Of a stretch of 50,699 nucleotides of DNA, positions 1 through 50,699 are shown piece by piece. The notes beneath the pieces are model-generated. The model was not told the DNA's origin. It did no database searches and saw only the letters and a program-made list of their open reading frames with translations. Positions within the stretch are counted from its first letter, which is position 1, and the number at the start of each line of letters is the position of its first letter. Source of the stretch: a phage; the sequence record PZ150740.1; one strand, given 5' to 3'. Made by a program: the position numbers and the translations under genes.

Positions 1-4
1 GGGC

Positions 5-49
5 ACTTTATCAAATGCCCTTGCGGAAGTTTTAACAAAAAGTGCTATT
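5..49 (-). promoter_or_regulatory. box promoter unit (box 29-49, -10-like TAAAGT 5-10); leader continues at window end
   Basis: Perfect box; 18-bp spacer; stop of gene 48-338 in box. Confidence 0.5.
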
Positions 50-338
50 AGCTCAGATAGTAAAGCTCATCGCGCGCGAAGTCGTCAAAATCTCGCTGTG
101 TCAGCGGTCGATCCTCTCGCGCCGCTTCCTCTATCATGTTGATCAAGAAATCGTTCATCGCTCCTAGTCCACCATCCGGCATATAGCAAGCTGCGAAAGC
201 TCGCGCCCATGAACGAGCATTTTTGAATCCGGCGCGCTTCATTGTGACTGGCGAGTGTTTAGAGTCGTTCCACTTGTTAAACTGCGCGATGTTTTCAAAA
301 GCGTTAACCAGTAGTTTGCGGTAAGTTTTGTTTGCCAT
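48..338 (-). CDS. hypothetical early protein
   Basis: ORF track; stop codon embedded in box copy at 29-49. Confidence 0.5.
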   Translation of the reverse strand: MANKTYRKLLVNAFENIAQFNKWNDSKHSPVTMKRAGFKNARSWARAFAACYMPDGGLGAMNDFLINMIEEAAREDRPLTQRDFDDFARDELYYLS

Positions 339-349
339 TTTAGATCCCC

Positions 350-553
350 TTATTTTTGTTTAAGTCCCATCAGCATCTTGCGCACGCCATCCTTTTTCCC
401 GTCAGAGTAGCCAGCAATTGAACCAGCGGCAAACATCATCAAGTTGCCCCAAAAGGCCATAATGCCCTCATAGTTAATGGTTAAATGGCTGCCGAAAAGG
501 ATCAGAAAAAGAATAATAATACCAGTCTTCATTTTCACCTCAGTAACAATCAT
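350..553 (-). CDS. small hydrophobic (membrane) protein
   Basis: ORF track; hydrophobic stretch GIIILFLILFG; true start may be internal Met (MKTGII). Confidence 0.45.
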   Translation of the reverse strand: MIVTEVKMKTGIIILFLILFGSHLTINYEGIMAFWGNLMMFAAGSIAGYSDGKKDGVRKMLMGLKQK

Positions 554-788
554 TAACGTGAATCAGTACGAAAAAACGACACTTGCGTAAGCGGTGGCGC
601 TTCTTGACGTACATATAGGCATCACTGTAATACTTAAATTCAGTGGCAATGATGCCGAAAAAGTCATCTGTAACATAGTGCCAATTTCCGCCTAAGCTGC
701 GTCGCTGCACATGATAAGTAGAACAGTCGCGGCAAAATACGATCCGGTATTCCGGCTTAAACAGTCGTTTCAATGCGTTAAAAACCAT
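540..788 (-). CDS. hypothetical Cys-containing protein
   Basis: ORF track; several Cys pairs. Confidence 0.45.
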   Translation of the reverse strand: MVFNALKRLFKPEYRIVFCRDCSTYHVQRRSLGGNWHYVTDDFFGIIATEFKYYSDAYMYVKKRHRLRKCRFFVLIHVNDCY

Positions 789-887
789 AGTAGCGCCCTC
801 ATGCTATAAAGAAAAAGTAGCATTGATAATACCGCAATCATTGCGGAATGAAAATCAAAAGGTGGCTTAGGATTCGTTGCGTTATTG

Positions 888-1268
888 TTATTTTCCAGCA
901 TTGCGCGCGATCCTCTTGTAACCATAGTAGAAATCATCGCCTACGCCACGGAATTTTAACGCGTTACGCGCCAGGCGGCGGATTCGACGATTATCCAGTT
1001 TGCCGTAATTGGTTGGCGCTTTAATCGTCTTGATTGGACAACCTCTATGATTAGTGATTCGTTTAAGAGTGGCAACAATACCCTCAAGCGCACGGATAGC
1101 GAAGCCGTCGAAGCCAAGATCTTTATTGATTAGATAGCCATTGATACCAGGGATTCCGAACCTTTTGCTATCAACCTTAACAATCTGGCCCTTCTTCATT
1201 CCGCTATCTGGAATTGCGTAAGTAACTAAGAATTTAGTGCCGACGCGAATTTTTCTGATGTTAACCAT
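888..1268 (-). CDS. hypothetical protein
   Basis: ORF track. Confidence 0.5.
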   Translation of the reverse strand: MVNIRKIRVGTKFLVTYAIPDSGMKKGQIVKVDSKRFGIPGINGYLINKDLGFDGFAIRALEGIVATLKRITNHRGCPIKTIKAPTNYGKLDNRRIRRLARNALKFRGVGDDFYYGYKRIARNAGK

Positions 1269-1338
1269 TGTGATCTCCTCTTGATTGTTGATGTGCGCAT
1301 TATAGCGGGGCCGATAACCCCGCGTTTAGCAATTCGTG

Positions 1339-1929
1339 CTATTTAATCTGCGTGTGCTTCCATTTGACAGTATTGACGATCTCGTTTACAGCCAGTTCCG
1401 GCTTACCGTCCTGCAAGTGGAAATCATAGTGATGGATTCGATAGTGATAACCGCTCAGGTCAATGTAGTCTCTCGAATCGCCAGCAAACGTGAAGCCGTC
1501 GCGATGCAATCGGCAAATATGCACCTCATGCCCCGCCTTAACGAGCGGCTTGATTTCTTCGGGGAATCCGCCATCACTGATCACAACCGACAAATCTCGG
1601 TACATCTCGTGAATCTCTTCAACCATTCGACGCCCGAAATAGTGATCTCCAAAAACTGGCTTCATTACATCCTCGCTAATCCAGATCATGAATTGTCGAG
1701 GCGACTTGCCACCTAAGATAACTTGAGGCTTTTCTTTTTGCTCTCGGTCGTTGTATAGGCCCATAAATTCATCGTATCGAGTCGGGCCAAGCATAGAAAA
1801 AGCAATGTCGAACATAGGTTGCTTGAATGATGCCTTAACCGCTTGGTAACGATGGCCCGTTAGGTAAGCTGCAATAGTGTCCTTCCCGCAACCTGGCGGC
1901 CCATTAAGGATGATAATGTCTCGTTTCAT
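1339..1929 (-). CDS. P-loop nucleotide kinase (dNMP kinase-like)
   Basis: Walker A GPPGCGKDT at N-terminus, resembling the SGKDT P-loop of phage dNMP kinases as recalled. Confidence 0.6.
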   Translation of the reverse strand: MKRDIIILNGPPGCGKDTIAAYLTGHRYQAVKASFKQPMFDIAFSMLGPTRYDEFMGLYNDREQKEKPQVILGGKSPRQFMIWISEDVMKPVFGDHYFGRRMVEEIHEMYRDLSVVISDGGFPEEIKPLVKAGHEVHICRLHRDGFTFAGDSRDYIDLSGYHYRIHHYDFHLQDGKPELAVNEIVNTVKWKHTQIK

Positions 1930-2323
1930 GATTAATGATCTCCATAGCGAAAAATCGCATTAAATTTTTTCCCGCGCTTCTTGTCTTCGTTGCGCTTCTT
2001 GCGTTGCTTTTTCACAAGCTCCACATGCTCATCGTACCCGCGACGCTTCTTTTTGGTAATGATTTTTTCAAAGTTACGCATCATTTCCCCCTTTAGGTTT
2101 TCTCAAAATGGCGCACTTCATGAATGCGCCATAGCAAGAATCACCACTCAAATTTATGTTTGTCTCTGATGATCTCGTAAATTGCTAACCACACCCAAAC
2201 AAACCAGAAAGCGAGAACGATTTTATCGTCTTTGTCTGTCGCGTCAGAATATTTCACCAACGCGCGGAACGTGAATAAGCCTGAAATGTAAAGAAAAACA
2301 ACCAAAAAAAACAAGTAACCAAA

Positions 2324-2587
2324 TCATTTATTTTCTCCTTCAACTACCAGCGTGTAAAGCAGAACAGGCTCTACCATGTCGCGGCGGCGTGGCTCTCGTG
2401 GTGAATCGGGCCATGCGCATTTCCCGATTGACACAATATGGCCTACCAGGTCACTAAGTTTTGAGATTCCATCTCGACGGATAACGTTGTACCCAATATC
2501 CTTGCCGTTAATAGAATGGATAGCAAAAAAGCTAGGCGCGCCATCAACAACGTCTACCGCTTTAAAAAACTCGATCTTGTTAGTCAT
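2324..2587 (-). CDS. hypothetical protein
   Basis: ORF track; preceded by box promoter unit. Confidence 0.5.
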   Translation of the reverse strand: MTNKIEFFKAVDVVDGAPSFFAIHSINGKDIGYNVIRRDGISKLSDLVGHIVSIGKCAWPDSPREPRRRDMVEPVLLYTLVVEGENK

Positions 2588-2618
2588 GATTTAATCCTCG
2601 TTTGTTGTTGATGGGCTT

Positions 2619-2663
2619 ACTATACCGCAAGCCCGTTAAGATGTTTTAACAAAAAGTGCTATT
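2619..2663 (-). promoter_or_regulatory. box promoter unit (-10-like TATAGT)
   Basis: Perfect box 2643-2663; 18-bp spacer; hairpin GGGCTT/AAGCCC around -10. Confidence 0.55.
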
Positions 2664-3372
2664 ACGCATTAACAAAATCGCCGTCGTTGTGCTTGAACTC
2701 CCAGGCCGTTCCTGCTTCATCACACACGAGAAACGCCGTTTCGTTGTAGCTCCAAACATCATAAACCTTATCTTTTATAAAGTTGGCACTGACAAGGCTG
2801 TCTTTGCTGCCGATGAATCTTGCTCGCTCTGTGATCTTGATAGCATCAACGCCGTGAGATTGTATGTGAGCGTGTGGCTTGTCGTATTCCGTGACCTGAT
2901 AGGTTGTGATCCCCAAGCTGCGGAAGTGCTTAACCACGTTCGGCGAATCGTCAAAGGCGCAAACAATGTTGTCCAGGCCAATAGCGCGCAAGGCTTCTTC
3001 TTTAATAACCGTATCCTTTCGATTGTCCTCCTGGCGGCGCATGATGATTTCGTCAAACTTCACGCCGTTCTCATTCAACCATTTGCAGGTTTCATAGCGC
3101 ACCTCGTCGCTGCGTCCGGTCAGGATGACGATGGCAAATCCCGACACCCACAAACCGTTAATAACCGCGATCGTGCTTTTAATCGGTGAATCTCCGGCGG
3201 CGGCCCTGTTAAATTCGCTCCACGATTCCGTAAGGTGCAAGTTTTCAGTTGGCAGCAAGTGCAAGCGATGCGATCCGTCCGATAGTGTGCCATCCAGATC
3301 AACGATAACAATCGGCTTGCTGGTGATTAATTCGTACTTCTTGCCCCACAGTTCGAAAGTATACTTTTTCAT
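2662..3372 (-). CDS. HAD-superfamily phosphatase
   Basis: N-terminal DxDGT motif (IVIVDLDGT); stop codon in box copy 2643-2663. Confidence 0.6.
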   Translation of the reverse strand: MKKYTFELWGKKYELITSKPIVIVDLDGTLSDGSHRLHLLPTENLHLTESWSEFNRAAAGDSPIKSTIAVINGLWVSGFAIVILTGRSDEVRYETCKWLNENGVKFDEIIMRRQEDNRKDTVIKEEALRAIGLDNIVCAFDDSPNVVKHFRSLGITTYQVTEYDKPHAHIQSHGVDAIKITERARFIGSKDSLVSANFIKDKVYDVWSYNETAFLVCDEAGTAWEFKHNDGDFVNA

Positions 3373-3384
3373 CTATCGCCCCTG

Positions 3385-3564
3385 TCATGCTCTATGGATA
3401 TATTCAGCCGTGATAACGATTAGCAAGGAAAATGCTGGAATGCTCCAAATCACTTCCGCAAACGAATTGTCGTAATTCAGCCGGAATCTATGCCGCGCCG
3501 CGTGGATAAGCCACGTAAAAATGAATAACGCCCAGCACAACACAATAATAGTAAAATCTTCCAT
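3385..3564 (-). CDS. small membrane protein (59 aa, below ORF-track cutoff)
   Basis: Hand-translated ORF MEDFTIIVLCWALFIFTWLIH...; fills gap between flanking genes. Confidence 0.3.
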   Translation of the reverse strand: MEDFTIIVLCWALFIFTWLIHAARHRFRLNYDNSFAEVIWSIPAFSLLIVITAEYIHRA

Positions 3565-3585
3565 TGCATTCTCGCTTGTTAAATT

Positions 3586-3795
3586 TTATTGCAATTGCTC
3601 AATCTTTGCCGCCAGTTTATTTAACACGTTCGCCATGCGGCGGGCGCTCTCTGCCGAAAGTATTCCCCGAAAGTCTGGCATCCTGCCATATTCGAAAGTG
3701 CCATCTATAAATATCTGATTTCCACGCTGATAAACGTCGATAGTGTCTCCGTAGTCGTCGGTGAATTTATATTTTGCTGTTTTGTTCTGGTTCAT
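3586..3795 (-). CDS. hypothetical protein
   Basis: ORF track. Confidence 0.5.
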   Translation of the reverse strand: MNQNKTAKYKFTDDYGDTIDVYQRGNQIFIDGTFEYGRMPDFRGILSAESARRMANVLNKLAAKIEQLQ

Positions 3796-3797
3796 GA

Positions 3798-4157
3798 TTA
3801 ATCCTTAAACGCGTGAGCAATTTTGCTGTTAACCTTCGCTTTGATAATCGCGACGCAATAATCAGACAGGCCTCCTCTTGCAATGCGCGATTGCTGATTA
3901 TTAAATTCAATGATGGCCTCGCCAGTTTCGCCATCAATGAAGCGCTCGCGGCCCCAATTGTCTGATATGCGAGCTACACGGGAAACAGCCAGGTAGGGAT
4001 CGTCAATCCCGTAAAATTCCTTGACTGCCTTTTTTGTTAGCTCGTCCTTTTTCGCTACGATTTTCATCGCCACATTGTGACCAATCTGATCTACTGACTG
4101 GTTGCGTTCGATGATATGGCTTACGCGAAAATCAACGTCTTTGTAGCTCTTGAACAT
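3798..4157 (-). CDS. hypothetical protein
   Basis: ORF track. Confidence 0.5.
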   Translation of the reverse strand: MFKSYKDVDFRVSHIIERNQSVDQIGHNVAMKIVAKKDELTKKAVKEFYGIDDPYLAVSRVARISDNWGRERFIDGETGEAIIEFNNQQSRIARGGLSDYCVAIIKAKVNSKIAHAFKD

Positions 4158-4384
4158 TATTTGACTTCCTCAAAGGTTGCGATAAGGTCGGCGTAAGCGC
4201 AAATTGCGTTGCCGTTTTGACCGTTCAGGAACATACGGAATCCTTGATTGTTATTGACGTAAAACGATCCGGTTGATGTTCTCATTTTCTGCGCGGAGTA
4301 GATATGCCCCACTGTGAACATAAAGCCGCAACCTGGCGCTACACTGACACACTTCATTTTTTTCTGGATGATTAAACTTTCCAT
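4157..4384 (-). CDS. hypothetical protein (start adjusted to MESLIIQ)
   Basis: ORF track frame; ATG at 4384 downstream of box unit and RBS-like GAGAGGGGAAA. Confidence 0.45.
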   Translation of the reverse strand: MESLIIQKKMKCVSVAPGCGFMFTVGHIYSAQKMRTSTGSFYVNNNQGFRMFLNGQNGNAICAYADLIATFEEVK

Positions 4385-4414
4385 CGCGTTTCCCCTCTCG
4401 TTGAAAGTAGGGCC

Positions 4415-4458
4415 ATTATACCTGGCCCCACATTTGAGTTTTAACAAAAAGTGCTATT
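4415..4458 (-). promoter_or_regulatory. box promoter unit (-10 TATAAT, 17-bp spacer)
   Basis: Perfect box 4438-4458; hairpin GGGCC/GGCCC around -10. Confidence 0.55.
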
Positions 4459-5351
4459 TACACTTTGACCTTCCACTTAACCATCGTTCCGCGCTTGATG
4501 CTGATCTCACCCGCAACAGTCCGGTTTTTAGTGCCGCCATAGTGAAGCAGGAGAATAACAACATCATCATGAATTTCGATCGTCTTTGGTGTAGCCGTTA
4601 ATTCATACCAAGTGCCGTCATCAAGCCGGACTCCTTTTAGCGTGGCTGCAACTGGCATATCTTCAATCGCGCCCTGCGTTACGATTTCTTGATAGGCAAA
4701 GGCACTCTTATCAATACGCCAGCCTCCAGGCGCTTTCATTTCGGCGACCGCTTTGTGGATCTCCTCGCCAATGATTTTTTGAATTGAAGTCTTTCCGCCG
4801 CCGAATGGTGTTTCTCCAAACAAGTGTTTTGTAATGTCTTCCACGTAGTAAATCTTATCCTCTTCGTTGTGCGGATTGAATTTGTTGTGACCATTGACAA
4901 AGAAATCAACTTTCAACTCTGATTTCTGACCATCGCTATAAACGCCATTGTCGCGCGATGTGTAGCGAATCGTTGAATTACCAGCGGAGCGGAACGTGAT
5001 CGGATACTTGATATTGTCCACGCTTAAGCACCACAGCTTTTTGTAGTCGCATGTTTTCATATTTACCATCGGAATCTCTGCGCGTTCCGTTGAGCGCACT
5101 GGTAACACCTGGCCCTTATATGGCTTGTAGTGCAAGCATGTGTAGCCTGGCATTGCATAGCCATAGTCTTTAAGTGCGTTGTAGTGCTTGTTATGTGCAT
5201 CAATGAAGTGTTCAATCTCCATGCTTGATGGCGCACGCTTGTAGCTATGCAAATCAACCTTATGGCAGGTTTTTTCATCGGTAAAAATGTAATGACCAAT
5301 ACCGCGAGATTCGAAGGTGATCGGGAATTTAATGTCAGCAAGTTTTAACAT
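4458..5351 (-). CDS. hypothetical protein with internal duplication
   Basis: ORF track; repeated segments ADIKFPITFESRG / VDNIKYPITFRSAG. Confidence 0.5.
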   Translation of the reverse strand: MLKLADIKFPITFESRGIGHYIFTDEKTCHKVDLHSYKRAPSSMEIEHFIDAHNKHYNALKDYGYAMPGYTCLHYKPYKGQVLPVRSTERAEIPMVNMKTCDYKKLWCLSVDNIKYPITFRSAGNSTIRYTSRDNGVYSDGQKSELKVDFFVNGHNKFNPHNEEDKIYYVEDITKHLFGETPFGGGKTSIQKIIGEEIHKAVAEMKAPGGWRIDKSAFAYQEIVTQGAIEDMPVAATLKGVRLDDGTWYELTATPKTIEIHDDVVILLLHYGGTKNRTVAGEISIKRGTMVKWKVKV

Positions 5352-5405
5352 GGTGCTTTCTCCTGATTGGTTTTGTGGGCGACGCCGTGCCGCCCTATGT
5401 GATTT

Positions 5406-5450
5406 ATTATGCCTGGTTATCGTTTTCGAGTTTTAACAAAAAGTGCTATT
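5406..5450 (-). promoter_or_regulatory. box promoter unit (-10-like CATAAT)
   Basis: Perfect box 5430-5450; 18-bp spacer. Confidence 0.55.
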
Positions 5451-5635
5451 TAGAATTTTACCTCTTCCACAAGCTCAACCATTTTATAACCAAGACGATA
5501 AGAGTCACCGAACAACAAGATCCCCATAAATTCATCATAGCTTATTGACTCTTTGCCAACCGTTCTAAGCTCTCCGTTGTGAATCACAGTATCGCCGATC
5601 TTGATTTCTGATTTATGGACTAATTTCGTTTTCAT
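5450..5635 (-). CDS. hypothetical protein
   Basis: ORF track; stop in box copy. Confidence 0.5.
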   Translation of the reverse strand: MKTKLVHKSEIKIGDTVIHNGELRTVGKESISYDEFMGILLFGDSYRLGYKMVELVEEVKF

Positions 5636-5650
5636 TTATTCACCTGCTAA

Positions 5651-5836
5651 TTAAAAGAAAGCTACATAGTTTGCAATGCCTTTGGCGTCGTCGTTTGGCA
5701 TTGCTTTTACAGCCAGGTCATAACCTGCCTCTACCTTCTGCTTTGCTGTTTCTTCGTTGTAGCCCCAGATAACCAGGATTTTAACTACGTTTTCTTTGTT
5801 CAGGACTTTAAGGTCTTTGGTGATGCGACGTGCCAT
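5651..5836 (-). CDS. hypothetical protein
   Basis: ORF track; box unit upstream. Confidence 0.5.
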   Translation of the reverse strand: MARRITKDLKVLNKENVVKILVIWGYNEETAKQKVEAGYDLAVKAMPNDDAKGIANYVAFF

Positions 5837-5868
5837 TTTTGTTTCCTCAATCTCGTTTCGATGAGGCT

Positions 5869-5913
5869 ATTATGCCAGGCTTTGCGCCTGGCGTTTTAAC
5901 AAAAAGTGCTATT
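5869..5913 (-). promoter_or_regulatory. box promoter unit (-10-like CATAAT)
   Basis: Perfect box 5893-5913; spacer is palindrome GCCAGGCgcaaaGCCTGGC. Confidence 0.55.
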
Positions 5914-6169
5914 TAATATCTGTTGTGACTTGCTGGTGCATTACGTTCTTTCCGCTGTTGTACGTGCTATCCGTTGCGCCTTTGCAATTGGTGTAATAGA
6001 TGGCGCGACCGTTATCATAGAATCTGTATGCTGTGCATCCGTCAACAGTGAACAGGCGACCGACCTTGAAATCTGACTCCGCGCCTACGACAACCGTTGA
6101 TTCTGATGCCTTTTCGCATCCGGTCAGGAGTGTCATTGCCGCCAAAACGCCGATTAATGCCTTTTTCAT
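5909..6169 (-). CDS. lipoprotein (possible Cor-like superinfection exclusion protein)
   Basis: Signal peptide with lipobox LLTGC; small Cys/Tyr-rich mature part; Cor assignment is inference. Confidence 0.5.
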   Translation of the reverse strand: MKKALIGVLAAMTLLTGCEKASESTVVVGAESDFKVGRLFTVDGCTAYRFYDNGRAIYYTNCKGATDSTYNSGKNVMHQQVTTDIK

Positions 6170-6633
6170 TATTGCTCCTCCTCTTTGATGATTTCGCGGA
6201 TCATATCCTGGTAGCGGCTTACGCCCTCACAAGCTCCAGCCAGTTTATCCCCTTCCAGGTCCACGATGTTCGGAATTGCTGCCAGTAAGCGATCGGCAAA
6301 CTTTTTGATCGCCCTTGCCTTGATAGCTGGCAATTCTTCGGGTGTGATGATTTTCCTTTTCGATTCTCGGACCATGCGGAAAACGTAAAATTTATCATCT
6401 TCCGTTTCCTCAACCTTGATGCTTACCCGACCTGCGGCCCTTACTTCTGGAACGCGGTTGATAATGGTCCGGCTGTAGGATGAACTGCGCGTGATCTTGT
6501 AGCAGTCATCGCCGCTTAACATTCCGGCCAGGTCAATTAGTGACATTTTATACTCTTCAATATCGCCACTAGCCAGGCGGCGACCAAGCTCGCGAAGCCA
6601 ATCGCAATAGTCCTTAGTGGTCTTCTGTTCCAT
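6169..6633 (-). CDS. hypothetical early protein (start adjusted to MEQKTTK)
   Basis: ORF track frame; strong RBS GGAGGAAAGGAA before ATG at 6633; first gene after leftward consensus promoter. Confidence 0.5.
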   Translation of the reverse strand: MEQKTTKDYCDWLRELGRRLASGDIEEYKMSLIDLAGMLSGDDCYKITRSSSYSRTIINRVPEVRAAGRVSIKVEETEDDKFYVFRMVRESKRKIITPEELPAIKARAIKKFADRLLAAIPNIVDLEGDKLAGACEGVSRYQDMIREIIKEEEQ

Positions 6634-6664
6634 TTCCTTTCCTCCAGTTGTTGACTGTTGGCGC

Positions 6665-6692
6665 ATTATAAAAGCTATTTGGTGCGTGTCAA
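6665..6692 (-). promoter_or_regulatory. near-consensus sigma70 promoter (TTGACA-16-TATAAT) for leftward early genes
   Basis: Minus strand reads TTGACAcgcaccaaatagctttTATAAT immediately upstream of gene 6169-6633. Confidence 0.6.
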
Positions 6693-7114
6693 TGTTTTTG
6701 TTGTATTCAAAACGTTACCAATATCGAAAAACTACAAAATCATGCGCAAGTTGTTGATTTCAGGGCTGTTATTTTTCTGTTCACGCTGTTAACGCAATCC
6801 GCCGGAAAAAGTATATATACATATGCAATCCGCCGCGCGCGCAACTATCCATATATACCCACACACAACCAGACCATAACCAACAAAAAGCACTGTAACA
6901 GTGAGAACAAAAAGAAAACATTATAGATATATATAAATAAATAATCTTTATTTTCAATGTATTATAGAGGGATTTTTTTGTTTTTTCCGTTTTCGCTACA
7001 CCGGAAAACCGCGCGGAAACACGCCGCCTGAAATCGGTAACAGGGGTGAACAAAAGACAACAACCACTGACAGCCAGGCGGAAAAGTGAGGCAAGAGGGG
7101 AAGGTTTCACTATC

Positions 7115-7220
7115 TCCCCTGCAACCAATGATTAAACGTGATTACTTTTCTCATCAAATTTGCAAAGGCAATCATCATTTTGACGTGATTTGATTACGAA
7201 TGATTACTTTTGATTATTTC
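7115..7220. repeat. cluster of GATTA(C) direct repeats (iteron-like) in divergent control region
   Basis: About six copies of (T)GATTAC/GATTT within ~100 bp, e.g. tgattacttttc twice. Confidence 0.35.
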
Positions 7221-7246
7221 GATCACAATCCTGGCGCTAACCGTCA

Positions 7247-7291
7247 AATAGCACTTTTTGTTAAAACTCAGACCACCTGATCGGGTACATT
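7247..7291 (+). promoter_or_regulatory. box promoter unit (-10-like TACATT)
   Basis: Perfect box 7247-7267; leader ACACACATCGAAACGAA. Confidence 0.55.
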
Positions 7292-7325
7292 ACACACATC
7301 GAAACGAACCGCTCAGGAGATAGCA

Positions 7326-7598
7326 ATGAACATCAGCAAAACCACTTTCAACTTCGCTAAGCGTCACGGTCTGGATCTGACTGTTGAAGACTTCGGCGAT
7401 GTTCTGCAACTCTGCATATGGGAAGCAGATAACGATTGCGAGTGGCTTTGCTCTTACCGTATCAACTACGATTGCTTGACCTGGCACGGCAATATCTATC
7501 TGCCGCAAGAAGTGAAGGAAGAATTGCCAGCGACTATCAACAACGAAGTTTTCTTGCGTCAGGTGCTGAAATTTATCAGTGAGGAGATCAAGAAGTGA
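7326..7598 (+). CDS. hypothetical early protein
   Basis: ORF track; box unit 7247-7291 upstream. Confidence 0.55.
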   Translation: MNISKTTFNFAKRHGLDLTVEDFGDVLQLCIWEADNDCEWLCSYRINYDCLTWHGNIYLPQEVKEELPATINNEVFLRQVLKFISEEIKK

Positions 7599-7864
7599 TG
7601 GCGGTGATTACCGAAAATGATTTGGATCTGGCGGAGGCATTTTGCAGGGCCGCCAGGGCTAACCTGGATGTGGCTACTAAATTTCTTCCGGTGCGCCCAC
7701 TCTTTTCGTGTGCGCCCGTGAATAAACCGACTCGCGTAATGATCGTGATTGAAGGTGATGGCCTGTACGCTGAAAAGACGTTCCACATCAGCAACATTAA
7801 GGGCCGTGCTGATTTTATCAATGATGTTTGCTTATTGCAGGAGAAGAAAAAATGCTTAATGTGA
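7598..7864 (+). CDS. hypothetical protein
   Basis: ORF track; start overlaps upstream stop (TGATG). Confidence 0.5.
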   Translation: MAVITENDLDLAEAFCRAARANLDVATKFLPVRPLFSCAPVNKPTRVMIVIEGDGLYAEKTFHISNIKGRADFINDVCLLQEKKKCLM

Positions 7865-8064
7865 TCAAGAAAGCACATGAGATGGGTATGGATGTTTCAA
7901 TCTGCGACGCTTCCTCGCGTCACCCGTCAGCACCTGAAAATATGGTTGTTGTCATCGTACATAATCACCGCTATGAGTGCCGTGCGATGTTTGAGAAGCA
8001 GGATAAAGAGTCTCAACGCTGTTTTATCAACGAAGTTTGCGATCTGTATGGGAGAATCAACTGA
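7852..8064 (+). CDS. hypothetical protein
   Basis: ORF track frame; ATG after GGAGAAG RBS. Confidence 0.5.
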   Translation: MLNVIKKAHEMGMDVSICDASSRHPSAPENMVVVIVHNHRYECRAMFEKQDKESQRCFINEVCDLYGRIN

Positions 8065-8330
8065 TGGCACGTATCAATGCACCTATTCCAGTTAAGCGCA
8101 AAGCGCGTTTGCTCAATAACGGATGTTACGCCCTGCGGCCAGCATTTAAGGATCGCACATTTCCGGTTATCGTTAACGTGTCTCACGTAAGCCGTAGCGG
8201 AAACCTGGTATTCGTTAAAGGTGAAGATCTGGCGGCGCTTGGATTCTACGGCGGTGTTTATAGCGAACCGCTCGGATTCTGGCTTGTAGATCCGTTAACT
8301 GGCGAGCGTGAAATCGAATTTCTGGACTAA
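8064..8330 (+). CDS. hypothetical protein
   Basis: ORF track frame; TGATG overlap; stop TAA embedded in box 8330-8350. Confidence 0.5.
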   Translation: MARINAPIPVKRKARLLNNGCYALRPAFKDRTFPVIVNVSHVSRSGNLVFVKGEDLAALGFYGGVYSEPLGFWLVDPLTGEREIEFLD

Positions 8331-8374
8331 ATAGCACTTTTTGTTAAAACTCAATCCTCTCATTCCTGTACATT
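8330..8374 (+). promoter_or_regulatory. box promoter unit (-10-like TACATT)
   Basis: Perfect box; leader ACACGCATCGACAACGAA. Confidence 0.55.
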
Positions 8375-8407
8375 ACACGCATCGACAACGAATGTGAGGA
8401 TTTGAAA

Positions 8408-8560
8408 ATGGTTACTCTGATTACCTGGGAACACGAAAACAGCCAGCCGGAAGCGCGCGAATTTGAAACCGTAGCCGCTTGTTACAACCTGGCGAAAAAT
8501 GGCGGATTCTACAAGGCGCAAATCGTTAACGAGTTTGGAGTTGTTGACTATGAGTTCTAA
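8408..8560 (+). CDS. small protein (50 aa, below ORF-track cutoff)
   Basis: Hand-translated MVTLITWEHENSQPEAREF...; preceded by box unit and RBS TGAGGA. Confidence 0.4.
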   Translation: MVTLITWEHENSQPEAREFETVAACYNLAKNGGFYKAQIVNEFGVVDYEF

Positions 8561-8837
8561 GTTTTACAGCTACACCGACACAGTGGATTTTGAGGGGATA
8601 CAATTGCCCCTCCCGAATATATACCGCTATATCACTCGTGACGAACGCGGATTTATTGAAGCCTGGCGCGCGAAGCCAGTGCGGGATCTTGAATTTGGTG
8701 GCTTCCGATCCCTTGAAGGTGAATTGCCGATCTGCTTTGGTCATCAAAGCGGTAAAAACCTTCCTGTTGTTGAGCGTCAGTATCGCCGCCACAAGATTAC
8801 AAGGCAACTTATCTCTTTAACTGGAAAAGTTGTTTAA
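8550..8837 (+). CDS. hypothetical protein (start adjusted to MSSKFYS)
   Basis: ORF track frame; stop TAA inside box 8836-8856. Confidence 0.5.
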   Translation: MSSKFYSYTDTVDFEGIQLPLPNIYRYITRDERGFIEAWRAKPVRDLEFGGFRSLEGELPICFGHQSGKNLPVVERQYRRHKITRQLISLTGKVV

Positions 8838-8880
8838 TAGCACTTTTTGTTAAAAACGATGTGCGCCTGAATGGTATATT
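8836..8880 (+). promoter_or_regulatory. box promoter unit (-10-like TATATT)
   Basis: Box with 1 mismatch; leader ACATCCATCGACAACAAA. Confidence 0.55.
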
Positions 8881-8911
8881 ACATCCATCGACAACAAACG
8901 AGGATTTAAAG

Positions 8912-9109
8912 ATGGAAAATCAAGTTGATGTTAAAGTAATTATTCGCGACAAGTCTCACGAAAAAGGCTTATTCAAGAAAGGCACTGAAATTACCATCGA
9001 TCTTGATGATATGGTTGCTTACCATTCAGGCTTGGAATGGAAGGTTGTTAAGGTTAACGAATATCATTTCAAGTTGGCTGGCTTTGAAACCGTAATGGAG
9101 ATCATTTAA
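8912..9109 (+). CDS. hypothetical protein (start adjusted to MENQVDV)
   Basis: ORF track frame; RBS GAGGA before ATG. Confidence 0.5.
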   Translation: MENQVDVKVIIRDKSHEKGLFKKGTEITIDLDDMVAYHSGLEWKVVKVNEYHFKLAGFETVMEII

Positions 9110-9321
9110 TGGCAAAGCAATTAAAACTTAAATGCGTAGAAACTTATAACTCAACTTGGAGATTTACGCGCGGAAAAGAATATCGACTAATGGGAAATCT
9201 CAAAGAAGATCCCCATGTAATTTCAGACAATGGTCTTCACCTTTATTTAATGGAATACAACGATGGCTATATTGGCGCTGGTGTTCCAGGCCATAAATTT
9301 AAGATGAAAAATAAGAAATGA
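9109..9321 (+). CDS. hypothetical protein
   Basis: ORF track; TAATG overlap with upstream gene. Confidence 0.5.
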   Translation: MAKQLKLKCVETYNSTWRFTRGKEYRLMGNLKEDPHVISDNGLHLYLMEYNDGYIGAGVPGHKFKMKNKK

Positions 9322-9429
9322 TGCTATTTATTTTCAAAAATGCCTGGATGGTGGCTGTTGCAAATGATCATTACGGCGGCGACGGAAAAAGAGCGCCACG
9401 TCATTCATATTTCAATTGAGGATATTTAA

Positions 9430-9657
9430 ATGAAAGCAAAAGTTTTAAACATTATGGCAACTATTGACGCTCATCACCGCGTTGCTGTAAAACTTGATAA
9501 GTCTTGCGGAATTAGCCAAATCACTATCACCGAGGGCAAAGGCGGCTATCTTATTGGTATCCATCCAGGCGGTAAGGTGCGCAAATACAATAAAGATCAG
9601 GTAAAAGAATTACTGGAAGAAAACGCTTTCTATATTCAAAGTTGGCGCGCTCTTTAA
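9430..9657 (+). CDS. hypothetical protein
   Basis: ORF track; followed by terminator. Confidence 0.5.
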   Translation: MKAKVLNIMATIDAHHRVAVKLDKSCGISQITITEGKGGYLIGIHPGGKVRKYNKDQVKELLEENAFYIQSWRAL

Positions 9658-9664
9658 TTAATCT

Positions 9665-9685
9665 GGCGGCGTTTTGCCGCCTTTT
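9665..9685 (+). terminator. rho-independent terminator
   Basis: GGCGGC-gtttt-GCCGCC hairpin followed by TTTT. Confidence 0.5.
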
Positions 9686-9699
9686 AAATGAGGTGGAAA

Positions 9700-9816
9700 A
9701 TGATAGATAAAGCTATTGATTTCTTTTTTTATTCGATTATTGGTGCGGTTGGCTTTTTGGTTACTGCTGCTGGCCTGGCTATTATCTTAGCTGTTATTAA
9801 GGGGATTATGCGATGA
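9700..9816 (+). CDS. small single-TM peptide (38 aa, not in ORF track)
   Basis: RBS GAGGTGG then ATG; hydrophobic core IIGAVGFLVTAAGLAIILAVI. Confidence 0.35.
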   Translation: MIDKAIDFFFYSIIGAVGFLVTAAGLAIILAVIKGIMR

Positions 9817-9977
9817 GTCAAGACGGATTTTTTGAACGCCTTCAAATGGCAGAAGATGCCGGACTAAATAAAGAGGCGGCGCTTGAGGTGGCATATAAAA
9901 TTAAGACTCTTGATGAGGCTTTAGGTGATATGGATATGGATCTGAATCAAGCGCAATATTTGCAGATCCCACTATGA
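9813..9977 (+). CDS. small acidic protein (54 aa, not in ORF track)
   Basis: ATGA overlap with upstream ORF; hand-translated MSQDGFFERLQ... Confidence 0.35.
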   Translation: MSQDGFFERLQMAEDAGLNKEAALEVAYKIKTLDEALGDMDMDLNQAQYLQIPL

Positions 9978-10171
9978 TTGTTAATGATTGTGGATGCGAT
10001 TTCGATCCTGGTTGTGCGCGCTGTTTTCCGTTTTGAGGTAATTACGATGTATAAAGGTTTAATATTCTCCCTATTGATGGATCTGGTAAAGCCGTTAAAG
10101 ATTGGGCTGATAATGGCTATAAGTGCATTTGCTTTAATGCTGACGGCGGCGATCACGGTGATTACCAGTCA

Positions 10172-10756
10172 GTGCGCATACAGCATGAGAATATCGAATA
10201 CGTTAACGTCTGGATTGATGAAAGATTTTACCACCGCGCGCGCTGGGAGGAATGGGGCATTCCTGACTTTATTATGGCATTTCCACCATGCACCGACCTT
10301 GCAAATAGCGGATCTCGCCATTGGGCCAAAAAACGCCTTGAGAATCCATCGTTCCAGGATGAGGCCGCCGACACTTGCAGGATCGCGGCTGATATAGCTG
10401 ATTATTTCGGTGTTCCTTACATGATCGAAAATCCGGTTGGCAAGTTGTCAACGTTATGGCGAAAGCCTGATTATACGTTCCATCCGTGCGATTACGCTGG
10501 CTATCTGCCGGAAGATGATAAACATCCCGACTTCCCTGATATTATTCCGGCGCGGGATCGCTACTTTAAGAAAACGTGCCTCTGGACTGGCAACGGCTTT
10601 GTTATTCCTCCACGCGCTTTAATCCTGCCGAAAGAGGAAGACAAAGATAATCCAGGCTGGGCCAAAACTGGCGGCAAGTCATCGCGCACAAAGATGATCC
10701 GCTCCCTCACTCCGCGCGGATTTGCTCGCGCCGTCTTTGAGTCAAACTCAAAATAG
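10172..10756 (+). CDS. cytosine-C5 methyltransferase-like protein (catalytic core; N-terminus uncertain, frame open from 10055)
   Basis: FPPC (PC-motif-like), ENP(V)G (ENV-like), PARDRYF and GNGFV motifs in C5-MTase order; no ATG for motif-I region. Confidence 0.4.
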   Translation: MRIQHENIEYVNVWIDERFYHRARWEEWGIPDFIMAFPPCTDLANSGSRHWAKKRLENPSFQDEAADTCRIAADIADYFGVPYMIENPVGKLSTLWRKPDYTFHPCDYAGYLPEDDKHPDFPDIIPARDRYFKKTCLWTGNGFVIPPRALILPKEEDKDNPGWAKTGGKSSRTKMIRSLTPRGFARAVFESNSK

Positions 10757-10796
10757 CACTTTTTGTTAAAAGCCAGGTGTAAAAACCTGGCATAAT
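10752..10796 (+). promoter_or_regulatory. box promoter unit (-10-like CATAAT)
   Basis: Box with 1 mismatch; spacer palindrome GCCAGG-tgtaaaaa-CCTGGC. Confidence 0.55.
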
Positions 10797-10825
10797 CACA
10801 TCGAACAAACAAAGGAGATCTGATC

Positions 10826-11026
10826 ATGAATGTTATCTGTAATGAAACCAACGTATTGATGAAAGGCCGTTTTAAAACGGTTTATCAGAAGATTGCAGGA
10901 AGTAATGATGTGATCGAGGTGGAAGAATTCAGGTTAAGACGCTTGTTAAGGGTAGCCGCTGGCTTCCAGCAAACCGAGATGATTACCGCGCCATTAACAC
11001 AAAAACCGTTCTTTGCACGTTTGTAG
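10826..11026 (+). CDS. hypothetical protein
   Basis: ORF track; box unit 10752-10796 upstream. Confidence 0.5.
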   Translation: MNVICNETNVLMKGRFKTVYQKIAGSNDVIEVEEFRLRRLLRVAAGFQQTEMITAPLTQKPFFARL

Positions 11027-11034
11027 ATCATAAC

Positions 11035-11211
11035 ATGCCGTGCAAAAAGCACTTTAAGCAGGGCAAGCGATACCGAATCGAGAAAGGGCGACCGCTTGGA
11101 AGCGTTGCGGGTTATGTTTTTGATGAGTGCGGCGACCGCTGGAACCTGTACCGTGAAGAGGTCGGATTCTCTGCTGGCGGCTGTTATCTGTTTGAGGGTA
11201 AATATCTGTGA
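11035..11211 (+). CDS. small Cys-containing protein (58 aa, not in ORF track)
   Basis: Hand-translated MPCKKHFKQGKRYRIEKGRPLG... Confidence 0.35.
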   Translation: MPCKKHFKQGKRYRIEKGRPLGSVAGYVFDECGDRWNLYREEVGFSAGGCYLFEGKYL

Positions 11212-11429
11212 TAAACAGTGAAAACCGTTACAAAGTAACGCATTCTACCACAAAGACTTTCAAGCCTGGCGATATAGTCAGGCCCATCAAAAAAACGGCG
11301 GTAGGTTGGCTGATTGGTTTTTCATATCATAAGGCGCTTTACTTTACGTTTAAGGATGGGATTACAGGAGAATGCTACAGCGACCGCCAGCCTGATCGAC
11401 TTCTGGTTGCAATAGAGCGGATCAAATAG
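11208..11429 (+). CDS. hypothetical protein
   Basis: ORF track; stop TAG inside box 11425-11445. Confidence 0.45.
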   Translation: MINSENRYKVTHSTTKTFKPGDIVRPIKKTAVGWLIGFSYHKALYFTFKDGITGECYSDRQPDRLLVAIERIK

Positions 11430-11469
11430 CACTTTTTGACAAAACGGGGTAGTATTGGGCCGTTAAAAT
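11425..11469 (+). promoter_or_regulatory. box promoter unit variant (TTGACA inside box; -10-like TAAAAT)
   Basis: AATAGCACTTTTTGACAAAAC; hairpin GGGCCG/CGGCCC overlaps -10. Confidence 0.5.
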
Positions 11470-11497
11470 TTACGGCCCACAAAGGAGAAGCTAACGA

Positions 11498-13078
11498 ATG
11501 TTTTCATTAGAAACGAACAAATTAACTCCACAGCAAATAATCGCTATGGCTGAAAGCCAGAACCTTTCACCAGTTCGCGTATCAATTCAGGCTAACGGCT
11601 ATCGCCAGTCGTCCAGCTTTTGGGGCGACGTGAAGGATGTAAATAGCGGTCATGATCGCTACCCCGTTATTTCTCTTGGTAATGATATTGATGTTGTAGG
11701 CAAGTTATCACGCAGTATTGCGCGATCCGTTCAATTTCCTGAATCATCGGCTTACATGCACTTTATCGGCTGCATTTCCGCCGCTATGCTTGGACGCTTT
11801 ACGGTTGACTATCACGGAACCGATCAGCCGACTGCGCTTTACGTGGTTACAAGCCAGCCGCCGTCAACTGGTAAATCTGCGATCAACAGTATGGCTATTG
11901 CTCCGATGATTGCGGAAGTTGAGAAGATCAACGAGCAACGCCGCAAGGAAAGAAAGAAAATACAGGCAAAGTTGGCAGGTCTTGCAAAGGAGATGAAAAG
12001 CGAAAGATCCGGCGCTGATATGGAATCTCTATACCAGGAAAAAGAGGATCTGGAGGAGAAGCTGGAAAAGATGTGTGATATAACTTTCCCTGTTTCAGAT
12101 ACAACTCCAGAAGGCTTGGCGAAAATCAACAACAAGCAAGGTAACTTTGCCGTAATATCTGACGAAGCAACAAGTATTAATAGCCTGTTAGGCTTGACCT
12201 ATGCAAATAGCGAAAGGAAGACTAACAGTGAGCTAGTGCTTAAGGCGTGGGATAATGGTCACGTATCAATTGCCCGTGCTAATGCTGACAATAATATGAG
12301 TTTTCGCGCGCTTGGATGCATGAGCGTTATAGCACAGGATGAAACGATAAGCGGTATCATGGACGCTGGATCGCGCGGTATCGGTGTGAGTGAGCGCTTT
12401 TTGTTGGTCCGCGAAGAATCATTCTTAGGCCGTCGCTCATTCATTGATGAAAATGGTGATTCTACCTATGAGGCGGTGGATTCTGAATTGAAAGCCCAAT
12501 ATTATCAATTGGTGCATAACATCATGAGCGAATCAAATATATCGCTGAAAATAAGCCGCTCAGCTATGCGAGTGCTCAACATTGCTCGTCAGGATATGGA
12601 ACCGCATCTTGCAGACGGCGGAAAGTATTCTCATACAATGTTACGCGGTGCGCTGGGTAAAATGGATAAACAGGTGATCAGGCTTGCTTCCGTCCTGCAT
12701 GTTATCCGTAACTGGTTTAATCCTGCCGGATACCCGCAGAAGTCGAAAGAGATCGACGTGGAAACAATGCAAGAGGCGTTGATCATGTTTCAGGAATTGA
12801 GCAAAACATACATTAGCGCCGCCAATGCTTCTGGTTATGCTGGTGATGATGCTGAAATGGGTAAATTGATTGAATTGATCACGAGGCACGGCAAGGCTAA
12901 CAAAGGGATTCTGAATATTCGCGCCCTGTACGAATCAGCGAGAAAGGTAAAACCTTTCGTTGGTCAGGCTGGCGTAATGAAGAGGATAGAGGGGCACTTG
13001 CTGCCAATGCTGGAAGAAAGAAATTATGTTTGTGTGATTAATGGTGTTATTTTTGTCAATCCAATACTGCTGGGATGA
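11498..13078 (+). CDS. large early protein, possible replication-associated ATPase
   Basis: 526 aa; deviant P-loop-like PPSTGKS; placement in early right block; family assignment uncertain. Confidence 0.35.
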   Translation: MFSLETNKLTPQQIIAMAESQNLSPVRVSIQANGYRQSSSFWGDVKDVNSGHDRYPVISLGNDIDVVGKLSRSIARSVQFPESSAYMHFIGCISAAMLGRFTVDYHGTDQPTALYVVTSQPPSTGKSAINSMAIAPMIAEVEKINEQRRKERKKIQAKLAGLAKEMKSERSGADMESLYQEKEDLEEKLEKMCDITFPVSDTTPEGLAKINNKQGNFAVISDEATSINSLLGLTYANSERKTNSELVLKAWDNGHVSIARANADNNMSFRALGCMSVIAQDETISGIMDAGSRGIGVSERFLLVREESFLGRRSFIDENGDSTYEAVDSELKAQYYQLVHNIMSESNISLKISRSAMRVLNIARQDMEPHLADGGKYSHTMLRGALGKMDKQVIRLASVLHVIRNWFNPAGYPQKSKEIDVETMQEALIMFQELSKTYISAANASGYAGDDAEMGKLIELITRHGKANKGILNIRALYESARKVKPFVGQAGVMKRIEGHLLPMLEERNYVCVINGVIFVNPILLG

Positions 13079-13470
13079 TTATGTTTTTGCTTGATCTGTA
13101 TAAATGGTGTGAGTCATACGACTGGTTTAACAGGCAGCACATAGCCAAATTTATCTATCAGCATAGAGAATGTGAGCGGCTCGCACGGGCCGCCGGACTT
13201 ACGCCGCGAATGTTCGCCAGCCTTGCATCTAAGGAATTTTGCGCAAGAATGATGACGGCTGGTTATATAGATGGGGTCTGCGGAAAATACTGGTCCAAAG
13301 GATCGTCAAAGCGGCCTTTCGGATTCGAATTGTATAGCCTGGATGGTATGCGCAACGACTGGATCAGGGATATGGCGAGAATAGGGGAGATGGGCGATGA
13401 TGAATTGTTCCAGGCAAAAGCTGATAGACAAGATCTTGAAGCACTGCGCCGTAAATTCAATATCACATGA
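13075..13470 (+). CDS. hypothetical protein
   Basis: ORF track; ATGA overlap with upstream gene. Confidence 0.5.
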   Translation: MIMFLLDLYKWCESYDWFNRQHIAKFIYQHRECERLARAAGLTPRMFASLASKEFCARMMTAGYIDGVCGKYWSKGSSKRPFGFELYSLDGMRNDWIRDMARIGEMGDDELFQAKADRQDLEALRRKFNIT

Positions 13471-13586
13471 GGATTTTATTCATGCTTTACTTACGCTACT
13501 TTATTCAGATATGCGCGCTTTTAGCACCACTGAACATGTTTTATGCAATGATGATGGTGTATTACTGGTTACGGTAAAGCGTATGG

Positions 13587-13631
13587 AATAGCATTTTTTG
13601 TTAAAACGCCCGGCCTAGTGTCGGGTATATT
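13587..13631 (+). promoter_or_regulatory. box promoter unit (-10-like TATATT)
   Basis: Box with 1 mismatch; 40-bp near-identity to unit at 16802-16846 on the opposite strand. Confidence 0.55.
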
Positions 13632-13667
13632 TGTTTCATCGAAACGAAACAACCAAAAGGTAAAATT

Positions 13668-13892
13668 ATGTCCAGCAAGTTTTTAGTAGTTCGCGTATAT
13701 AATCATGACAACGGATCTTCTGCTGAAATCCCAACAATTTACGACAGGGATTTTGGATGGAGTGAGCAATCGGCGGTTGAAAATGAGCGCAAGATTGCAG
13801 AACTGTACGGCGACACTTGCAGCATTGAAGTAAGGCAGTACGACGAATCGAACAAGCCAACAAACGAAACTCATATGTGGCCCGACGCATAA
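13668..13892 (+). CDS. hypothetical protein
   Basis: ORF track; box unit 13587-13631 upstream; terminator downstream. Confidence 0.5.
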   Translation: MSSKFLVVRVYNHDNGSSAEIPTIYDRDFGWSEQSAVENERKIAELYGDTCSIEVRQYDESNKPTNETHMWPDA

Positions 13893-13898
13893 AAATAA

Positions 13899-13926
13899 AG
13901 GAGGCATTAAGCCTCCTTTTTCTTTT
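13899..13926. terminator. rho-independent terminator (plus strand), overlapping 3' end of spanin gene
   Basis: AGGAGGC-attaa-GCCTCCT followed by TTTTTCTTTT. Confidence 0.5.
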
Positions 13927-14302
13927 CTCTCCAGTAAAGACAAATCAGCACAATTAACACAACCACGCATATGATTACTGGATCGTACCATCTGCCGTTA
14001 TTACCCTGCACGACCTGAATTTTGTCTGCCTTGATGGTATTGGCCTGAATGGTTGATGTTGTGAAATCCTTCTTGCTGGACGTGTCCACCTTGTCAACCG
14101 CAGATTCCTTTATTGTGGTTTCCTGTTTTGTGCTGGCGTCCTGCTTTGCTGTAATGCCAACTGTCTGCTTCACGTTCTCCGCGCCAGCCTGTGCTGTGAT
14201 TTCCGGCTTACTGCCGATTAATCCGGTCAGTGGCGTAACGCTTGAACATCCAGACAAGATCACCGCCATTGCGATTGGTGTAAGTAAAAATTTCTTCATC
14301 AT
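13907..14302 (-). CDS. unimolecular spanin (u-spanin)
   Basis: N-terminal lipoprotein signal (ILSGCSS) plus C-terminal TMD (VIICVVVLIVLICLYW); immediately downstream of endolysin. Confidence 0.6.
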   Translation of the reverse strand: MMKKFLLTPIAMAVILSGCSSVTPLTGLIGSKPEITAQAGAENVKQTVGITAKQDASTKQETTIKESAVDKVDTSSKKDFTTSTIQANTIKADKIQVVQGNNGRWYDPVIICVVVLIVLICLYWREKKKEA

Positions 14303-14303
14303 T

Positions 14304-14788
14304 TCAATCCATTGTGCAATATTTGTATTCGACCTTGCGCCTGTTAAGTAAGCCTTTAGACTTCTCGCGCTTTCCTGTTTTGGGGTTATGGTAATACGTC
14401 CAACGATAAAGCTGATCGCAAGCCTCGTTTAATTTCCCCTGGTTGATGAGTTTCAGCATTGTTGAATTTCTGAAAGCTCCAACTCCTGCATTATAAGTGA
14501 ATGAGTACATTGCTGCACGCATACTATCAGGAATGTCAACCTTAACTTGCTTGTCAACTTCTTTTTTAGCAACCTGGATATGTTTAGCCAACAAAGCATC
14601 ACACTCTTTTTAGTGTACGTTTTCCCCAGGATAACATCTGGTCCGGTTATTCCTGCGCAAACAGTCCATACTCCCGCAATATCTTTGTATGGCTTGTATC
14701 TTACCCCTTCGATCTCTTCAAGAAGTGGAGAAGTCAAGGCAACCGCAACGCCAAAGGCCGCAGCCGCTACCTTGTTCTTTATGCTCAT
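14304..14788 (-). CDS. SAR endolysin (lysozyme), reading frame interrupted by 1-nt frameshift near 14600-14612
   Basis: Two track ORFs in different frames; N-part has SAR-like TMD and [19 protein letters not shown]-part [17 protein letters not shown]; resembles P21-type lysozyme as recalled. Confidence 0.6.
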
Positions 14789-15003
14789 TACTTGCCCCTG
14801 ATTTCAATAGCTTTTTGAATATCACCTTTTTCGATCGCCTCGTGGAATTTTTTACTATCACGCCAGCGAAGGTAAGCGCCCCATGCACCGAATGCAGCCA
14901 TTAAAACAAAGCTGGCAATAGCAATGGTTAACTGCCCTGTAGCTGCGCTTGCGATAGATGAACCGCCAGATCCGGCGGTAGCTGCGTTAATAAAATCTTT
15001 CAT
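14788..15003 (-). CDS. holin (pinholin-like)
   Basis: 71 aa, two hydrophobic segments, Gly/Ala/Ser-rich first TMD; directly upstream of endolysin. Confidence 0.55.
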
Positions 15004-15147
15004 TTTTATTCTCCATATTAATTAAAGTCAATATATTGACCGAATGATAAACTTACATGGTAAAAAATTAAACAAAAAAAGAGGCGACAAACGCCGCCCC
15101 TTTGCAAGTTTTTGATTTAATTTGTCATTGATTTAAATAAAAATTCA

Positions 15148-16265
15148 TCAATTCATCATTTCTGGATAGTGAACAAATCGCCCCACTTCTCCATGCTCTT
15201 TGTCGTAAATGATAACCGCTGCACGGCGTCGAGATCTCCAGCCACCGCGCGCGGCGTATGCGTCTTTTGCCGCCAGGGTGCTATGCACCTCAACGATGCC
15301 AAGCGACGTTTCCGTCACAGTCTGGTGATGCCAGTGCCCTACGTGCGCATACATAGTTTTTGAGTTTCCGAAGTCCTCCCGCCAATCTGACGCGCACATC
15401 ATTAGCAAAGTCTCAGGTTTGCGCACTGTGTGCCCGTGATGGTACGCAAGGAAAGTTTTTCCGTATTGCGTGTGGTGAACAACGCGAGGAGAAACATCAA
15501 CGTAAACGCGCGGCTCGTTCTCATATGCTGCCGCCATTGCTGCGCGTAGCCAAATCATTCCTGATTGGTCGTGATTCCCCTCTACTACCTGGACCTCAAC
15601 ATGTTTATGCTTTAACAGCATTTTATTAATTGCGCGGCGCACTGCACGTATTGCAACGTAAACCAATTTTGCATATCGGCTATCTTGATCAAGTACGTGA
15701 CCGCTTGCAGGTGTCACCGCCTCCAGGCCGTCGCTATGCAGCATATCGCCACCAATCAGGATAACAGCCTTTTCGCTGTCCGGTGCGCACATCAAAGCAT
15801 AGTCGATAAAGTTATTCATAACGCGCTCTGCCGTCGCAGTATCCCAATTTTCGCCGCATTCGTGCTTATGGGCCATAGCGCCTAAGTGCATGTCAAAGAT
15901 CGGATACAATGAAAGCGTTTCATTATAGTTACGCTCCTGCAATGGAACTGGATCTAATCGCGGCACTTCCTCGCTAAATGCCTCCATTGCTGCGCGCATC
16001 AATGCCTCTAATTGCTCTTTATCCTTGCTGGTTTTTGTCCACTTGAGGATTATGTTGCCTTCTTTGTCAGTCATTACTGACTCACCATGAACACCAAAAC
16101 CAGGCGCTCCAATGGTCGATAACTGTCCTTGCTTTGCAAGACGCGCCGCGCGACGCTCGACGCTTCTCACATTCATTCCGTACTCTTGAGCGATCTGTTT
16201 ATATGTCTTACCTGCCGCCCGTTCGATCTTGAGTTGCTCATCTGTAATTTTTACATTTTTCATTC
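15148..16265 (-). CDS. calcineurin-like metallophosphoesterase with N-terminal HTH-like domain
   Basis: Motifs GGDMLHSDG, EGNHD, HHGH; N-terminal segment YKQIAQEYGMNVRSVERRAARL; start adjusted to MKNVKI. Confidence 0.6.
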
Positions 16266-16357
16266 TGCTACCTATCTCATTACTATATGGTACATAACTG
16301 TAACAGCGATGATAACGGGTAACGGTAGAACAAACAAGCGCCACATGATAACTATCC

Positions 16358-16600
16358 TCATTTATAATATTTGCGAGGCTCTCGGATTTTAGCCATTGCC
16401 TCTTTGAAATCAATTTTTGTTGGAACTGCTGGAACTCTCACCATTTTTCGCGGCCTTTCCTTGAGGAAAGTCATCTTATCGCCGCTAATTATGCTCACAT
16501 CTGCAATATCAAAGTATTGCGCGATCTTCTTTATATCGTCGGCTATTCCGCATTCTTTAGCGTGATTCCATACCGCATCTCTACCTTGCTCAACCTTCAT
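16358..16600 (-). CDS. hypothetical protein (start adjusted to MKVEQGR)
   Basis: ORF track frame. Confidence 0.45.
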   Translation of the reverse strand: MKVEQGRDAVWNHAKECGIADDIKKIAQYFDIADVSIISGDKMTFLKERPRKMVRVPAVPTKIDFKEAMAKIREPRKYYK

Positions 16601-16769
16601 GCTTATAATATGCCTCCGCTTGTTCAATTGGCGCGTGACCGTATGCAACTTTCAGTAAAAACATTGCGATGTCCCAATCAAACTGGAACCCTTCCTTTGA
16701 ACCGCCCTCTACTGAACCTTTTGCTACTTCTTGAGCAAGATTAAAAGCGCGTTTATCGAATACCACCAT
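16590..16769 (-). CDS. small protein (59 aa, not in ORF track)
   Basis: Hand-translated MVVFDKRAFNLAQEVAKGS...; RBS GAGGAAATAAAA; downstream of box unit. Confidence 0.4.
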   Translation of the reverse strand: MVVFDKRAFNLAQEVAKGSVEGGSKEGFQFDWDIAMFLLKVAYGHAPIEQAEAYYKHEG

Positions 16770-16801
16770 TTTTATTTCCTCATGTTTGCTTCGTTGAAAT
16801 A

Positions 16802-16846
16802 ATTATGCCCGACACTAGGCCGGGCGTTTTAACAAAAAATGCTATT
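16802..16846 (-). promoter_or_regulatory. box promoter unit (-10-like CATAAT)
   Basis: Box with 1 mismatch; near-identical to unit at 13587-13631. Confidence 0.55.
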
Positions 16847-17102
16847 AGTGGATCATTCCGTGCTGAAAATTCCACGAATCGACAAACTCTTGCATGTCAT
16901 TTCTTATTTGTTCGTGCCATTTTTCAAGCGGTAGTTTTCTTGTCTCCTCAAAGCTCATATCTAATGCGCTTGAAAATTCCCACGGATCGCAATCAATCAT
17001 CTTTTTCACGTTATGGTTTTTATCAAGTGCATCGCACACCATAGCGCGAAATAACAACCATTCGCCAGTTTCATTTAAATAAACGCTTCTCTCTTTTTTC
17101 AT
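16845..17102 (-). CDS. hypothetical protein
   Basis: ORF track; stop in box 16826-16846. Confidence 0.5.
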   Translation of the reverse strand: MKKERSVYLNETGEWLLFRAMVCDALDKNHNVKKMIDCDPWEFSSALDMSFEETRKLPLEKWHEQIRNDMQEFVDSWNFQHGMIH

Positions 17103-17106
17103 CGTG

Positions 17107-17832
17107 TTAGCTCCGTTTGCGTGCGCGACGTTCGGTTACAGAAGGGCAAATATCGCTGATCTTAACGTATCGCGTTTTCTGCTCCTCGCCTTCTTTAAGT
17201 TTGCGCATGACAAAAATCACGCTTCCCTTGTTGTTGCCCTGCACAGGCTCACCAGTCAATCCAGACACAAAGGCGATTCTTCCGGTGCGGGAGTATTCTA
17301 CTCCACCCTCTTCGTAAACCTCGCCAGTGATCCAGATGATTTCAGCCGCGTTTTTCTGCGCTTCATAAAACCATGCTGTAGAGTTGTCGGCTGGCAACAA
17401 AACATCAATTTGGTTGTTGTGCTCCATTTGCTCAATTGCTTTCTTGATAAATGGAGTTGGGTTGCTGTACGGTGGGTTAAGCCATACGTGCTTGTTGCTA
17501 CCCCACCAACGCTTTAAGCAGTTTGTTTCCTTGCTATAGAACTTCTCGCAAACTGCGTTTTCCTGGCTTGCTGCTGCGTCGAGATCGTATTCACCAAATT
17601 CTGATTCCATCCACTCCACGATCTCTTGAGGAGTGCTCCACATATCGCGCACAACGTCCGGCGTGGTGCTTCCAGCGTATCGGTTGCCGCTTACCTTATA
17701 ATATTGATTTGGCTTTACTGCCTGGTAATGGCCTCCAGTTGCAAGGGCATTCCCTATAAACGTTTCTCTCTCCAACTGCTCAAAGCTAACGAATGCGTCA
17801 TGAGTGTCTTTATCTAAAATATCTTTAGCCAT
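17107..17832 (-). CDS. dam: DNA N6-adenine methyltransferase (Dam-like)
   Basis: NPPY motif (WLNPPYSNP); box unit upstream. Confidence 0.75.
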   Translation of the reverse strand: MAKDILDKDTHDAFVSFEQLERETFIGNALATGGHYQAVKPNQYYKVSGNRYAGSTTPDVVRDMWSTPQEIVEWMESEFGEYDLDAAASQENAVCEKFYSKETNCLKRWWGSNKHVWLNPPYSNPTPFIKKAIEQMEHNNQIDVLLPADNSTAWFYEAQKNAAEIIWITGEVYEEGGVEYSRTGRIAFVSGLTGEPVQGNNKGSVIFVMRKLKEGEEQKTRYVKISDICPSVTERRARKRS

Positions 17833-17871
17833 TTCATTTCTCCGCTATTAAAAGCAATCTCGTGTTATTGA

Positions 17872-17916
17872 ATTATGGCGCAATCCATCGCGCCAGTTTT
17901 AACAAAAAGTGCTATT
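17872..17916 (-). promoter_or_regulatory. box promoter unit upstream of Dam gene (-10-like CATAAT)
   Basis: Perfect box 17896-17916; spacer hairpin GGCGC/GCGCC. Confidence 0.55.
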
Positions 17917-18232
17917 TAAGCATGTATTCAATAGCCAACTTAAACTGATTGAATCCGTAGGCGACCGCAGCGAATCCTCCTAAGCTGCGAACGCGACGCA
18001 AAAAAGCCTTTTGTTCATCGCTGACTGGTGATGCTTTCCCCTTGCCTGATTTATTTACTCGTTTGATCTCAATCGCTGCAAAGGGGTATTTTCCGTTTAA
18101 ACCAATCAGGATGATGAAATCGCTTACTCCCTTAACCAAGCCGGACTGCTGATCAATCATCGCCGTTACTTTAGACTTCTCATTCTCGTTTACCGTATGC
18201 CACGCCAGCAAGTAAGGATGAGCATAAGTCAA
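17912..18232 (-). CDS. VRR-NUC domain nuclease
   Basis: KGVSDFII ... IEIK ... SDEQKAFLRRVRSLGG pattern typical of VRR-NUC; start codon uncertain (TTG in track). Confidence 0.6.
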   Translation of the reverse strand: MTYAHPYLLAWHTVNENEKSKVTAMIDQQSGLVKGVSDFIILIGLNGKYPFAAIEIKRVNKSGKGKASPVSDEQKAFLRRVRSLGGFAAVAYGFNQFKLAIEYMLK

Positions 18233-18329
18233 CCACTGAAAACTATCTATCTGGTGATTAACTTCCTTTCTCGTGTCGGTTGATCTCTTTCGTAAAACTC
18301 AAGATAATCGCCTTTATCAGTTATAGCCA

Positions 18330-18860
18330 TTAAACAAACTCCCGTTTTGCAATGTTATCCTCACCTTTGCCGTTTTTGCGATGCGTTACGCGTACAGGAG
18401 GCATGATGTGATGAGCGTATGACATTATTTTACGCGCATTTCTATAGCTCGCCACCATACCAGCAATCTTGCGATCCGGTATGTGCTGCAATGCTATTTT
18501 TCTCCATATCGTCCGGCAAATGTTGCTTTCTGACTCAGGGAAAAATCTTTCGTATGCCTTGAACGTGTCGCCGTTGGCCTCAAGCTCATAGCAAAAAACA
18601 ATTCCTTTCTGGTTTTTCGTCATATCAACGCGGAAAGATTTAACGTTGCACCAATCGTTTTTGGTGTAGTGCTTACCGCTTAACTTCTCGTTAGGATCGA
18701 CAAGAGAAATATCGCAACAACGGCAAACTCTCGCCACTACGTCGTTTTTTGTTCCGCAACCGCGCTTGATTATCTTTTTTGTTCTCTGATCTACCTGGTC
18801 CTCGCAAATTCTGTAAGTCCAAAAATGCTCGCATCTCTTCCCGTTATCGTCTACGTGCAT
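18330..18860 (-). CDS. Cys-rich (zinc-ribbon-like) protein
   Basis: Multiple CxxC-like pairs (CEHF...C, CRCC). Confidence 0.45.
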   Translation of the reverse strand: MHVDDNGKRCEHFWTYRICEDQVDQRTKKIIKRGCGTKNDVVARVCRCCDISLVDPNEKLSGKHYTKNDWCNVKSFRVDMTKNQKGIVFCYELEANGDTFKAYERFFPESESNICRTIWRKIALQHIPDRKIAGMVASYRNARKIMSYAHHIMPPVRVTHRKNGKGEDNIAKREFV

Positions 18861-18909
18861 ACATCGGCGAGCGTAAAAGCTGTTTAGCGTTCCACATATC
18901 GGGCAAGTC

Positions 18910-20325
18910 TTAGGCTCTTTCCGTTTGTAAATCTCTTTTGAAATTGCGCTTGCTCAAGAATTCGATCGAATACAAATCCCCTAACTCATCCATAGTACCT
19001 GCAAAATCCAATACAAGATGATCTTTTTTCTTGAATCCCTGCTCAATGTGCCATTGCTTAAGCAGTCGCATACCGCGCCCCAAAAGCTGGATAAGCAATG
19101 TTAGAGATCCTATCTTTCTCAGTATTACCGAAGTATCCCAAAACGGAACGTTAACGCCAGTGGTAAGCGCCTGTACCTGGAAGATGTATTTTACTTTCCC
19201 CTCGTATGCCTCCCTCAGCCACTCTTTACGCTGATTATCTCCAGTTTTGCCAGTTATGATCCTGTATTCAACGCCTTGCGGCAGTGCGGCGGCGGCCTCC
19301 TTGCAGTGTCTTTCCCCTGCGCATGTAACTAAAACTCCGTTCCTGTCTTTGCATATCTCATGGACTTTAGCCATGATTTTCTGTGTCATTGTTGCGTCTT
19401 GATGGATCTTTTCTTCCATCTTGCGCAATGTTTTAGCGTCAAAGTCTGAAACGCCATCCTCGCTACTGGCTTCGAACTCTGAAAGGTCATACCCCAGGTC
19501 GCCTACGTCGCCGAAATTTGTTGGCACTACCGAACCGAATTTGATTAAGTAGTTTGTGTCTATGTTAGTAACCTGCTCACGCCAGAATCCCTTTTTGTTC
19601 TTATCTTCAACCAGTATTGGAACCACGCCGCGAAATTCAGATCCAGTCATACCGAATATTCGCAATTCGTGCCCGTATGCCTCGCGACACCTGCGCATCA
19701 TTTCCATGATTATTACGGTGTACTGTGTGCGCCCTGTTCCGAACATTCGATCGCCATTGGAATCAAATTGCTGTTCTTCTCCAATCAGTACAGGCAAATC
19801 CTTCTTAGTGGTCATCTGCTGGTAAGATTCATTATTTTCTATCGCGTCCGCGAGATCCTCCCAATCCACCTGGTGACATTCATCAATACCGATAACGTGC
19901 GGAACATAATCACCTAACGACTTAAACAATCCGTTTACTACAGTGCCCTCAGAACCGACTACGATCGGAAAGTATGCGCTTTTTGTTTTCAGTCCGGCAC
20001 AATAGATTGAGTTTGGCACGCCAAGATTGCTGATCTCTTCCGAATCCTGATCAACAATTTCAGCCTGGCGAGCAAGCACCATCATTTTCAATCCCATTTT
20101 GCGGCATTGCGCCGCAACCATCGCAAACATCAATGTTTTGCCAGCCGACACAGAAGCCTTAACAAAGAAAGGATGCTCATAGTTTTTCATGCGCTTTGCG
20201 ATCTCGGCATACGCAACGCACTGATAAGGATAAGGCACTATATTGCCAACCGTGAATCGCTCTTGGATGCTTTTTATTACTGCCTCGCCTAACGCCGATA
20301 TTTGTTTTTCTATATTTGGAATCAT
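18910..20325 (-). CDS. SF2 DNA helicase (DExH-box)
   Basis: Walker A SAGKT; GIDECHQ (DECH box). Confidence 0.8.
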   Translation of the reverse strand: MIPNIEKQISALGEAVIKSIQERFTVGNIVPYPYQCVAYAEIAKRMKNYEHPFFVKASVSAGKTLMFAMVAAQCRKMGLKMMVLARQAEIVDQDSEEISNLGVPNSIYCAGLKTKSAYFPIVVGSEGTVVNGLFKSLGDYVPHVIGIDECHQVDWEDLADAIENNESYQQMTTKKDLPVLIGEEQQFDSNGDRMFGTGRTQYTVIIMEMMRRCREAYGHELRIFGMTGSEFRGVVPILVEDKNKKGFWREQVTNIDTNYLIKFGSVVPTNFGDVGDLGYDLSEFEASSEDGVSDFDAKTLRKMEEKIHQDATMTQKIMAKVHEICKDRNGVLVTCAGERHCKEAAAALPQGVEYRIITGKTGDNQRKEWLREAYEGKVKYIFQVQALTTGVNVPFWDTSVILRKIGSLTLLIQLLGRGMRLLKQWHIEQGFKKKDHLVLDFAGTMDELGDLYSIEFLSKRNFKRDLQTERA

Positions 20326-20357
20326 CTTAAACCTTTAAAAAATGCCATTTGGAGTAT

Positions 20358-20402
20358 ATAATAGACTCATTACAATAAACTGTTTTAACAAAAAATGCTA
20401 TG
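20358..20402 (-). promoter_or_regulatory. box promoter unit upstream of helicase (-10-like TATTAT), overlapping divergent plus-strand TATAAT
   Basis: Box with 2 mismatches; plus-strand TATAAT at 20357-20362 for gene 20413. Confidence 0.5.
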
Positions 20403-20412
20403 AGGTGACTAG

Positions 20413-20889
20413 ATGAAAGATGCACGAATTGCAGTGTCTACGGGTGAGATCGACAAGCGCACTATTAACGGTAACAACGGAACGCGACGAGGTAAAGACA
20501 AAAAGCCACGAAAACACCGAACCGGATTTCTTATCCTGCGAGATGAGGTAAAAGCAAGCCTGAAATCTCGCCTTGACATTCTGATCGAGTATTACGGCGG
20601 TGTTCCTGCTATGGCTCGGCGTCTGCGCGTATCTCAGCAGGTAGTTAACCAATGGCGAAAGCGTGGTATGATTTCAGCCGCCGGAGCGCAAAAGGTGCAT
20701 AACGACTACAAATATAATGGATGCAAAGGATACCGCGCCTCGTTTTGTCGTCCAGATCTGCGGTTTGACTCTAACGGTAAGCCCATTACTACCCGTTGCG
20801 ACAAATACGAAATGTTGCGCGTAGTCAAAAATTCAGACTACGAACCTGGTGGGCGATTCTACAAAGGTGATAACAGCACGAATAGCTAA
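20413..20889 (+). CDS. putative HTH DNA-binding regulator
   Basis: Segment GVPAMARRLRVSQQVVNQWRKRG resembles Cro/YdaS-type HTH; basic N-terminus. Confidence 0.45.
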   Translation: MKDARIAVSTGEIDKRTINGNNGTRRGKDKKPRKHRTGFLILRDEVKASLKSRLDILIEYYGGVPAMARRLRVSQQVVNQWRKRGMISAAGAQKVHNDYKYNGCKGYRASFCRPDLRFDSNGKPITTRCDKYEMLRVVKNSDYEPGGRFYKGDNSTNS

Positions 20890-20896
20890 TGATAAG

Positions 20897-20932
20897 GCCC
20901 AGCGAAATGATAATATTTGCTGGGCTTTTTTT
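20897..20932 (+). terminator. rho-independent terminator
   Basis: GCCCAGC ... GCTGGGC hairpin followed by TTTTTTT. Confidence 0.5.
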
Positions 20933-20945
20933 ATTGAGGTTTGCT

Positions 20946-21875
20946 ATGAACACTGAAAACTTTATGACCTATCAGAAAGAAGATGTTTTGCCATATATGA
21001 AGGGGTTATGGCGTGAAGCTCTACAAAGCATTTGCGGACTGCATAGCGATGTTTTCAACAAAAAGCATCAGCCTTGCCCACACTGCGGCGGTAAGGATCG
21101 TTTTAGATGGACTGATAAGTTAAACGAAGAGGGCGACGGCGGCGCGATCTGCAACGTGTGCGGTAACGACACTGGAATCGGTTGGTTAATGAAATTGACT
21201 GGAGAACCTTACAGCGAGGCCATCAACATTTTGGGCCGCTTCCTCGGCAAAGTGCCACAAGATTACAGGATCAGAGCAAACAAACGCGCTTCACGTTCTT
21301 CTGGCTACTCGTTCGGGAAACAGGCAAGTCATGAATGCTGCGAAAAAGTGATGGCAAAAACATTAAAATTCGATCGCACACCTTTAAGCGTTTATGAGGG
21401 GATATATCCGCCGGAAGATTGTCATTATGATTGCGGCGTCAAGGATGGTCGATACATTCACGCGCTACCTTGTCACCTGGTGCATGATGACGGGCTGGAT
21501 GATGAAATGTGTAACGTGCTTTTCATTGATGAGGATGGAAAGGATTGGTTTTTAGCTCGCGACTACACGCGCGGATCTGTTGTTAAAACAGGTAGCACGG
21601 ATAAGACGATCTATTTGTGCCTTGATTGGGTTGACTCCCAACACGTTCATTTATCAACTGGTCAAGAGGTGTGGGCCTGTTTTACTCCTTCAAATCTTGA
21701 AATGGTTGCGCATAGATATAAAGGAGAAAGAAGAATGCGCGTAGTCTGCCGGAAAGATGATCGTGATGTGATAATCGCGGCAGAGGAAAGAGGTCTTGAC
21801 ATAATGATGCCTGTTAACGATAATTTTAAACAGGGCGTAGAAAGAAAACTCTACAAGCCCGAATCACTGCTATAA
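20946..21875 (+). CDS. primase-like protein with zinc-ribbon (start adjusted to MNTENF)
   Basis: CPHCGGKDRFRW ... CNVCG zinc-binding motif typical of primase zinc-ribbon domains. Confidence 0.65.
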   Translation: MNTENFMTYQKEDVLPYMKGLWREALQSICGLHSDVFNKKHQPCPHCGGKDRFRWTDKLNEEGDGGAICNVCGNDTGIGWLMKLTGEPYSEAINILGRFLGKVPQDYRIRANKRASRSSGYSFGKQASHECCEKVMAKTLKFDRTPLSVYEGIYPPEDCHYDCGVKDGRYIHALPCHLVHDDGLDDEMCNVLFIDEDGKDWFLARDYTRGSVVKTGSTDKTIYLCLDWVDSQHVHLSTGQEVWACFTPSNLEMVAHRYKGERRMRVVCRKDDRDVIIAAEERGLDIMMPVNDNFKQGVERKLYKPESLL

Positions 21876-21890
21876 AACTCCGCTAGTATT

Positions 21891-21916
21891 GCCCCGCTTA
21901 TGCGGGGTTTTTTTTT
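21891..21916 (+). terminator. rho-independent terminator
   Basis: GCCCCGC-ttat-GCGGGG followed by T9. Confidence 0.6.
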
Positions 21917-21981
21917 GCACTTGAAAATGCTATTATCTGCATTATCATTAGCAAAAAGTGCTATTTAGGAGGATTTTACAA

Positions 21982-24612
21982 ATGGCGATTTACAGACAAG
22001 GCCAAGCGTCTATGGACGCGCAAGGTTATGTAACTGGTTACGATACAAAATGGCGTGAGCAATTAACATTGATTCGCCCAGGTGCAACTATTTTCTTTCT
22101 TACTCAACCTTTGCAAGCTGCTGTGATTACAGAGGTGATTAGCGATACAAGCATTCGCGCAATTACTACTGGCGGCGCGGTAGTCCAGAAGACAAATTAC
22201 CTGATCTTGCTTCATGACTCGTTGACGGTTGACGGGCTGGCGCAGGACGTAGCGGAAACATTGCGTTACTATCAAAGCAAGGAAACGGAGATTGCTGACG
22301 CGCTTGAATTTTTTAGAGATTTCGATCTTGATGGGTTGAAAGATCTTGTAAATCAGGTGAAACAAGGCGCTGAATCAGCAAAACAAAGCGCTAGTGCCGC
22401 AAAGACTTCTGAAACAAACGCTAAAACATCGGAAACTAATGCCAAAGCATCTGAAAATGCAGCCAATGCAAGTAAGAATGCGGCTAAAACATCGGAAACT
22501 AATGCTGCTAACTCGGCTAGTGCCGCAAAGACTTCTGAAACAAACGCCAAAACATCGGAAACTAATGCCAAAGCATCTGAAAATGCAGCCAATGCAAGTA
22601 AGAATGCGGCTAAAACATCGGAAACTAATGCTGCTAACTCGGCTAGTGCCGCAAAGACTTCTGAAACAAACGCCAAAACATCGGAAACTAATGCCAAAGC
22701 ATCTGAAAATGCAGCCAATGCAAGTAAGAATGCGGCTAAAACATCGGAAACTAATGCTGCTAACTCGGCTAGTGCCGCGAAGACTTCTGAAACAAACGCT
22801 AAAACATCGGAAACTAATGCTGCAAACAGTGCAAACAAGGCTAAAACAGAGGCTGATCGCGCAGCGGCTGCTGCTGGAAGCTCAGAGGCTCAGAATAGAG
22901 TGCCGTATGCTGGTGTAACATTACCTGCGCCTACTGGCGTAAGGGATATGCTCAAGCGGTTGCGCGATACTGTCAAAGGAGGATTCTGGCGCGTCGATGA
23001 TATTACGCAGTTCCCTTCTGGCGAGATGACGCCGTTCAGGTATGGTCCAGGGGTGTGCGGCGGCGCTGGTGACACATTTTTTGCGTTTAACGTTGACTAT
23101 CAGACCTCTCGCGTGAAGGTTTTCGCTGGAAACAATGCCGCGATTAACGGCTCATCTGGAAATGTGGGTGCCATTGAACTGGCGAAGCTGGGTGCTAACG
23201 GTGACGTGGCGATCGGAGACGGCGGGACAGGCGCATCGAACGACCAGGGAGCGCGCGCAAACCTTCAGGTCATGCATGAGCGCCGGGCAACGTTGGTTAG
23301 TGAAGACCTTAACATCCTTCAGGGTGATAAGGCTGGATTTTATTATACTAGCTTATCTGCCAACGCAACGCCGGAGCGTAATTATCCCGTTCAGGAAGCA
23401 GGTTGTCTACTTGTTCAGCGCACTGGCGCTAACGATCCTAAAAGCTGCATACAGACGTTTACAGGATACAATAGCGGGCGTCGTTTTATGCGATGGCTTA
23501 GTAACGCGACTACTGGCATCTGGTCGAAATGGTACGAGTTGTATAACGCGGGGTCGTCGCCGGAATATAACGCTTACGTGAGAGCTAAAAGCGGTGATCG
23601 AATCGTCGAAATGTTTGTAGGAGGCACGGATGTTGGCATTCGCAACCGCACGTCGCAGAAAGTGCTACAGCTGCGTGATGATGGAGGCCTTTCGTATGAC
23701 AACAAGCTGATCGCGTATAACGGACTTGTAGCCAGCGGCACCTTCGCTATGACCGTACCAAGCATTAAAGTTACAACCGCTAATGGCGGTTTTCGTATCG
23801 ACGGAACAGCATCAACAAACAACCAACCGCTGCACGTAACAGGGTACAACTCCGCAGGCACGCGTCTTTGGTTTTTAGGTAAAGATACTGGAACGAGTGC
23901 GTTATTTCTAAATGACATAACGAAAAGCAAGGTTGAACTTATCGATTCTGGGGTTGTGTTAGGTACGAAAGACTTTGCGGGAAAAGCATATGTACAGGCG
24001 GCGAGTTTAGAGATAGACCGACCGAGTGGTAAGTATTTCAAAATGCAGAACGACGGAAACTCATCACACCCTGCAAGTTTCAAATTGTGGGGGAACGGGT
24101 CAGATAGACCGTCTGTTATTGAGTGGGCTTTCGATAACGGCCCTGGGTGGGTTTTTTACGGTCAGTTAAATAAAGATAACTCAAAGCATCTTCAAGTTAA
24201 CGGCCCTGTAAATGCGACAGCATTCAATCAAGCATCTGACAGAGATCTTAAGGACAACATTGAGGAGATTGATAACGCAACTGAATCATTGCGCAAAATG
24301 AGCGGATACACTTACACGCTTAAGGAGAATGGTTTACCTTATGCTGGGGTAATTGCTCAAGAAGTAATGGAGGCAATACCGGAAGCTGTTAGCGGATTCA
24401 CTCGGTACACGGATCTTGCTGGTCCAACTAAGGATGGAAATCAGCTAGTTGGCGAGGAAAGATTCTTATCTGTTGATTATGGCGCTGTTACTGGATTGCT
24501 TGTGAAAGTATGCCGTGAAAGTGACGATCGCATAAGCAAACTTGAAAATGAGGTTGCAGAATTAAAAGATTTACTGTCAAAGCTAATCAACAATCCTACT
24601 ACTCTTAACTAA
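21982..24612 (+). CDS. tail fibre with tandem Ala/Ser/Thr-rich repeats and C-terminal intramolecular chaperone domain
   Basis: 42-aa repeat x3.4; C-terminal [13 protein letters not shown]...YAGVIAQEV...LENEVAELK typical of autocleaving chaperone domains. Confidence 0.8.
22390..22819 (+). repeat. intragenic tandem repeat, 126-bp unit, about 3.4 copies, near-identical
   Basis: Unit starts at 22390, 22516, 22642, 22768; only 1-2 substitutions between copies. Confidence 0.85.
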
Positions 24613-24618
24613 AAAAAT

Positions 24619-24644
24619 GCCCCGCAAATGCGGGGCATTTTGTT
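24619..24644. terminator. bidirectional rho-independent terminator
   Basis: GCCCCGC-aaat-GCGGGGC flanked by A-run and T-run, between convergent genes. Confidence 0.65.
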
Positions 24645-24645
24645 A

Positions 24646-25098
24646 TTAGAATGGTATATCATCGTCAAAGTCAATCGGAGGCTGATTGCTTTGCTGTGGC
24701 TGCTGTTGAGTGTTTTGTTGCTGTTGCTGTTGTGGTTGCCCCCAACCTCCTTGCGTTCGCTGTTGATATTGTTGCTGACTTTCCCCACGCTGGCTAAATA
24801 GCAAGTTTGCAAATCCGCCAGGCTGCACGGTGCTGTAAATCTTTCCGTTGTATTCTCGCGTTTCAACTCGCAAGGTATCGCAGGAAACAGAAATAACCTT
24901 GCCTACCTGGAACGCCTCAGCATACCAACCATTCAGGCCGTCTGTTTTCGCGTTAAAGAAAAATACATAGTTTGTATACTGCCAATTGCCTTCACGGTCT
25001 TTATATCGTTCGGAAAGCTCAACAACATATAGCGTGCTGCCGTTAGGCATTTGCTTTACTTTTGGCTCTTTTCGGATCTCACCTGTAATAACGTGCAT
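24646..25098 (-). CDS. ssb: single-stranded DNA-binding protein
   Basis: Gln/Gly-rich linker and acidic C-terminal tail DFDDDIPF; start adjusted to MHVITGEI after RBS. Confidence 0.85.
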   Translation of the reverse strand: MHVITGEIRKEPKVKQMPNGSTLYVVELSERYKDREGNWQYTNYVFFFNAKTDGLNGWYAEAFQVGKVISVSCDTLRVETREYNGKIYSTVQPGGFANLLFSQRGESQQQYQQRTQGGWGQPQQQQQQNTQQQPQQSNQPPIDFDDDIPF

Positions 25099-25112
25099 TT
25101 TGTTTTCTCCTA

Positions 25113-25140
25113 TGACAAAAGGGGCGCAAGCGCCCCGTTT
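25113..25140 (-). terminator. rho-independent terminator after Erf gene
   Basis: GGGGCG-cttg-CGCCCC followed by TTTTGT on minus strand. Confidence 0.5.
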
Positions 25141-25141
25141 A

Positions 25142-25798
<657 letters not shown>

Positions 25799-25871
25799 TT
25801 AATTCTCCCGTTATCTGGTTGGCGAATTATATCACCAACCATTATAAAAGTTTAGCTATTTATTTGGTTTG

Positions 25872-26927
25872 TCATAGATACTGCCTGAATTGAGCGCGTA
25901 CCCAATCAGGAGTATCAAGATCAATTTCTGGTTGCCCGTTTGCATACGAAGGCCATTCATCTAACTGTTGGCAAACGTTGAACTTGTTGATCACGCTCAT
26001 GTACTGGATGCGACCGATCTTCAATTGCTCAATGTTCATGCGGAATGCGAGCGGCAAGTAAGGCTCTTTCTTCTCTTGAGCAAGCAATCTCACAATTACT
26101 GGCCTTTCCTCGTCTGGATACGCCTTTTTAAATAAATCATGCTGCAAAGCCATTTTGAGATAATAGCCGTGATTGTAAGCCAGGCGCTGGAAGTCAACCG
26201 GATTTGCGCTAACCGTTGTTTTATAGTCAGTGATAATCACAGCTTCTGGATAGATGACTTCTTCATAAATCGGTCGGCCTTTTTCGTCGTAACCGTTAAT
26301 GATTGTGGCCTTTACATCCTTGTTTACGTCAACGTGATCAAGGCGCACTTTAACTTTTACGCCATTGATGATCCCGAATATTGACATTTCACGCTGCGCG
26401 GTTGGGCTATTCATGCAAGCATTATGCTCAGGTATTGCCTCAAGTACGCGCCGCATCGCTACACAGGCATCATAATCTTTCGCGTCGATTAGCTGCACGC
26501 CGTCCGCTGCGGCCTGGCATTCTGCCATCATTTCGATAAGCCACCATACATTGAGATCCTCACCGCACTTGTACAGCATTTCCAGCAATTCGGGGTATTG
26601 CTTACCCGTTGTACCTTTCAGGCCAAAAGATTTCAGCTTTGAGGCCAACGCCGTTTGACTTGTGATCAGATCTTTAAAATCATCCTGCGATGGTGCGCGG
26701 CGATATGTTTTTTCGAATAACTCCTTGCTTTCAAAATTGGTATGCGACTGCGTACCGAAAACAAGTGCCTTAGTTTCCTGGCGAGGCTTGTACTTCCAGT
26801 ACGCCGGGCAAGTGCTGTAAATCTCCGCCAAGCTGGAACCGCTGACGTATTCAGCAGTCCACGCGTTAGGATCATGATAAAGCTCATTGCTCATTTCTTC
26901 GCTGGTGTAGGCGTTAAAATCACTCAT
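25872..26927 (-). CDS. recombination exonuclease (PD-(D/E)xK family)
   Basis: Position upstream of Erf/SSB; D...(I)TDYK nuclease-like motif. Confidence 0.55.
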   Translation of the reverse strand: MSDFNAYTSEEMSNELYHDPNAWTAEYVSGSSLAEIYSTCPAYWKYKPRQETKALVFGTQSHTNFESKELFEKTYRRAPSQDDFKDLITSQTALASKLKSFGLKGTTGKQYPELLEMLYKCGEDLNVWWLIEMMAECQAAADGVQLIDAKDYDACVAMRRVLEAIPEHNACMNSPTAQREMSIFGIINGVKVKVRLDHVDVNKDVKATIINGYDEKGRPIYEEVIYPEAVIITDYKTTVSANPVDFQRLAYNHGYYLKMALQHDLFKKAYPDEERPVIVRLLAQEKKEPYLPLAFRMNIEQLKIGRIQYMSVINKFNVCQQLDEWPSYANGQPEIDLDTPDWVRAQFRQYL

Positions 26928-26957
26928 CTTTAATGCTCCTGGTTGCTTTGTGTGTGC

Positions 26958-26985
26958 ATTGTAGCCATTTGGTTGATTTAGTCAA
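26958..26985 (-). promoter_or_regulatory. near-consensus sigma70 promoter (TTGACT-16-TACAAT) for recombination genes
   Basis: Minus strand reads TTGACTaaatcaaccaaatggcTACAAT; spacer resembles promoter at 6665-6692. Confidence 0.55.
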
Positions 26986-27353
26986 TAGTTGTTTTGTTTT
27001 TTCTGTTTTCTAAACGTTCTCAGATGGCAATAAAACAAATTTGACGCGTAAGTTAATGATTAATATGTGTTATTTTTCTTGTTCCCTTGTTCTCTCAGAT
27101 ACGCCGGATTATATACATACACATGAATGATGGCACATACAGATACTCAGAAAGAAAAATCACCACAAACAACCAAAACCACAAGAAACACAGATAACAA
27201 GAAAAAACAAATATACATACATAAATAAATAAACTATTGATTTTATATGTATATATCTATTTTGTTGATTATTTATTGTTCTTATGTTGGCTAAAATTTG
27301 CGCTAAATTTACGCCGTCTTAAATCCGATAACACCGGAAAACAAAAAATAACA

Positions 27354-27397
27354 TGTAGCACTTTTTGCTAAACCCAGCTTGTCGGATCGTGTATAGT
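27354..27397 (+). promoter_or_regulatory. degenerate box promoter unit (-10-like TATAGT) upstream of lipoprotein gene
   Basis: TGTAGCACTTTTTGCTAAACC (4 mismatches); leader TACAGTCAACAACAAC. Confidence 0.45.
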
Positions 27398-27428
27398 TAC
27401 AGTCAACAACAACTAAGGAGTATTGAAG

Positions 27429-27704
27429 ATGAAAAAATTAATCGCAGTTATAGCCACCGTAGCCGCTCTGACCGGATGTTCTTCTTCGCCTACTGGCAAC
27501 TTCAAGGAGATCGATTGCACGGCAAAATTTAACGTTAAAACATTCCCTGTTAACGGATTCCATGAGGTTAAAATTAATGCTGTCCGCGAAAACAGATTCA
27601 GCCAAAAGCAATACAGGTTGAGCGTTGACAATAAAGAAGTTAAATTTATCAACCGTTGGCAAGATGAAAGAAAATTCATTGATTTGAGGTGCAAAAATGG
27701 CTGA
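27429..27704 (+). CDS. lipoprotein
   Basis: Signal peptide with lipobox ALTGCSS; start adjusted to ATG at 27429. Confidence 0.55.
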   Translation: MKKLIAVIATVAALTGCSSSPTGNFKEIDCTAKFNVKTFPVNGFHEVKINAVRENRFSQKQYRLSVDNKEVKFINRWQDERKFIDLRCKNG

Positions 27705-27975
27705 ATATGGGTATGCAATATATGATGAGCAAGGTAGAAATGTTACTGGCCTTTTAACTCCAGTTTTTTTCTTGGATAAATTTACTCAATCATCTGGCAG
27801 TAAGACCTACTCAAACAGGCCGCCAGGTAAGTCGTTGAAAGCAATATATGTTGGAATGAATTCGTGGCGCGGAGGAGATCCTGGCGCTCCAAGTTTAGGT
27901 GTAAGCGGTGATACTGTTACATGGAGCGGACTTTCTGGATCTGACTCAAGATATATATATACTTTTTGGGGGTAA
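27697..27975 (+). CDS. hypothetical protein
   Basis: ORF track. Confidence 0.45.
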   Translation: MAEYGYAIYDEQGRNVTGLLTPVFFLDKFTQSSGSKTYSNRPPGKSLKAIYVGMNSWRGGDPGAPSLGVSGDTVTWSGLSGSDSRYIYTFWG

Positions 27976-28592
27976 TAATGTACGGGATGAGCATAAAAAA
28001 ACCAGACGGATCATTGTGGTTAAGTCCAGATTTCACTCCTGTTAACCTTATAGATAAAGGTAAAATATCAGCAAAAACAGGAACCGTTTTTAATACTTCT
28101 ATACCAATAAATAGACCGTGCTTCTTTTTTGTAAGGTTAACATCAAAATCATACATAGCATTTAATCAGTTTAATAATGGTGGGAAGCACGCAATAAAGA
28201 TAGAAAAGTCCGACAATCAAGGTGAGGTATTTGTTTATGCTTTTAGCAATATGGTTACTCCTCCTGGTAGTCACGGAATAGCTTTTTATAATGCTAATGG
28301 TGAGATGGTTTATCATGGAAAGATGAAGCCTTTGGATGCAAAACTTGTATCTGTAAGCGGGATCACTTTTGACGTTAACTTGGGATACCCTTGCGCCATC
28401 ATGCCATCACTAACAGCTTTAAACTCTGTGCGTAATCCGTCTTTAGGTGGATTCATGATATTTGAGTCTCAAGCTGCCGCGTATGGCAACGGGGTATATT
28501 CTTTATCTAGGCAGGTTGCGCAAACTTCTGGTCCTGTTGGTATTTACACGGCTTCATCTGTTTTGGTTATAAATTCATCACACTATGATTAA
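27966..28592 (+). CDS. hypothetical protein
   Basis: ORF track. Confidence 0.5.
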   Translation: MGVIMYGMSIKKPDGSLWLSPDFTPVNLIDKGKISAKTGTVFNTSIPINRPCFFFVRLTSKSYIAFNQFNNGGKHAIKIEKSDNQGEVFVYAFSNMVTPPGSHGIAFYNANGEMVYHGKMKPLDAKLVSVSGITFDVNLGYPCAIMPSLTALNSVRNPSLGGFMIFESQAAAYGNGVYSLSRQVAQTSGPVGIYTASSVLVINSSHYD

Positions 28593-28596
28593 AATT

Positions 28597-28622
28597 AAAG
28601 GGGGCTATGCCCCCTTTTTTTT
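28597..28622. terminator. bidirectional rho-independent terminator
   Basis: AGGGGGC-tat-GCCCCCT with T8, between convergent genes. Confidence 0.65.
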
Positions 28623-31600
28623 ACCAACTTCCGGTTATTCTCCCTATCTCAACCCTCAATTGTCCATTTGCATCTTTCACCTTTAATCCTTCGTTAGTGA
28701 ATTTTGTAGCTCCTTCTCCCGCTCTCGTTCCGTAGTTCTCAAAGTTACCATTTTTATCAAGCCTCCATCCTTGCTGATTCTGAACAAAGTTATTTGACTG
28801 AATCACGTTACCAATCATTGCGTTAGTAATGGACCCGTTTTTCACTAGCAGGCTGTTAATGAAAACCTGGTTGTTTTCAACAACGAAAGGCAAAGTAAAC
28901 GTTCCGCCAGTAGAGCTAGTCATGATCGCGAACCTGTTAGCATCAAACAAGATTTGCGAGATCAAGCCTTGAGAAGATTGCGACAACTGCATGATCATTC
29001 CTGCGCTGTACTTCTGCCCCTTGTAAGTAAGGCCCAATTTCATAGCGTACTTAGCGCCAACAGAATCAACGTTAGCCCACGAATCAAGTTTTTCGGCTAG
29101 TGCTGATTCAACGTCTCCGAATTTGGCTGTTAAAGCCTGGTCAGCCTGAACCCTTGCCTCTGTCTCATTAGCGATAGCCTGTCTTACTTCTGAGATGTTC
29201 GCCTCAACATCAACCTTGATTGCATCGTTAAGGTCATTAATCTCTTTCGAAAACTTAGCGTCAAGCTGCTGAACGGCTTGCGCACGCGCTTCTGATTCAT
29301 TGGTAATGGTTTGCCTTACCTCGCCAATACTTGCAGCCGTATCTCGTTTTACGCCGTCTATTTCCTTCGTAAATTTAGAATCAAGCTGCTGAACTTGAGT
29401 AGCTCGCGTCTCTGCTTCGTTGGCAATCGCTTCCTGAACGGTTTTGATACTTGAAACTATATCGTCATCAATTGAAGCCTTTAACTCTTCGATTTGAGTT
29501 ACTCGCGCCTCCGTTTCGTTGGCGATAAGCTCAAGAGCGTGACCATATTCAGCCTTGCGCTTTCCGTTTTGTACTCGCGTCCATTTCACATCAGCATCGT
29601 TTGCCAATGCGTTCTGGATGATTGATTGCGCCTGGTCTTTGATTTTGTTGGCACTGTCTATGGCGTTCTCTTTGATTTCTTGACCCGCTTCGGTATCAAA
29701 AATCTTGTCCAGAATGTCGCCTAAAACAGATTCAACATCATCTGACGCCATGCCGCGAACAAAGTCAGTCCAGCCGGAAACATTGCCGATCCTGTCAACG
29801 CTACGGATTCTATACCATACAACTTGCCCCGCTGGTAACGTGCTATGCCAATACTCATATTGAGGATACGGGATCAGAGTAAGCAAACTTGAGTTTTCCA
29901 CTGTTCCATCTGGCGATTGGTGAAGCTCAATGTAAGCCGTATCTCCAGACCCTTCCGGCATACCCCATTTGACACGAATGCCAAAAACTTCATTATCAGA
30001 AGCTGTAAGATTAATCGGCGCTCCTGGCTCGCCAACTTTACCCGTCAGGGTGGCGGTTGCAATCTTTGACCACGGGGAGGTGTTCCCACTTGCAGAAACA
30101 GATCTAACCCTTACTTGATAGTTCCCCGCGTAAATTCCTTCCACCTCTATCTCTTTGTTAGCTGTCTGCGGCGTGTTCAGCCAGTTACCATCACCTTTTC
30201 GCCATTGCATTTCATACAGTGACGCATAAGGAACTTTTTCCCACGACACAACCATAGTTTCAACGCTGACGCCCTGCACGACGCGAGAATAAGAAGAGAT
30301 CTGCACGTTATCAGGTGCTGCCATCACGTCAGGTTGAACAATTGAAGTTGGCCTGTCATCAATGTTTACGCCATAATCAATCTCGTCGTATTTGTTCGGA
30401 TCGTACTCCACAGCCGTGATTGAAAAGGTAAACTCGTTTTCGTCATCACCCTTGCTGATAGTTGTCACAACGTATTGCTGCAACGCAAGGTCAGTGCGGT
30501 CAATCGCAAAAACAGTATCAGGCTTAACATCAAAACCAAAGCCAATATTTAACTCAATGGTTTTTCCGTCTGCGCTCACCTTTGAGATCGTTCGCTTAAC
30601 TGGCTTTCCGTCCGGCTTGTTGATGATAATAAAATCACCAGGACGAGCATCAACCTTAAACGGAACGAAAACCTGCAATCCTGAAACTTCCATCACTCGG
30701 CCCGATAGGTTTAACGTTAGGTTGCTGCTCTGAAAATTATCAGCGATAGCAATCACATCACCTATTGATGGAATCATCCCCTCCAGTCCAGTAGCAAAGT
30801 TTACAGTAGTGCTTCTAAGGTTTGTTTTCAAAACCCACCGACCGCGACGATTCGCTTCGCTCCTGCGTGTACACCCGATCGCTGTAATGCTTGTTGGATT
30901 GTATCCAAATCGTAATGCCGCCTCAGTATCAAAAACACCCTCTACGTCCTGTTGATACATGTTTTGTTCGTCGTCAAACGTCACATTACATTGCGTGTAC
31001 ATGCTTTTTTCGCTTGCTGCTGTGTACTGAAAATCACCGTTGATGACGTTTTCATTAGTAAACACGTATGATGGATCGCGCGGTTTATCAATCACGATTG
31101 ATAAGCTCTCTCCATTCCAAAAGCTCATTCCGCGAAAGATTGAGCAAATGTCACGGATTAGCTGATAAGCCTCTACTTGATTCTGGATCACCACATCGCA
31201 TAGGTAGCGAGGCTCTGTCCCGCCCTTGCCGTCTGGAACTTTCTGATCACAGTAAACACCTGCCTCGTATAAGCTCCACTTGTCGATCTGTATTCCTAAC
31301 TCTCGCTGGTCAAGCCCATAACGCTGATTCGTCACCAGATCATAAAGAACCCATGCAGGATTATTTGACCACGCTTTTTTAAAAGTCCCATCCCATGACC
31401 CGTGATATTCTCTTGATATTGGATCATAGTTGCTTGGCACATTAATAATCTTCCATTTCTTTTTTATAGAAATGTTAGGGATTTGCGTAGGAAACAATTC
31501 GCTGTCAAATTCTACGAATACAAGGCCAGTCAGAGGATAACGGAATTTTGCATCCACAACCTCAGCGTAACTTTGCAGTTTGATTTTATCAGTCACCTTT

Positions 31601-32199
31601 GAAGATGTGCTGTCTGGAGTCAGTCGCTTGACTCTGATTAAAACGCGCTCCTCAAACTTAGGAAGATCAATCCTTCTGCTGCGGTCATATCCTGATCTTG
31701 TCTTGCCGTCAATTACATCTCTCATAACCTCGCTATAAGAACCGCCATCAACAGCCATATCTACGGCATATTGAACCCTTACACCAACAAGATCGCCGTT
31801 ATCCTCCTGTTTTATGCCAGTTGGCATCAGAATCTTGATTCTGATTGCGGAAAGATTTTTGTTTGTTACAGAGATAATATAGGGATTGTCTGCTGTAATA
31901 TCTCGCGAAACTGTCACCTCGCTTGATGTGTCAGTAAAACCCTGGATGTAATCTTGCGTCTGTGTGCCTGGTCTATATTCAGCCGTTACCCCCTCATAGT
32001 TAACAGTGCCATCACTGGCAATGACAGGAACATCATCAAGATAAAGATCACGCAACGTGAAATCTGGATCGCACTCGCCATCAGATACAGCCAGCAAAAC
32101 TTTAATCTTGTTTATCGAGATCAGGTTATCTTCCATCTCTTTTGGCACGTATGGCTTTTTGCTTCCGCCCTTACTGCCGCTTATCATATATTTAGCCAT
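28621..32199 (-). CDS. tail tip / host specificity protein (lambda J-like)
   Basis: Strong resemblance to lambda J (VPSNYDP...WDGTFKKAWSNNPAWVLYDL); start adjusted to MAKYMISGSKGG. Confidence 0.85.
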   Translation of the reverse strand: MAKYMISGSKGGSKKPYVPKEMEDNLISINKIKVLLAVSDGECDPDFTLRDLYLDDVPVIASDGTVNYEGVTAEYRPGTQTQDYIQGFTDTSSEVTVSRDITADNPYIISVTNKNLSAIRIKILMPTGIKQEDNGDLVGVRVQYAVDMAVDGGSYSEVMRDVIDGKTRSGYDRSRRIDLPKFEERVLIRVKRLTPDSTSSKVTDKIKLQSYAEVVDAKFRYPLTGLVFVEFDSELFPTQIPNISIKKKWKIINVPSNYDPISREYHGSWDGTFKKAWSNNPAWVLYDLVTNQRYGLDQRELGIQIDKWSLYEAGVYCDQKVPDGKGGTEPRYLCDVVIQNQVEAYQLIRDICSIFRGMSFWNGESLSIVIDKPRDPSYVFTNENVINGDFQYTAASEKSMYTQCNVTFDDEQNMYQQDVEGVFDTEAALRFGYNPTSITAIGCTRRSEANRRGRWVLKTNLRSTTVNFATGLEGMIPSIGDVIAIADNFQSSNLTLNLSGRVMEVSGLQVFVPFKVDARPGDFIIINKPDGKPVKRTISKVSADGKTIELNIGFGFDVKPDTVFAIDRTDLALQQYVVTTISKGDDENEFTFSITAVEYDPNKYDEIDYGVNIDDRPTSIVQPDVMAAPDNVQISSYSRVVQGVSVETMVVSWEKVPYASLYEMQWRKGDGNWLNTPQTANKEIEVEGIYAGNYQVRVRSVSASGNTSPWSKIATATLTGKVGEPGAPINLTASDNEVFGIRVKWGMPEGSGDTAYIELHQSPDGTVENSSLLTLIPYPQYEYWHSTLPAGQVVWYRIRSVDRIGNVSGWTDFVRGMASDDVESVLGDILDKIFDTEAGQEIKENAIDSANKIKDQAQSIIQNALANDADVKWTRVQNGKRKAEYGHALELIANETEARVTQIEELKASIDDDIVSSIKTVQEAIANEAETRATQVQQLDSKFTKEIDGVKRDTAASIGEVRQTITNESEARAQAVQQLDAKFSKEINDLNDAIKVDVEANISEVRQAIANETEARVQADQALTAKFGDVESALAEKLDSWANVDSVGAKYAMKLGLTYKGQKYSAGMIMQLSQSSQGLISQILFDANRFAIMTSSTGGTFTLPFVVENNQVFINSLLVKNGSITNAMIGNVIQSNNFVQNQQGWRLDKNGNFENYGTRAGEGATKFTNEGLKVKDANGQLRVEIGRITGSW

Positions 32200-32278
32200 G
32201 ACTTTTAACCTTTTGTGCTGTTTCTTGGTTTGAACATTATAAAGGCACAAAAAAACCCGCGCAAGGCGGGTATTTTTT

Positions 32279-32878
32279 TTATGCTTTATCTTCTGCGTAG
32301 CTGCCAGCCGACCAGATCGCGCCGCCTACTGTCCTATATCCATATGGCAAAGGAACCGGATAGCCTGCCGCCGTGGTATTTACTGCGCCGCCGAAAGCGT
32401 AAGAAGGCTTGTTTTCTGCTGATTGGCTTTGCAGTTTCATTCCGCCCTGCTGCGGCGAGATCATTTGCATGACACCGCCAAGCGCGATAGCACCACCCAT
32501 GAGGAAAGCAGAAGATGCAAACGAACTAGCCATCATTGCTGCCACGCCGCCACTTGCAATCACTGCCACCGCCATGATGGTAACACCAAGTATTGATTGG
32601 AACAGTCCTCCTGACTTCGACCCCGTGGGAATTGGAATTATCCTGACCTCTTTCGCGCATTTCCAAGTGCGTTCGTCATGCTGGTTAATCTCTTTTCCGT
32701 CAACAATAACAGCGTAACGCATACGCGACCCCACTTCGCTTTGCATGTAGTCTTTGAACCCTTCAACCTGGGAAGATAACGCGCGTATTGCTTCGGGGTA
32801 TGAGTCAACCGCCATTTTGTGAAAGACGCCAAATCTACGCCCCAGAGAACCAGATAGCTTAATTACTTTCAATGTCAT
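32279..32878 (-). CDS. tail assembly protein (lambda I-like)
   Basis: Position between K-like and J-like genes; Gly/Ala-rich C-terminal half. Confidence 0.6.
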   Translation of the reverse strand: MTLKVIKLSGSLGRRFGVFHKMAVDSYPEAIRALSSQVEGFKDYMQSEVGSRMRYAVIVDGKEINQHDERTWKCAKEVRIIPIPTGSKSGGLFQSILGVTIMAVAVIASGGVAAMMASSFASSAFLMGGAIALGGVMQMISPQQGGMKLQSQSAENKPSYAFGGAVNTTAAGYPVPLPYGYRTVGGAIWSAGSYAEDKA

Positions 32879-33590
32879 ATTTCAGATCCTTATGTCGGCA
32901 AATTTTTACAGTGTGCTCCTGATACCATCCAGAATACAAGTCGATGCGAGATAGCTTTCCAAACGCATGATGTAATAGCTGGTTGTTACCCAAATAAATC
33001 CCCGCATGATTCCAGACTGGCGATGATAGTTGCATAATCACCATATCACCAGGTTTTGGAGGCTCGTTAGTTTCAACAAATCCCTCTTTCAAATAATTAT
33101 CCTGGTAAAGATTTTCACCATATTCTGACTTCCACCACTCGTAAGGCTTTCGGAAGTCATTCAATACTACTCCGTGCTGTTTATGCCATGCCATGATAAG
33201 ACCCCAGCAATCAAACGACCCCAGCGACCACGGGCGACCGATAAGCGGCCTCTCCTGCGGCTCGACAATTCTCATATCACCTTCTGGCCATGAAACTATA
33301 ATCCACGACACACCCATTTCATCGCACATACATGAGTCGTGCGCGCTCGGTATCGTGCTAGCACCATCCCCGCAATGGGAATGCACCACCGCGATTAATT
33401 CGCCTTTGTCGAGCGATTCAGCGTATTCTACGGCGTCCATTTCAAAATGATTTTCTGGATCGTCATGCACATTGGTTATGCGGTGATATTTCTGCACCCG
33501 TGACTTTTGAGTTATGACGCCGCAAGCCTCTTTAGGGTATTCCTCTTTAACGTGCTGCATTATTTCAAGTTTAATTTTTGCACTAATCAT
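32859..33590 (-). CDS. tail assembly protein (lambda K-like; JAB/MPN plus NlpC/P60)
   Basis: HSHCGD...S..D JAMM-like motif and Cys/His peptidase-like C-terminal part; start adjusted to MISAKIK. Confidence 0.65.
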   Translation of the reverse strand: MISAKIKLEIMQHVKEEYPKEACGVITQKSRVQKYHRITNVHDDPENHFEMDAVEYAESLDKGELIAVVHSHCGDGASTIPSAHDSCMCDEMGVSWIIVSWPEGDMRIVEPQERPLIGRPWSLGSFDCWGLIMAWHKQHGVVLNDFRKPYEWWKSEYGENLYQDNYLKEGFVETNEPPKPGDMVIMQLSSPVWNHAGIYLGNNQLLHHAFGKLSRIDLYSGWYQEHTVKICRHKDLKYDIESN

Positions 33591-34351
33591 TATTGATTCC
33601 TCCGTAGCAGTGACGCCACCGCGCAACCGCCGAAATCCAACTCGTTTTGCTGACCGAATCTCAATTTGCAAGCCGTTACAGTTCCGGCGCAATAGTCTTG
33701 TGATGGATCTGTTACTGGCTTATTGTCTTTATCGAACATTGCCGATCCGTTATAAGAGCAACCCTTTCCGCTCCTATACCATCCCCTTTGCGCCCAATAG
33801 CAAACGCTTTGAGTGATGCGCGGCGGTATCATTAATCCATCCATATCGTAAGGCGATGTCAGATCAAATTTCGCCACCTCTCTATTATACTGGCTTGGGC
33901 GCTCAATGTAATAAACCAATTTTCTGTAAGCGCCATCTTTGATTGCTCCGCCTTCTCCGATAAATTCCTTTGCCGTGATCCAGAAAGTCACCTTTGCTTG
34001 CATCATGCCATTGTAATTTCTGATCATTGCGCTAACCCTGCTGTCAAGGTTTGACAATATAAGCTGAGGCTTATCTGCCCTGCCGTTACTTGTGAAGTTA
34101 ATCCCGCTCACACCGAAAGGCCGCGCCCCGTAAACCTCACCCCGGAAAATAATATCTTTCGGCGGCAAGATTCCAGTTTGCTGCGCTTGCATTAATTCTT
34201 CGGCAGTATAAGAGATGTTCTCATTGTGAAATCGGTAAATATTTGCTCCGAACTTCGTCCCGTCAATCTCTACAAGCGTTATAATTTCGCCTGGGTACAA
34301 ACTTTGTAGGCAGTTCTCAAATTCAACTCTACCTGATTCTTTATTAGCCAT
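33590..34351 (-). CDS. minor tail protein (lambda L-like)
   Basis: Position; C-terminal Cys cluster CAGTVTACKLRFGQQNELDFGGC. Confidence 0.65.
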   Translation of the reverse strand: MANKESGRVEFENCLQSLYPGEIITLVEIDGTKFGANIYRFHNENISYTAEELMQAQQTGILPPKDIIFRGEVYGARPFGVSGINFTSNGRADKPQLILSNLDSRVSAMIRNYNGMMQAKVTFWITAKEFIGEGGAIKDGAYRKLVYYIERPSQYNREVAKFDLTSPYDMDGLMIPPRITQSVCYWAQRGWYRSGKGCSYNGSAMFDKDNKPVTDPSQDYCAGTVTACKLRFGQQNELDFGGCAVASLLRRNQ

Positions 34352-34414
34352 TTTCTACCTCCTTTTTGCTCATTGTAACATCAAGAAAAAAGCCGCACAA
34401 AGGCGGCTTTAAAA

Positions 34415-34771
34415 TTACTGCATTGATGTAAATTGTTCCGTAAAAGTGGCTTTTACTTCCTGAACGGTTGGCGACAGTGGAGTAAGGCCGACGCTGCCGC
34501 TTTTCACCCTGAACAATCCAGGGCTTCCATCGGGCATGATCCACAAGAAAGGTTTTAGCCTGTGCTCATTCAGGAACTTGACAACATCTCTGTAATCAAG
34601 CCCAGCGTAAACAATGCTAAACTCTCGCCGGATTGTGTTAAAGCCTCCAGATGCTACCTGTGTGTATCCGTTACCGAATGCAATCTCTCGATCGTTATTT
34701 GATGACGTCATGGACCCGCCGCCGTTCTGAACCTGCGTACACCACTTAAACTGATCCAGCTTCATTATCAA
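34415..34771 (-). CDS. minor tail protein (lambda M-like)
   Basis: Size and position between tape measure and L-like gene. Confidence 0.55.
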   Translation of the reverse strand: MIMKLDQFKWCTQVQNGGGSMTSSNNDREIAFGNGYTQVASGGFNTIRREFSIVYAGLDYRDVVKFLNEHRLKPFLWIMPDGSPGLFRVKSGSVGLTPLSPTVQEVKATFTEQFTSMQ

Positions 34772-37449
34772 CCTCGCTTGCTCATAACAAATTCGTAAAC
34801 CTCCCCGCCCTGCATACAGGAACGTTTAATCATATCAGTAAAGATCATCTTAACGCCAGTTTCGATGCCCTTCGGATCGCTGCCGTTATTGATGCTAACA
34901 TCAATCCCACCAATGTTAAATTGAGGTGCTCCACCAGTGACAGCGCCACCGCCAGTATAGCCGGAACCACCAACAACGCCGCCATTAGCATAGCCTCTCA
35001 TCATGCGGTACAAGTTGCCTACCCCGATACTCTGCGTCGCCTCCTTCGTCATGACAAATTCACCTTTATGGACAATTCCGGCTGGCTCATACTTCCCGCC
35101 GTCGCCAGTGTATCCACCGCCAGCAAATCCGCCAATGTTCTTAAGCAAGCTCCCCATCGTCCAGGTTTGACCACCCATCAGGCCAGATAACGCATTAAAG
35201 ACAACCATTTTCGTGATCATCTGAATAATCATTTTGATGATAGCCGTCGAGAAGTCTTTAAAGTTTGCCTTGCCAGTAGCGATAAAATTCGCTAATTGGT
35301 TTGTAAGGCCGTTTAACGCCTCGCTTGCGATCTGCTGAACATTGCCATAGGCATTGTTTGCATCTTCCGCGAATAGCTCCCATGCGTTCTTTGCTCCGGC
35401 TAACCAGTTGCTTTGCGCCTCGTCTTGCGCCTGGTAATACAGCTTAAGTTTCGTCTCCATTTGCTGAAAAACTTCGTCGCTAACGCTTCCGCCTTGCGCC
35501 TCGTAGTCGGTGCGCAGCTTGCGTAACTCTAACTCACGCTCGATCTGCTTTTCAGTGTAGCCAAGTTGCTTAAGGCCAATCGCATCAATAGCCGCCTCCG
35601 TTTCACGGATAAACTTAAGACTATCTTGCTCCAGCTTGTTTTTGCGCTCCTGCAAAACAATCTGATCCCCTAGCTCCGCTTTTTGCCTTGCCATTTCAAG
35701 AACGGCTTTTTGCTCGTTTAGTAGCGCCTGTTCCGCTCCAGTCAATTTACGCTTGCTCTGCGCATCCTCCAGGATCTCTATCTGCTTTTCGATGCTCCAT
35801 AAAGATTTACGCTGACGAGAAATAACATCATTAACAGTGCGATGCTCTTTAAGCGTTTCCAGTTGCGCTTTTAAAACGTACAACTCTTTATCAAGCTGCT
35901 CAGTCGGGCCGCGAACTATTCCGCCTTTAGCCTCTTTCTTTTTCTGCTCCTGCTTCTTGATCTCCTCAAGCTCTTTGCGTCTGAACTCCACGTTTTCAGC
36001 CGCGCGCTTTTTCAGTTCTTCATCAGCAGAACGCGCCACACCCTTCTGATCCTCAATGGCTTTGTTTAAAGCCTCTTGTGCTGCTCTCACTCTGTTTAAT
36101 GACAGGTTTTCTTTGTCGATTCGCTCCGCTCGCTCAGCCATATCCCTATTCGCATCTTTTACGACCTTTCCAATGTCTTCATAAGTGTTAAGTGCAAACT
36201 TAAGCATAGGATTAACATAGCCAAGCTCTTTACCTAACAGGCCGCCTGACGGGGAAGCGTAATCACGTTTCGCTTTCAACACTTCATACCACGAATCGCC
36301 CAACTCAAGGACTTTGTTTTTGTGGTTTGCAATTTCGTTATTCAAGCTAACAAAGCTAGACGCGCCCTTGTACTCGTTGACTTTCTTTTTTGCGTCATCA
36401 TAAGTCATGCCAACGTCAACCAGTTTTTTAATCGCCTCGCTCGCGCCGTCTTTCGTGGTGATGTAAGCCTTTGCCAGATCTTCGGCGCTTTCTCCTGTTT
36501 TGTCGGAAAGCTCCTGGATTCCGGTAGCAATCTTTTCGGCAAACTCACCAGAAAGACCAGTTGCATCCTCAACTGTTTTTGTGATCTCCTTTAGCTGCGC
36601 ATTTGCCTTATATGCATTGTATGCAGCAAATCCAAGAGCACCAGTCAACACAGTCATTCCAGCACTTAAAGGAGTGATAAAGGTCATTAGTGCCTTAAAT
36701 GTATTAGCCACCCCACCAAAAGAATCCTTAATCTGTCCACCCTGCTGGATTGCTACCAACCAAACGGGCATACCAGAAGCAAGTGAAGTCACCACGTCTG
36801 TGATCTGCATTGGCAATAGCTTCATTGCTTGATTGTATTGGCCTGTAGAAATCCCAAGTTTTTGGATCTGCTTTTCCTGCTCTTTCAGTCTTGCGATGTA
36901 AGGTGCCGCCTCCTGGCTAACTCCAAGCTGTGCCGCTTTCATTTCCAGCAATTCAGACTTGCTTTTTCCGGCTGCTTCTTCCTGCTCACGCAAAGCCTGG
37001 ATGAATTTTTTAGCCTCTTCCGCTGCACGCGCTTTGTTCTTTGATTCCTCAAGCGCCGCGCGGCCTTCCTCTGTCATCGCTTTTTTTGTTGCGATCAGCT
37101 TGTTTTGCTGTGTCTCAAGAATTGCCCCAAGCTCAAAAAAAGTCTCATCAGGAACAATGCCCTTTTTCCATAGCGCATCAAGCTGTGTCGCCGCATTTCG
37201 CAGCTTATCCATCTTTGACGCGGTGGGATCAATTGACTCCTGGATTTTCTTAAATTCTGCTTTCTGGCGCGCCAATTCTTCGGCAAACTGTTTAGCTTGC
37301 TGTCGCGCCACAACCTCAGAATCAACAAATTCATTAACGCTTTTTTTTGCGTCGTCGTTTGCCTTCTTGAATTGCTGCAATGATTTAACAGCATTATTGA
37401 CCTGCGACACGTCAACGCCTAGCGTTAGGCCAGCGTATTTCTCAGCCAT
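34768..37449 (-). CDS. tail tape measure protein
   Basis: 893 aa, coiled-coil-rich, follows G/GT chaperone genes. Confidence 0.8.
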   Translation of the reverse strand: MAEKYAGLTLGVDVSQVNNAVKSLQQFKKANDDAKKSVNEFVDSEVVARQQAKQFAEELARQKAEFKKIQESIDPTASKMDKLRNAATQLDALWKKGIVPDETFFELGAILETQQNKLIATKKAMTEEGRAALEESKNKARAAEEAKKFIQALREQEEAAGKSKSELLEMKAAQLGVSQEAAPYIARLKEQEKQIQKLGISTGQYNQAMKLLPMQITDVVTSLASGMPVWLVAIQQGGQIKDSFGGVANTFKALMTFITPLSAGMTVLTGALGFAAYNAYKANAQLKEITKTVEDATGLSGEFAEKIATGIQELSDKTGESAEDLAKAYITTKDGASEAIKKLVDVGMTYDDAKKKVNEYKGASSFVSLNNEIANHKNKVLELGDSWYEVLKAKRDYASPSGGLLGKELGYVNPMLKFALNTYEDIGKVVKDANRDMAERAERIDKENLSLNRVRAAQEALNKAIEDQKGVARSADEELKKRAAENVEFRRKELEEIKKQEQKKKEAKGGIVRGPTEQLDKELYVLKAQLETLKEHRTVNDVISRQRKSLWSIEKQIEILEDAQSKRKLTGAEQALLNEQKAVLEMARQKAELGDQIVLQERKNKLEQDSLKFIRETEAAIDAIGLKQLGYTEKQIERELELRKLRTDYEAQGGSVSDEVFQQMETKLKLYYQAQDEAQSNWLAGAKNAWELFAEDANNAYGNVQQIASEALNGLTNQLANFIATGKANFKDFSTAIIKMIIQMITKMVVFNALSGLMGGQTWTMGSLLKNIGGFAGGGYTGDGGKYEPAGIVHKGEFVMTKEATQSIGVGNLYRMMRGYANGGVVGGSGYTGGGAVTGGAPQFNIGGIDVSINNGSDPKGIETGVKMIFTDMIKRSCMQGGEVYEFVMSKRG

Positions 37450-37487
37450 TTTAAAACCTCCAGATATTAAAAAGCGCCTTGCGGCGC

Positions 37488-38122
37488 TTATGTTTTGTTT
37501 GAATGAATCATTTCTAGCGCCTTTTGTTCCATGATGCGCAAATCATTTAGCGCCATCTCCCGATCCTCAATCTTGTAAATGTCAAAAAGCATAGGCAAAA
37601 CGTTATAGTCGAACCCATACACACTGCCGCTAGTCGATCTCCATTGCGTCTGCATAGCGCAAAACAGATCCCAAGATTGAAACATTGATTCATCAAAAAT
37701 TACCTCCGGCGGCTCCTCCCCTTCGTAGTCTGAACGGGATAGGCCGACGGCCTCTAATTGTGCGTCAGTTGGCGGCTTGAGGTAAAACAGGTAAACCGCC
37801 CGCTTTAGTTTTTTACCCGCTGCCCCGCAAGTGCTTTCATATAATGACCAGTCAGCGATAATGACGCAGAAGGGTAATAATCCAGCAATTTAGCAACGTT
37901 TTCCTCGTTAAATTCATCTTCCAGATCCCAACCGGAAGCAAGGAAGGTGATCATTTCTACGTCACTCATCGGCTTTTCTGCCGTGTATCGCTCGTGAATC
38001 TCGCTTGCCTTCTTGTGGCGCACAGTGAAAACAATAACTTGCTCATCACCATTTGGAAGCACGAAAGAAACAGGCAGTTTAAAATCAGGCAGTGGGCCTA
38101 ACGTTAGTTTCATCTTTGCCAT
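37488..38122 (-). CDS. tail assembly chaperone G and GT fusion via -1 frameshift (G = 37805-38122)
   Basis: G ORF ends ...VKN-stop; -1 frame open from slippery site to 37488 and matches track ORF 37488-37685. Confidence 0.7.
37808..37814 (-). other. slippery heptamer A_AAA_AAC for programmed -1 ribosomal frameshift
   Basis: Minus strand GTA AAA AAC TAA at end of G ORF; -1 frame continues 100+ codons. Confidence 0.65.
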
Positions 38123-38145
38123 CTCAAGATCTCCTTATAGCACTT

Positions 38146-38190
38146 TTTGTTAAAAGTGGAATTAATTTATTTGATAGATTGATTTTACAG
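38146..38190 (+). promoter_or_regulatory. orphan box copy, antisense to tail operon
   Basis: TATAGCACTTTTTGTTAAAAG + 18 bp + TAGATT on plus strand; its complement abuts RBS of G gene. Confidence 0.4.
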
Positions 38191-38197
38191 GAATGAA

Positions 38198-38222
38198 AAA
38201 AGGGGCGCAACGCCCCTTGTTT
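38198..38222. terminator. rho-independent terminator downstream of major tail protein gene
   Basis: GGGGCG-caa-CGCCCC with flanking T/A runs. Confidence 0.6.
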
Positions 38223-38884
38223 TACTTAACGTCAGAAGGTAAGAACGTGAATCGACCTTTCAGAGATACGGAAAGGGAAACAGTTTCCATTTCGTTCATA
38301 GTGGTTTGCGGAATGTCATTAAAAGACAATACGCCAGCCCAGCAACGCATCTCTTTAGCTTTCGGCACGTACATACGCAAGGCGGTCACGTCGCCGGACT
38401 CCTCAGCCTCGCGCAAGATCGGATAAATCGGATTATCATACTCATGCGCGAAAGTATAGGTAAGAGAAACGGCGCTCTTGTAGGTCGGCAACTGCTGCTC
38501 CTGGTCATCAGCCAAACACTGATAAGTGTAATACTGTTGCTCGCCGCCGTCCTGCGCAAGATCCTGTACGCAAGGAACCTCTACCCAAGATTTCACTTCT
38601 CGGAAAGTTGCTGTGTTCTGTCCTTCTGGAAATACGTTTGTATCTTTAGTGCTAACACCCTCAAGAGTAACACTTACATTATCTGATACTTCCTTAACTC
38701 GAAGCACTCGACTAACAAGTTTGCCCCAAGAAGATGTTTCAATAAGAACATAAGCGCCTTTTTTGATGCTTTGAGTGTTTTCGGTTGTAAAAACAGGATT
38801 ATCAGCATTGCTGATTTGAGTCGCGCTAATTGGCTCACCCATATTAACGCCGATGAAAATTTGAGAACCATTAGGCAAGTGCAT
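38222..38884 (-). CDS. major tail protein
   Basis: Position upstream of G/GT; followed by attenuating terminator. Confidence 0.6.
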   Translation of the reverse strand: MHLPNGSQIFIGVNMGEPISATQISNADNPVFTTENTQSIKKGAYVLIETSSWGKLVSRVLRVKEVSDNVSVTLEGVSTKDTNVFPEGQNTATFREVKSWVEVPCVQDLAQDGGEQQYYTYQCLADDQEQQLPTYKSAVSLTYTFAHEYDNPIYPILREAEESGDVTALRMYVPKAKEMRCWAGVLSFNDIPQTTMNEMETVSLSVSLKGRFTFLPSDVK

Positions 38885-38886
38885 GA

Positions 38887-39288
38887 TTATTCCTCCTTTG
38901 TGTCAAGCCTAACACTGAAACGGATCGGCAAGAACCAACCTGTTTCACTTTTTAGTAATGCGTGGACGTTTGCCCCCTCGCTAATATAGCCAGTTTCAAA
39001 CATTCTACCATCATAGAAAAATCTCGCAATCTCTTTAGCCAGCAAACGCGCTTTATCAGTGCCACCGCCAGGAGGAATGACAATCCCAACCTGAACCAAA
39101 CCGATATAAGAAACACATTTTCTATCAAGAGATATGCGATCCGTGTCTGCTTCCATGTAGTTAAATTTTAACCACATAGAACCATCTCCAGGCGGCACAA
39201 AATCAACGTTTTCATAGGCTATCTTAAATTGTGATTCATATTCAGCCGCCAGCGCCTTTCTTGCCGCCAACATTAAATCATAGTGCAT
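38887..39288 (-). CDS. tail terminator / tail completion protein (by position)
   Basis: ORF track; synteny. Confidence 0.4.
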   Translation of the reverse strand: MHYDLMLAARKALAAEYESQFKIAYENVDFVPPGDGSMWLKFNYMEADTDRISLDRKCVSYIGLVQVGIVIPPGGGTDKARLLAKEIARFFYDGRMFETGYISEGANVHALLKSETGWFLPIRFSVRLDTKEE

Positions 39289-39730
39289 TTTTTGCCCTCG
39301 AATCCTTTATTGCCTTAGCCATATAAGATCGCAGCTTTACCGCCACGATTCCAAGTACGCCGGACGGCGCTTGTTTTGAATGCCCGTATTCAAGCGCGTT
39401 GGCGTAAATGAGCATGTTTGAAAAATAGATTGACCGCACCGCGCCACCGCCACGCATGATTGCATATATTGCTCGCTTACCTTCTGCAATGGTTTTACTA
39501 CCATCGCGATCGTATTGGTTGAGCGCATATAGCGGCGGCTTGTTTGCCGTTATCTGCCAGTTGGCTTTATATCGGCCCGTATCAACTGGCGAGCGATTTA
39601 CAAGATCCTCGTGGACGTTTGTCGCGAACATTTCAACGCAATCAACAAGGCCGCTGCTTACTGAATCAATCCACCTGCTTATATCACCGTGAAATTCCCT
39701 GATCTTATAATTATCAGCCATGCACAGCAA
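39278..39730 (-). CDS. head-tail joining protein (by position)
   Basis: ORF track; synteny. Confidence 0.4.
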   Translation of the reverse strand: MLCMADNYKIREFHGDISRWIDSVSSGLVDCVEMFATNVHEDLVNRSPVDTGRYKANWQITANKPPLYALNQYDRDGSKTIAEGKRAIYAIMRGGGAVRSIYFSNMLIYANALEYGHSKQAPSGVLGIVAVKLRSYMAKAIKDSRAKNAL

Positions 39731-40094
39731 TCCTCCTTAATATCGGACGATAAGCCGCCGTGATGTTAGTCTGCCTGACTGGTCTTGCTTCAACGACAAC
39801 ATAACGTTCGCCATCAATTTCAATCTGATAACCATTTTTGATCTCAGTTTCATTGGTGAATATCCCCAACTTGTCGGTTACTCGGATTGTTTCACCGTCA
39901 ACCTCTCTAGTCCTCGGAGATCTAACAAGCCCCTTTATCATCACTGAAATCTCCGGCTTGGTAACTTCCTCTCCGCCGATAATCTCAACCCCTCCCTGCT
40001 GCGTGATGCACTTAAACATACCGTTAGCATCGCTGAAAAAGTTAATCCCAGCCGTAGCCATTCTTGCAATCTCATTGTAGTTCATCGGCAGCAT
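39714..40094 (-). CDS. head-tail connector / head closure protein (by position)
   Basis: ORF track; synteny. Confidence 0.4.
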
Positions 40095-40564
40095 CTCCGG
40101 CGCAATCCAGTCACAAGGCCAAAGCCGCCACCGTTCTTACGGTTTAACACTTCGTACATTTTGCCCCACGGCGTTTGTCGGATCTGCTTTCCGCTTGTAT
40201 CGGAAGAAATTCGATCAAACGTCTGACTAAACTCACCAGTCAGAGTGAACGAGGCAACGCGGCGGGAGTAGCTTTCTACGCTTTCACCTTCCTGTTTCAT
40301 TGCCCCGTCTAAGGTCATAAGGTGAAGAGTGTAAAGCGCAACCGCTTTCGGGTATGAGTTTTTAAACCGTTTTTTGCAAACAAACTCTTTAGCAAGCTCA
40401 ATCCATGCCACAATTAAATCGGGATCAACCTGTTGCATTGGTGGGGCCAACTTTACGATTTGCTGAACGATTTCAGCGTCTGTGTAAAATTCATCTACCA
40501 TTTTGTTTTCTCCAGATGTGACAAAGGGCGCATAAGCGCCCCAATTATTAATATTCGCCGCCAT
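40082..40564 (-). CDS. head-tail adaptor protein (by position)
   Basis: ORF track; synteny. Confidence 0.4.
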
Positions 40565-40829
40565 CCTCTAGCTCTTTGCGGCTCTTACCCTCGGTAGGAT
40601 CTTTTTTGCGCTTCTTCTCCGCTTTCGCCTTGATTTGCTCGTTAATTTCGGAATTGTCTTTAACTTCCACATCGCCGCGAGCGATTAGGTATTCAACTGC
40701 GGAATCATTAATGCGATCGGATTCAATTTCAATTTCATCACCAGGATGATAACGCTTACCGTCCATAATAATCATGCAAACGCCAGTTACTTTAAGTTTT
40801 AAGGTTTTGCTCATTTTTGTGTACTCCAT
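40548..40829 (-). CDS. small structural-module protein
   Basis: ORF track; Lys/Glu-rich C-terminus; true start may be internal MSKTLKL. Confidence 0.4.
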
Positions 40830-40872
40830 AAATAAAAAAAGGGGAACCCTTAAGGCTCCCCATGTTATCTAA

Positions 40873-41844
40873 TTACTCAGCTTTTTTCAAGCCAGTAATA
40901 AGCACCATCGTAAACGGACGATAAATAGTAAGGCCAGTACACTTGGAAGTGCAAGGAACCTTGAAATGTAGGTCTTTTGGCTGCGCCGGAAGCATGTTAA
41001 ACGCTTCTGGAATCTCAATGCTCATGTTCATTGGATCTTTTTCGTAAACCAAGCAACCTTTCGTACCTTTGCCGTCAATGTCCTCAAGCTCTGCGATAGA
41101 GTCGATAGTGATACCGCCGTTTTGCTTCTGGAAGTATTCAAGATAACTTTCAGTGGTATTTTCCATTCGAACCGTTAGGACTTTACGCATGGACGGCGGG
41201 ATCAGGATGTTGGTCGCGCGGTGCTGACCTTTGGTCACTTCCTCGATCGTTTCGATTGCAGCCTCCAGTTCATCGCTTGCTACCTGCGGGAACTTGGTAT
41301 TGCCGTCATTGCTCATCCAGCCTTTGGATGCAATTTTCGTAAGGTTAGGATGATCGAAAACTGAAACGATCTTATGAGGCTTGGAACCTTTGAACACCAG
41401 GAAGTTAATCAACTGATCATGTGCATTTTGCGCAGCGTTAGCCTTGCGAGTTGACAGGCTCTTGCCAGTTCGCTGACCTGCTTTAATCTCATCAATGGAG
41501 ATCAGATAAGCGTTACCCAGGCGGAACACTTTGCCAAACTCAGAAGTCATCAGCGCGTCCACGGTCGGCAGATCATCGGTGTAGTCGGCGATAATTTTCG
41601 CGTAGCCAACCTTATCAAAAGTCTGATACTCGAAAGTCTTATCAGTATCAGAAAGCTCGTTTGTTACAGGGAATACGCGAAGCGCGGAACCTGCCGGATA
41701 CTCTTTCTCGTATGCGGTAGAGCGGATCTTGTGTAGCTCTTGAGCGGTCCAAATACCCATATCAGAAGCGTCGGACTTAACACCCTGAATCTGCAAATGA
41801 TTCGCTACAATCGTAGCATCTAGTTCATCATATTTTTTAGCCAT
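40873..41844 (-). CDS. major capsid protein
   Basis: 323 aa, position after scaffold and paralogous head proteins; strong RBS GGAGGAA. Confidence 0.7.
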   Translation of the reverse strand: MAKKYDELDATIVANHLQIQGVKSDASDMGIWTAQELHKIRSTAYEKEYPAGSALRVFPVTNELSDTDKTFEYQTFDKVGYAKIIADYTDDLPTVDALMTSEFGKVFRLGNAYLISIDEIKAGQRTGKSLSTRKANAAQNAHDQLINFLVFKGSKPHKIVSVFDHPNLTKIASKGWMSNDGNTKFPQVASDELEAAIETIEEVTKGQHRATNILIPPSMRKVLTVRMENTTESYLEYFQKQNGGITIDSIAELEDIDGKGTKGCLVYEKDPMNMSIEIPEAFNMLPAQPKDLHFKVPCTSKCTGLTIYRPFTMVLITGLKKAE

Positions 41845-41854
41845 TTTGCTTCCT

Positions 41855-41884
41855 CCATAAAAAAGGCCGTTAAATGTAACGGCC
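41855..41884 (-). terminator. hairpin plus T-run immediately upstream of capsid gene RBS
   Basis: Minus strand GGCCGTTA-catt-TAACGGCC followed by TTTTTTAT. Confidence 0.45.
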
Positions 41885-41889
41885 TAGAT

Positions 41890-41910
41890 GATAGCACTTT
41901 TTGTTAAACG
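41890..41910 (+). promoter_or_regulatory. orphan box copy, antisense to head operon
   Basis: GATAGCACTTTTTGTTAAACG; no good -10 at fixed spacing. Confidence 0.35.
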
Positions 41911-41934
41911 CGCAATGTTTTTTTATGCTATCAG

Positions 41935-42717
41935 TTATGCGCCAGCGGTTTTCTTAAATACAATATCAAACTGGTCAGCAACTCCAGAACCATCATTAGC
42001 AGTCCAGTTGACATTAACTCTGCCTCCTACACCAGTAGGAACAACAAGACCTGTGCGGCTAACACTGGCAACCTTTGGATCTTGTGGATTTGTAATTGTC
42101 CACTGACCCGTTTTGTCATCAGCCCAAGTCGGAACAACCGTTACCTTTAATTGAACGTTATTGATCGTCTCTGTGCCCTCTATGTATCCATTTTCAGCCT
42201 CAATAATCGCACCAGTAAGAAGGTATTTTCTATGATGAAGCGGCGTTATCCTTACTCCTACTATGTTTATTGTTTCATCAAACTTGTAGAAGTCACCAGT
42301 AAAAATCCAGCCATCGACGATTTCATCGCCATCACTCTTTGCTACAAAACCATCATTGTTAACATAAACAAGATCCCCGTGCTCAGGGGGAGATTCAATT
42401 GTTTGAGTTACACACCATACAACACCTCTTGTCAAAATGTTGATGGAGTCTCCTTCCTTGTAGTCGGAATACCCGTCTTCCTCGTTAACTGTCGTTGTTA
42501 TGTTGCTCCTTAGCGCAACACCCGCAACCACAGCGTCCTCCTCTTTGTGGTCAACAAATATGTTGTAACCGCCGATTCTCTCCTTAAAGAAAACAACCTT
42601 ACCAGCAATGATCGATTCAGAACCACAAACGCCAGTACCATCAATATTGTAGCGAGTAGAATCAACCAAACAACCAGGGCAAGAAAGACCCATAACAGAT
42701 GAATAATCTTTAGCCAT
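41935..42717 (-). CDS. head-associated structural protein with C-terminal Ig-like extension (paralogue of 42768-43277)
   Basis: Shares MAK...YNIDG...GVA.RS...IN..T.G.VW.V...GFV.S.G....WIFTGD pattern with neighbouring gene. Confidence 0.5.
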   Translation of the reverse strand: MAKDYSSVMGLSCPGCLVDSTRYNIDGTGVCGSESIIAGKVVFFKERIGGYNIFVDHKEEDAVVAGVALRSNITTTVNEEDGYSDYKEGDSINILTRGVVWCVTQTIESPPEHGDLVYVNNDGFVAKSDGDEIVDGWIFTGDFYKFDETINIVGVRITPLHHRKYLLTGAIIEAENGYIEGTETINNVQLKVTVVPTWADDKTGQWTITNPQDPKVASVSRTGLVVPTGVGGRVNVNWTANDGSGVADQFDIVFKKTAGA

Positions 42718-42767
42718 TTTATTTCTCCTTACATAATAAAAAAGGCGCTCAAGCGAGCGCCTTGATT

Positions 42768-43277
42768 TTAGCTTGGGAAGACCTGAACTTCAAACAATGT
42801 AATCACATCCTGACCAGAACCGTAAGTTGTTTTATCGCCAGTAAAGATCCAGTTCGTTGTAATTGCTCCAGAACTTTTAACAAATCCTGTGGAATCATCA
42901 ATTTTCACAGGCTCGCGATATTGTGGAGTCTTTGCCTTATCGGAATCATCTACGACCATCCAAACTCTACCCTCTGTCATGACGTTGATGCCTCCACCAA
43001 CTTCATAAACCATACGACCGTTTTCTCCGGTTGTCTGGAAGTGCGATCGGATAGCCACGCCATAAGGAACGTCACCGCTTGAAGTGATGGCGTCGATAAG
43101 TTTGTTACCCATAGAATCTACGCCTTTTAATTTTACCGCCACGCCAACGGGGATAGCGATTCCATCATCCTTGTCAAGAACACAAGCGCCGTCGATGTTA
43201 TATGCCGAAGTATCGGATACCTGACCAGGAAGAGCGCGCGCCATAGTGTCAAAATAACTTGCTCCAATTTTAGCCAT
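42768..43277 (-). CDS. head-associated structural protein (paralogue of 41935-42717)
   Basis: Paralogy to adjacent gene; position between scaffold and capsid genes. Confidence 0.5.
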   Translation of the reverse strand: MAKIGASYFDTMARALPGQVSDTSAYNIDGACVLDKDDGIAIPVGVAVKLKGVDSMGNKLIDAITSSGDVPYGVAIRSHFQTTGENGRMVYEVGGGINVMTEGRVWMVVDDSDKAKTPQYREPVKIDDSTGFVKSSGAITTNWIFTGDKTTYGSGQDVITLFEVQVFPS

Positions 43278-43289
43278 TTTAATTACTCC

Positions 43290-44405
43290 TTATTTCAGTT
43301 TCTCAAAACGAGCGTTAGGATTCAGCTTAGAACCTGAGTCATCCTGCTTTTCATTCGCGAAAGAGTCACCTTTAATGCTCTTACGCTGCGCCGCCATTTT
43401 ATCAGAGTTTTTGGCAATGTCGAAAGCTGTTTCGATATAGGCATCAGTTTTATCGGAAACGTCATTTCCCATAACTTCTTTGATGTATGCAACCTTGATT
43501 GCTTTCGCATCCAGGCCGTCGCACTTGATGCCTAACTCTTTAGCGTCCGCTACTAATTGAGCATGTTGCGCGGCATCTTCTTTGGCTTTCTTGACTGCGG
43601 CATCAATCTGATCCTGAATGCCATCTACTTTGGTTTGCAGTGCGTCTCGCTCAGCTTCCAGGCCGTCCGCCTTTTCTTTCTGCGCTTTGGCATCAGCTTT
43701 CAGTGATTCAATGTGATCCGCAACTGCTTTCGGCACGTCAAACTCTACAGCGCCATCCAGTTTAATTTTTACAGTCATGATTTGATCCTCTTTGTTGTTA
43801 ATAACGTCGTCACTATACGGAAAATCTTGCTGGCTATCAAGGTTTAATTTTGCAATGCCAGCTCGACCTCGGAAAACTAACGCGATGTGGTTTACCTTGA
43901 TTTCAGTCTGGATTGCATCAAACTTAACCCAATCAGGAGAATCAGGTTTCCAGTCTTCGCTAACGTCCTCATCGAAAACGTACTCACCAGTTTTATTATT
44001 GCCCCAGCCTGGTTTATCAATATCAACCGATGTATAACCAACTGAAATTTCCGCCGTGTCTCGCTTCTTCGCGCTTTCGATTGCTCGTTTTGAGTAAATG
44101 CTTAACGGAACCTCTACGCCGATCCCGTTAGGAACACCAGCGCCAGCACAAGAACCAACCACAACCTTTTCGGCGTTTTCTGGCGTTACCGTGACGTGAC
44201 CAACCGTGACTGGCTTCCCTGCGAAGGTGGCGAGCGAGTCGGCCTTGAATACTTCGGACGCCGGACGAAATTCTCGGCGCTCACCGAAAGGAGTCTGATA
44301 GACTTGTAAACCAATTCGCGCCACGATAGGGCGATCAACTAAAAACCCGTTATCATCAAAGTGCGCCTTTACTTTGGCGCTATCAAATCTTTGTTTTGCT
44401 TTCAT
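43290..44405 (-). CDS. head scaffolding protein (possibly with N-terminal protease-like domain)
   Basis: C-terminal Ala/Lys/Asp/Glu-rich coiled-coil region; position. Confidence 0.5.
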   Translation of the reverse strand: MKAKQRFDSAKVKAHFDDNGFLVDRPIVARIGLQVYQTPFGERREFRPASEVFKADSLATFAGKPVTVGHVTVTPENAEKVVVGSCAGAGVPNGIGVEVPLSIYSKRAIESAKKRDTAEISVGYTSVDIDKPGWGNNKTGEYVFDEDVSEDWKPDSPDWVKFDAIQTEIKVNHIALVFRGRAGIAKLNLDSQQDFPYSDDVINNKEDQIMTVKIKLDGAVEFDVPKAVADHIESLKADAKAQKEKADGLEAERDALQTKVDGIQDQIDAAVKKAKEDAAQHAQLVADAKELGIKCDGLDAKAIKVAYIKEVMGNDVSDKTDAYIETAFDIAKNSDKMAAQRKSIKGDSFANEKQDDSGSKLNPNARFEKLK

Positions 44406-44415
44406 TTAATACCTC

Positions 44416-45171
44416 TTAACTATTCCAATCTGGTATAGCCCAACAACGACAACCGAAAGGCTCACCAGGAAAATCATGTTCAGAATCTAGCGCAATGCGC
44501 TTACCTTCCCATTGTACATGCTGCAATCGCTCTCTGTCATCAAGCATACCATGCCAAAAATAATGAGTTACTTTTGCATCGTAAAGACGCTGGCGCATGA
44601 GTCTACTATTCCAAGCGCCTATGATGTTTTCCGCCCTGGTCTTACCCCAAGAGCTATACACTGCGAACCTCTTACCAGCCAATTCATTGACCTGACTATC
44701 TCTCATTCCGCGAAAGTTTGCCAATCTAATATTGGTTGACCAGTCAGACACGATGTTTCCAAATAGTTTTTGAAGAGATGCGATCGTCATGTCATGCCAT
44801 TGACCGTATAGCGTCCTATACCAACTCTCATTCGCATTGGCCCCAATAGCCATAAGGATGATAACGGCGTAATTTGACTTGCCTCCCGTTGATTTCGCTA
44901 CGTTAATAAATTGCTTTGAGTTGAATTTATACACAGCAAGGCCGATAGCCGGAAGTGATGCGGCGATGCCATCTATTAGCTTTAACGCGAAGCTACTAAT
45001 CTCATCCTCTGCGGCGTTGATTTCTTCGGTGTCCGCGTCAAATTTCATTTCCTTTGTTTTGCTGCGCATCAGCACAACAAGATCCCTTATCGCCTCCTGA
45101 ATTGAGCGGCGCAATTGCCGCTCGCTTGCTTCAGGAAAGCGCCATTGTTTAACGACGCCTTTCACTATCAT
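44416..45171 (-). CDS. minor head protein (Mu F / SPP1 gp7-like head morphogenesis protein)
   Basis: C-terminal ...GEPFGCRCWAIP motif typical of this family; position after portal. Confidence 0.75.
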   Translation of the reverse strand: MIVKGVVKQWRFPEASERQLRRSIQEAIRDLVVLMRSKTKEMKFDADTEEINAAEDEISSFALKLIDGIAASLPAIGLAVYKFNSKQFINVAKSTGGKSNYAVIILMAIGANANESWYRTLYGQWHDMTIASLQKLFGNIVSDWSTNIRLANFRGMRDSQVNELAGKRFAVYSSWGKTRAENIIGAWNSRLMRQRLYDAKVTHYFWHGMLDDRERLQHVQWEGKRIALDSEHDFPGEPFGCRCWAIPDWNS

Positions 45172-46466
45172 TGATCGTTACCCTCGGTTGTTCCTGGCTC
45201 CGGCTCTACGTCCTGCTCAGGTAATTTAATGTTATTGCCGTCTTTTAGTTTAACGTTAGGCGCAATGGCTCGCAATGTGTCGCGCGCCTCCTCTGTATCC
45301 ATGAATTGACCGTCAATAGCTTTGCTCAAAGAATCAATATTCTTGTTCAAGATCTCGGCCTGGTCCTTTTCACTTGGAACGCTTAACGGCGCAAACTGAA
45401 TGCTCCATTCTTCCTCTTGAATCAGGAACGGGATCAGAAATTCAAGGATTGGTTTGTATTCCTCCTTTCTCTTTCGATCGATCAGCTTATAGAAGGTTTC
45501 AAGCGCTGTGTTCTGGCTCGCACTAACACCGCCAACGTTCTTGTTTTTGAGGATGATTTCATGGATGCCGGAAAGAGATACAATGCGATCCATCTTCTTT
45601 TCCAGGAATGAATCTACGCCGGAAATATCAGAATTTAAAACATCATATTCCTCATCTTCCGCATCAATGCCGATCGCACGGCCTACGCCACCCTCATCAT
45701 CAACTTGAGCAAGGCGCAAACGCGCGGCGTTAACACCATCATCATCATCACAAAGATCGGCAAGTCCTTTAGCTTTCCATACTGCCTGTTGCTTACGTCG
45801 CAACAATTGAGTTGCTAAGTTTTCGCAGTAGTTATAATCACAAATGGCCTCAACAAGTCGCTTATTCAGGACCGACTCACCCCACCCATCATTTGATTGA
45901 CGTCGCTGATTTGGTAGACGCTCACCGTCGATAATACAGATTCGCGAATAGTGAACCTGGTATTCTGGCAAGTCGGCACCAGGTGCAATGGTGTAAATTA
46001 ATGGCTCACCATATCGTACCTTGCGTGGATTAGTTTCTCGCTTTTCTACTCGAACCTGAAAGCGATCGTAAACGCGAACATCTTCAAGGATTGCACCAGG
46101 CGCTACAGGTGACTTTAACGCCCTGCCATCCTGAACGATTGCCACGATTGCAGCGCCACCAAAAAGACGCGACCAGCAAAGCGCATCAATGATTTTATCG
46201 TTTAGTCGCTTCTCATCCCACAAAGATCTGATACTTTCCTCATCTTCCACGCCATCAATATTAAATCCAGGCGTTACCATTTCCTCTGGAACAACGTCGA
46301 TGATTCTTTTTGCTAGGCCGTCGCGAATGTAAAAATCAGCGTGCGTGGTGTATTCGAACCCTTGCATAAAGAAAGGCAATTCCACACGCCCATTGCCCTT
46401 GCTGCCCTTGAAAATCTCGTTGTATCCATCGGCCTTAACTAGCCTTGTTTTTTCACTCATCGTCAA
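45168..46466 (-). CDS. portal protein
   Basis: Size 432 aa, position immediately downstream of terminase large subunit. Confidence 0.75.
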   Translation of the reverse strand: MTMSEKTRLVKADGYNEIFKGSKGNGRVELPFFMQGFEYTTHADFYIRDGLAKRIIDVVPEEMVTPGFNIDGVEDEESIRSLWDEKRLNDKIIDALCWSRLFGGAAIVAIVQDGRALKSPVAPGAILEDVRVYDRFQVRVEKRETNPRKVRYGEPLIYTIAPGADLPEYQVHYSRICIIDGERLPNQRRQSNDGWGESVLNKRLVEAICDYNYCENLATQLLRRKQQAVWKAKGLADLCDDDDGVNAARLRLAQVDDEGGVGRAIGIDAEDEEYDVLNSDISGVDSFLEKKMDRIVSLSGIHEIILKNKNVGGVSASQNTALETFYKLIDRKRKEEYKPILEFLIPFLIQEEEWSIQFAPLSVPSEKDQAEILNKNIDSLSKAIDGQFMDTEEARDTLRAIAPNVKLKDGNNIKLPEQDVEPEPGTTEGNDQ

Positions 46467-46530
46467 ATCTCCATAATAAAAAAGGCTGGAAAAATCCAGC
46501 CTTGATTATATAACTTTTTAGCAATTAGTG

Positions 46531-48099
46531 CTATTTATTGCGTAGACCAGCCAGCTTTTTCATCCTTGCCACCGGATCATCTGCCAAATTCATTTCGACG
46601 TTAACAGCATCAACTATATTATCGACAATATCATCATGGGGATGAGAATCATCAAAAGTGAATGCTGCAACCTCTGCCAGTATCTCAGGCAGCATGGGGT
46701 GATTTTCTGGCAGTGCCACACGTCCGGCCCTCATCACTGGCGCGGCGTCCATTGCTCGCGTTACCTTGTCATTGCTTCGCTGAACGGGATTTATATCAAT
46801 CTGGATCTTCTTTTTGGCCCCCTGAATCAAACCCGTGCCGCTGGCCTTATCCTCAATGTGGATACGTCGCAAGCTGCCACACTCCTTATTGCGCTTCCAG
46901 CACTGATTAACGAAGGCAATAAAATTTAATTCAAGATCCGGCGCTTCCCACTTTCCGCGAATGCCATCAATGAAGTAAACGCGATTCTTATACATCCCCC
47001 AATAACAAAAAACTGAATAGTCGTTAAGCTCTCCGGCCTTCTGCGCGGTATCTCCAGTAATAAATGTGTATTCAAAGCGATCCGGTTTTGGTAGTGCGCA
47101 TTTTTCGCCGCTGCCGTAATACTGGAACCACTCTGTTTTAAACACGTTCCCGCCAAGCGCGATTGGTTGCTGTTGGTATTGGCTGGCGAACGTGTAAGGA
47201 TCTGCATTGCGCAATGCAAGCAATTCCTCCGCGCTTTCCTTTGCAGGCCAAAATGAATAATGAGCAACGCCATCTATCATAACTGGCTTACTTGACAGCA
47301 CATCACGATCAAATTCAGGCTTCAACCAATCAGGAAGCGTCTCGCGGTATTCTTTCGTAACCAGCGCCGGAATGCTCACAACTTTAAACTCGATACCACC
47401 CATCCCGCCATTAAGCATAAACCAGGTGGAATCATTAACGTGTAGTCGCTGTTGCACCATAACAATCGGCGTGGTGTCTTTCATTCGACGCGATCGCACT
47501 GTGTTTTTTAACCGCATGTGGATAGCCTCACGCTTTACCTTAGAAAGCATATCATCCGGCTTGTCTGGATCGTCAAGAACCAGCATACCAGTAAAACCAT
47601 CGTCCATATAGCCGCCACGCAAACCTGTTACCTGGCCGCCAATAGAACGTGAGTTAACTTGCAATTTAACCTTGCCGCCTTCGGTGACTATCAGATCTTT
47701 AGCGCTCGCCTTTGCCAGTTTTCCTGGCCATAGCTCTTGCCACTCAGGAGAACCAATAATCTCCTTTATCCGGTTGCTGTTTTGCTGGACAAGGCCATCA
47801 CTAAACGAAAGGTTAAGGTTTCTCACTTTCCGGCTTTTCAATGACGCGTAGGGTGACATGTGGATCGAGAAAATCTCAGTCTTACCGCTACCTGGCGTAA
47901 TGTTGAAAATCACATTCTGCGACTCTCCATTGATGATCTTCTCTACCTCACTGCACAATAAGCTAAAATGCCAGTTGCTCTGGAATTTTTGCCCCTGCAA
48001 TAACTGGAACCAGATTCTGATCATCTTTTCGAATGAATGCTCACTGATTTCTTTAATGGCTCGCTTTTGCGCCGCCGTCAAATCTTCCCATATGATCAT
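46531..48099 (-). CDS. terminase large subunit
   Basis: Walker A-like NITPGSGKTE, Walker B MLVLDDPDK; size 522 aa. Confidence 0.85.
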   Translation of the reverse strand: MIIWEDLTAAQKRAIKEISEHSFEKMIRIWFQLLQGQKFQSNWHFSLLCSEVEKIINGESQNVIFNITPGSGKTEIFSIHMSPYASLKSRKVRNLNLSFSDGLVQQNSNRIKEIIGSPEWQELWPGKLAKASAKDLIVTEGGKVKLQVNSRSIGGQVTGLRGGYMDDGFTGMLVLDDPDKPDDMLSKVKREAIHMRLKNTVRSRRMKDTTPIVMVQQRLHVNDSTWFMLNGGMGGIEFKVVSIPALVTKEYRETLPDWLKPEFDRDVLSSKPVMIDGVAHYSFWPAKESAEELLALRNADPYTFASQYQQQPIALGGNVFKTEWFQYYGSGEKCALPKPDRFEYTFITGDTAQKAGELNDYSVFCYWGMYKNRVYFIDGIRGKWEAPDLELNFIAFVNQCWKRNKECGSLRRIHIEDKASGTGLIQGAKKKIQIDINPVQRSNDKVTRAMDAAPVMRAGRVALPENHPMLPEILAEVAAFTFDDSHPHDDIVDNIVDAVNVEMNLADDPVARMKKLAGLRNK

Positions 48100-48626
48100 T
48101 AAAGTTGCTCCAGAATATCAATCACAGCCTCTTTCACCTCATCGGCAGTTACTGCGTCAATGCTTGCATTAGCTGCCGCGCTCGCTTCAACGCTCACTGT
48201 TGCTGGTTTCTCTACGCCGATCTCTTTACCGATAAATCCAGCGTTAATCATGTTATTTGCCGCAAGCTGGAATTTTTGCTCGTAAATTACTTTATCAACA
48301 AACTCCATCACATCGCAGAATCCAGGCTCTTTACGCCACTTGCTTACAGCCGCCTCAGTAACTCCGAGATACAAGCTGAATCCGTTTACCGTGAAAACGC
48401 GAGGCTTGTAAACTCTGCTCTCGTACACGTCACCCTGAAAGGAAGCAGTTTCAGCCGCCTGAATGTGATTCTCTTCGGCCCAAGTGAAATAGCGGATCGC
48501 CATATCAAAAACCTGTTCCGGCGTGTACTTGTGGCGGTTATTTAGCGTGACAATATCGCCATAAGTTTTATTGTATAACTCTTTGAAATTTAATGCCTTT
48601 ACAGCAGGCTCAACGTTTTTAGCCAT
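48099..48626 (-). CDS. terminase small subunit (putative; start adjusted to MAKNVEP)
   Basis: Position upstream of and overlapping terL (ATGA); RBS AAGGAGGA. Confidence 0.5.
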   Translation of the reverse strand: MAKNVEPAVKALNFKELYNKTYGDIVTLNNRHKYTPEQVFDMAIRYFTWAEENHIQAAETASFQGDVYESRVYKPRVFTVNGFSLYLGVTEAAVSKWRKEPGFCDVMEFVDKVIYEQKFQLAANNMINAGFIGKEIGVEKPATVSVEASAAANASIDAVTADEVKEAVIDILEQL

Positions 48627-48669
48627 TGTTAATCCTCCTTTGGTTAGATGCCTGATTATACCAAACAAC

Positions 48670-48700
48670 GGGCAATAAAAAACCCGCCGTGCGGCGGGTC
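48670..48700 (-). terminator. rho-independent terminator upstream of terminase promoter
   Basis: CCCGCC-gtgc-GGCGGG hairpin followed by TTTTTTATTG on minus strand; then TGGTATAAT extended -10. Confidence 0.5.
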
Positions 48701-48704
48701 ATTT

Positions 48705-48929
48705 TTAAGCTGTATATTTTACTTTTCCATCTTTGGCTCGAATGGAATTTAGGATCTTGCTACCGATCATCAGGTATTGACCACGGACAAGCCATTTCTT
48801 TTGTTTTTCGCTCCAGATTGCAGAAGCGTACCAACCTTTATTAATCACGAACTTATAAGCAAAGCGCATGACAACGGAAAAGATAATGATAGCCATGATA
48901 AAACCAATGCAGAAAGATAATGCGATCAT
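48705..48929 (-). CDS. small membrane protein
   Basis: ORF track; hydrophobic N-terminus. Confidence 0.45.
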   Translation of the reverse strand: MIALSFCIGFIMAIIIFSVVMRFAYKFVINKGWYASAIWSEKQKKWLVRGQYLMIGSKILNSIRAKDGKVKYTA

Positions 48930-49111
48930 TGTAAAGCCCTCACAAGGTTAATTGAAAATTGATGTGTTTCAGGATTAGCGCCAGATTGCTCTTTTGCTTT
49001 TGCTACTGCTTCCAGTTCATCAAGAGCATCAACTACGCATTCATATTCCTGTTTGCATGATTGGCAATTACGCCCCATTCGCCGGATCGTCATCTTCACT
49101 TTGTAATTCAT
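48926..49111 (-). CDS. small Cys-containing protein (start adjusted to MNYKVKM)
   Basis: ORF track frame; CQSC...C motif. Confidence 0.4.
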   Translation of the reverse strand: MNYKVKMTIRRMGRNCQSCKQEYECVVDALDELEAVAKAKEQSGANPETHQFSINLVRALQ

Positions 49112-49301
49112 CAGCGACAACCTCACGCTTAATGCTGGTAATGTTGTGAATCGGGTAAGCAACATTACCGATAGAAATGCAAGTTTCGTCACCGTCTAGC
49201 TGATCCTCTGTAGCTTCTACTGTAAAGCTGTTAACAAAGCTATTGTAGAAAGGATGAATAACGGTATCACGGAAAGAAACGGTTAATTTGTATTTAATCA
49301 T
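49068..49301 (-). CDS. hypothetical protein
   Basis: ORF track; RBS GGAGA; downstream of structured leader. Confidence 0.5.
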   Translation of the reverse strand: MIKYKLTVSFRDTVIHPFYNSFVNSFTVEATEDQLDGDETCISIGNVAYPIHNITSIKREVVADELQSEDDDPANGA

Positions 49302-49434
49302 TTTGAATCTCCATTAAAAAAGGCGATACGTCTTACGGATTATCTTGCATTGCAAAAACCTCCTGCATATCGCCGTTGCTGTGTGACTATCGCGTCACGC
49401 GTTCGGACTAAGCCGCTCTTATGTAAACGACGCC

Positions 49435-49463
49435 ATGCTAACCAATCAGGAAAGAGTTGTCAA
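49435..49463 (-). promoter_or_regulatory. sigma70-like promoter (TTGACA-17-TAGCAT) with long structured leader
   Basis: Minus strand TTGACAactctttcctgattggtTAGCAT; ~125-nt leader with inverted repeats before gene 49068-49301. Confidence 0.45.
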
Positions 49464-49694
49464 TCATTCCCTGTCGAAAGCGTTCCCCCAACGTCCGCGC
49501 AAGTAACCACATAGCCAAATGAATTGAGTGATCGTCAACATTGGCGCGATTGGCTGGTAGTGTTCTGCAATGATGCCCTTCATTACTTCATCAACATACT
49601 TCCCGCGCTTTTCCACATCCGCTTTCATCGCCTCGCCGCACTTTTTAGCCTGGCGTTTAGCTGCGTTGAATTGCGCCTCATTCATTCCAAACAT
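49464..49694 (-). CDS. hypothetical protein
   Basis: ORF track. Confidence 0.5.
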   Translation of the reverse strand: MFGMNEAQFNAAKRQAKKCGEAMKADVEKRGKYVDEVMKGIIAEHYQPIAPMLTITQFIWLCGYLRGRWGNAFDRE

Positions 49695-49878
49695 TACAGA
49701 CCTCTACCCTTCCACAAGTTGTACATTTCGAAATAGTGCATTGCTGTTTCAGTGTCGCCTCGCTCTAATGCTTCCTCTTGCTTCTGTGCGCACCACTGCG
49801 ACGGTTTTATGTAGTTATCCATTGAATCACCTTAACTAAAAAATTCATCGTTAGAATGAGATTTATGCTCTCCTATGG

Positions 49879-50202
49879 CTATTCATTTTCGTTAAATTCT
49901 CCGCGCATTATGCACTTGATGTTTTCCAGTGAGTTGTGCTTGTACTCGTTCCACTGCTCAGTGGTGAAATTCATGCTCCTGGGCGATCCCAATTCTTCGC
50001 TAATTAGATCGTCAATCAATTGGCTCACCTCGTCGACAACAAGTTCGTTGGTTTGTTCGATGTTCTCCACGCACTCAAAACCCTGAATGCACCCACCTAA
50101 AACCTGTTGACGCTTTTTAGCCTCATCAAGAGTGTCACAAATTGCGCGACGCTCCTGCTTGTTTTCGTTAGTTCCGATCTTGTAGTAGTGAATATAAATC
50201 AT
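49879..50202 (-). CDS. hypothetical protein
   Basis: ORF track. Confidence 0.5.
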   Translation of the reverse strand: MIYIHYYKIGTNENKQERRAICDTLDEAKKRQQVLGGCIQGFECVENIEQTNELVVDEVSQLIDDLISEELGSPRSMNFTTEQWNEYKHNSLENIKCIMRGEFNENE

Positions 50203-50480
50203 AAACCTGATTCCTCCATAGTCTCGTTTATGCGCTTCCAGTTTTCGACTTGCTGATCTCTGTATCCGTTCTCACCGAACCAAGCCGCTGTTTCTGCCTG
50301 ATCAGTGCCAACAGGAACAAATGCGTGTTCAAGCTGGTTAAAAACTTCACGCGCTACCGTCTCAGGAATTTTAACAGTTGCCTGGACGCCGTCATCATCC
50401 CGCCAGCCAAAGGCCGCTAACATAATGCGCGCTTGCTGCTCTGACAGGTTAATCGTGATCATTCTTCTACTACCTCGCAT
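50199..50480 (-). CDS. hypothetical protein
   Basis: ORF track. Confidence 0.5.
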   Translation of the reverse strand: MRGSRRMITINLSEQQARIMLAAFGWRDDDGVQATVKIPETVAREVFNQLEHAFVPVGTDQAETAAWFGENGYRDQQVENWKRINETMEESGL

Positions 50481-50671
50481 TCGTCATGGTTAACACTAAT
50501 ATTATCGCCAGCCTTGATAAACTCGCTGTTACGCGGCGCAATAACACAATAAGATCCGTCACTGAAATGACCGTCAACCTCCAGCACATCACCAACAACC
50601 AAACCGCATTGCTCAAGAGTAATTGATCCGTCGCCGTTGATAGTGTCGATTTTGGTGATTTTGATTTTCAT
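50459..50671 (-). CDS. hypothetical protein (first gene of box unit that spans the window junction)
   Basis: ORF track; RBS GAGGAAAG; leader matches box-unit leader consensus. Confidence 0.5.
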   Translation of the reverse strand: MKIKITKIDTINGDGSITLEQCGLVVGDVLEVDGHFSDGSYCVIAPRNSEFIKAGDNISVNHDECEVVEE

Positions 50672-50699
50672 TGCGCTTTCCTCTGTTTCGCTTCAATAA

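What the first reader, a model, noticed from the sequence alone, without database searches (positions are those of the whole stretch)
15027..15040. Perfect 14-bp palindrome immediately upstream of the holin gene
GTCAATATATTGAC is perfectly self-complementary and lies about 25 bp upstream of the holin start, between the terminator-like hairpin after the phosphoesterase gene and the lysis-gene RBS. This is a plausible operator for a dimeric regulator or a late-promoter element controlling lysis timing.
Basis: seen in the sequence. Interest (0 to 1): 0.35.

Follow-up and report, generated by a model that had tools for sequence, protein, structure and literature searches.

The report
Chance palindrome in holin promoter region
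The 14-bp palindrome is really there, but it looks like a lineage-specific accident where two separately conserved pieces of an ordinary promoter/leader in front of a T1-like phage's lysis genes happen to abut, not a repressor binding site.

Summary
The window is a T1-like coliphage (Drexlerviridae, Warwickvirus; 98% identical to JLBYU16 and tiwna). GTCAATATATTGAC sits at 15027-15040. It lies on the minus-strand lysis cassette, between the terminator after the phosphoesterase gene and the holin RBS, 23 nt before the holin ATG.

A perfect palindrome of 14 bp or more is not unusual. The window has 3, against 4.05 in shuffles. For this AT-rich spacer alone, P is about 0.03.

No other copy exists in the window. 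The exact palindrome occurs only in the holin clade that is at least 99% identical (9 of 157 loci). Three phages of the same genus carry GTTAATATATTGAC. Fifteen of 16 other clusters show no excess dyad symmetry.

Two pieces are conserved separately:
- **-10 box and start site:** a TAnnAT -10 box occurs in 24 of 25 clusters, followed 7 nt later by an A in 22 of 25. This predicts a transcription start near 15037, inside the left arm.
- **TTGAC(A/T):** this is the right arm, identical to a sigma-70 -35 hexamer, and is present in 15 of 25 clusters.

I found no conserved RNA structure, no Rfam hit and no regulon. I conclude this is an ordinary promoter/leader region and that the operator reading is unsupported. 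The role of the TTGAC box remains open.

The parts
15148..16263 (-). Upstream gene: phosphoesterase / 'DNA repair exonuclease' with an N-terminal HTH. The mechanical ORF extends to a TTG at 16413; relatives annotate the 371-aa form starting MKNVK.
   Evidence: ORF list. Weak, sub-threshold Pfam hits to Sigma70_r4_2, HTH_28 and Metallophos. Annotated phosphoesterase or DNA repair exonuclease in relatives.
15078..15103 (-). Intrinsic-terminator-like hairpin (11 pairs, 6 G-C) followed by the T-tract 15077..15068.
   Evidence: An equivalent hairpin plus T-tract lies upstream of the holin in the representative of each of the 25 relative clusters, although its sequence differs. It is annotated as a rho-independent terminator in the T1 and G29-2 records.
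15067..15072 (-). Weak -35-like hexamer TTTAAT of putative promoter P1, 17 nt upstream of the -10.
   Evidence: Approximate sigma-70 matrix scan: TTTAAT-17-TATCAT scores 7.8 bits. This is an inference only; the -35 is poorly conserved across clades.
15044..15049 (-). -10 hexamer TATCAT of putative promoter P1. It is TATTAT in PeterMerian, FritzSarasin and mar001J1, and (G)GTTAnnAT in other clades.
   Evidence: A TAnnAT hexamer lies 32-50 nt before the holin ATG in 24 of 25 cluster representatives.
15037..15037 (-). Predicted transcription start (A, the 7th nt after the -10, preceded by a pyrimidine). This is position 4 of the palindrome.
   Evidence: A occupies the 7th nt after the -10 in 22 of 25 clusters, preceded by C or T. 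The C->T change at 15038 in three congeners keeps a pyrimidine at -1. Inferred; no TSS data exist.
15027..15040 (.). The 14-bp perfect palindrome GTCAATATATTGAC, which spans -3..+11 of putative P1.
15026..15031 (-). Conserved TTGACT box, which forms the right arm of the palindrome. It is identical to the sigma-70 -35 consensus at 5 of 6 positions and lies 22 nt before the ATG and 11-12 nt before the SD.
   Evidence: TTGAC is present in 15 of 25 clusters (TTNAC in 19 of 25). It carries close to the 2-bit maximum of information per position, while flanking positions carry much less. The promoter scan reports TTGACT-18-AAAAAT.
15011..15014 (-). Shine-Dalgarno GGAG of the holin gene.
   Evidence: Sequence. 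It is conserved as GGAG or GAGG (+GATC) in relatives.
14788..15003 (-). Holin gene (71 aa, MKDFINAA...), a homologue of the T1 gp13 pinholin.
14304..14788 (-). SAR-endolysin gene, split into two ORFs by a 1-nt deletion near 14611.
   Evidence: Pfam Phage_lysozyme positions 2-40 fall on ORF 14788..14453 and positions 43-125 on ORF 14594..14304. Indels were located against three close relatives.
13907..14302 (-). Spanin gene (unimolecular or Rz-like), the last gene of the lysis cassette.
   Evidence: annotation in relatives.

Best explanation
The palindrome is not a functional unit. It is a lineage-specific juxtaposition of two separately conserved parts of the holin leader of T1-like phages.

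(1) The left arm, GTCA, is the -3..+1 region of a host-sigma-70-type promoter, P1. P1 has a -10 of TATCAT (15049..15044), a weak -35 of TTTAAT, and an A/T-rich T-tract upstream. It restarts transcription of the holin-endolysin-spanin cassette just after the terminator that ends the phosphoesterase operon. The predicted start is A15037, giving a 34-nt AU-rich leader.

(2) The right arm is a conserved TTGAC(A/T) box.

In this Warwickvirus lineage the two parts are only 6 nt apart, and the AT-rich filler (ATATAT) happens to be self-complementary. This yields a perfect 14-mer.

What the TTGAC box does is not settled. My ranking is:
- A sigma-70 region-4 (-35-type) contact of a second, overlapping promoter-like site, TTGACT-N18-AAAAAT, whose -10 uses the AT of the start codon: about 35%.
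- A single-stranded leader or translation-enhancer motif: about 30%.
- A half-site for a protein: about 10%.
- No function, or some other function: about 25%.

Shown: the positions, the conservation pattern, and the lack of conserved dyad symmetry or RNA structure. Inferred: promoter activity, the start site, and the role of TTGAC.
For: - Identity and context: the window is a T1-like phage with lysis genes on the minus strand.
- The exact palindrome occurs in only 9 of 157 fetched loci, all in the clade at 99% or more holin identity.
- PeterMerian, FritzSarasin and mar001J1 are the same genus and about 97% identical overall. They carry GTTAATATATTGAC with no compensating change in the other arm, and they are viable isolates.
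- Across 149 relatives (83 distinct upstream regions, 25 clusters), TAnnAT is present in 24 of 25 clusters, with A at the 7th downstream nt in 22 of 25.
- TTGAC is the only strongly conserved block between the -10 and the SD.
- The spacing between the -10 and TTGAC varies from 10 to 21 nt, so the two arms move independently.
- Outside the window's own cluster, 15 of the other 16 TTNAC-bearing cluster representatives have no more dyad symmetry than shuffles.
- The one exception, the Hanrivervirus cluster, has a different palindrome (CAATTAATTG, or AACAATTAATTGTT in one variant), and its outer positions vary among close relatives.
- There is no second copy in the genome.
- The count of palindromes of 14 bp or more is at the chance level.
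- The three canonical sigma-70 promoters of this phage also read ATTGAC at -35.
- PWM scans put TTGACW-N16-18-xAxxAT on top in most TTGAC clades.
Against: - No transcription-start data exist for any Drexlerviridae in the searched literature, so P1 is predicted only.
- The P1 -35 is weak (3 of 6 positions) in this clade.
- The palindrome is significant for its own 32-nt region (P = 0.003; about 0.05 after correction for 17 clusters). A second clade has an unrelated palindrome at the same place, so a weak tendency to dyad symmetry here is not excluded.
- Within the close clade the palindrome is intact in the roughly 58 of 61 GenBank relatives that differ by at most one base over 15004-15048, while the flanks carry SNPs. 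I read the sequence itself in only 9 loci. The tree is too short for this to be strong evidence either way.
- A clade-specific regulator cannot be ruled out by comparative data alone.
Confidence: 0.62

Rival explanations
1. Operator: the dyad is bound by a dimeric HTH regulator, phage- or host-encoded. The regulator sits over the start site and represses lysis-gene transcription until late in infection.
For: - The sequence has perfect dyad symmetry and overlaps the predicted start site, a classical repressor position.
- The palindrome is locally unusual (P = 0.003 in its 32-nt region).
- Palindromes are otherwise depleted in this genome.
- The palindrome appears intact in most close relatives.
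Against: - Half-site symmetry is not conserved. It is broken in three congeners without compensation.
- The left arm is absent or displaced in all more distant relatives, with arm spacings of 4, 7, 8 and 12-14 nt where a partner exists.
- There are no other copies in the genome.
- No cognate regulator was identified.
- The genome-wide count of such palindromes is at chance.
Confidence: 0.06
2. Second promoter P2: TTGACT (15031..15026) is a true -35, and the -10 is AAAAAT or TAAAAA overlapping the holin ATG. RNA polymerase would start a few nucleotides inside the holin ORF. This would either make holin-less endolysin/spanin transcripts or compete with P1 by promoter occlusion, and so tune the holin:endolysin ratio and lysis timing. 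Under this reading the palindrome itself is irrelevant.
For: - P2 is the best sigma-70 match in the region for the window (9.9 bits) and for most TTGAC-bearing clades, with spacers of 16-18.
- TTGAC is the most conserved block, and it carries the same ATTGAC form as the phage's three canonical promoters.
- The natural variants TTTACT and TTAACA are still -35-like.
Against: - The -10 is supplied by the start codon and an A-rich RBS spacer, and it lacks T-12 or T-7.
- The spacer drifts to 19-20 nt in PeterMerian and FritzSarasin, and in L014, L029 and L042.
- A-11 is missing in the L066, L140, L141 and L042 clades.
- A start inside the ORF has no obvious product.
- Clades with TTAACT 18 nt from the ATG have no usable -10.
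Confidence: 0.2
3. Leader RNA element: UUGAC(U/A), together with the U/A-rich tract after it, acts in the mRNA. It could be a translational enhancer like the T7 gene-10 epsilon sequence UUAACUUUA (the window has UUGACUUUA). Alternatively, the full palindrome forms a hairpin in read-through transcripts, by analogy with the lambda S sdi structure.
For: - The box lies in the predicted 5' UTR, 10-14 nt before the SD, and tolerates spacing changes on both sides.
- UUGAC and UUAAC variants occur in 18 of 25 clusters (15 TTGAC, 3 TTAAC), and L075 and L101 carry TTAACTTTG next to the SD.
- An 'inverted repeat upstream' of the TLS holin has been remarked on in the literature (PMC11447400).
- The similarity to epsilon rests on my own knowledge and was not tested here.
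Against: - RNAalifold finds no conserved pairing in the leader.
- The hairpin is weak: -2.1 kcal/mol for the 14-mer alone and -4.3 with one further G-C pair from the flanks. Its left arm lies upstream of the predicted start, so it would not be in the P1 transcript.
- The P1 leader folds no better than shuffles (z = -0.43).
- TTGACA clades lack the UUUA part.
- There is no dual-start motif in this holin (single Met).
- There is no Rfam family match.
Confidence: 0.2

Closest known systems
E. coli sigma-70 promoter (-35 TTGACA / -10 TATAAT) within the 'transcripton' layout described for phage T1, i.e. modules flanked by rho-independent terminators (as summarised in PMC11447400)
   Same: A terminator is followed immediately by a TAnnAT -10, with an A start 7 nt downstream and a TTGAC(A/T) hexamer. 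The phage has no RNA polymerase or sigma gene reported (TLS paper), so host holoenzyme is expected.
   Different: The conserved TTGAC lies downstream of the conserved -10, not 17 nt upstream of it. The -35 that belongs to that -10 is weak. No promoter is annotated here in the T1 records, and none has been mapped experimentally.
Lambda-type operators (OR/OL) bound by dimeric repressors
   Same: A short dyad-symmetric sequence overlaps a promoter or start site upstream of regulated genes.
   Different: Lambda operators occur in several copies, are conserved as dyads and have a cognate repressor gene. Here there is a single copy, the dyad is not conserved, and no repressor is known in these virulent phages.
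Lambda S gene sdi stem-loop with a dual-start holin/antiholin, and the 'inverted repeat upstream' noted for the TLS holin (PMC11447400)
   Same: An inverted repeat lies just upstream of a holin start codon.
   Different: This holin has one start codon (MKDF...). The hairpin is weak, its left arm is probably not transcribed from P1, and no covariation was found.
T7 gene 10 leader epsilon translational enhancer (UUAACUUUA); own knowledge
   Same: UUGACUUUA in the window leader differs from it at one position. It lies upstream of a strong SD in an AU-rich phage leader.
   Different: It lies 12 nt from the SD rather than 3-4 nt. Many relatives have UUGACA without the UUUA. No functional test was done.
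T1-family direct repeat aaATAGCACnnnTTGnTAAAA (TLS paper, PMC11447400)
   Same: It is a repeated cis element of the same phage family and contains a TTG(TT/AC)AAAA part. One window copy reads TTGACAAAAC (11426-11443).
   Different: The holin leader lacks the ATAGCAC half and the fixed 21-22-nt distance to a -10. It is not a member of this repeat family.

Membership tests
Operator of a dimeric DNA-binding regulator | Dyad-symmetric site | tested here: met
   Perfect 7+7 palindrome at 15027-15040.
Operator of a dimeric DNA-binding regulator | Both half-sites and their spacing are conserved in relatives that keep the regulated gene | tested here: not met
   The exact dyad occurs only in near-identical genomes. 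It is broken by C->T in three congeners. 15 of 16 other clusters show no excess symmetry, and arm spacing varies from 4 to 14 nt where a partner exists.
Operator of a dimeric DNA-binding regulator | Further copies at other regulated promoters, or a cognate regulator gene nearby | tested here: not met
   No copy with 2 or fewer mismatches exists elsewhere in the window. GTCAA-N0-14-TTGAC occurs 3 times against 0.98 expected, and the other two copies are not at gene starts. No regulator was identified; the neighbouring HTH-phosphoesterase has only sub-threshold HTH hits.
Sigma-70 promoter (P1, upstream of the palindrome) | A -10 hexamer with A-11 and T-7, conserved in relatives, and a purine start about 7 nt downstream | tested here: met
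   TAnnAT is present in 24 of 25 clusters. A occupies the 7th nt in 22 of 25, preceded by a pyrimidine.
Sigma-70 promoter (P1, upstream of the palindrome) | A -35 hexamer 16-18 nt upstream | tested here: inconclusive
   TTTAAT (3 of 6 positions) sits at 17 nt in the window. The -35 is good in the T1, L040 and L147 clades and poor in most Tempevirinae.
Sigma-70 promoter (P1, upstream of the palindrome) | Transcripts actually start there | not testable with these tools
   No TSS data for Drexlerviridae were found. The T1 records annotate no promoter here.
Sigma-70 promoter (P2, TTGACT as -35) | A consensus -35 plus a -10 at 16-18 nt, maintained in relatives | tested here: inconclusive
   The -35 is strongly conserved. 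The -10 is made of the start codon's AT. The spacer is 16-18 nt in most clades but 19-20 nt in PeterMerian, FritzSarasin, L014, L029 and L042, and A-11 is missing in four clades.
Structured leader RNA / sdi-like hairpin | A stable stem conserved with covariation, and a dual-start holin | tested here: not met
   The hairpin energy is -2.1 kcal/mol. RNAalifold predicts no pairs in the leader. The holin has a single Met start. There is no Rfam hit.
Intrinsic terminator (element just upstream) | A G+C-rich hairpin followed by a T-run at the end of the preceding gene | tested here: met
   An 11-pair stem (6 G-C) plus TTTTTTT lies at 15103..15068. Equivalent hairpins occur in relatives and are annotated in T1 and G29-2.
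T1-family ATAGCAC direct-repeat element | ATAGCAC-N3-TTGnTAAAA with a -10-like hexamer 21-22 nt after TTGTTA | tested here: not met
   The window has 18 copies, none between 15004 and 15147.

The most novel reading that the evidence does not exclude
The conserved TTGAC(A/T) box, not the palindrome, could be a dedicated timing device of the T1-family lysis cassette. There are two versions of this idea.

(a) It could be the -35 of a promoter that fires inside the holin ORF. Such a promoter would produce holin-less endolysin/spanin transcripts, or it would occlude the true holin promoter and so set the holin:endolysin ratio.

(b) It could be the target of the sigma-70-region-4-like HTH at the N-terminus of the phosphoesterase encoded immediately upstream. 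That would couple lysis-gene expression to this protein.

Either version would be an undescribed way of regulating a pinholin/SAR-endolysin cassette.
Probability: 0.12. Interest if true: 0.45.

Novelty: new member of a known kind. Interest (0 to 1): 0.12.

Why it matters
It matters little as a palindrome, because the proposed operator for lysis timing does not hold up.

The useful by-product is a comparative map of the holin leader across Drexlerviridae: terminator, -10, start site, TTGAC box, strong SD. This map says where to look for the still-unmapped lysis promoter of T1-like phages, which are widely used in phage-defence screens such as BASEL Bas04 and Bas05.

It also shows that one 5-nt box, TTGAC, is under strong constraint for an unknown reason.

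Tried and rejected
- **Other copies of the palindrome or its half-site pairs in the window:** none beyond chance.
- **Rfam, whole window:** no family.
- **Conserved RNA structure in the leader plus early ORF:** 17 clade representatives showed no pairs in the leader. The single-sequence hairpin is weak.
- **Enrichment of an inverted-repeat partner for TTGAC:** 14 of 62 sequences against 1.6 in shuffles. I rejected this as evidence for three reasons. The 14 sequences fall into only 4 clades. In one clade the partner is the -10 box itself. TCA of the conserved start site is already complementary to TGA.
- **A motif GTAAGKTTANNAT shared with two other sites:** 5 hits against 1.66 expected at 1 or fewer mismatches, and one site appears to lie inside a long ORF. 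Not pursued.
- **Sigma-dependent pause / lambda PR'-like layout (TTGACT next to a -10-like element):** the downstream TAnnnn elements lack T-7 in most clades (inspection). Rejected.
- **Antisense promoter:** only a weak AAGTCA-17-TAAACT is present. Rejected.
- **Host-factor boxes compared from memory (FNR, CRP, RutR, IHF, Fur, ArcA):** the half-site orientation or conservation does not fit. IHF-like WATCAAnnnnTTR is perfect only in the Hanrivervirus clade. These were not tested formally.
- **Literature:** no TSS or transcriptome data for T1-like phages in the library. The T1 GenBank records give only the terminator.

Full report
**What the window is.** A 2.7-kb query around the finding is 97-98% identical to about 60 Escherichia phages: JLBYU16, tiwna, tonijn, swan01, JK16, SECphi27 and others. 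These are classified as Drexlerviridae, Tempevirinae, Warwickvirus, i.e. T1-like virulent siphophages.

The lysis cassette is on the minus strand:
- phosphoesterase / 'DNA repair exonuclease': 16263..15148 (the mechanical ORF runs from a TTG at 16413);
- a 144-nt spacer;
- holin: 15003..14788, 71 aa;
- SAR-endolysin: 14788..14304, here split by a frameshift;
- spanin: 14302..13907.

**Observation.** GTCAATATATTGAC is at 15027-15040 and is a perfect palindrome. Read on the coding (minus) strand, the spacer runs as follows:
- stop of the phosphoesterase gene;
- hairpin AAAGGGGCGGCGTTTGTCGCCTCTTT (15103..15078) plus a T-run;
- TTTAAT, then 17 nt, then TATCAT (15049..15044);
- TCG;
- GTCAATATATTGAC;
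- TTTAATTAATAT;
- GGAG (15014..15011);
- AATAAAA;
- ATG (15003).

**Is it more than chance?** No.
- The window holds 3 perfect palindromes of 14 bp or more, against 4.05 +/- 2.0 in 200 dinucleotide shuffles. 99% of shuffles have at least one.
- Palindromes of 12 bp or more are in fact depleted (6 against 15.2 +/- 3.7).
- For the 144-nt, 74% A+T spacer alone, the chance of a palindrome of 14 bp or more is 0.03. That is unremarkable given the many spacers in a 50-kb phage.
- No second copy exists with 2 or fewer mismatches.
- Half-site pairs GTCAA-N0-14-TTGAC occur 3 times against 0.98 expected. I did not examine the other two copies further.

I collected 149 holin loci from IMG/VR, metagenomes and GenBank. 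They give 83 distinct upstream regions and 25 clusters at 85% identity.
- The exact palindrome is present in 9 of 157 loci, all from the clade whose holin is at least 99% identical.
- In GenBank, 61 close relatives cover 15004-15048. Most differ by one base. In the sequences I read, that base is at 15043, outside the palindrome.
- Three congeneric, viable isolates (PeterMerian, FritzSarasin, mar001J1; about 97% identical overall) carry GTTAATATATTGAC. This is C->T at 15038, with no compensating change in the other arm. They also carry a better -10 (TATTAT) and small indels near the SD.
- Beyond the genus (58-80% holin identity) the left arm is gone. Examples are ...ATTAACTGACCTATTGAC......ATTCACTTATCTATTGAC... 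and ...GCAATCATCACTATTGAC....
- Of 17 TTNAC-bearing cluster representatives, 15 have no more dyad symmetry in the 32 nt ending at the box than shuffles (P 0.1-1.0). The window cluster has P = 0.003.
- The Hanrivervirus cluster has an unrelated palindrome, CAATTAATTG. One variant reads AACAATTAATTGTT, a perfect 14-mer. Its outer positions vary among near-identical genomes.

Dyad symmetry is therefore not a conserved property of this position.

**What is conserved.** Two things are, and they move independently.

(i) A TAnnAT hexamer, usually in the form (G)GTTAnnAT, lies 32-50 nt before the ATG in 24 of 25 clusters. This includes T1 itself and the Klebsiella phages. The 7th nucleotide after it is A in 22 of 25 clusters, preceded by C or T. 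This is the canonical geometry of a sigma-70 -10 box and its start site. In the window it puts +1 at A15037, the fourth base of the palindrome. The natural C15038T change keeps a pyrimidine at -1. That fits the promoter reading and not the dyad reading.

(ii) TTGAC(A/T), the right arm, is present in 15 of 25 clusters. Four more carry TTTAC or TTAAC. It is the only block between the -10 and the SD with close to the maximum information per position.

The distance from the -10 to TTGAC ranges from 10 to 21 nt. The distance from TTGAC to the ATG is 21-25 nt, mostly 23. In the window lineage the two elements are only 6 nt apart, and the filler ATATAT is self-complementary. TCA at the start site and TGA within TTGAC are already complementary, so only two further matches are needed to give GTCAA...TTGAC. 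That is how a perfect 14-mer can arise without selection for it.

**What TTGAC does.** This is not resolved.

In favour of a -35 role:
- It matches the sigma-70 -35 consensus.
- It carries the same ATTGAC form as the three canonical promoters of this genome, at 6687, 26980 and 49458.
- With an approximate sigma-70 matrix, the top hit in the window (9.9 bits) and in most TTGAC clades is TTGACW-N16-18-xAxxAT, in which the final AT belongs to the holin ATG.

Against a -10 that is maintained for its own sake:
- The spacer drifts to 19-20 nt in PeterMerian and FritzSarasin and in clusters L014, L029 and L042.
- A-11 is missing in four clades.
- The start would fall inside the holin ORF.

An RNA-level role remains possible. 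The box sits in the predicted 34-nt leader and tolerates spacing changes on both sides. In the window it reads UUGACUUUA, one base from the T7 gene-10 epsilon enhancer (own knowledge). However:
- RNAalifold finds no conserved pairing.
- The palindrome hairpin is only -2.1 kcal/mol for the 14-mer (-4.3 with one further G-C pair from the flanks), and its left arm precedes the predicted start.
- The leader folds no better than shuffles.
- Rfam has nothing.

**Comparison with what is known.**
- The layout (terminator, then promoter, then genes, then terminator) is the 'transcripton' organisation proposed for T1, as summarised in the TLS paper. That paper also remarks on an inverted repeat upstream of the TLS holin in the context of a possible dual start (PMC11447400). 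This holin has a single start.
- The T1 GenBank records annotate the terminator upstream of the holin but no promoter.
- I found no transcription-start data for any Drexlerviridae.
- As an operator, the site meets the dyad criterion. It fails on conservation, copy number and cognate regulator.
- As a sigma-70 promoter region, it meets the -10 and start-site criteria. The -35 is inconclusive.

**Verdict.** The operator interpretation is not supported, and the 'promoter element' alternative is roughly right. The palindrome is best seen as a lineage-specific by-product inside an ordinary promoter/leader region. Interest is low. The one open point worth an experiment is the strongly conserved TTGAC box.

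Noticed in passing
window, 18 copies. Plus strand: 7248-7265, 8331-8348, 8837-8854, 10753-10770, 11426-11443, 13588-13605, 38137-38154, 41891-41908. Minus strand: 46517-46534, 20384-20401, 17898-17915, 16828-16845, 5895-5912, 5432-5449, 4440-4457, 2645-2662, 1325-1342, 31-48.: The T1-family direct repeat AATAGCAC(T)TTTTTGTTAAAAC is described for TLS as being of unknown function: stoperator, enhancer or UP-like (PMC11447400). In 16 of the 18 copies here it is followed by a -10-like hexamer (YATAAT, TACATT, TATATT, TATAGT or TAAAAT) at a fixed 21-22 nt after TTGTTA. A G+C-rich inverted repeat often fills that spacer, and a CATCGAAACGA-like box often follows. This looks like the main promoter class of the phage: an upstream element plus a -10, with no canonical -35. 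The 'terminator-like' hit at 16825..16807 is one of these spacer hairpins.
   Followed up: partly
window 14304-14788 (minus strand); indels near 14611 and 14306: The SAR-endolysin gene is split into two ORFs, carrying Pfam Phage_lysozyme positions 2-40 and 43-125. The cause is a 1-nt deletion relative to three close relatives, in a T/A homopolymer run near 14611. A second 1-nt deletion near 14306 changes the C-terminus. This is either a homopolymer sequencing error or a genuine lysis-defective variant. The T-run after the terminator is also one T shorter than in relatives.
   Followed up: partly
window 6651-6693 (-), 26950-26986 (-), 49430-49464 (-): There are three near-consensus sigma-70 promoters, all with ATTGAC at -35: ATTGACA-17-TATAAT, ATTGACT-17-TACAAT and ATTGACA-17-TAGCAT. 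[quoted passage not shown] They are probably the early promoters.
   Followed up: no
window 10867-10880 and 47203-47218; whole window: Two other perfect palindromes are present: CCGTTTTAAAACGG (14 bp) and TGCATTGCGCAATGCA (16 bp). Overall, palindromes of 12 bp or more are depleted (6 against 15.2 +/- 3.7 in shuffles), as expected for restriction-site avoidance.
   Followed up: no
window 16140-16263 (minus strand), N-terminus of the phosphoesterase: The protein encoded just upstream of the terminator has an N-terminal HTH. It gives weak, sub-threshold Pfam hits to Sigma70_r4_2 and HTH_28, fused to a metallophosphoesterase (SbcD/Mre11-like) domain. Some GenBank relatives annotate it as 'Sigma70_r4_2 domain-containing' or 'transcriptional regulator'. 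I did not test whether this HTH could recognise the -35-like TTGAC box next door.
   Followed up: no
L018 (and 3 identical loci) about 1455-1470; L015, L016 and L021 at the same position: Hanrivervirus relatives carry a different palindrome at the equivalent place, between the predicted start site and TTGAC. The core is CAATTAATTG, which becomes the perfect 14-mer AACAATTAATTGTT in L018. In L015 it also matches the IHF consensus WATCAAnnnnTTR.
   Followed up: partly
relatives' holin RBS (e.g. L015, L035, L066, L075), 5-12 nt before the ATG: Most relatives have an extended Shine-Dalgarno, GGAGATC, GAGGATC or GGTGGATC. This is complementary to more of the 16S 3' end and incidentally creates a GATC Dam site. 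The window clade has GGAGAAT instead.
   Followed up: no

What the first reader, a model, noticed from the sequence alone, without database searches (positions are those of the whole stretch)
15148..16265. Metallophosphoesterase fused to an N-terminal HTH-like domain, directly upstream of the lysis genes
The protein has calcineurin-like phosphoesterase motifs (GDxxH, GNHD, GH) after an N-terminal segment resembling a DNA-binding HTH (KQIAQEYGMNVRSVERRAARLAKQ). A DNA-targeted phosphatase or nuclease placed between replication and lysis modules could act on host signalling (Ser/Thr phosphatase) or on DNA ends.
Basis: partly seen in the sequence, partly recalled or inferred. Interest (0 to 1): 0.4.

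Follow-up and report, generated by a model that had tools for sequence, protein, structure and literature searches.

The report
T1-like phage HTH-tethered metallophosphoesterase nuclease
This is the conserved, already annotated "phosphoesterase / DNA repair exonuclease" gene of T1-like coliphages: a DNA-binding helix-turn-helix joined to an Mre11/SbcD-like metal-dependent nuclease domain, ordinary for this phage family although nobody has tested it biochemically.

Summary
It has an N-terminal three-helix HTH (residues 8-44), a beta-hairpin/helix linker (56-97), and a complete binuclear metallophosphoesterase core (116-365). The motifs are DMHLG, GDMLH, GNHD, HHGH and GHWH.

The window is a Warwickvirus (Drexlerviridae, T1-like) about 98% identical to phage tiwna. 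There the gene is annotated "putative phosphoesterase / DNA repair exonuclease" (PHROG 704, E 6e-149). The HTH-phosphoesterase fusion is shared across a very large phage family.

In other phages the gene sits in DNA-metabolism modules:
- O-like initiator – this gene – DnaB in E. coli prophages.
- Exonuclease – endonuclease VII – this gene – polynucleotide kinase – dNMP kinase – DNA ligase in T7-like phages.
- RecE-like exonuclease – Sak4-like ATPase – this gene in one metagenomic contig.

No Rad50/SbcC partner is encoded. A terminator-like hairpin separates the gene from the lysis genes.

Best reading: a stand-alone, HTH-tethered DNA nuclease of phage replication, recombination or repair. The gene is known and ordinary; interest is low.

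The parts
15148..16263 (-). Gene for the 371-aa HTH-metallophosphoesterase protein (ATG 16263, stop 15148-15150).
   Evidence: ORF listing. PHROG 704 'DNA repair exonuclease' E 6e-149 over residues 5-370. 98.3% nucleotide identity to the annotated gene of phage tiwna. No indels relative to tiwna.
16132..16242 (-). N-terminal three-helix HTH (residues 8-44; recognition helix about 32-44).
15973..16098 (-). Linker module: beta-hairpin (residues 56-80) plus helix (82-97), with near-invariant W75.
   Evidence: Secondary structure. W75 is conserved in 97% of 87 homologues, with G69, S62 and K77 also conserved.
15169..15918 (-). Binuclear metallophosphoesterase core (residues 116-365), with motifs I-V and a family-specific conserved insert between motifs II and III (T184, P185, H189, L191, D192, D194, R196).
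15078..15103 (-). Terminator-like hairpin (11-bp stem, T-run) 45 nt after the stop codon; probable end of the transcription unit.
   Evidence: A weak promoter-like site at 15031..15002 follows, just before the holin.
16358..16769 (-). Two small upstream ORFs of unknown function (16590-16769 and 16358-16648, overlapping as listed), probably co-transcribed with the gene.
   Evidence: phrog_2180 and phrog_2817, unknown function. Same order in tiwna.
16785..16846 (-). 62-nt element with hairpin GCCCGGCCTAGTGTCGGG just upstream of the three-gene unit; an inverted copy lies at 13587-13648.
   Evidence: Both copies are present in tiwna.
13907..15003 (-). Downstream lysis cassette: holin 14788-15003, endolysin 14304-14788 (split by a 1-nt homopolymer deletion in this window), Rz-like spanin 13907-14302. 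This is context, not part of the enzyme.

Best explanation
The gene encodes a stand-alone DNA phosphodiesterase (nuclease) of the Mre11/SbcD/PolD-DP1 branch of the binuclear metallophosphoesterases. It probably depends on Mn2+. An N-terminal LuxR/sigma-r4-like helix-turn-helix appears to hold it on DNA in place of a Rad50/SbcC partner. It is made from the early/middle DNA-metabolism transcription unit. It most likely trims or incises DNA ends and branched or single-stranded intermediates during phage replication, recombination or repair, and may also degrade host DNA.

Shown here: an intact two-metal active site, the HTH fold, the family-wide fusion, the fold neighbours, the genomic contexts, and the absence of a partner ATPase.

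Inferred: the substrate is DNA, the HTH binds DNA, and the biological role.
For: - Catalytic and metal ligands are invariant across 87 homologues down to 32% identity.
- The model is confident (pLDDT 93.3).
- Motifs DMHLG, GNHD and GHWH match E. coli SbcD (DWHLG, GNHD, GHIH) and differ from PphA.
- The N-terminal domain is a DNA-binding HTH by fold and by profile. It is present in at least 109 of 149 family representatives.
- Context in independent phage types is DNA metabolism:
  - O-like initiator – gene – DnaB helicase in E. coli lambdoid prophages.
  - gp6-like exonuclease – endonuclease VII – gene – polynucleotide kinase/3'-phosphatase – dNMP kinase – ATP DNA ligase in T7-like contigs.
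  - DUF3799 exonuclease – AAA_24 ATPase – gene.
  - Primase-helicase nearby.
- In this window it follows the SNF2 helicase, VRR-NUC and Dam genes.
- It is a core gene: the exonuclease-holin-endolysin-spanin module was found in 508 of 522 Drexlerviridae (PMC13164509).
- A stand-alone phosphoesterase ssDNA endonuclease has a precedent in P. putida MPE (PMC7826289).
Against: - No biochemical or genetic data for any member were found.
- Sequence similarity to Mre11/SbcD is not significant.
- The protein has no capping domain and no Rad50/SbcC partner.
- In some relatives the neighbours are nucleotide-metabolism genes (dNMP kinase). One paper files the protein under nucleotide metabolism and detected it by mass spectrometry in virions (PMC8004638).
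Confidence: 0.55

Rival explanations
1. Nucleotide or cyclic-nucleotide phosphodiesterase. The enzyme hydrolyses small phosphodiesters, either for nucleotide salvage alongside dNMP kinase or to destroy host signalling or immune nucleotides. It does not cut DNA.
Against: A family-wide DNA-binding HTH has no obvious role for a small-molecule enzyme. The best fold matches are nucleases. There are no PADLOC or defence-related hits. The gene is a core gene in replication operons rather than in accessory regions.
Confidence: 0.12
2. End-healing phosphoesterase. The enzyme removes 3'-phosphate or 2',3'-cyclic phosphate from broken DNA or RNA ends, or creates such ends. It would work as part of a break-repair set with polynucleotide kinase and ligase, like the phosphoesterase domain of bacterial Pnkp.
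For: In T7-like contigs the gene is immediately followed by polynucleotide kinase/3'-phosphatase, dNMP kinase and ATP-dependent DNA ligase. PNK is the commonest gene after the 'exonuclease' in Drexlerviridae that lack the SH3 gene. P. putida MPE leaves mixed 3'-PO4 and 3'-OH ends.
Against: This window and its closest relatives have no PNK or ligase next to the gene. The neighbouring PNK already carries a HAD 3'-phosphatase. The Pnkp comparison rests on my own knowledge and was not tested here.
Confidence: 0.1
3. Replisome accessory subunit. Like PolD DP1 or the eukaryotic polymerase B-subunits, the phosphoesterase domain acts mainly as a proofreading or scaffolding partner of the phage helicase-primase or of host Pol III at the origin or fork, and the HTH provides origin targeting.
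Against: The gene is also found in phages with their own Pol A. It has no OB fold and no DP2-like partner. In the window it is separated from the primase and helicase genes by several genes.
Confidence: 0.1
4. Protein Ser/Thr/Tyr phosphatase acting on host signalling, like lambda phosphatase.
For: It belongs to the same superfamily, and lambdoid phages are known to carry such phosphatases (my own knowledge).
Confidence: 0.04
5. Transcription regulator whose enzymatic domain is vestigial, or a lysis-associated enzyme given its position next to the holin (LpxH is also a phosphoesterase).
Against: All catalytic residues are invariant, so the enzyme is under selection. A terminator-like hairpin separates the gene from the lysis genes. 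Order and orientation relative to the lysin differ between lineages. Seven or so of the 12 lineages are Drexlerviridae sublineages with shared ancestry.
Confidence: 0.04

Closest known systems
Mre11 / SbcD nuclease subunits (including phage versions such as T4 gp47 and T5 D13, the latter two from my own knowledge)
   Different: No significant sequence similarity. The chain ends with the core, so there is no C-terminal capping domain. No Rad50/SbcC ATPase is encoded in the phage. It has an N-terminal HTH instead, and a 57-residue spacing between motifs II and III containing a family-specific conserved insert.
PolD small subunit DP1 (3'-5' proofreading exonuclease) and the inactive eukaryotic polymerase B-subunits
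   Different: 14% identity. No OB-fold domain and no DP2 catalytic partner. The host phage has no polymerase gene at all.
Pseudomonas putida MPE / PdeM, the ligase-associated stand-alone Mn-dependent ssDNA endonuclease (PMC7826289)
   Same: A stand-alone phosphoesterase nuclease without a Rad50-like partner, encoded in DNA-repair gene clusters. Some phage relatives are also next to an ATP-dependent ligase.
Lambda phosphatase / E. coli PphA-PphB (PPP-type protein phosphatases)
   Same: Same superfamily and the same two-metal chemistry; carried by phages.
   Different: PPP signature motifs are absent. Low structural rank. No HTH in those enzymes. Different genomic module.
PHROG 704 'DNA repair exonuclease' / GenBank 'putative phosphoesterase' of Drexlerviridae
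   Same: The window protein is a full-length member (E 6e-149). It is 97-98% identical at the DNA level to annotated genes in more than 50 phage records.
   Different: Nothing differs. The family name is a computational annotation, and no experiment was found.

Membership tests
Calcineurin-like metallophosphoesterase superfamily | Five metal-binding and catalytic motifs: DxH, GD, GNH[DE], H and GHxH. | tested here: met
   D124/H126, D173, N230/H231, H276 and H310/H312 are present and invariant or nearly so in 87 homologues.
Calcineurin-like metallophosphoesterase superfamily | Pfam PF00149 score above the gathering threshold. | tested here: not met
   17.2 bits against a cutoff of 21.5. 16 of 87 homologues match at E <= 0.01, best 5.8e-5. 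The family is a divergent branch that Pfam covers poorly.
Calcineurin-like metallophosphoesterase superfamily | Beta-sandwich phosphoesterase fold. | tested here: met
PHROG 704 (phage 'DNA repair exonuclease') | Full-length match to the family profile. | tested here: met
   E 6e-149, residues 5-370 on profile positions 3-389 of 390.
Mre11/SbcD nucleases | Significant sequence homology to Mre11/SbcD. | tested here: not met
   phmmer against the PDB gives no hit. The profile gives E 2-3. hhalign against E. coli SbcD aligns only motif III, probability 2.8%.
Mre11/SbcD nucleases | Partner SMC-like ATPase (Rad50/SbcC) encoded with it. | tested here: not met
   No such gene is in the window's ORF set or in the annotated genome of the 98%-identical phage tiwna. 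None appears in any sampled neighbourhood.
Mre11/SbcD nucleases | C-terminal capping domain after the phosphoesterase core. | tested here: not met
   The core ends at about residue 365 of 371.
Mre11/SbcD nucleases | Mn-dependent exo- or endonuclease activity on DNA. | not testable with these tools
   Requires biochemistry.
PPP protein Ser/Thr phosphatases (lambda PPase, PphA) | Signature motifs GDxHG, GDxVDRG and GNHE. | tested here: not met
Ligase-associated nuclease PdeM / P. putida MPE (TIGR04123) | NCBIfam score above the cutoff. | tested here: not met
LuxR/GerE / sigma-70 region 4-type HTH DNA-binding domains | Three-helix HTH fold superimposable on known DNA-binding domains. | tested here: met
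LuxR/GerE / sigma-70 region 4-type HTH DNA-binding domains | Pfam HTH model above threshold in this protein. | tested here: inconclusive
   Sigma70_r4_2 scores 18.5 bits against 25.7 for the window protein. Homologues reach 1.5e-9 (Sigma70_r4_2) and 2.4e-8 (GerE). The N-terminal profile hits RhlR at 3.7e-4.
LuxR/GerE / sigma-70 region 4-type HTH DNA-binding domains | Actual DNA binding, sequence-specific or not. | not testable with these tools
   Needs EMSA, SELEX or ChIP.

The most novel reading that the evidence does not exclude
The HTH-phosphoesterase family would be a Rad50-independent, self-targeting Mre11/DP1-like nuclease that is a core replication or recombination factor of phages relying on host polymerase (T1-like and some lambdoid phages). 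One version has it generating or trimming ends for recombination-dependent replication, or producing 3'-phosphate ends that the frequently adjacent polynucleotide kinase heals. Another has it be the unassigned T1 function for host-chromosome breakdown. The HTH would give it site or structure specificity, and a fraction might even travel in the virion (one mass-spectrometry report).
Probability: 0.15. Interest if true: 0.5.

Novelty: already known. Interest (0 to 1): 0.2.

Why it matters
It matters little for this window. The gene is a routine, already annotated core gene of T1-like phages.

The wider point is modest. This is a very large phage family: 4602 50%-identity clusters at E <= 1e-3, and at least 587 IMG/VR loci. 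It has a conserved HTH-nuclease fusion and no Rad50 partner. It lacks a Pfam or NCBIfam model, is called 'hypothetical protein' in E. coli prophages, and has never been assayed.

A short biochemical study would turn a computational label into a defined activity. It could also clarify how polymerase-less phages such as T1 process DNA ends.

Tried and rejected
- Single-sequence phmmer against the PDB found nothing. The full-length profile gave only weak HTH and motif-III hits.
- The afdb50 fold library was unavailable.
- The search for related loci with the 87-sequence alignment failed for lack of conserved stretches. A 12-sequence alignment worked.
- PADLOC gave no defence-system match.
- Rfam over 13400-17200 gave nothing meaningful: MicX at 21 bits against a cutoff of 75.
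- Eight literature searches for experimental work on this protein family in T1-like phages, escape mutants or essentiality screens found only genome-announcement style mentions.
- A functional link to lysis was considered because an endolysin is the most recurrent neighbour. I rejected it as most likely a module-boundary effect, given the intervening terminator and the variable order and orientation.
- I considered that the long ORF from TTG 16413, or the 398-aa tiwna annotation, is the real protein. I rejected this because homologues start at the ATG.

Full report
**What is there.** The finding sits on the minus strand. The mechanical ORF is 15148..16413 from a TTG. Homologues are 370-380 aa, and 95% of 87 aligned homologues begin at this methionine. 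The gene is therefore 15148..16263, encoding 371 aa. RefSeq phage tiwna annotates a longer 398-aa version, which is probably an over-extended start.

**Identity of the window.** The gene is 97-98% identical at the DNA level to genes of more than 50 Escherichia phages (tiwna, atuna, tonnikala, Kalemo and others). Those genes are annotated 'putative phosphoesterase', 'DNA repair exonuclease' or 'hypothetical protein'. Tiwna is a Warwickvirus (Drexlerviridae, Tempevirinae), that is, a T1-like siphovirus. The protein matches PHROG 704 'DNA repair exonuclease' over its full length (E 6e-149). [quoted passage not shown] The gene and its position are therefore already known and typical.

**Checking the two domains.**
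- The protein's own Pfam hits are sub-threshold: Sigma70_r4_2 at residues 17-41 (18.5 bits against 25.7) and Metallophos at 143-297 (17.2 against 21.5). NCBIfam has no model for it.
- An exhaustive HMMER search found 4602 50%-identity cluster representatives at E <= 1e-3, of which 1043 are at <= 1e-30.
- In an 87-sequence alignment (32-85% identity), D124, H126, D173, T184, N230, H231, H276, G309 and H312 are invariant. H176, D178, D192, D194, R196, H278 and H310 are nearly so. These residues make up the five phosphoesterase motifs plus a family-specific insert between motifs II and III.
- AlphaFold2 on this alignment gives pLDDT 93.3. The model shows helices 8-16, 21-28 and 32-44, a beta-hairpin at 56-80, a helix at 82-97, and the phosphoesterase sandwich at 116-365.
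- An N-terminal profile hits RhlR (3.7e-4), NarL and sigma-H region 4 in the PDB.
- A profile of the first 48 residues matches 109 of 149 family representatives at E <= 0.01, always at the N-terminus.

The HTH-phosphoesterase fusion is real and is shared across the family.

**What kind of phosphoesterase.**
- Motif spellings are DMHLG, GDMLH, GNHD and GHWH. E. coli SbcD has DWHLG, GDVFD, GNHD and GHIH. The PPP phosphatase PphA has GDIHG, GDVIDRG, GNHE and GH.
- Sequence-level tests could not discriminate further.

The enzyme is thus a divergent branch closest to the nuclease phosphoesterases and not a PPP-type protein phosphatase. The margin over generic phosphodiesterases is small.

**Context in the window.** The minus-strand order is SNF2-type helicase, VRR-NUC, Dam methyltransferase, three small ORFs, this gene, holin, endolysin, spanin. 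A terminator-like hairpin (15103..15078) lies 45 nt after the stop, followed by a weak promoter-like site before the holin. Another hairpin (16825..16807), within a 62-nt repeated element, lies upstream of the two small ORFs that precede the gene. The gene is therefore probably the last cistron of a three-gene unit and is not co-transcribed with the lysis genes. Neither the window nor tiwna encodes a Rad50/SbcC-like ATPase or a DNA polymerase.

**Context elsewhere.**
- A 67%-identical homologue occurs in 35 of 5426 complete E. coli genomes, where it is always annotated 'hypothetical protein'. It lies in lambdoid prophages between an O-like replication initiator and the DnaB-type replicative helicase, next to cI, Erf, SSB and NinB.
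- A 43%-identical homologue lies in T7-like contigs in the order DNA polymerase, gp6-like exonuclease, endonuclease VII, this gene, polynucleotide kinase/3'-phosphatase, dNMP kinase, ATP-dependent DNA ligase.
- Another follows a DUF3799 (RecE-like) exonuclease and an AAA_24 (Sak4-like) ATPase.
- Others lie beside Toprim-DnaB primase-helicases and Pol A.
- Across 91 loci in 32 lineages, recurrent neighbours are lysis genes (largely the Drexlerviridae arrangement), PNK, dNMP kinase, HNH and exonuclease.

The common theme is DNA replication, recombination and end repair.

**Mechanism proposed.** The protein is a two-metal phosphodiesterase that cuts DNA as an exo- or endonuclease. It is held on DNA by its own HTH rather than by a Rad50/SbcC clamp, and it acts on ends or on branched or single-stranded intermediates during phage DNA metabolism.
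- Shown: the intact catalytic site, the HTH fold, the family-wide fusion, the nuclease-like fold neighbours, the DNA-metabolism context, and the absence of a partner ATPase.
- Inferred: that DNA is the substrate, that the HTH binds DNA, and the biological role.
- P. putida MPE provides a precedent for a stand-alone phosphoesterase ssDNA endonuclease. It leaves mixed 3'-PO4 and 3'-OH ends (PMC7826289). That would make sense of the frequent PNK neighbour, but membership of that family fails.

**Rivals.** I considered five alternatives: a small-molecule phosphodiesterase, an end-healing phosphoesterase, a DP1-like replisome subunit, a protein phosphatase, and a regulator or lysis role. Each is listed with its evidence. 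None is excluded by experiment, but the protein-phosphatase and lysis readings are the weakest.

**Literature.** Eight full-text searches found no biochemical, genetic or structural study of this family. One paper reports mass-spectrometry detection of the homologous 'phosphoesterase' gp38 in Pantoea phage AAS23 virions and files it under nucleotide metabolism (PMC8004638).

**Verdict.** The feature is an already annotated, ordinary core gene of T1-like phages. What is missing is biochemical characterisation of the family. Interest is 0.2.

Noticed in passing
window 14306, 14606, 15073, 18281, 18920, 18968: Relative to the 98%-identical phage tiwna, the window has single-base deletions in or next to short homopolymer runs. 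They split the endolysin (ORFs 14453-14788 and 14304-14594), shorten VRR-NUC (17912-18232) and split the SNF2-type helicase (18330-18860 and 18910-20325). These are most likely sequencing or assembly errors rather than real pseudogenes. The phosphoesterase gene has none.
   Followed up: partly
window 13587-13648 (+) and 16785-16846 (-): A 62-nt inverted repeat (90% complementary) containing the hairpin GCCCGGCCTAGTGTCGGG. Each copy lies just after a gene's stop and just before a small ORF. The two copies bracket the 3.1-kb block from a small ORF through the lysis genes and the phosphoesterase gene to two more small ORFs. Chance expectation is 0.01 copies. Both copies are conserved in tiwna, and there is no Rfam match. 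It is probably a reused terminator/promoter cassette.
   Followed up: partly
window 16264-16413; L001 7117-7197: The ORF continues upstream to a TTG at 16413, and RefSeq tiwna annotates a 398-aa product. Homologues show that the 371-aa ATG start is the conserved one, so public annotations of this gene are often N-terminally over-extended.
   Followed up: yes
L002 7665-12559; L097 3533-7559 (E. coli prophages): A 67%-identical homologue sits between an O-like replication initiator and a DnaB-type helicase in lambdoid prophages. It is present in 35 of 5426 complete E. coli genomes and is always annotated 'hypothetical protein'. This indicates gene exchange between temperate lambdoid and virulent T1-like phages.
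   Followed up: partly
L004 6535-11143; L068 4470-9270 (T7-like metagenomic phages): Homologues lie in a run of exonuclease, endonuclease VII, this gene, polynucleotide kinase/3'-phosphatase, dNMP kinase and ATP-dependent DNA ligase. This looks like a complete break, heal and seal gene set.
   Followed up: partly
91 related loci (L001-L093): An endolysin of one sequence cluster lies within 4 genes of the phosphoesterase gene in 12 of 32 lineages, including at least 4 that are not Drexlerviridae. Order and orientation vary. It is probably a module-boundary effect but remains unexplained.
   Followed up: partly
literature: Pantoea phage AAS23 gp38 (PMC8004638): The homologous 'phosphoesterase' was detected by LC-MS/MS in purified virions. 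This could be contamination or could hint that the enzyme is packaged.
   Followed up: no
summary: Fifteen records named 'Campylobacter' phage (host Campylobacter jejuni) are among the 119 phage records with a megablast match to this E. coli phage gene. That is unexpected for that host and may reflect mislabelled or contaminating T1-like phages.
   Followed up: no

What the first reader, a model, noticed from the sequence alone, without database searches (positions are those of the whole stretch)
22390..22819. Near-identical 126-bp tandem repeats inside the tail-fibre gene
A 126-bp unit encoding [42 protein letters not shown] is repeated 3.4 times with only 1-2 substitutions between copies, indicating recent expansion. 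Copy number could change by slippage or recombination and alter fibre shaft length. Such a repeat is also an assembly hazard, so the true copy number is uncertain.
Basis: seen in the sequence. Interest (0 to 1): 0.5.

Follow-up and report, generated by a model that had tools for sequence, protein, structure and literature searches.

The report
Recent heptad-block duplication in tail-fibre shaft
A T1-like coliphage has recently duplicated a 42-amino-acid block inside the helical stalk of its side tail fibre, roughly doubling stalk length; this is a real but ordinary way for phage fibres to evolve, and the exact copy number needs long reads.

Summary
Window 22390-22830 holds three 126-bp units plus one 63-bp half unit, at 99-100% identity and without indels. 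The array lies in frame in the lateral tail-fibre gene (ATG 21982 to stop 24612) of a Warwickvirus-like Drexlerviridae phage.

Each unit encodes exactly six heptads of the form A-x-x-S-x-x-x. Ala and Ser are invariant at the two core positions in all 21 heptads. AlphaFold2 predicts one unbroken helix over aa 117-303. The segment matches coiled-coil stalks of T7 gp17 and T5-like LtfA.

Close relatives carry 1.0 unit (Poky, A16a) or 1.5 units (JLBYU41), and these are only about 94% identical to the window's units. The window's two extra units are therefore a recent, register-preserving expansion. They add 84 residues, about 12 nm.

No other sequence searched has two or more near-identical units, and the exact protein is not on record. 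Copies 2 and 3 are identical, and a 230-nt exact repeat lies at offset 126. Short reads therefore cannot fix the copy number; the substitution pattern only guarantees at least 2.5 units.

This is a new allele of a well-known kind, and its functional effect is untested.

The parts
21891..21908 (+). Terminator-like hairpin followed by a T-run, ending the upstream primase gene
   Evidence: 7-bp stem, 6 GC pairs, T9 tail; sequence.
21921..21948 (+). Sigma-70-like promoter candidate for the fibre gene (TTGAAA-16-TATCAT)
   Evidence: 10 of 12 matches. This is a consensus match only; the count in the region is not above the shuffled expectation.
21966..21973 (+). Ribosome-binding site TAGGAGGA, 8 nt before the ATG at 21982
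   Evidence: Sequence. Homologues are annotated from MAIYRQ, so the GTG at 21958 listed is not the likely start.
21982..24612 (+). Lateral tail-fibre gene (876 aa plus stop)
21982..22209 (+). N-terminal beta domain (aa 1-76), the conserved virion-attachment end
   Evidence: AlphaFold2 strands at 3-76. Residues 1-173 match Klebsiella phage depolymerase DpK2 7LZJ at E 4e-61. The BASEL paper reports that only the far N-terminus is conserved in the family (PMC8594841).
22327..22890 (+). Continuous alpha-helix (aa 117-303), inferred to be the trimeric coiled-coil shaft
   Evidence: Single-sequence AlphaFold2 gives a helix over residues 2-188 of aa 116-310 with mean pLDDT 93. The MSA model gives a helix at 116-224 with pLDDT above 90. 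The heptad register is continuous. Hits to T7 gp17 154-263 at E 3e-6 and DT57C LtfA.
22390..22515 (+). Repeat unit 1 (126 nt, 42 aa, 6 heptads); T at unit position 33
22516..22641 (+). Repeat unit 2, identical to unit 3
22642..22767 (+). Repeat unit 3, identical to unit 2
22768..22830 (+). Half unit (63 nt, 21 aa, 3 heptads), made of unit nt 1-30 plus 94-126. It is orthologous to the half unit of JLBYU41 and JLBYU26, which share the G at position 12.
22894..24234 (+). Distal part of the fibre (aa 305-751), the presumed receptor-binding region; it is mosaic among relatives
   Evidence: different phages match different parts (Poky, Dhillonvirus-type fibres, tonijn). No Pfam domain was found. The receptor-binding role is an inference.
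24235..24609 (+). C-terminal intramolecular chaperone (Peptidase_S74) starting at the Ser752-Asp-x-x-x-Lys motif; expected to be cleaved off after trimerisation
   Evidence: Pfam PF13884 at E 1.8e-13. SDRDLK motif at aa 752. Cleavage is inferred from knowledge of the family.
24614..24641 (.). Strong hairpin (12-bp stem) right after the stop codon. It was called on the minus strand and probably acts as a bidirectional terminator shared with the convergent SSB-like gene.
25142..25795 (-). ERF-family single-strand annealing protein. This is context: a phage-encoded recombinase that could mediate unequal exchange between repeat units.
   Evidence: Pfam PF04404 at E 7e-20. Its role in the expansion is an inference.
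25872..26927 (-). PDDEXK-type exonuclease, partner of the annealing protein (context)
   Evidence: Pfam PF12684 at E 4e-13. Annotated as exodeoxyribonuclease VIII in JLBYU26.

Best explanation
The array is a real, evolutionarily recent, in-register segmental duplication inside the alpha-helical coiled-coil shaft of the phage's lateral tail fibre.

**Ancestral state (inferred).** The ancestor probably looked like JLBYU41: one 126-nt unit followed by a 63-nt half unit. That arrangement already provides about 53 nt of direct repeat 126 nt apart.

**Expansion (inferred).** Unequal homologous exchange or replication slippage between these repeats added one 126-nt unit and then a second. The phage's own ERF annealing protein and exonuclease, encoded 0.5 kb downstream, may have helped.

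**Why it is tolerated.** The unit is 42 codons, exactly six heptads of A-x-x-S-x-x-x. Every gain or loss therefore keeps both the reading frame and the coiled-coil register, so the fibre should still fold and trimerise.

**Structural result.** The helical stalk is about 187 residues (about 28 nm). That compares with about 103 residues in JLBYU41 and about 82 in Poky. The distal receptor-binding part sits about 12-15 nm further from the tail tip.

**Function (inferred, not shown).** The extra length changes the reach and flexibility of a non-essential primary-adsorption fibre that probably binds surface glycans. The likely effect is modest or neutral.
For: **Repeat and frame.** establish the repeat, its frame and the differences between copies.

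**Heptad register.** Ala is invariant in 21 of 21 heptads at one core position, and Ser is invariant in 21 of 21 three residues later. The register is continuous from about aa 116 to about aa 304.

**Helix.**
- The MSA model gives a helix at 116-224 with pLDDT above 90 over aa 120-210.
- The single-sequence model gives one helix over aa 117-303 with mean pLDDT 93.

**Solved homologues.**
- T7 gp17 residues 154-263 at E 3e-6, and DT57C LtfA.
- LtfA is described as a three-helix coiled coil (PMC10713586).
- The DpK2 N-terminal region is described as an extended triple helical bundle (PMC8552709).

**Trimer-type fibre.** The S74 chaperone domain and the SDxxxK motif are present.

**Allele series.** Poky and A16a have 1.0 unit, JLBYU41 has 1.5, and JLBYU26 has two diverged units plus an insert and a half unit.

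**Recency.** Identity is 99-100% within the array but 93-94% to orthologous units.

**Family pattern.** 30 of 120 homologues carry tandem repeats at 90% identity or more; all but one (period 30) have periods of 14 or 21 aa, and the window's own is 42. IMG/VR relatives show older 63-nt-period repeats at 75-89% identity in the same region.

**Recombination genes nearby.** ERF and PDDEXK genes lie just downstream.

**Precedent.** In-frame tandem duplications of variable copy number arose in a tail-fibre gene during experimental coevolution (PMC6365445).
Against: - Trimeric coiled-coil packing was not modelled; only monomer predictions were possible. An Ala/Ser core is unusual for classical coiled coils.
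- Copy number rests on one assembly. Copies 2 and 3 are indistinguishable.
- The allele was not found in INPHARED, IMG/VR, JGI metagenomes or as an exact protein.
- There are no data on fibre length, adsorption or host range.
- The order of events and the role of ERF are inferences.
- The C at unit position 33 also occurs in the half unit of JLBYU41 and JLBYU26. Gene conversion, rather than simple stepwise duplication, may therefore have contributed.
Confidence: 0.8

Rival explanations
1. The copy number is an assembly artefact. The phage truly has a repeat here, but the real number of units differs from 3.5, through collapse or over-expansion by a short-read assembler.
For: - Units 2 and 3 are identical, and there is an exact 230-nt repeat at offset 126.
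- A read or pair must span at least 358 nt (22422 to 22779) to count units.
- The allele is unique in every collection searched.
- The JLBYU09 record has Ns at exactly this repeat.
- One IMG/VR relative (L020) carries several 98-100% identical long tandem repeats, including a 147-nt duplication inside its ERF-like gene; another (L018) has a 318-nt one. These look like assembly duplications.
Against: - Three distinguishable unit heads exist: A12/T33 next to unique upstream sequence, A12/C33 internal, and G12/T33 next to unique downstream sequence. At least 2.5 units are therefore required unless the substitutions are errors.
- Relatives show that natural alleles differ in whole or half units.
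- Assemblers usually collapse such arrays rather than expand them (own knowledge).
Confidence: 0.15
2. The array is an adaptive length-tuning locus. Unit number changes at appreciable frequency in phage populations and is selected to match fibre reach to the thickness of the host's O-antigen or capsule layer.
For: - Multi-heptad duplications recur across the family.
- By a crude heptad count, the window's stalk (28 heptads) is longer than all 65 N-terminal homologues that could be scored (median 9, maximum 27).
- Tail-fibre tandem duplications were selected in all replicates of a coevolution experiment (PMC6365445).
- An annealing recombinase is encoded next door.
Against: - There are no population data.
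- With 126-nt units and only three copies, slippage should be far rarer than at microsatellites.
- Lateral fibres of this family are thought to be dispensable on rough laboratory hosts (PMC8594841).
- Two relatives have deleted most of the fibre, which argues for weak constraint rather than tuning.
- The between-copy differences are too few (2-3 sites, all synonymous) to test for selection.
Confidence: 0.1
3. The repeat serves something other than the fibre protein: an overlapping gene in another frame or strand, or a DNA-level or diversity-generating element.
For: Open frames of 161 aa (minus strand, 22353-22838) and 174 aa (+2 frame, 22394-22918) cover the array.
Against: - These open frames scale with copy number. 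They are 168-185 codons in the window but 63-104 in Poky and JLBYU41, so they are by-products of a stop-free unit.
- No second copy of the unit exists elsewhere in the window that could act as a template repeat.
- All differences between copies are synonymous in the fibre frame.
Confidence: 0.02

Closest known systems
Coiled-coil proximal shafts of phage fibres: T7 gp17 (PDB 7BOZ), T5-like LtfA of DT57C (8HQZ), Klebsiella phage RAD2 depolymerase DpK2 (7LZJ)
   Same: - Sequence-level similarity of the Ala/Ser/Asn/Lys/Glu-rich heptad region: E 3e-6 to gp17 154-263 and E 4e-6 to LtfA 46-221.
- The N-terminal 173 aa match DpK2 at E 4e-61.
- The papers describe these segments as three-helix coiled coils or triple helical bundles projecting from the tail.
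- The architecture of N-terminal anchor, helical stalk, distal binding or enzymatic part and C-terminal module is shared.
   Different: - Those proteins have diverged heptads rather than near-identical 42-aa blocks.
- The DpK2 stalk was not modelled at atomic level.
- The distal domains are unrelated (beta-helix depolymerase in DpK2).
Lateral tail fibres of Drexlerviridae and Tempevirinae (Poky gp30, JLBYU41_68, JLBYU26_83, Henu8 gp51; BASEL 'TC7'-type fibres with a coiled-coil N-terminus and an S74 C-terminus)
   Same: - Same locus, between the primase gene and the SSB/ERF/exonuclease genes.
- Same N-terminus, same unit sequence and same S74 chaperone.
   Different: They carry 1.0 or 1.5 units (JLBYU26 has two diverged units), against 3.5 near-identical units here.
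Experimentally evolved in-frame tandem duplications in tail-fibre genes (Enterococcus phage EfV12-phi1, PMC6365445; T4 gp37 duplications of Tetart et al. 1996, cited there and recalled from memory)
   Same: In-frame tandem duplication inside a fibre gene. In EfV12-phi1 the copy number was variable within the population and only long reads resolved it.
   Different: - That unit is 1.8 kb, lies near a carbohydrate-binding domain and was shown to be selected during coevolution.
- Here the unit is 126 nt of pure coiled coil, with no phenotype data.
Segmented coiled-coil fibres with variable segment number (T4-type fibritin gpwac, Letarov et al. 2005) and variable-length stalks of trimeric autotransporter adhesins such as YadA (own knowledge; a weak PDB hit to a GCN4-adhesin fusion, 2YNZ, at E 0.9)
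   Same: Trimeric fibrous stalks whose length evolves by gain and loss of repeat blocks that preserve periodicity.
   Different: No demonstrated homology. The comparison is by analogy only.

Membership tests
Alpha-helical coiled-coil shaft of phage tail fibres | Seven-residue periodicity with conserved small or hydrophobic residues at the a and d positions, without register breaks | tested here: met
   Ala in 21 of 21 and Ser in 21 of 21 heptads at positions spaced 3 and 4 apart. The register is continuous from about aa 116 to 304. TRF also detects the 21-nt sub-period.
Alpha-helical coiled-coil shaft of phage tail fibres | Long uninterrupted alpha-helix | tested here: met
   one helix over aa 117-303 with mean pLDDT 93; helix 116-224 with pLDDT above 90 over aa 120-210. 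These are predictions, not experiments.
Alpha-helical coiled-coil shaft of phage tail fibres | Sequence similarity to structurally solved coiled-coil fibre segments | tested here: met
   T7 gp17 154-263 at E 3e-6; DT57C LtfA 46-221 at E 4e-6. The structural descriptions come from the papers.
Alpha-helical coiled-coil shaft of phage tail fibres | Parallel homotrimer | not testable with these tools
   Only monomer prediction was available. Trimerisation is inferred from the C-terminal S74 intramolecular chaperone and from the homologues.
Drexlerviridae lateral tail fibre | Conserved far-N-terminal attachment region | tested here: met
   the first 340-434 nt are 90-97% identical in many Drexlerviridae; invariant N-terminal columns. 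PMC8594841.
Drexlerviridae lateral tail fibre | Locus between the replication genes (primase) and the recombination genes | tested here: met
   Window ORFs and Pfam hits match the annotated synteny in Poky, JLBYU26, JLBYU41 and Henu8.
Drexlerviridae lateral tail fibre | Binds O-antigen or another surface glycan as a primary, non-essential receptor | not testable with these tools
   The source paper itself states that this has never been directly demonstrated for the family (PMC8594841).
Peptidase_S74 intramolecular-chaperone fibres | S74 domain with the Ser-Asp-x-x-x-Lys autocleavage motif | tested here: met
   PF13884 at E 1.8e-13, 51 bits against a cutoff of 22. SDRDLK at aa 752.
Simple-sequence contingency locus (phase variation by frameshift) | Short repeat unit (1-9 nt) whose copy-number change shifts the frame or alters promoter spacing | tested here: not met
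   The unit is 126 nt (42 codons), so any copy number stays in frame.
Diversity-generating retroelement target | A template repeat elsewhere, with adenine-specific differences from the variable repeat | tested here: not met
   no other copy of the unit in the window. The differences between copies are T/C and A/G synonymous changes. A reverse transcriptase was not specifically searched for.
Selected tandem duplications in tail-fibre genes (EfV12-phi1 type) | Copy-number heterogeneity within a population and a link to infectivity | not testable with these tools
   No reads or phenotypes are available. Precedent only.

The most novel reading that the evidence does not exclude
The array is a fibre-length 'rheostat'. 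ERF-mediated unequal exchange makes unit number vary within lysates, and selection on hosts with different O-antigen or capsule thickness picks the stalk length. Shaft length, not only the tip, would then be a host-range determinant in T1-like phages.
Probability: 0.08. Interest if true: 0.55.

Novelty: new member of a known kind. Interest (0 to 1): 0.2.

Why it matters
**Practical.** Anyone using this genome should not trust the fibre length, or the tail-fibre protein sequence, until the array has been spanned by long reads or PCR. The same region is ambiguous or deleted in related deposited genomes.

**Biological.**
- This is a clean natural example of how fibrous phage proteins change length: by blocks that are whole multiples of the heptad, so both the reading frame and the coiled-coil register survive.
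- The natural allele series of 1.0, 1.5 and 3.5 units on an otherwise similar fibre could be used to test whether stalk length affects adsorption to smooth hosts.

It does not reveal a new mechanism.

Tried and rejected
- **Independent sightings of the allele.** None were found.
  - The junction pattern gave no hit in IMG/VR or JGI metagenomes.
  - Exact-protein look-ups with both possible starts found nothing.
  - A two-unit query against 50,697 phage records found no record with two or more near-identical units.
- **Large protein database search with aa 1-340.** It returned only proteins under 600 aa, because the candidate list was saturated by shared words. It missed even Poky-type full-length fibres. 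It was useful for N-terminal homologues and repeat statistics but not for counting alleles.
- **Foldseek of the N-terminal model against the PDB.** No hit reached E 0.001. The small beta domain gave weak, uninformative matches to ATPase crown domains.
- **MSA-based AlphaFold2.** Confidence was low beyond aa 224. I attribute this to the alignment having no homologue with the extra units, because the single-sequence run gave a confident helix across all copies.
- **Overlapping-gene reading of the antisense and +2 open frames.** Rejected.
- **DGR or template-repeat reading.** Rejected.
- **Literature searches for heptad-block duplication in tail fibres.** These found no directly matching report. 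Letarov 2005 is not held in the library.
Full report
**Observation**

Tandem Repeats Finder reports 22390-22820 with period 126, 3.4 copies, 99% matches and no indels (score 841). Nested weaker periods of 63 and 21 nt are also reported. It is the only strong tandem repeat in the whole window.

Full units begin at 22390, 22516 and 22642.
- Units 2 and 3 are identical.
- Unit 1 differs by one synonymous T/C at unit position 33.
- The terminal piece from 22768 has G at position 12 and T at position 33.

BLAST of the unit against the window gives E 1e-61 to 1e-63 for the three copies and nothing elsewhere. The same search shows an internal 23-nt repeat at unit positions 31-53 and 94-116.

The terminal piece is therefore a 63-nt half unit: unit nt 1-30 joined to nt 94-126. 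It encodes [10 protein letters not shown]+[11 protein letters not shown]. The array is 22390-22830, 147 codons in all.

**The gene**

The array lies in frame in the ORF 21958/21982-24612. The likely start is the ATG at 21982.
- It is preceded by TAGGAGGA (21966-21973).
- A promoter-like TTGAAA-16-TATCAT lies at 21921-21948.
- The terminator of the upstream primase gene lies at 21891-21908.
- Homologues are annotated from MAIYRQ.
- A 12-bp-stem hairpin follows the stop codon at 24614-24641.

The first 25 kb of the window is 96% identical over 93% of its length to Escherichia phage Poky (Drexlerviridae, Tempevirinae, Warwickvirus). Megablast hits to the gene are annotated as (lateral) tail fibre. 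PHROG tail-fibre families match. Pfam finds a C-terminal Peptidase_S74 chaperone domain at E 1.8e-13, with the SDRDLK motif at aa 752.

The locus sits between the primase gene and the SSB-like, ERF and PDDEXK-exonuclease genes, as in the relatives.

The BASEL paper notes three things about Drexlerviridae lateral fibres (PMC8594841).
- They are conserved only at the far N-terminus.
- They probably bind O-antigen as a non-essential primary receptor.
- This role has never been directly demonstrated.

**What the repeat encodes**

Laid out in sevens, every one of the 21 heptads has Ala at one position and Ser three residues later. The same register runs unbroken from about aa 116 (L/V at the core positions) to about aa 304. 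A proline at aa 308 follows.

AlphaFold2 with a 49-sequence alignment predicts a beta domain (aa 3-76), a helix at 83-113 and a long helix at 116-224 with pLDDT above 90 for aa 120-210. Confidence collapses after aa 224. I attribute that to the alignment lacking homologues with the extra units, because a single-sequence run of aa 116-310 gives one continuous helix over aa 117-303 at mean pLDDT 93.

By sequence, the region matches three proteins with solved structures.
- The shaft of T7 gp17, residues 154-263, at E 3e-6.
- LtfA of the T5-like phage DT57C, residues 46-221, at E 4e-6.
- Klebsiella phage RAD2 depolymerase DpK2, whose first 173 residues match the N-terminal 173 aa at E 4e-61.

The papers describe LtfA as a three-helix coiled coil projecting from the tail tip (PMC10713586). 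They describe the DpK2 N-terminal region as an extended triple helical bundle that could not be modelled (PMC8552709). [quoted passage not shown]

The array is thus part of the helical stalk. The trimeric state is inferred, not tested.

**Comparison with relatives**

At the same place the relatives carry the following.

| Phage | Array content |
|---|---|
| Poky, A16a | one unit |
| JLBYU41 | one unit plus the half unit |
| JLBYU26 | two diverged units separated by unrelated heptad sequence, plus the half unit |
| Henu8 | only a distantly similar stretch |

The relatives' units are 117-119 of 126 nt identical to the window's units, whereas the window's copies are 125-126 of 126 identical to each other. 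The half unit shares its G at position 12 with the half units of JLBYU41 and JLBYU26, so it is old and orthologous.

The window therefore has two extra full units that arose after divergence from these phages. At least two events are needed, and the last left no substitution. The C at position 33 of units 2 and 3 also occurs in the relatives' half unit, so some gene conversion is possible.

No phage in INPHARED has two near-identical units. The junction is absent from IMG/VR and JGI metagenomes. The exact protein is not on record.

**Family pattern**

Among 120 homologues of the N-terminal region, 30 contain tandem repeats at 90% identity or more. All but one (period 30) have periods of 14 or 21 aa, whole multiples of the heptad; the window's own period is 42.

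By a crude heptad-run measure the window has 28 heptads. The 65 homologues with the N-terminal anchor have a median of 9 and a maximum of 27. This sample is biased to proteins under 600 aa.

IMG/VR relatives show older 63-nt-period repeats at 75-89% identity in the same region. Block duplication in heptad multiples is therefore how this stalk has been built repeatedly.

**Mechanism and consequence**

The 1.5-unit ancestral arrangement offers about 53 nt of direct repeat 126 nt apart. Unequal exchange or slippage between these would add whole units. An ERF annealing protein and a PDDEXK exonuclease are encoded just downstream. Their involvement is an inference.

Because the unit is 42 codons, or six heptads, both the reading frame and the coiled-coil register are preserved at any copy number. 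At about 0.15 nm per residue, the predicted helix of about 187 residues is about 28 nm. That compares with about 15 nm in JLBYU41 and about 12 nm in Poky. The effect on adsorption or host range is unknown.

In-frame tandem duplications in a tail-fibre gene were selected in every coevolution replicate of an Enterococcus phage. Their copy number varied within the population and only long reads resolved it (PMC6365445). Such changes can therefore matter. Nothing here shows that this one does.

**Reliability of the copy number**

The longest exact repeat at offset 126 is 230 nt, starting at 22423. Counting units requires spanning 22422 to 22779, which is 358 nt.

There are three distinguishable unit heads: A12/T33 upstream, A12/C33 internal and G12/T33 downstream. 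These imply at least 2.5 units. The third unit cannot be verified from sequence alone.

**Alternatives rejected**

- The antisense and +2 open frames across the array shrink in proportion in phages with fewer units, so they are by-products of the repeat.
- There is no second copy of the unit that could serve as a DGR template.
- The unit is too long, and in frame, for frameshift-type phase variation.

**Verdict**

This is a previously unrecorded allele of a known kind of variation, with a legitimate assembly caveat. Interest is low to moderate.

Noticed in passing
L041 4001-5017 (Logan SRR23255629 contig, 46 kb); corresponds to window 22300-22402 joined to about 24005: A related phage encodes a 338-aa fibre (P0003) that is 100% identical to the window up to the first 13 nt of the array. 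It then jumps directly to the SLEIDRPSG... segment just before the S74 chaperone. This in-frame deletion removes the stalk and the distal domain, and one endpoint lies inside the repeat.
   Followed up: partly
L040 1630-1725 (Escherichia phage JLBYU09, OK272487.1): The deposited genome has runs of N exactly at the half unit of the same repeat. The fibre gene there is split into 208-aa and 95-aa ORFs, with the array apparently joined to the C-terminal chaperone region. This indicates either a mixed population or an assembly problem at this repeat.
   Followed up: partly
window 21958-21981: The mechanical ORF start (GTG 21958) lies between the promoter-like site and the ribosome-binding site (its last codons cover the latter). 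The real start is almost certainly the ATG at 21982, behind TAGGAGGA.
   Followed up: yes
window 21891-24641: The fibre gene looks like a stand-alone transcription unit embedded among replication and recombination genes, away from the other structural genes. It has an upstream terminator, its own promoter-like site and a downstream hairpin shared with the convergent SSB-like gene.
   Followed up: partly
window 22353-22838 (-) and 22394-22918 (+, other frame): Long open frames of 161 and 174 aa overlap the array. They are stop-free by-products of the repeat and scale with unit number in relatives.
   Followed up: yes
window 24683-24739: Weak 18-nt and 24-nt tandem repeats lie in the Gln-rich C-terminal tail (…QPQQQQQQNTQQQPQQ…) of the SSB-like gene 24646-25149 (-). 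That gene has no Pfam hit at E 0.001.
   Followed up: no
L020 1987-2528, 4014-4370, 4380-4673; L018 2088-2723 (IMG/VR contigs): Two IMG/VR relatives carry 98-100% identical long tandem repeats of 2-3 copies, with periods of 271, 120, 147 and 318 nt. One is a 147-nt duplication inside the ERF-like gene, and the L020 fibre gene appears truncated. These look like assembly duplications rather than biology.
   Followed up: partly
L002 (MG065636.1) and row H14: 'Campylobacter phage A16a' and 'A15b' (records marked UNVERIFIED) are Tempevirinae genomes about 89% identical to this coliphage fibre gene. The stated host is doubtful.
   Followed up: no
P0036, P0022, P0040: Partial homologues of this T1-like fibre are deposited under Staphylococcus epidermidis and Salmonella assemblies. 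This probably reflects phage contamination or carry-over in bacterial sequencing projects.
   Followed up: no

What the first reader, a model, noticed from the sequence alone, without database searches (positions are those of the whole stretch)
37488..38122. Programmed -1 frameshift joining tail chaperones G and T
The G ORF ends GTA AAA AAC TAA. The heptamer A_AAA_AAC (plus 37808-37814) is a classical slippery site, and the -1 frame stays open for 100+ codons to 37488, ending in track ORF 37488-37685. This is the conserved G/GT arrangement upstream of tape measure genes.
Basis: partly seen in the sequence, partly recalled or inferred. Interest (0 to 1): 0.4.

Follow-up and report, generated by a model that had tools for sequence, protein, structure and literature searches.

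The report
Tail chaperone G/GT −1 frameshift site
This is the ordinary, widely conserved ribosomal slip site by which a T1-like coliphage makes a short and a long version of its tail assembly chaperone; it is real, but already known for this phage family and simply left unannotated in this genus.

Summary
On the minus strand the 105-codon gene 38122-37805 ends CGG GTA AAA AAC TAA. The heptamer A_AAA_AAC lies at 37814-37808. The -1 frame then runs 106 codons to the TAA at 37490-37488.

The window is a Warwickvirus (Drexlerviridae, T1-like), about 99% identical to phages PeterMerian, Sip and JLBYU26. The upstream ORF is a Pfam Phage_TAC_4 chaperone and the -1 extension is DUF1799. The fused 211-aa product matches PHROG 17368 end to end. 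The pair sits between the tail tube gene and the tape measure gene.

In 101 distinct related sequences, with T identity down to about 38%, the G stop always follows the same spot directly. It is preceded by NNA_AAA_AAC (78), NNG_GGA_AAC (8) or, in Webervirus, A_AAA_GTY/GCC (15). The residue before the motif changes but its last base co-varies with the motif.

Homology and codon-position periodicity in the -1 frame begin right at the slip site, 41 codons before the only ATG. That ATG has no usable Shine-Dalgarno sequence.

Sister phages Stevie and Skenny already carry joined "frameshift product" CDSs. The Warwickvirus records inspected do not. Verdict: confirmed, interpretation supported, already known, low interest.

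The parts
37805..38122 (-). Gene G: 105-aa tail assembly (tape measure) chaperone, zero frame, including the TAA stop at 37805-37807. Its own Shine-Dalgarno AAGGAG lies at 38131-38136, 8 nt before the ATG.
   Evidence: Pfam PF08748 Phage_TAC_4, E 5e-31, full length. The exact sequence is public as 'TfmA / tape measure chaperone' of Warwickvirus.
37808..37814 (-). Slippery heptamer A_AAA_AAC (Lys AAA in the P site, Asn AAC in the A site), directly followed by the G stop codon.
   Evidence: It is the only ORF-terminal heptamer in the window. The heptamer-plus-stop arrangement is conserved in 86 of 101 distinct homologous segments, as A_AAA_AAC or G_GGA_AAC.
37488..37808 (-). T extension in the -1 frame: 106 codons (CTA 37808-37806 ... 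ACA) plus the TAA at 37488-37490. GT = complement(join(37488..37808,37808..38122)), 211 aa, 24.3 kDa.
   Evidence: PF08809 DUF1799 matches residues 23-101 and phrog_680 residues 9-105 of the extension. The fused protein matches phrog_17368 at 1-211 of 213, E 6e-99. Third-codon-position diversity falls in the -1 frame.
37683..37685 (-). The only ATG/GTG/TTG in the T frame (codon 42 of the extension). It is the start of the 65-aa ORF annotated in public records and is probably not a real start.
   Evidence: The nearest GGAGG (37703-37707) lies 17 nt upstream. The Met is not conserved in Webervirus, Dhillonvirus or Ralstonia homologues. Gene callers choose different starts.
37771..37800 (-). Candidate stimulatory hairpin: an 8-bp stem (GGCGGUUU / AAGCCGCC) with a 14-nt loop, 7 nt 3' of the heptamer. 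It is weak in this phage.
   Evidence: Here -13.2 kcal/mol, z -0.4. A longer version in T1 and Tlsvirus scores z -3 to -4.6. There is no covariation support, and it is broken in 4 of 25 lineages.
38200..38218 (-). Terminator-like hairpin between the tail tube gene and G.
   Evidence: Annotated as a terminator in phages Sip and T1.
37472..37489 (-). Terminator-like hairpin that overlaps the T stop codon, before the tape measure gene.
   Evidence: Annotated in Sip, T1, Stevie and Skenny.
38222..38884 (-). Context: tail tube protein gene (upstream neighbour).
   Evidence: PF08813 Phage_tail_3, E 2e-62.
34768..37449 (-). Context: tape measure protein gene (downstream neighbour), 893 aa.
   Evidence: PF06791 TMP_2 and PF09718 Tape_meas_lam_C.

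Best explanation
This is a programmed -1 ribosomal frameshift of the lambda G/GT type. Most ribosomes translate gene G (38122-37805) and terminate at the UAA, giving the 11.9-kDa chaperone. A small fraction slips back one base with tRNA-Lys and tRNA-Asn on A_AAA_AAC (37814-37808). These ribosomes read CUA next and continue for 106 codons, giving the 24.3-kDa fusion GT (...QRVKN-LKRAVYLFY...). By analogy with lambda, which is inferred and not shown here, the shared G part binds the tape measure protein. The T part recruits the tail tube protein, and the fixed low GT:G ratio is set by slip efficiency. The adjacent stop codon, and in some relatives a downstream hairpin, may raise efficiency. That step is inferred and unproven.
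For: Anatomy read directly from the sequence. G is Phage_TAC_4 and T is DUF1799; the fusion matches PHROG 17368 over its full length. The gene order is tail terminator, tail tube, G, T, tape measure, minor tail. tblastn of the fusion finds 1129 phage records, and 1086 of them cover at least 80% of it in two pieces. In 101 distinct homologous segments T is always in the -1 frame and its homology starts at nucleotide -1 relative to the G stop. Of these, 78 have NNA AAA AAC stop and 8 have NNG GGA AAC stop. The residue before the motif varies (V, E, A, Q or L, A, R, M), but its third base always matches the motif. Lys is always AAA and Asn always AAC. In 7 segments the -1 frame opens only 7 nt before the G stop, which pins the shift to the heptamer. 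Between the G stop and the ATG, nucleotide diversity by -1-frame codon position is 6.5 / 4.8 / 16.5, the same pattern as in bona fide coding parts. Residues L1, A4, Y9, L18, G22, L23 and D27, all before the ATG, are invariant or nearly so across clades. A_AAA_AAC is a proven -1 site in E. coli IS1. Joined frameshift CDSs exist at the homologous site in Stevie and Skenny.
Against: There is no direct evidence of the GT protein for this phage or genus. The exact fused sequence is absent from a collection of about 15 billion proteins. All eight Warwickvirus records inspected annotate two separate CDSs or omit T. A_AAA_AAC is far less shift-prone in E. coli than A_AAA_AAG (review text). The downstream hairpin in this phage folds no better than shuffled sequence. 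No Rfam frameshift element matches.
Confidence: 0.93

Rival explanations
1. T is a separate small protein (65 aa, 7.8 kDa), translated on its own from the ATG at 37685, as most public records annotate it. No frameshift occurs.
For: An ATG-initiated ORF exists. It is annotated as a CDS in Sip, JLBYU26, PeterMerian, Kalemo and Poky, and the exact 65-aa sequence is in public databases.
Against: Homology (PF08809, phrog_680) and -1-frame codon periodicity extend 33-41 codons upstream of the ATG, right up to the G stop. The nearest Shine-Dalgarno-like GGAGG is 17 nt away, whereas G and the tape measure gene have 7-8 nt spacing. The Met is missing in Webervirus, Dhillonvirus and Ralstonia homologues, and the first start codon in the frame drifts between -124 and +206. 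Different gene callers invent different starts, including out-of-frame G sequence and a CTG start. A mediocre AlphaFold model (pLDDT 67) predicts structure in residues 3-38 with confidence similar to the rest.
Confidence: 0.03
2. The GT reading frame is reached by transcriptional slippage. RNA polymerase adds one A in the A6 run, so a subset of mRNAs encodes ...VKKLKRAV... in one frame.
For: The site contains a run of six A (seven in the GAA AAA AAC variants). Homopolymer runs are known slippage sites (review). Two IMG/VR assemblies show length variation at this run.
Against: Eight distinct homologues have G_GGA_AAC at the identical position. That motif fits tandem tRNA re-pairing but has no long homopolymer. 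Efficient bacterial transcriptional slippage usually needs runs longer than six; this rests on established knowledge and was not tested here. The two A5 assemblies carry other frame breaks too, so they are sequencing errors.
Confidence: 0.04
3. Chance juxtaposition: the heptamer and the open -1 frame have no function.
For: None beyond the lack of direct protein data.
Against: The joint chance is about 2e-5 per gene. The arrangement is retained across 101 distinct sequences, with co-variation of the base preceding the motif.
Confidence: 0.005

Closest known systems
Phage lambda G/GT programmed -1 frameshift (Levin, Hendrix & Casjens 1993; Xu, Hendrix & Duda 2004, 2013, 2014, as summarised in PMC5009743)
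   Same: Two ORFs lie between the tail tube gene and the tape measure gene. The second is in the -1 frame without its own start. There is an X_XXY_YYZ heptamer near the end of G. The expected outcome is a low-level fusion sharing the whole G part.
   Different: The motif is A_AAA_AAC rather than G_GGA_AAG. The Pfam families differ (Phage_TAC_4 plus DUF1799; no lambda G or T family matched). The G stop abuts the heptamer in all 101 distinct homologous segments examined, including the Webervirus variant. From memory, lambda G runs a few codons past its slip site.
Annotated frameshifted tape measure chaperones of T1-like phages Stevie (KM236241, Tlsvirus) and Skenny (MK931444, Webervirus)
   Same: Same gene family and same position. 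Both records carry a joined CDS and both papers mention the conserved frameshift.
   Different: Skenny and other Webervirus phages lack the heptamer and have only the tetramer A_AAA followed by GTY or GCC. The eight Warwickvirus records inspected, this window's genus, do not annotate the join.
IS1 insA-insB' -1 frameshift at A_AAA_AAC in E. coli
   Same: Same heptamer and same host translation apparatus. It is a proven low-efficiency site with no established stimulator.
   Different: It is a transposase fusion, not a phage chaperone, and its protein families are unrelated.
E. coli dnaX -1 frameshift (A_AAA_AAG with an upstream Shine-Dalgarno-like element and a downstream hairpin)
   Same: An A-rich heptamer decoded by tRNA-Lys, with a possible hairpin 7 nt downstream.
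   Different: The last base is C rather than G. No conserved upstream Shine-Dalgarno-like element is present: the GGG/GGT/GGA codon varies. The hairpin is weak here and not universally conserved. In dnaX the product is shortened rather than extended.

Membership tests
G/GT-type tail assembly chaperone frameshift (Xu, Hendrix & Duda 2004) | A pair of ORFs lies directly between the major tail (tube) gene and the tape measure gene. | tested here: met
   Tail tube PF08813 at 38222-38884; tape measure PF06791/PF09718 at 34768-37449; G and T lie between them.
G/GT-type tail assembly chaperone frameshift (Xu, Hendrix & Duda 2004) | [quoted passage not shown] | tested here: met
   The frame relation is -1 in the window and in all intact loci. 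The first start codon is not conserved. GGAGG lies 17 nt from the ATG.
G/GT-type tail assembly chaperone frameshift (Xu, Hendrix & Duda 2004) | A slippery sequence (X_XXY_YYZ) sits in the zero frame within the region where both frames are open. | tested here: met
   A_AAA_AAC at 37814-37808. In 7 relatives the two-frame overlap is exactly this heptamer.
G/GT-type tail assembly chaperone frameshift (Xu, Hendrix & Duda 2004) | The arrangement is conserved among divergent relatives. | tested here: met
   101 distinct segments, with T identity falling to about 38%. 86 have a canonical heptamer plus adjacent stop, and 15 (Webervirus) have a tetramer variant.
G/GT-type tail assembly chaperone frameshift (Xu, Hendrix & Duda 2004) | A fusion protein is actually made at a low fixed ratio and is required for tail assembly. 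| not testable with these tools
   No proteomic or genetic data were found for Warwickvirus. The fused sequence is absent from public protein collections.
Pfam PF08748 Phage_TAC_4 (G part) | Score above the gathering threshold over the full domain. | tested here: met
   107.9 bits against a cut-off of 21.1; residues 1-105 match profile positions 1-124 of 124.
Pfam PF08809 DUF1799 (T part) | Score above the gathering threshold. | tested here: met
   48 bits against a cut-off of 26; extension residues 23-101 match profile positions 3-80 of 80.
Stimulated -1 PRF (dnaX-like: upstream Shine-Dalgarno element plus downstream structure) | A conserved Shine-Dalgarno-like element about 10 nt 5' of the heptamer. 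| tested here: not met
   The upstream sequence GCN GGN CAN CGN varies at third positions, and no AGGAGG-like element is conserved.
Stimulated -1 PRF (dnaX-like: upstream Shine-Dalgarno element plus downstream structure) | A stable, conserved hairpin or pseudoknot 5-9 nt 3' of the heptamer. | tested here: inconclusive
   An 8-bp stem lies 7 nt downstream but has z -0.4 here. It is strong in T1 and Tlsvirus (z to -4.6). It is broken without compensation in 4 of 25 lineages and shows 1 double change only. Its arms are codons of conserved residues (RAV...KPP).

The most novel reading that the evidence does not exclude
In this whole chaperone family (Phage_TAC_4 + DUF1799) the zero-frame stop codon abuts the slip motif in all 101 distinct sequences. 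The motif ends in AAC, which is poorly shifty in E. coli, rather than AAG. This could mean the signal is a 'shifty stop'. In that case slow termination at UAA/UGA, rather than an RNA structure, would set GT:G stoichiometry, and the ratio would respond to release-factor availability or host physiology. The Webervirus tetramer variant (A_AAA_GTY-stop) would then be a P-site-only version of the same device.
Probability: 0.25. Interest if true: 0.35.

Novelty: already known. Interest (0 to 1): 0.12.

Why it matters
The main value is for annotation. Public Warwickvirus genomes list a 105-aa chaperone plus either a truncated 65-aa 'hypothetical protein' or nothing, instead of G and the 211-aa GT. 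That mislabels a core tail-assembly protein and hides 41 conserved codons as 'intergenic'. It is also relevant to work showing that bacterial Avs17 sensors recognise the N-terminal core shared by the short and long chaperone isoforms. Biologically it adds nothing unexpected to the G/GT paradigm.

Tried and rejected
1. A downstream stimulatory RNA structure was sought by folding four windows, by alignment folding and pair counting on 25 relatives, and by z-scores on 59 distinct sequences. A hairpin exists, but it is weak in this phage and has no covariation support, so I do not claim it as part of the mechanism.

2. An Rfam scan of 37300-38300 gave only sub-threshold sRNA hits on the terminator hairpin and no frameshift element.

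3. A sequence search of PDB with the fusion found nothing. An AlphaFold model of the T extension from a 4-sequence alignment was mediocre (pLDDT 67). Foldseek of that model against PDB gave no match with E below 4.8.

4. The search for homologous proteins with the fused query returned only three T-frame ORFs, each with an artefactual N-terminus. These are useful only as evidence that gene callers cannot find a real start.

5. Other in-frame heptamers with long open -1 frames in the window (37347, 37140, 47142, 10328) are spurious ORFs nested in real genes or, at 10328, lie inside a gene broken elsewhere.

6. The two IMG/VR loci with A5 instead of A6 (L014, L030) were rejected as natural single-frame GT genes because they carry further frame breaks.

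Full report
**What is in the sequence**

All features are on the minus strand. An ORF starts at ATG 38122, preceded by AAGGAG with an 8-nt spacer. It ends ...CAG CGG GTA AAA AAC TAA, with the stop at 37807-37805. It encodes 105 residues.

Shifted back by one base, the reading continues CTA AAG CGG GCG GTT ... for 106 sense codons to TAA at 37490-37488. The ORF 37488-37685 listed mechanically (65 aa) is only the part of this frame that follows its first and only ATG/GTG/TTG.

**Is it more than chance?**

- Among 115 mechanical ORFs of at least 80 aa in the window, this is the only one with an X_XXY_YYZ heptamer directly before its stop.
- From base composition, a heptamer at a fixed position has a probability of about 0.004. 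A frame staying open for at least 106 codons also has a probability of about 0.004.
- The other heptamers followed by long open -1 frames all lie in spurious ORFs nested inside real genes.

**Identity and context**

- The region is about 99% identical to Escherichia phages PeterMerian, vB_Eco_Sip and JLBYU26, genus Warwickvirus, subfamily Tempevirinae, family Drexlerviridae. These are the T1-like phages.
- The 105-aa protein is a full-length Pfam Phage_TAC_4 tail assembly chaperone (E 5e-31).
- The -1 extension is Pfam DUF1799, matching residues 23-101 (E 1.5e-12).
- The hypothetical 211-aa fusion matches PHROG 17368 from position 1 to 211 of 213 (E 6e-99). Fused proteins of this kind are therefore already in phage databases.
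- The gene order is tail terminator (38887-39288), tail tube (38222-38884), G, T, tape measure protein (34768-37449), minor tail protein (34415-34771).
- Terminator-like hairpins flank the G-T unit at 38218-38200 and 37489-37472.

**Comparative evidence**

tblastn of the fusion finds 1129 phage records. In 1086 of them the match covers at least 80% of the query in two pieces, that is, in two frames.

I collected 121 loci from GenBank phages and IMG/VR. The collapse to 101 distinct 480-nt segments around the G stop was run over all of them. One locus (L121) covers an unrelated region and so contributed no segment.

- In every intact case T is in the -1 frame, and its homology begins at the nucleotide just before the G stop.
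- The three codons before the stop are NNA AAA AAC in 78 segments and NNG GGA AAC in 8.
- In the 15 Webervirus segments they are GCA AAA GTY or GCC.
- The residue encoded by the first of these codons varies: V, E, A or Q in the A-type motif, and L, A, R or M in the G-type motif. Its third base is always the one that completes the X_XXY_YYZ pattern.
- Lys is always AAA, never AAG. Asn is always AAC, never AAT. This is selection on the nucleotides, not on the protein.
- In seven segments a -1-frame stop codon lies immediately 5' of the heptamer. The two frames then overlap only across those seven bases, which pins the shift site.

**Is the 'gap' translated?**

Public records treat the 120 nt between the G stop and the ATG at 37685 as intergenic.

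- In 38 distinct Tempevirinae and T1 sequences, nucleotide diversity in that stretch is 6.5 / 4.8 / 16.5 at -1-frame codon positions 1 / 2 / 3. The pattern is the same in the body of G in its own frame (10.9 / 6.5 / 24.0) and in T after the ATG (11.0 / 4.7 / 24.6).
- In a protein alignment spanning Escherichia, Klebsiella, Ralstonia and metagenomic homologues, residues L1, A4, Y9, L18, G22, L23 and D27 are invariant or nearly so. All precede the ATG.
- The ATG's Met is absent in Webervirus, Dhillonvirus and Ralstonia homologues.
- The first start codon in the frame wanders from -124 to +206 relative to the G stop.
- In the window the nearest GGAGG (37707-37703) is 17 nt from the ATG. G and the tape measure gene have spacers of 7-8 nt.
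- Automatic gene callers have given this ORF an out-of-frame N-terminus read from inside G, or a CTG start.

Independent initiation of T is therefore very unlikely.

**Mechanism**

The best explanation is tandem -1 slippage of peptidyl-tRNA-Lys and aminoacyl-tRNA-Asn on A_AAA_AAC. This yields ...QRVKN-LKRAVYLFY..., a GT fusion of 211 aa and 24.3 kDa, alongside G at 11.9 kDa.

A_AAA_AAC is a proven low-efficiency -1 site in E. coli IS1 with no established stimulator (Sharma et al. 2014, PMC4066793). It is much less shift-prone there than A_AAA_AAG (Atkins et al. 2016, PMC5009743). That would suit the low GT:G ratio, which is about 1:30 in lambda.

The functional roles are taken from lambda and were not tested here: G and the G part of GT on the tape measure protein, and the T part recruiting the tube protein.

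Transcriptional slippage on the A6 run is a minor rival. The G_GGA_AAC variants at the identical position argue for a ribosomal mechanism, because they fit tRNA re-pairing and contain no long homopolymer.

**Possible stimulators**

- A hairpin can form 7 nt after the heptamer: 37800-37793 with 37778-37771, 8 bp, 14-nt loop. In this phage it is no better than shuffled sequence (-13.2 kcal/mol, z -0.4).
- T1, Tlsvirus and others have a longer two-part version with z down to -4.6. Warwickvirus lost the inner stem through a Gln-to-Leu change (CAG to CTC).
- The hairpin is broken without compensation in 4 of 25 lineages. It has essentially no covariation, and its arms encode conserved residues.
- It is absent in the Dhillonvirus-like clades.
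- No conserved Shine-Dalgarno-like element lies upstream, and Rfam has no match.
- The stop codon directly after the motif is invariant in all 101 segments. It might act as a 'shifty stop', but it also encodes the invariant Leu that begins T, so the two constraints cannot be separated here.

**Comparison with what is known**

This is the conserved G/GT frameshift of long-tailed phages (Levin 1993; Xu, Hendrix & Duda 2004; reviewed in PMC5009743).

- It has already been recognised in T1-like phages. [quoted passage not shown]
- Skenny has a 'tail assembly chaperone frameshift product' (PMC6763657).
- What is missing is the annotation in this genus. The eight Warwickvirus records I inspected (Sip, JLBYU26, PeterMerian, Kalemo, tonnikala, swan01, Poky, tunzivis) list two separate CDSs or omit T. 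The T1 record likewise lists two separate CDSs and damhaus (Hanrivervirus) annotates only G.
- Neither possible fused sequence is in a collection of about 15 billion proteins, whereas the 105-aa and 65-aa pieces are.

**Verdict**

Confidence in a programmed -1 frameshift producing GT is about 0.93. The remaining doubt is only the absence of direct protein evidence. Novelty: already known. Interest is low; the practical outcome is an annotation correction, complement(join(37488..37808,37808..38122)).

**Dead ends**

- PDB sequence search.
- AlphaFold model of T, pLDDT 67.
- Foldseek of that model against PDB.

Noticed in passing
window 9813-10756, + strand: The DNA cytosine methyltransferase gene is broken relative to JLBYU26, where it is a single 257-aa CDS. 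The window lacks one base near 9943 (CTTG to CTG) and one near 10074 (TATTTGA to TATTGA). The first 31 codons are therefore in one frame and the rest, including the FDGSGK motif, in the -1 frame. All eight listed relatives have the longer version. This is either a sequencing error or genuine inactivation. The in-frame A_AAA_AAC at 10328 is not at the frame junction, so this is not a recoding site.
   Followed up: partly
L033, L036, L062-L075, L120 (Klebsiella Webervirus homologues): The canonical heptamer is replaced by GCA AAA GTC/GTT/GCC TAA. This leaves only the tetramer A_AAA before an adjacent stop, and no other heptamer exists in the 94-nt two-frame overlap. Even so, the T frame and its homology are intact and Skenny annotates a frameshift product. 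It may be a P-site-only slip site.
   Followed up: partly
L016, L018, L032 (T1), L043, L049 and others, 7-8 nt 3' of the heptamer: There is a two-part hairpin, GGGCGGTT..CTG......CAG..AACCGCCC, with z-scores of -3 to -4.6 against shuffles. It is much stronger than in the window's genus and absent in the L023/L026, L055, L061 and Dhillonvirus-like lineages. It looks like a lineage-specific candidate stimulator.
   Followed up: partly
window 38200-38218 and 37472-37489, - strand: Terminator-like GC hairpins with T tracts bracket the G-T unit. The second overlaps the T stop codon. They could attenuate transcription stepwise between the tube, chaperone and tape measure genes. The same features are annotated in T1, Sip, Stevie and Skenny.
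   Followed up: partly
L014 and L030 (IMG/VR contigs 2974632794_000001 and 2706796530_000001): The A6 run is A5, which would put G and T in a different frame relation. Both contigs also have other frame breaks in G or T, so these are homopolymer sequencing or assembly errors, not natural fused genes.
   Followed up: yes
P0001, P0003, P0022 (public protein predictions of the T frame): Gene callers give the T ORF artefactual N-termini. Some are 25-30 residues of out-of-frame translation of the 3' end of G, and one uses a CTG start. Public protein databases therefore contain several mutually inconsistent versions of this ORF.
   Followed up: yes

What the first reader, a model, noticed from the sequence alone, without database searches (positions are those of the whole stretch)
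41855..46510. Terminator-like hairpins placed immediately before the RBS of capsid and portal genes
On the minus strand, GGCCGTTAcattTAACGGCC plus TTTTTTAT directly precedes the capsid RBS (41855-41884), and GGCTGGAtttttCCAGCC plus TTTTTTATTATGGAG precedes the portal start (about 46470-46500). Hairpin-U-run elements inside a late operon suggest partial termination or transcript processing and stabilisation that tunes structural protein ratios.
Basis: partly seen in the sequence, partly recalled or inferred. Interest (0 to 1): 0.35.

Follow-up and report, generated by a model that had tools for sequence, protein, structure and literature searches.

The report
Terminator hairpins fused to phage promoters
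The two hairpins before the capsid and portal genes of this T1-like coliphage are real and conserved, and each probably ends transcription from upstream while a promoter directly against it restarts transcription for the next gene, a layout already described in T4-like phages.

Summary
The window is a complete T1-like coliphage genome (Drexlerviridae, about 95% identical to phage atuna). They are stable (-13.5 and -15.3 kcal/mol, z -4.6 and -5.8), lie in intergenic DNA on the coding strand, and are kept by compensatory changes in relatives. Their counterparts are already listed as predicted rho-independent terminators in phage T1 (portal) and phage TLS (T30, T35).

For the capsid gene it is TTGCGC-16-TGcTATCAT with an upstream A-tract. 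For the portal gene it is TATAAT, 5 nt after a copy of the family's 19-nt repeat. E. coli polymerase starts 6-9 nt after a -10, so it would start inside the 5' arm. The new transcript would then lack the terminator hairpin, while transcripts from upstream would contain it.

Two neighbouring junctions have the same layout. Ten of 16 repeat-type promoters elsewhere in the genome also carry a GC-rich hairpin. This matches the composite promoter/stem-loop cassettes (PeSLs) of T4-like phages.

No transcript ends were measured, so function is inferred. Verdict: a new member of a known kind, of modest interest.

The parts
41918..41924 (-). A7 tract just upstream of the capsid -35, in the position of an UP element
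   Evidence: Read. AAAA(A) is invariant at this position in 32 aligned relatives.
41910..41915 (-). Capsid promoter -35 hexamer TTGCGC
   Evidence: TTG is invariant in 32 relatives; variants are TTGCAC, TTGAAC, TTGACG and TTGACC, always 16 nt from the -10.
41891..41909 (+). Copy of the family's 19-nt direct repeat (ATAGCACTTTTTGTTAAAC), inverted relative to the capsid gene. It forms the promoter spacer and the start of the -10.
   Evidence: 1 mismatch. The same inverted repeat lies next to terminator T35 in TLS (DR7).
41888..41893 (-). Capsid promoter -10 hexamer TATCAT, preceded by TGc (extended -10, 41896-41894)
   Evidence: TATnnT and the TGC before it are invariant in 32 relatives.
41864..41885 (-). 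Capsid-proximal hairpin: 9-bp stem, 4-nt loop
   Evidence: -13.5 kcal/mol, z -4.64. Compensatory changes CG<->UA and GC<->AU.
41880..41880 (-). Predicted capsid transcription start (G, 8th nt after the -10, preceded by C), inside the 5' arm
   Evidence: Inference from the TSS rule in PMC5730371. This G and the next T are invariant in 32 relatives, and CGTTA is also kept in the Klebsiella-phage clade that has no hairpin.
41859..41864 (-). T-run (6 T) after the capsid hairpin. It runs into AT-GGAGG (Shine-Dalgarno 41856-41852).
   Evidence: Variable in relatives, 0-6 T of 8.
40873..41844 (-). Major capsid protein gene
46516..46534 (-). Direct repeat copy (ATAGCACTAATTGCTAAAA) in gene orientation, overlapping the TerL stop codon (TAG 46533-46531), 5 nt upstream of the portal -10
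   Evidence: Present in most T1-clade relatives.
46505..46510 (-). Portal -10 hexamer TATAAT. No good -35 at 16-18 nt (TAGCAC at 17 nt).
   Evidence: TAnAAT is invariant in 26 relatives. The Klebsiella-phage clade has TTGAAA-17-CATAAT at the same place.
46482..46503 (-). Portal-proximal hairpin: 9-bp stem, 4-nt loop
   Evidence: -15.3 kcal/mol, z -5.77. AU<->GC covariation. T1 has a different stem, GGGCTGTC/GACGGCCC.
46497..46497 (-). Predicted portal transcription start (G, 8th nt after the -10, preceded by T), inside the 5' arm
   Evidence: Inference applied.
46478..46483 (-). T-run (6 T) after the portal hairpin, followed by ATTAT-GGAG (Shine-Dalgarno 46472-46469)
   Evidence: Conserved: 4-7 T of 8 in all 26 relatives.
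45168..46460 (-). Portal protein gene
42742..42793 (-). Sister cassette before the scaffold-like gene: TTGAAG-17-TAAAAT, 1 nt, hairpin 42763-42742, T-run
   Evidence: (-16.0 kcal/mol, z -5.06). The promoter part is conserved in only some relatives.
40841..40890 (-). Sister cassette after the capsid gene: TTGAAA-17-TAACAT, 0 nt, hairpin 40861-40841, 7 T
   Evidence: TTGnnn-17-TAnnAT with a 0-2 nt gap and 6-8 T was found in 32 of 34 distinct relatives.

Best explanation
Each hairpin is the stem-loop half of a composite promoter/terminator cassette. The proposed mechanism has three steps.

1. RNA polymerase arriving from upstream (the terminase genes for the portal element, the scaffold-like gene for the capsid element) transcribes the whole inverted repeat. 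The 9-bp GC-based hairpin forms directly against six U, and part or most of the polymerases terminate just before the next ribosome-binding site.

2. A host sigma-70 promoter whose -10 hexamer ends 1-2 nt before the stem starts new transcripts 6-9 nt downstream, which is inside the 5' arm. These transcripts lack the GC base of the stem, cannot form the terminator and read on into the gene. The U-run becomes the U-rich leader in front of the Shine-Dalgarno sequence.

3. The late head region is thereby cut into short units. The capsid gene unit runs from its own strong-looking promoter to the strongest terminator, at 40861-40841. Promoter strength and terminator leakiness would then set the structural mRNA ratios.

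Shown here: the sequence anatomy, hairpin stability, conservation and covariation, and the adjacency of -10 and stem. Inferred: promoter activity, the start-site position and actual termination.
For: - Hairpin stability: -13.5 and -15.3 kcal/mol, z -4.6 and -5.8.
- Orientation and place: minus-strand-only terminator pattern, in intergenic gaps.
- Capsid promoter: in 32 distinct relatives the TTG of the -35, the 16-nt spacer, TGC, TATnnT and an upstream A-run are invariant. The stem starts 0-3 nt after the -10.
- Portal promoter: TAnAAT is invariant in 26 relatives and the stem starts 0-1 nt after it.
- Covariation: compensatory pairs CG<->UA 14/9 and GC<->AU 15/9 for capsid, and AU<->GC 16/6 for portal. 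RNAalifold finds 4 of 8 pairs with double changes.
- Start-site rule: E. coli polymerase starts at positions 6-9 after the -10 (8, 55, 29 and 7%) and rarely outside that range (PMC5730371). All four positions lie inside the 5' arms. The residual structure is -5.1 to 0 kcal/mol and no longer touches the U-run.
- The G at the predicted capsid start is invariant and is preceded by a pyrimidine. CGTTA is kept even in the Klebsiella-phage clade, which has no hairpin there.
- That clade instead places a terminator with a T-run about 20 nt upstream of the same promoter. The pairing of a terminator with a capsid promoter is therefore conserved while their order differs.
- The same layout occurs at 42793-42742 and 40890-40841, the latter in 32 of 34 distinct relatives.
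- Within the window, 3 of 13 minus-strand hairpin+T-run elements have a TT-type -35 plus a -10 ending 0-5 nt before the stem. The positional base rate is 1.8%, giving a binomial P of about 2e-3 (my calculation).
[quoted passage not shown] They were shown to act as promoter and as terminator in lacZ fusions (PMC2839356).
- The homologous portal hairpin is annotated as a terminator in T1, and TLS lists T30 and T35.
Against: - No transcript 5' or 3' ends exist for any T1-like phage in the literature I could search. Promoter activity, start site and termination are all inferred.
- The portal promoter has a perfect -10 but no acceptable -35 and no TGn in the window. It may be weak or need a factor bound to the adjacent repeat.
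- The capsid T-run is degenerate in many relatives (0-4 T of 8; one has CCCCAAAAAGG), and four relatives have weak stems of -4 to -6 kcal/mol.
- In the Klebsiella-phage clade the portal and scaffold hairpins keep their place next to a -10-like hexamer but have no T-run at all. The conserved feature is therefore the hairpin, not intrinsic termination.
- The GC-rich stem occupies the discriminator and start region, which should destabilise open complexes.
- Polymerases from upstream still cross the promoter before terminating, so promoter occlusion is not avoided.
Confidence: 0.55

Rival explanations
1. Plain internal attenuators. The late genes form one long operon. The hairpin-U-run elements terminate a fraction of polymerases at each junction, so downstream genes get progressively less mRNA. 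The -10-like hexamers are not functional promoters.
For: - The terminator anatomy is canonical.
- Some late junctions (before the tape-measure gene at 37489-37472, and after 34410) have a hairpin and T-run but no promoter-like hexamers.
- The portal -35 is poor.
- AT-rich sequence before a terminator can resemble a -10 by chance: the base rate is 11-12% per site for a loose -10.
Against: - A pure attenuation cascade would give the capsid gene, the most needed product, less mRNA than the terminase and portal genes upstream of it.
- The invariance of exactly T1, A2 and T6 of the hexamers, with free middle positions, is a -10 signature rather than an A-tract signature.
- For the capsid gene, the TTG at 16 nt, the TGn and the A-tract are also conserved across 32 relatives, and across the Klebsiella-phage clade where no hairpin follows.
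Confidence: 0.15
2. RNA-stability elements. The hairpins mainly protect RNA ends rather than terminate. One version is a 3' block to exonucleases for the upstream mRNA after cleavage or Rho-dependent termination. The other is a 5' cap-like hairpin on the downstream mRNA after RNase E cleavage of a read-through transcript.
For: - In Klebsiella-phage relatives the equivalent portal and scaffold hairpins (GTGGGCC..GGCCCAC, and GCGGCC-UUCG-GGCCGC) are conserved without any T-run.
- The capsid T-run is not conserved.
- The AU-rich single-stranded tail after each hairpin resembles an RNase E target (my knowledge, not tested).
Against: - In the window and throughout the T1 clade the portal, scaffold and post-capsid hairpins keep 4-8 T of 8 directly after the stem. 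A pure stability element does not need that.
- A 5'-protecting role for the promoter-derived mRNA is excluded if the start lies 6-9 nt after the -10.
- The stems are too short (9 bp) for RNase III.
- This reading is compatible with the best explanation rather than exclusive of it.
Confidence: 0.15
3. Leader attenuator under antitermination control. Transcription starts upstream of the hairpin, the hairpin terminates the gene's own transcript, and a phage factor relieves this late in infection, as with lambda Q at PR'-tR'.
For: Promoter, then terminator, then gene is the order seen on the DNA. The 19-nt repeat next to both promoters could bind a phage factor.
Against: - The stem begins 1-2 nt after the -10, so a sigma-70 start cannot lie upstream of it.
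- The TLS authors report no RNA polymerase or sigma-factor gene, but that is not a search for antiterminators. I did not scan the proteome for one.
- The Klebsiella-phage capsid promoter has no hairpin after it.
Confidence: 0.05
4. DNA-level role. The inverted repeats act as DNA: protein operators over the start site, cruciforms that help or hinder promoter opening, or recombination hot spots that shuffle gene modules, as proposed for PeSLs.
For: - Inverted repeats overlap promoter cores at many other sites. Ten of 16 repeat-type promoters have a hairpin of -9 kcal/mol or stronger in the spacer or around the -10, against 9 of 320 shuffles.
- PeSLs were shown to recombine (PMC2839356).
Against: - Every hairpin in the genome has a different stem sequence, so they cannot share one sequence-specific binding protein.
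- G-U wobble pairs are tolerated (T-G in TLS-like portal stems), which points to RNA pairing rather than DNA pairing.
- The strand-specific T-run has no DNA-level rationale.
Confidence: 0.05

Closest known systems
Predicted rho-independent terminators of phage T1 (RefSeq NC_005833 feature 10545-10573) and phage TLS (T30, T35; PMC11447400 Table S1), part of the 'transcripton' picture of the T1 late region
   Same: They are homologous elements at the same gene junctions. The T1 TerL-portal hairpin GGGCTGTC..GACGGCCC+TTTTT and TLS T30 ggctggaatattccggcc+ttttt match the portal element. TLS T35 gccgttattatgacggc sits next to inverted repeat DR7 before the capsid gene.
   Different: - Those annotations list terminators, promoters and the 21-nt repeat separately. 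They do not note that the -10 abuts the stem or that the start should fall inside it.
- The T1 record has no terminator feature before its capsid gene, although the same promoter-hairpin-T-run is present there.
- All of these are in silico predictions, as here.
PeSLs (promoter-early stem-loops), composite promoter/terminator cassettes of T4-like phages RB49, phi1, PST and nt-1 (PMC2839356, PMC4122927)
   Same: - A sigma-70-type promoter with an AT-rich upstream region.
- A stable GC stem-loop placed between or over the promoter boxes or just after the -10, before the start.
- A Shine-Dalgarno sequence and start codon at the 3' end.
- The stem-loop is read as a terminator or attenuator for upstream transcription.
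- The motif is repeated through the genome.

All these classes of stem position are seen in this window.
   Different: - A different phage family (siphovirus, Drexlerviridae) with no sequence relation tested.
- The two elements studied here sit between conserved late head genes, not between early ORFans in hyperplastic regions.
- They carry a clear T-run.
- The repeated part is a 19-nt upstream element at a fixed 18-19 nt from the -10, not a consensus -35.
- Activity and recombination were not tested here.
'Widespread coupling of promoters and terminators of transcription in bacteria' (bioRxiv 10.64898/2026.08.19.745784)
   Same: The title and the start of the abstract say that promoters and terminators of adjacent units are extensively coupled genome-wide, and the text contains the phrase 'overlapping the terminator'.
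   Different: I could not open the paper. I do not know whether the geometry (a -10 abutting the stem, a start inside the stem) or any phage is covered.
Capsid-gene units bounded by their own promoter and a strong terminator in other coliphages (T7 gene 10 between promoter phi10 and terminator T-phi; f1/M13 gene VIII before the central terminator). Recalled from my own knowledge.
   Same: The most abundant structural protein gets a short, separately bounded, highly expressed mRNA.
   Different: T7 uses its own polymerase and RNase III sites. In neither case is the promoter fused to the preceding terminator in the way seen here.

Membership tests
Intrinsic (rho-independent) terminator | GC-rich stem of about 5-14 bp with a 3-8 nt loop | tested here: met
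   9-bp stems (5 G-C pairs each) with 4-nt loops; -13.5 and -15.3 kcal/mol.
Intrinsic (rho-independent) terminator | U-run directly 3' of the stem | tested here: met
   Six T directly follow each stem in the window.
Intrinsic (rho-independent) terminator | Sense-strand, intergenic position after a stop codon | tested here: met
   Capsid hairpin starts 50 nt after the stop at 41935. Portal hairpin starts 27 nt after the TerL stop at 46531. The pattern is on the minus strand only.
Intrinsic (rho-independent) terminator | Stem and U-run both conserved in relatives | tested here: inconclusive
   Portal: stem and 4-7 T of 8 kept in 26 T1-clade sequences, but no T-run in Klebsiella-phage relatives. 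Capsid: stem kept with covariation, but the T-run ranges from 0 to 6 of 8.
Intrinsic (rho-independent) terminator | RNA 3' ends at the U-run, factor-independent in vitro | not testable with these tools
   No Term-seq or in vitro data for T1-like phages were found.
PeSL-type composite promoter/terminator cassette | Sigma-70-type -35 and -10 boxes with an AT-rich upstream region | tested here: inconclusive
   Capsid: met (A7, TTGCGC, 16 nt, TGcTATCAT; conserved). Portal: perfect TATAAT but no acceptable -35; a 19-nt repeat lies there instead.
PeSL-type composite promoter/terminator cassette | Stable stem-loop within or directly beside the promoter boxes | tested here: met
   The stem starts 2 nt (capsid) and 1 nt (portal) after the -10. 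The gap is 0-3 nt in all 58 relatives' sequences. [quoted passage not shown]
PeSL-type composite promoter/terminator cassette | Shine-Dalgarno sequence and start codon at the 3' end of the cassette | tested here: met
   GGAGG lies 7 nt and GGAG 8 nt before the ATG, directly after the T-run.
PeSL-type composite promoter/terminator cassette | Conserved motif repeated at many intergenic sites of the genome | tested here: met
   The 19-nt repeat has 20 copies against 0.22 expected. Sixteen or 17 of them have a -10-like hexamer 18-19 nt downstream. Ten of 16 carry a hairpin inside the promoter.
PeSL-type composite promoter/terminator cassette | Measured promoter and terminator activity; recombination between cassettes | not testable with these tools
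   Needs reporter fusions and PCR for mini-circles, as in PMC2839356.
5'-terminal stabilising stem-loop (ompA type) | Hairpin begins within a few nt of the mRNA 5' end | tested here: not met
   In silico only. Starts at positions 6-9 after the -10 fall 3-8 nt inside the 5' arm, leaving -5.1 to 0 kcal/mol of structure.
RNase III processing site (T7 type) | Roughly two helical turns (about 20 bp) of duplex | tested here: not met
   Only 9 bp. The length requirement is from my own knowledge.
Lambda-type leader terminator with antitermination | Terminator lies downstream of the start in the regulated transcript, and an antiterminator gene is present | tested here: not met
   First part not met by the start-site rule. 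Second part not tested.
Rfam RNA families | Match above the gathering score | tested here: not met
   Only sub-threshold terminator-like matches. The capsid leader hit Trp_leader at 24.9 bits against a threshold of 41.

The most novel reading that the evidence does not exclude
The cassette works as a terminate-and-restart device, not as two independent signals. A polymerase that releases its RNA at the U-run stays on the DNA about 20 bp from the embedded -10. It re-initiates there, so polymerase flux is passed on while every gene gets a fresh, hairpin-free 5' end. A factor bound to the adjacent 19-nt repeat would decide when this hand-over happens. The repeat lies at three different registers: about -41 at early promoters, over the -35 at the portal gene, and over the spacer and -10 at the capsid gene. 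This would give the early/late timing that no known T1 regulator explains.
Probability: 0.1. Interest if true: 0.6.

Novelty: new member of a known kind. Interest (0 to 1): 0.35.

Why it matters
T1-like phages (Drexlerviridae) are among the most commonly isolated coliphages and Klebsiella phages, and they are used in therapy collections. Their transcription programme has never been mapped, and the TLS authors left the 19-21-nt repeat unexplained.

Reading the late 'terminators' as halves of promoter/terminator cassettes gives a concrete, testable transcript map. It predicts short units and a monocistronic capsid mRNA running from about 41880 to about 40835. It also predicts that the gene's own mRNA escapes the terminator because it starts inside the stem.

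This extends the PeSL idea from T4-like myoviruses to an unrelated siphovirus family, and from early ORFan regions to core structural genes. It also yields compact natural parts, about 60 bp holding terminator, promoter and ribosome-binding site, that may be useful for engineering.

Tried and rejected
- Portal promoter as an inverted repeat copy. I first aligned the portal upstream region to the capsid one as a degenerate inverted repeat. The relaxed search showed it is a forward copy overlapping the TerL stop, so the resemblance was partly chance.
- Antisense promoter from the inverted repeat at the capsid gene. There is no -10-like hexamer at the family's fixed +18/19 distance, only TATGCT at +14. 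Rejected.
- Shared protein operator. Every hairpin has a different stem sequence. Rejected.
- 5' stabiliser for the gene's own mRNA. Incompatible with the start-site rule.
- RNase III site. The stems are too short.
- Conservation of the portal TATAAT as a mere pairing partner of the downstream ATTAT. Relatives that have TTATTGGAGG and no ATTAT still keep TATAAT. Rejected.
- Rfam. Nothing above threshold.
- Literature searches for start-site or Term-seq data on T1-like or Webervirus phages found none. One search was RNA-seq of a T5-like phage.
- The T1 genome paper and the Rtp paper are not held.
- The 2026 preprint on promoter-terminator coupling could be found but not opened.
- I did not scan the whole proteome for antiterminators or DNA-binding proteins.

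Full report
**What the window is.** The 50,699-bp window is a circularly permuted complete genome of a T1-like coliphage. Its head-gene region is 95-96% identical to Escherichia phages Poky, atuna and tonnikala (Drexlerviridae, Tempevirinae, Warwickvirus). The late genes run on the minus strand:
- small terminase, 48626-48099
- large terminase, 48099-46531
- portal, 46460-45168
- head morphogenesis, 45171-44416
- a 371-aa head protein, 44405-43290
- HtjA, 43277-42768
- a 260-aa scaffold-like protein, 42717-41935
- major capsid protein, 41844-40873

Neck and tail genes follow.

The capsid element is AGGCCGTTA-catt-TAACGGCCT at 41885-41864. Six T follow at 41864-41859, then AT, GGAGG (41856-41852) and the ATG at 41844.

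The portal element is AAGGCTGGA-tttt-TCCAGCCTT at 46503-46482. Six T follow at 46483-46478, then ATTAT, GGAG (46472-46469) and the ATG at 46460.

As RNA they fold at -13.5 and -15.3 kcal/mol, with z-scores of -4.64 and -5.77 against dinucleotide shuffles. The consensus scan lists them as terminator-like on the minus strand only. No Rfam family reaches its threshold here.

Reading upstream on the minus strand, the capsid hairpin is preceded by AAAAAAA (41924-41918), TTGCGC (41915-41910), a 16-nt spacer, and TGc-TATCAT (-10 at 41893-41888). Only two bases separate that -10 from the stem. The portal hairpin is preceded by TATAAT (46510-46505) and one base.

I fetched 79 related loci through the capsid protein, ranging from 54% to 99% identity. 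I then located each junction by tblastn.

In 32 distinct capsid-upstream sequences of the T1 clade, the following are invariant: the A-run, the TTG of the -35, most of the spacer, TGC, and T1, A2, T3 and T6 of the -10. The -35 varies only among TTGCAC, TTGAAC, TTGACG and TTGACC.

In 26 distinct portal-upstream sequences, TAnAAT is invariant (TATAAT, TACAAT or TAAAAT). Phage T1 itself has TTGACG-16-TGcTATTAT-tga-AGCCGTGA..TCACGGTT-TTTTT before its capsid gene, and TATAAT-t-AGGGCTGTC..GACGGCCCT-TTTT before its portal gene.

The capsid promoter is well supported by this pattern. The portal one has a perfect -10 but no usable -35, so it is less certain.

**The hairpins are selected as structures.** Anchoring each sequence on its own fold, the capsid stem shows CG<->UA (14 v 9 sequences) and GC<->AU (15 v 9) at two positions. 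At those two positions 24 of 25 and 24 of 24 pairs are canonical. The portal stem shows AU<->GC (16 v 6). RNAalifold on an independent MAFFT alignment recovers the capsid hairpin, with double-sided changes at 4 of 8 pairs.

The T-run behaves differently at the two sites. After the portal stem there are 4-7 T in the next 8 nt in every T1-clade relative. After the capsid stem there are 0-6, and one phage has CCCCAAAAAGGAG.

**Where transcription should start.** For E. coli sigma-70 holoenzyme the start lies 6, 7, 8 or 9 bp after the -10 in 8, 55, 29 and 7% of cases, and rarely outside that range. Polymerase prefers a purine start preceded by a pyrimidine (PMC5730371).

The stems begin 0-3 nt after the -10 in all 58 sequences. 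Every allowed start therefore lies inside the 5' arm. In the window the best candidates are G41880 (preceded by C) and G46497 (preceded by T).

The capsid G and the next T are invariant across the clade. CGTTA at the same distance from the -10 is kept even in the Klebsiella-phage clade, which has no hairpin there.

A transcript that begins at positions 6-9 keeps only -5.1 to 0 kcal/mol of structure. That residual stem no longer abuts the U-run. A transcript coming from upstream forms the full -13 to -15 kcal/mol hairpin. This is the core of the proposed mechanism: the same 60 bp stops incoming transcripts and launches a new one that is blind to the terminator.

**The layout is general in this phage.**
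- The junction before the scaffold-like gene reads TTGAAG-17-TAAAAT-c-hairpin (42763-42742)-T-run.
- The junction after the capsid gene reads TTGAAA-17-TAACAT-hairpin (40861-40841)-T7.
- The post-capsid version (TTGnnn-17-TAnnAT, gap 0-2 nt, 6-8 T) was found in 32 of 34 distinct relatives, even though its -35 lies in the capsid coding sequence.
- Within the window, 3 of 13 minus-strand hairpin+T-run elements have a TT-type -35 plus a -10 ending 0-5 nt before the GC core. The positional base rate is 1.8%, so P is about 2e-3 by my binomial calculation.
- Other late junctions are different. The small terminase and tape-measure chaperone genes have a terminator followed by a separate promoter region. 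The tape-measure gene has a terminator with no promoter.

**The Klebsiella-phage clade as a natural control.** Relatives with about 55% capsid identity are Klebsiella Webervirus-like phages. Before their capsid gene they have a strong terminator (GGGGCTTCGGCCCC-TTTTT). About 20 nt later comes the same kind of promoter (TTGACC/G-16-TGnTATTCT), and no hairpin follows. A terminator paired with a capsid promoter is therefore conserved, but the order differs. That is what one expects if the T1-clade hairpin is the terminator of the upstream unit moved into an overlapping position.

The same clade also argues against a purely terminator reading. It keeps hairpins next to -10-like hexamers before its portal gene (TTGAAA-17-CATAAT-g-TGGGCC..GGCCCA) and its scaffold gene, and these have no T-run at all. 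The hairpin may therefore also, or originally, serve to protect RNA ends.

**The 19-nt repeat.** The capsid promoter's spacer and the start of its -10 are an inverted copy of ATAGCACTTTTTGTTAAA(A/C). A forward copy ends 5 nt before the portal -10. This is the 21-nt direct repeat reported for TLS, T1 and Rtp, which the TLS authors left unexplained (stoperator, enhancer or UP-like; PMC11447400).

The window has 20 copies against 0.22 expected. In 16-17 of them a -10-like hexamer starts exactly 18-19 nt after the repeat. A conserved leader, a Shine-Dalgarno sequence and an ATG follow. The repeat is therefore a fixed upstream promoter element centred near -41. Its TTGTTA is 22 nt from the -10, too far to act as an ordinary -35.

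Ten of 16 such promoters carry a GC-rich hairpin of -9 kcal/mol or stronger, against 9 of 320 shuffles. In six the hairpin fills the gap between repeat and -10. In four it brackets the -10 in its loop.

**Comparison with what is known.** The homologous hairpins are already annotated as predicted rho-independent terminators. These are the T1 feature at 10545-10573 for the portal junction, and TLS T30 and T35. T1 has no such feature before its capsid gene. The T1 late region has been described as 'transcriptons' flanked by terminators and containing RpoD promoters.

The interleaving of promoter boxes and stem-loops matches the PeSLs of T4-like phages RB49 and phi1. There, five subclasses are defined by stem position. 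[quoted passage not shown] A Shine-Dalgarno sequence and start codon sit at the 3' end. The stem-loop is read as a terminator or attenuator for upstream transcription, and both promoter and terminator activities were shown in lacZ fusions (PMC2839356; PMC4122927).

[quoted passage not shown] I found no transcript-end data for any T1-like phage.

**Verdict.** They are intrinsic-terminator-like hairpins that others have already predicted in this family.

The interpretation needs one substantial change. They are not internal signals of a single operon, nor 5' stabilisers. They are halves of composite promoter/terminator cassettes that cut the head region into separately started units. I put 0.55 on that mechanism. 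The capsid promoter is the best-supported part. The portal promoter and actual termination efficiency are the least supported.

It is a new member of a known kind (PeSL-like cassettes in Drexlerviridae). It has modest interest and is directly testable by 5'- and 3'-end mapping.

Noticed in passing
window, 20 sites: 30-48(-), 1324-1342(-), 2644-2662(-), 4439-4457(-), 5431-5449(-), 5894-5912(-), 7248-7266(+), 8331-8349(+), 8837-8855(+), 10753-10771(+), 11426-11444(+), 13588-13606(+), 16827-16845(-), 17897-17915(-), 20383-20401(-), 21946-21964(-), 27355-27373(+), 38137-38155(+), 41891-41909(+), 46516-46534(-): The 19-nt repeat ATAGCACnnnTTGnTAAAA has 20 copies against 0.22 expected. In 16-17 copies a -10-like hexamer starts exactly 18-19 nt after it, followed by a conserved leader (CATCGAAACGA or CATCAACAA), a Shine-Dalgarno sequence and an ATG. 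It therefore looks like a fixed upstream promoter element centred near -41, in an activator or UP-element position, and not a normal -35. The TLS paper reported the repeat but left its role open.
   Followed up: partly
window: 1305-1323(-), 5874-5892(-), 10772-10791(+), 13608-13626(+), 16807-16825(-), 17876-17895(-); and around the -10 at 2613-2634(-), 4407-4431(-), 11456-11479(+) and one that runs across the window ends (50699-50692 joined to 22-1, minus strand): Ten of 16 repeat-type promoters contain a GC-rich hairpin (-10 to -16 kcal/mol). It either fills the 19-nt gap between repeat and -10 or brackets the -10 in its loop. Only 9 of 320 shuffles reach -9 kcal/mol. None of these hairpins has a T-run. 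The stem positions are the same as in the PeSLs of T4-like phages.
   Followed up: partly
window 38137-38229 (+ strand): The repeat copy at 38137-38155 is inverted relative to the tail genes. On the + strand it is followed at the family's +19 distance by TAGATT (38175-38180), and then by the bidirectional hairpin 38200-38218 with GTTTT. This could make an antisense RNA of about 40 nt between the major tail and chaperone genes. Rfam gives a sub-threshold sRNA-like hit there (STnc50, 33.8 bits against 55, E 0.018).
   Followed up: no
window 42742-42770 (-): The HtjA stop codon (42770-42768) lies only 4 nt before the hairpin at 42763-42742. A ribosome sitting on the stop codon would cover the 5' arm, so termination there could depend on translation of the upstream gene.
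   Followed up: no
L160 (phage T1, NC_005833) 15049-15140: The T1 reference record annotates terminators before the portal gene, before gp48 and after the capsid gene, but none before the capsid gene. The same promoter-hairpin-T-run (TTGACG-16-TGcTATTAT-tga-AGCCGTGA..TCACGGTT-TTTTTATT) is nevertheless present there.
   Followed up: yes
loci L119-L159 (Klebsiella Webervirus-like phages), upstream of the portal and scaffold genes: Conserved hairpins (GTGGGCC..GGCCCAC, and GCGGCC-TTCG-GGCCGC with a UUCG-type loop) sit directly after -10-like hexamers but have no T-run. In this clade the hairpin cannot be a canonical intrinsic terminator.
   Followed up: partly
window 48640-48700 (-): Before the small terminase gene the order is the conventional one. 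The terminator at 48700-48681 with TTTTTT comes first, then an extended -10 promoter-like TGGTATAAT, then AAGGAGG and the ATG at 48626.
   Followed up: no
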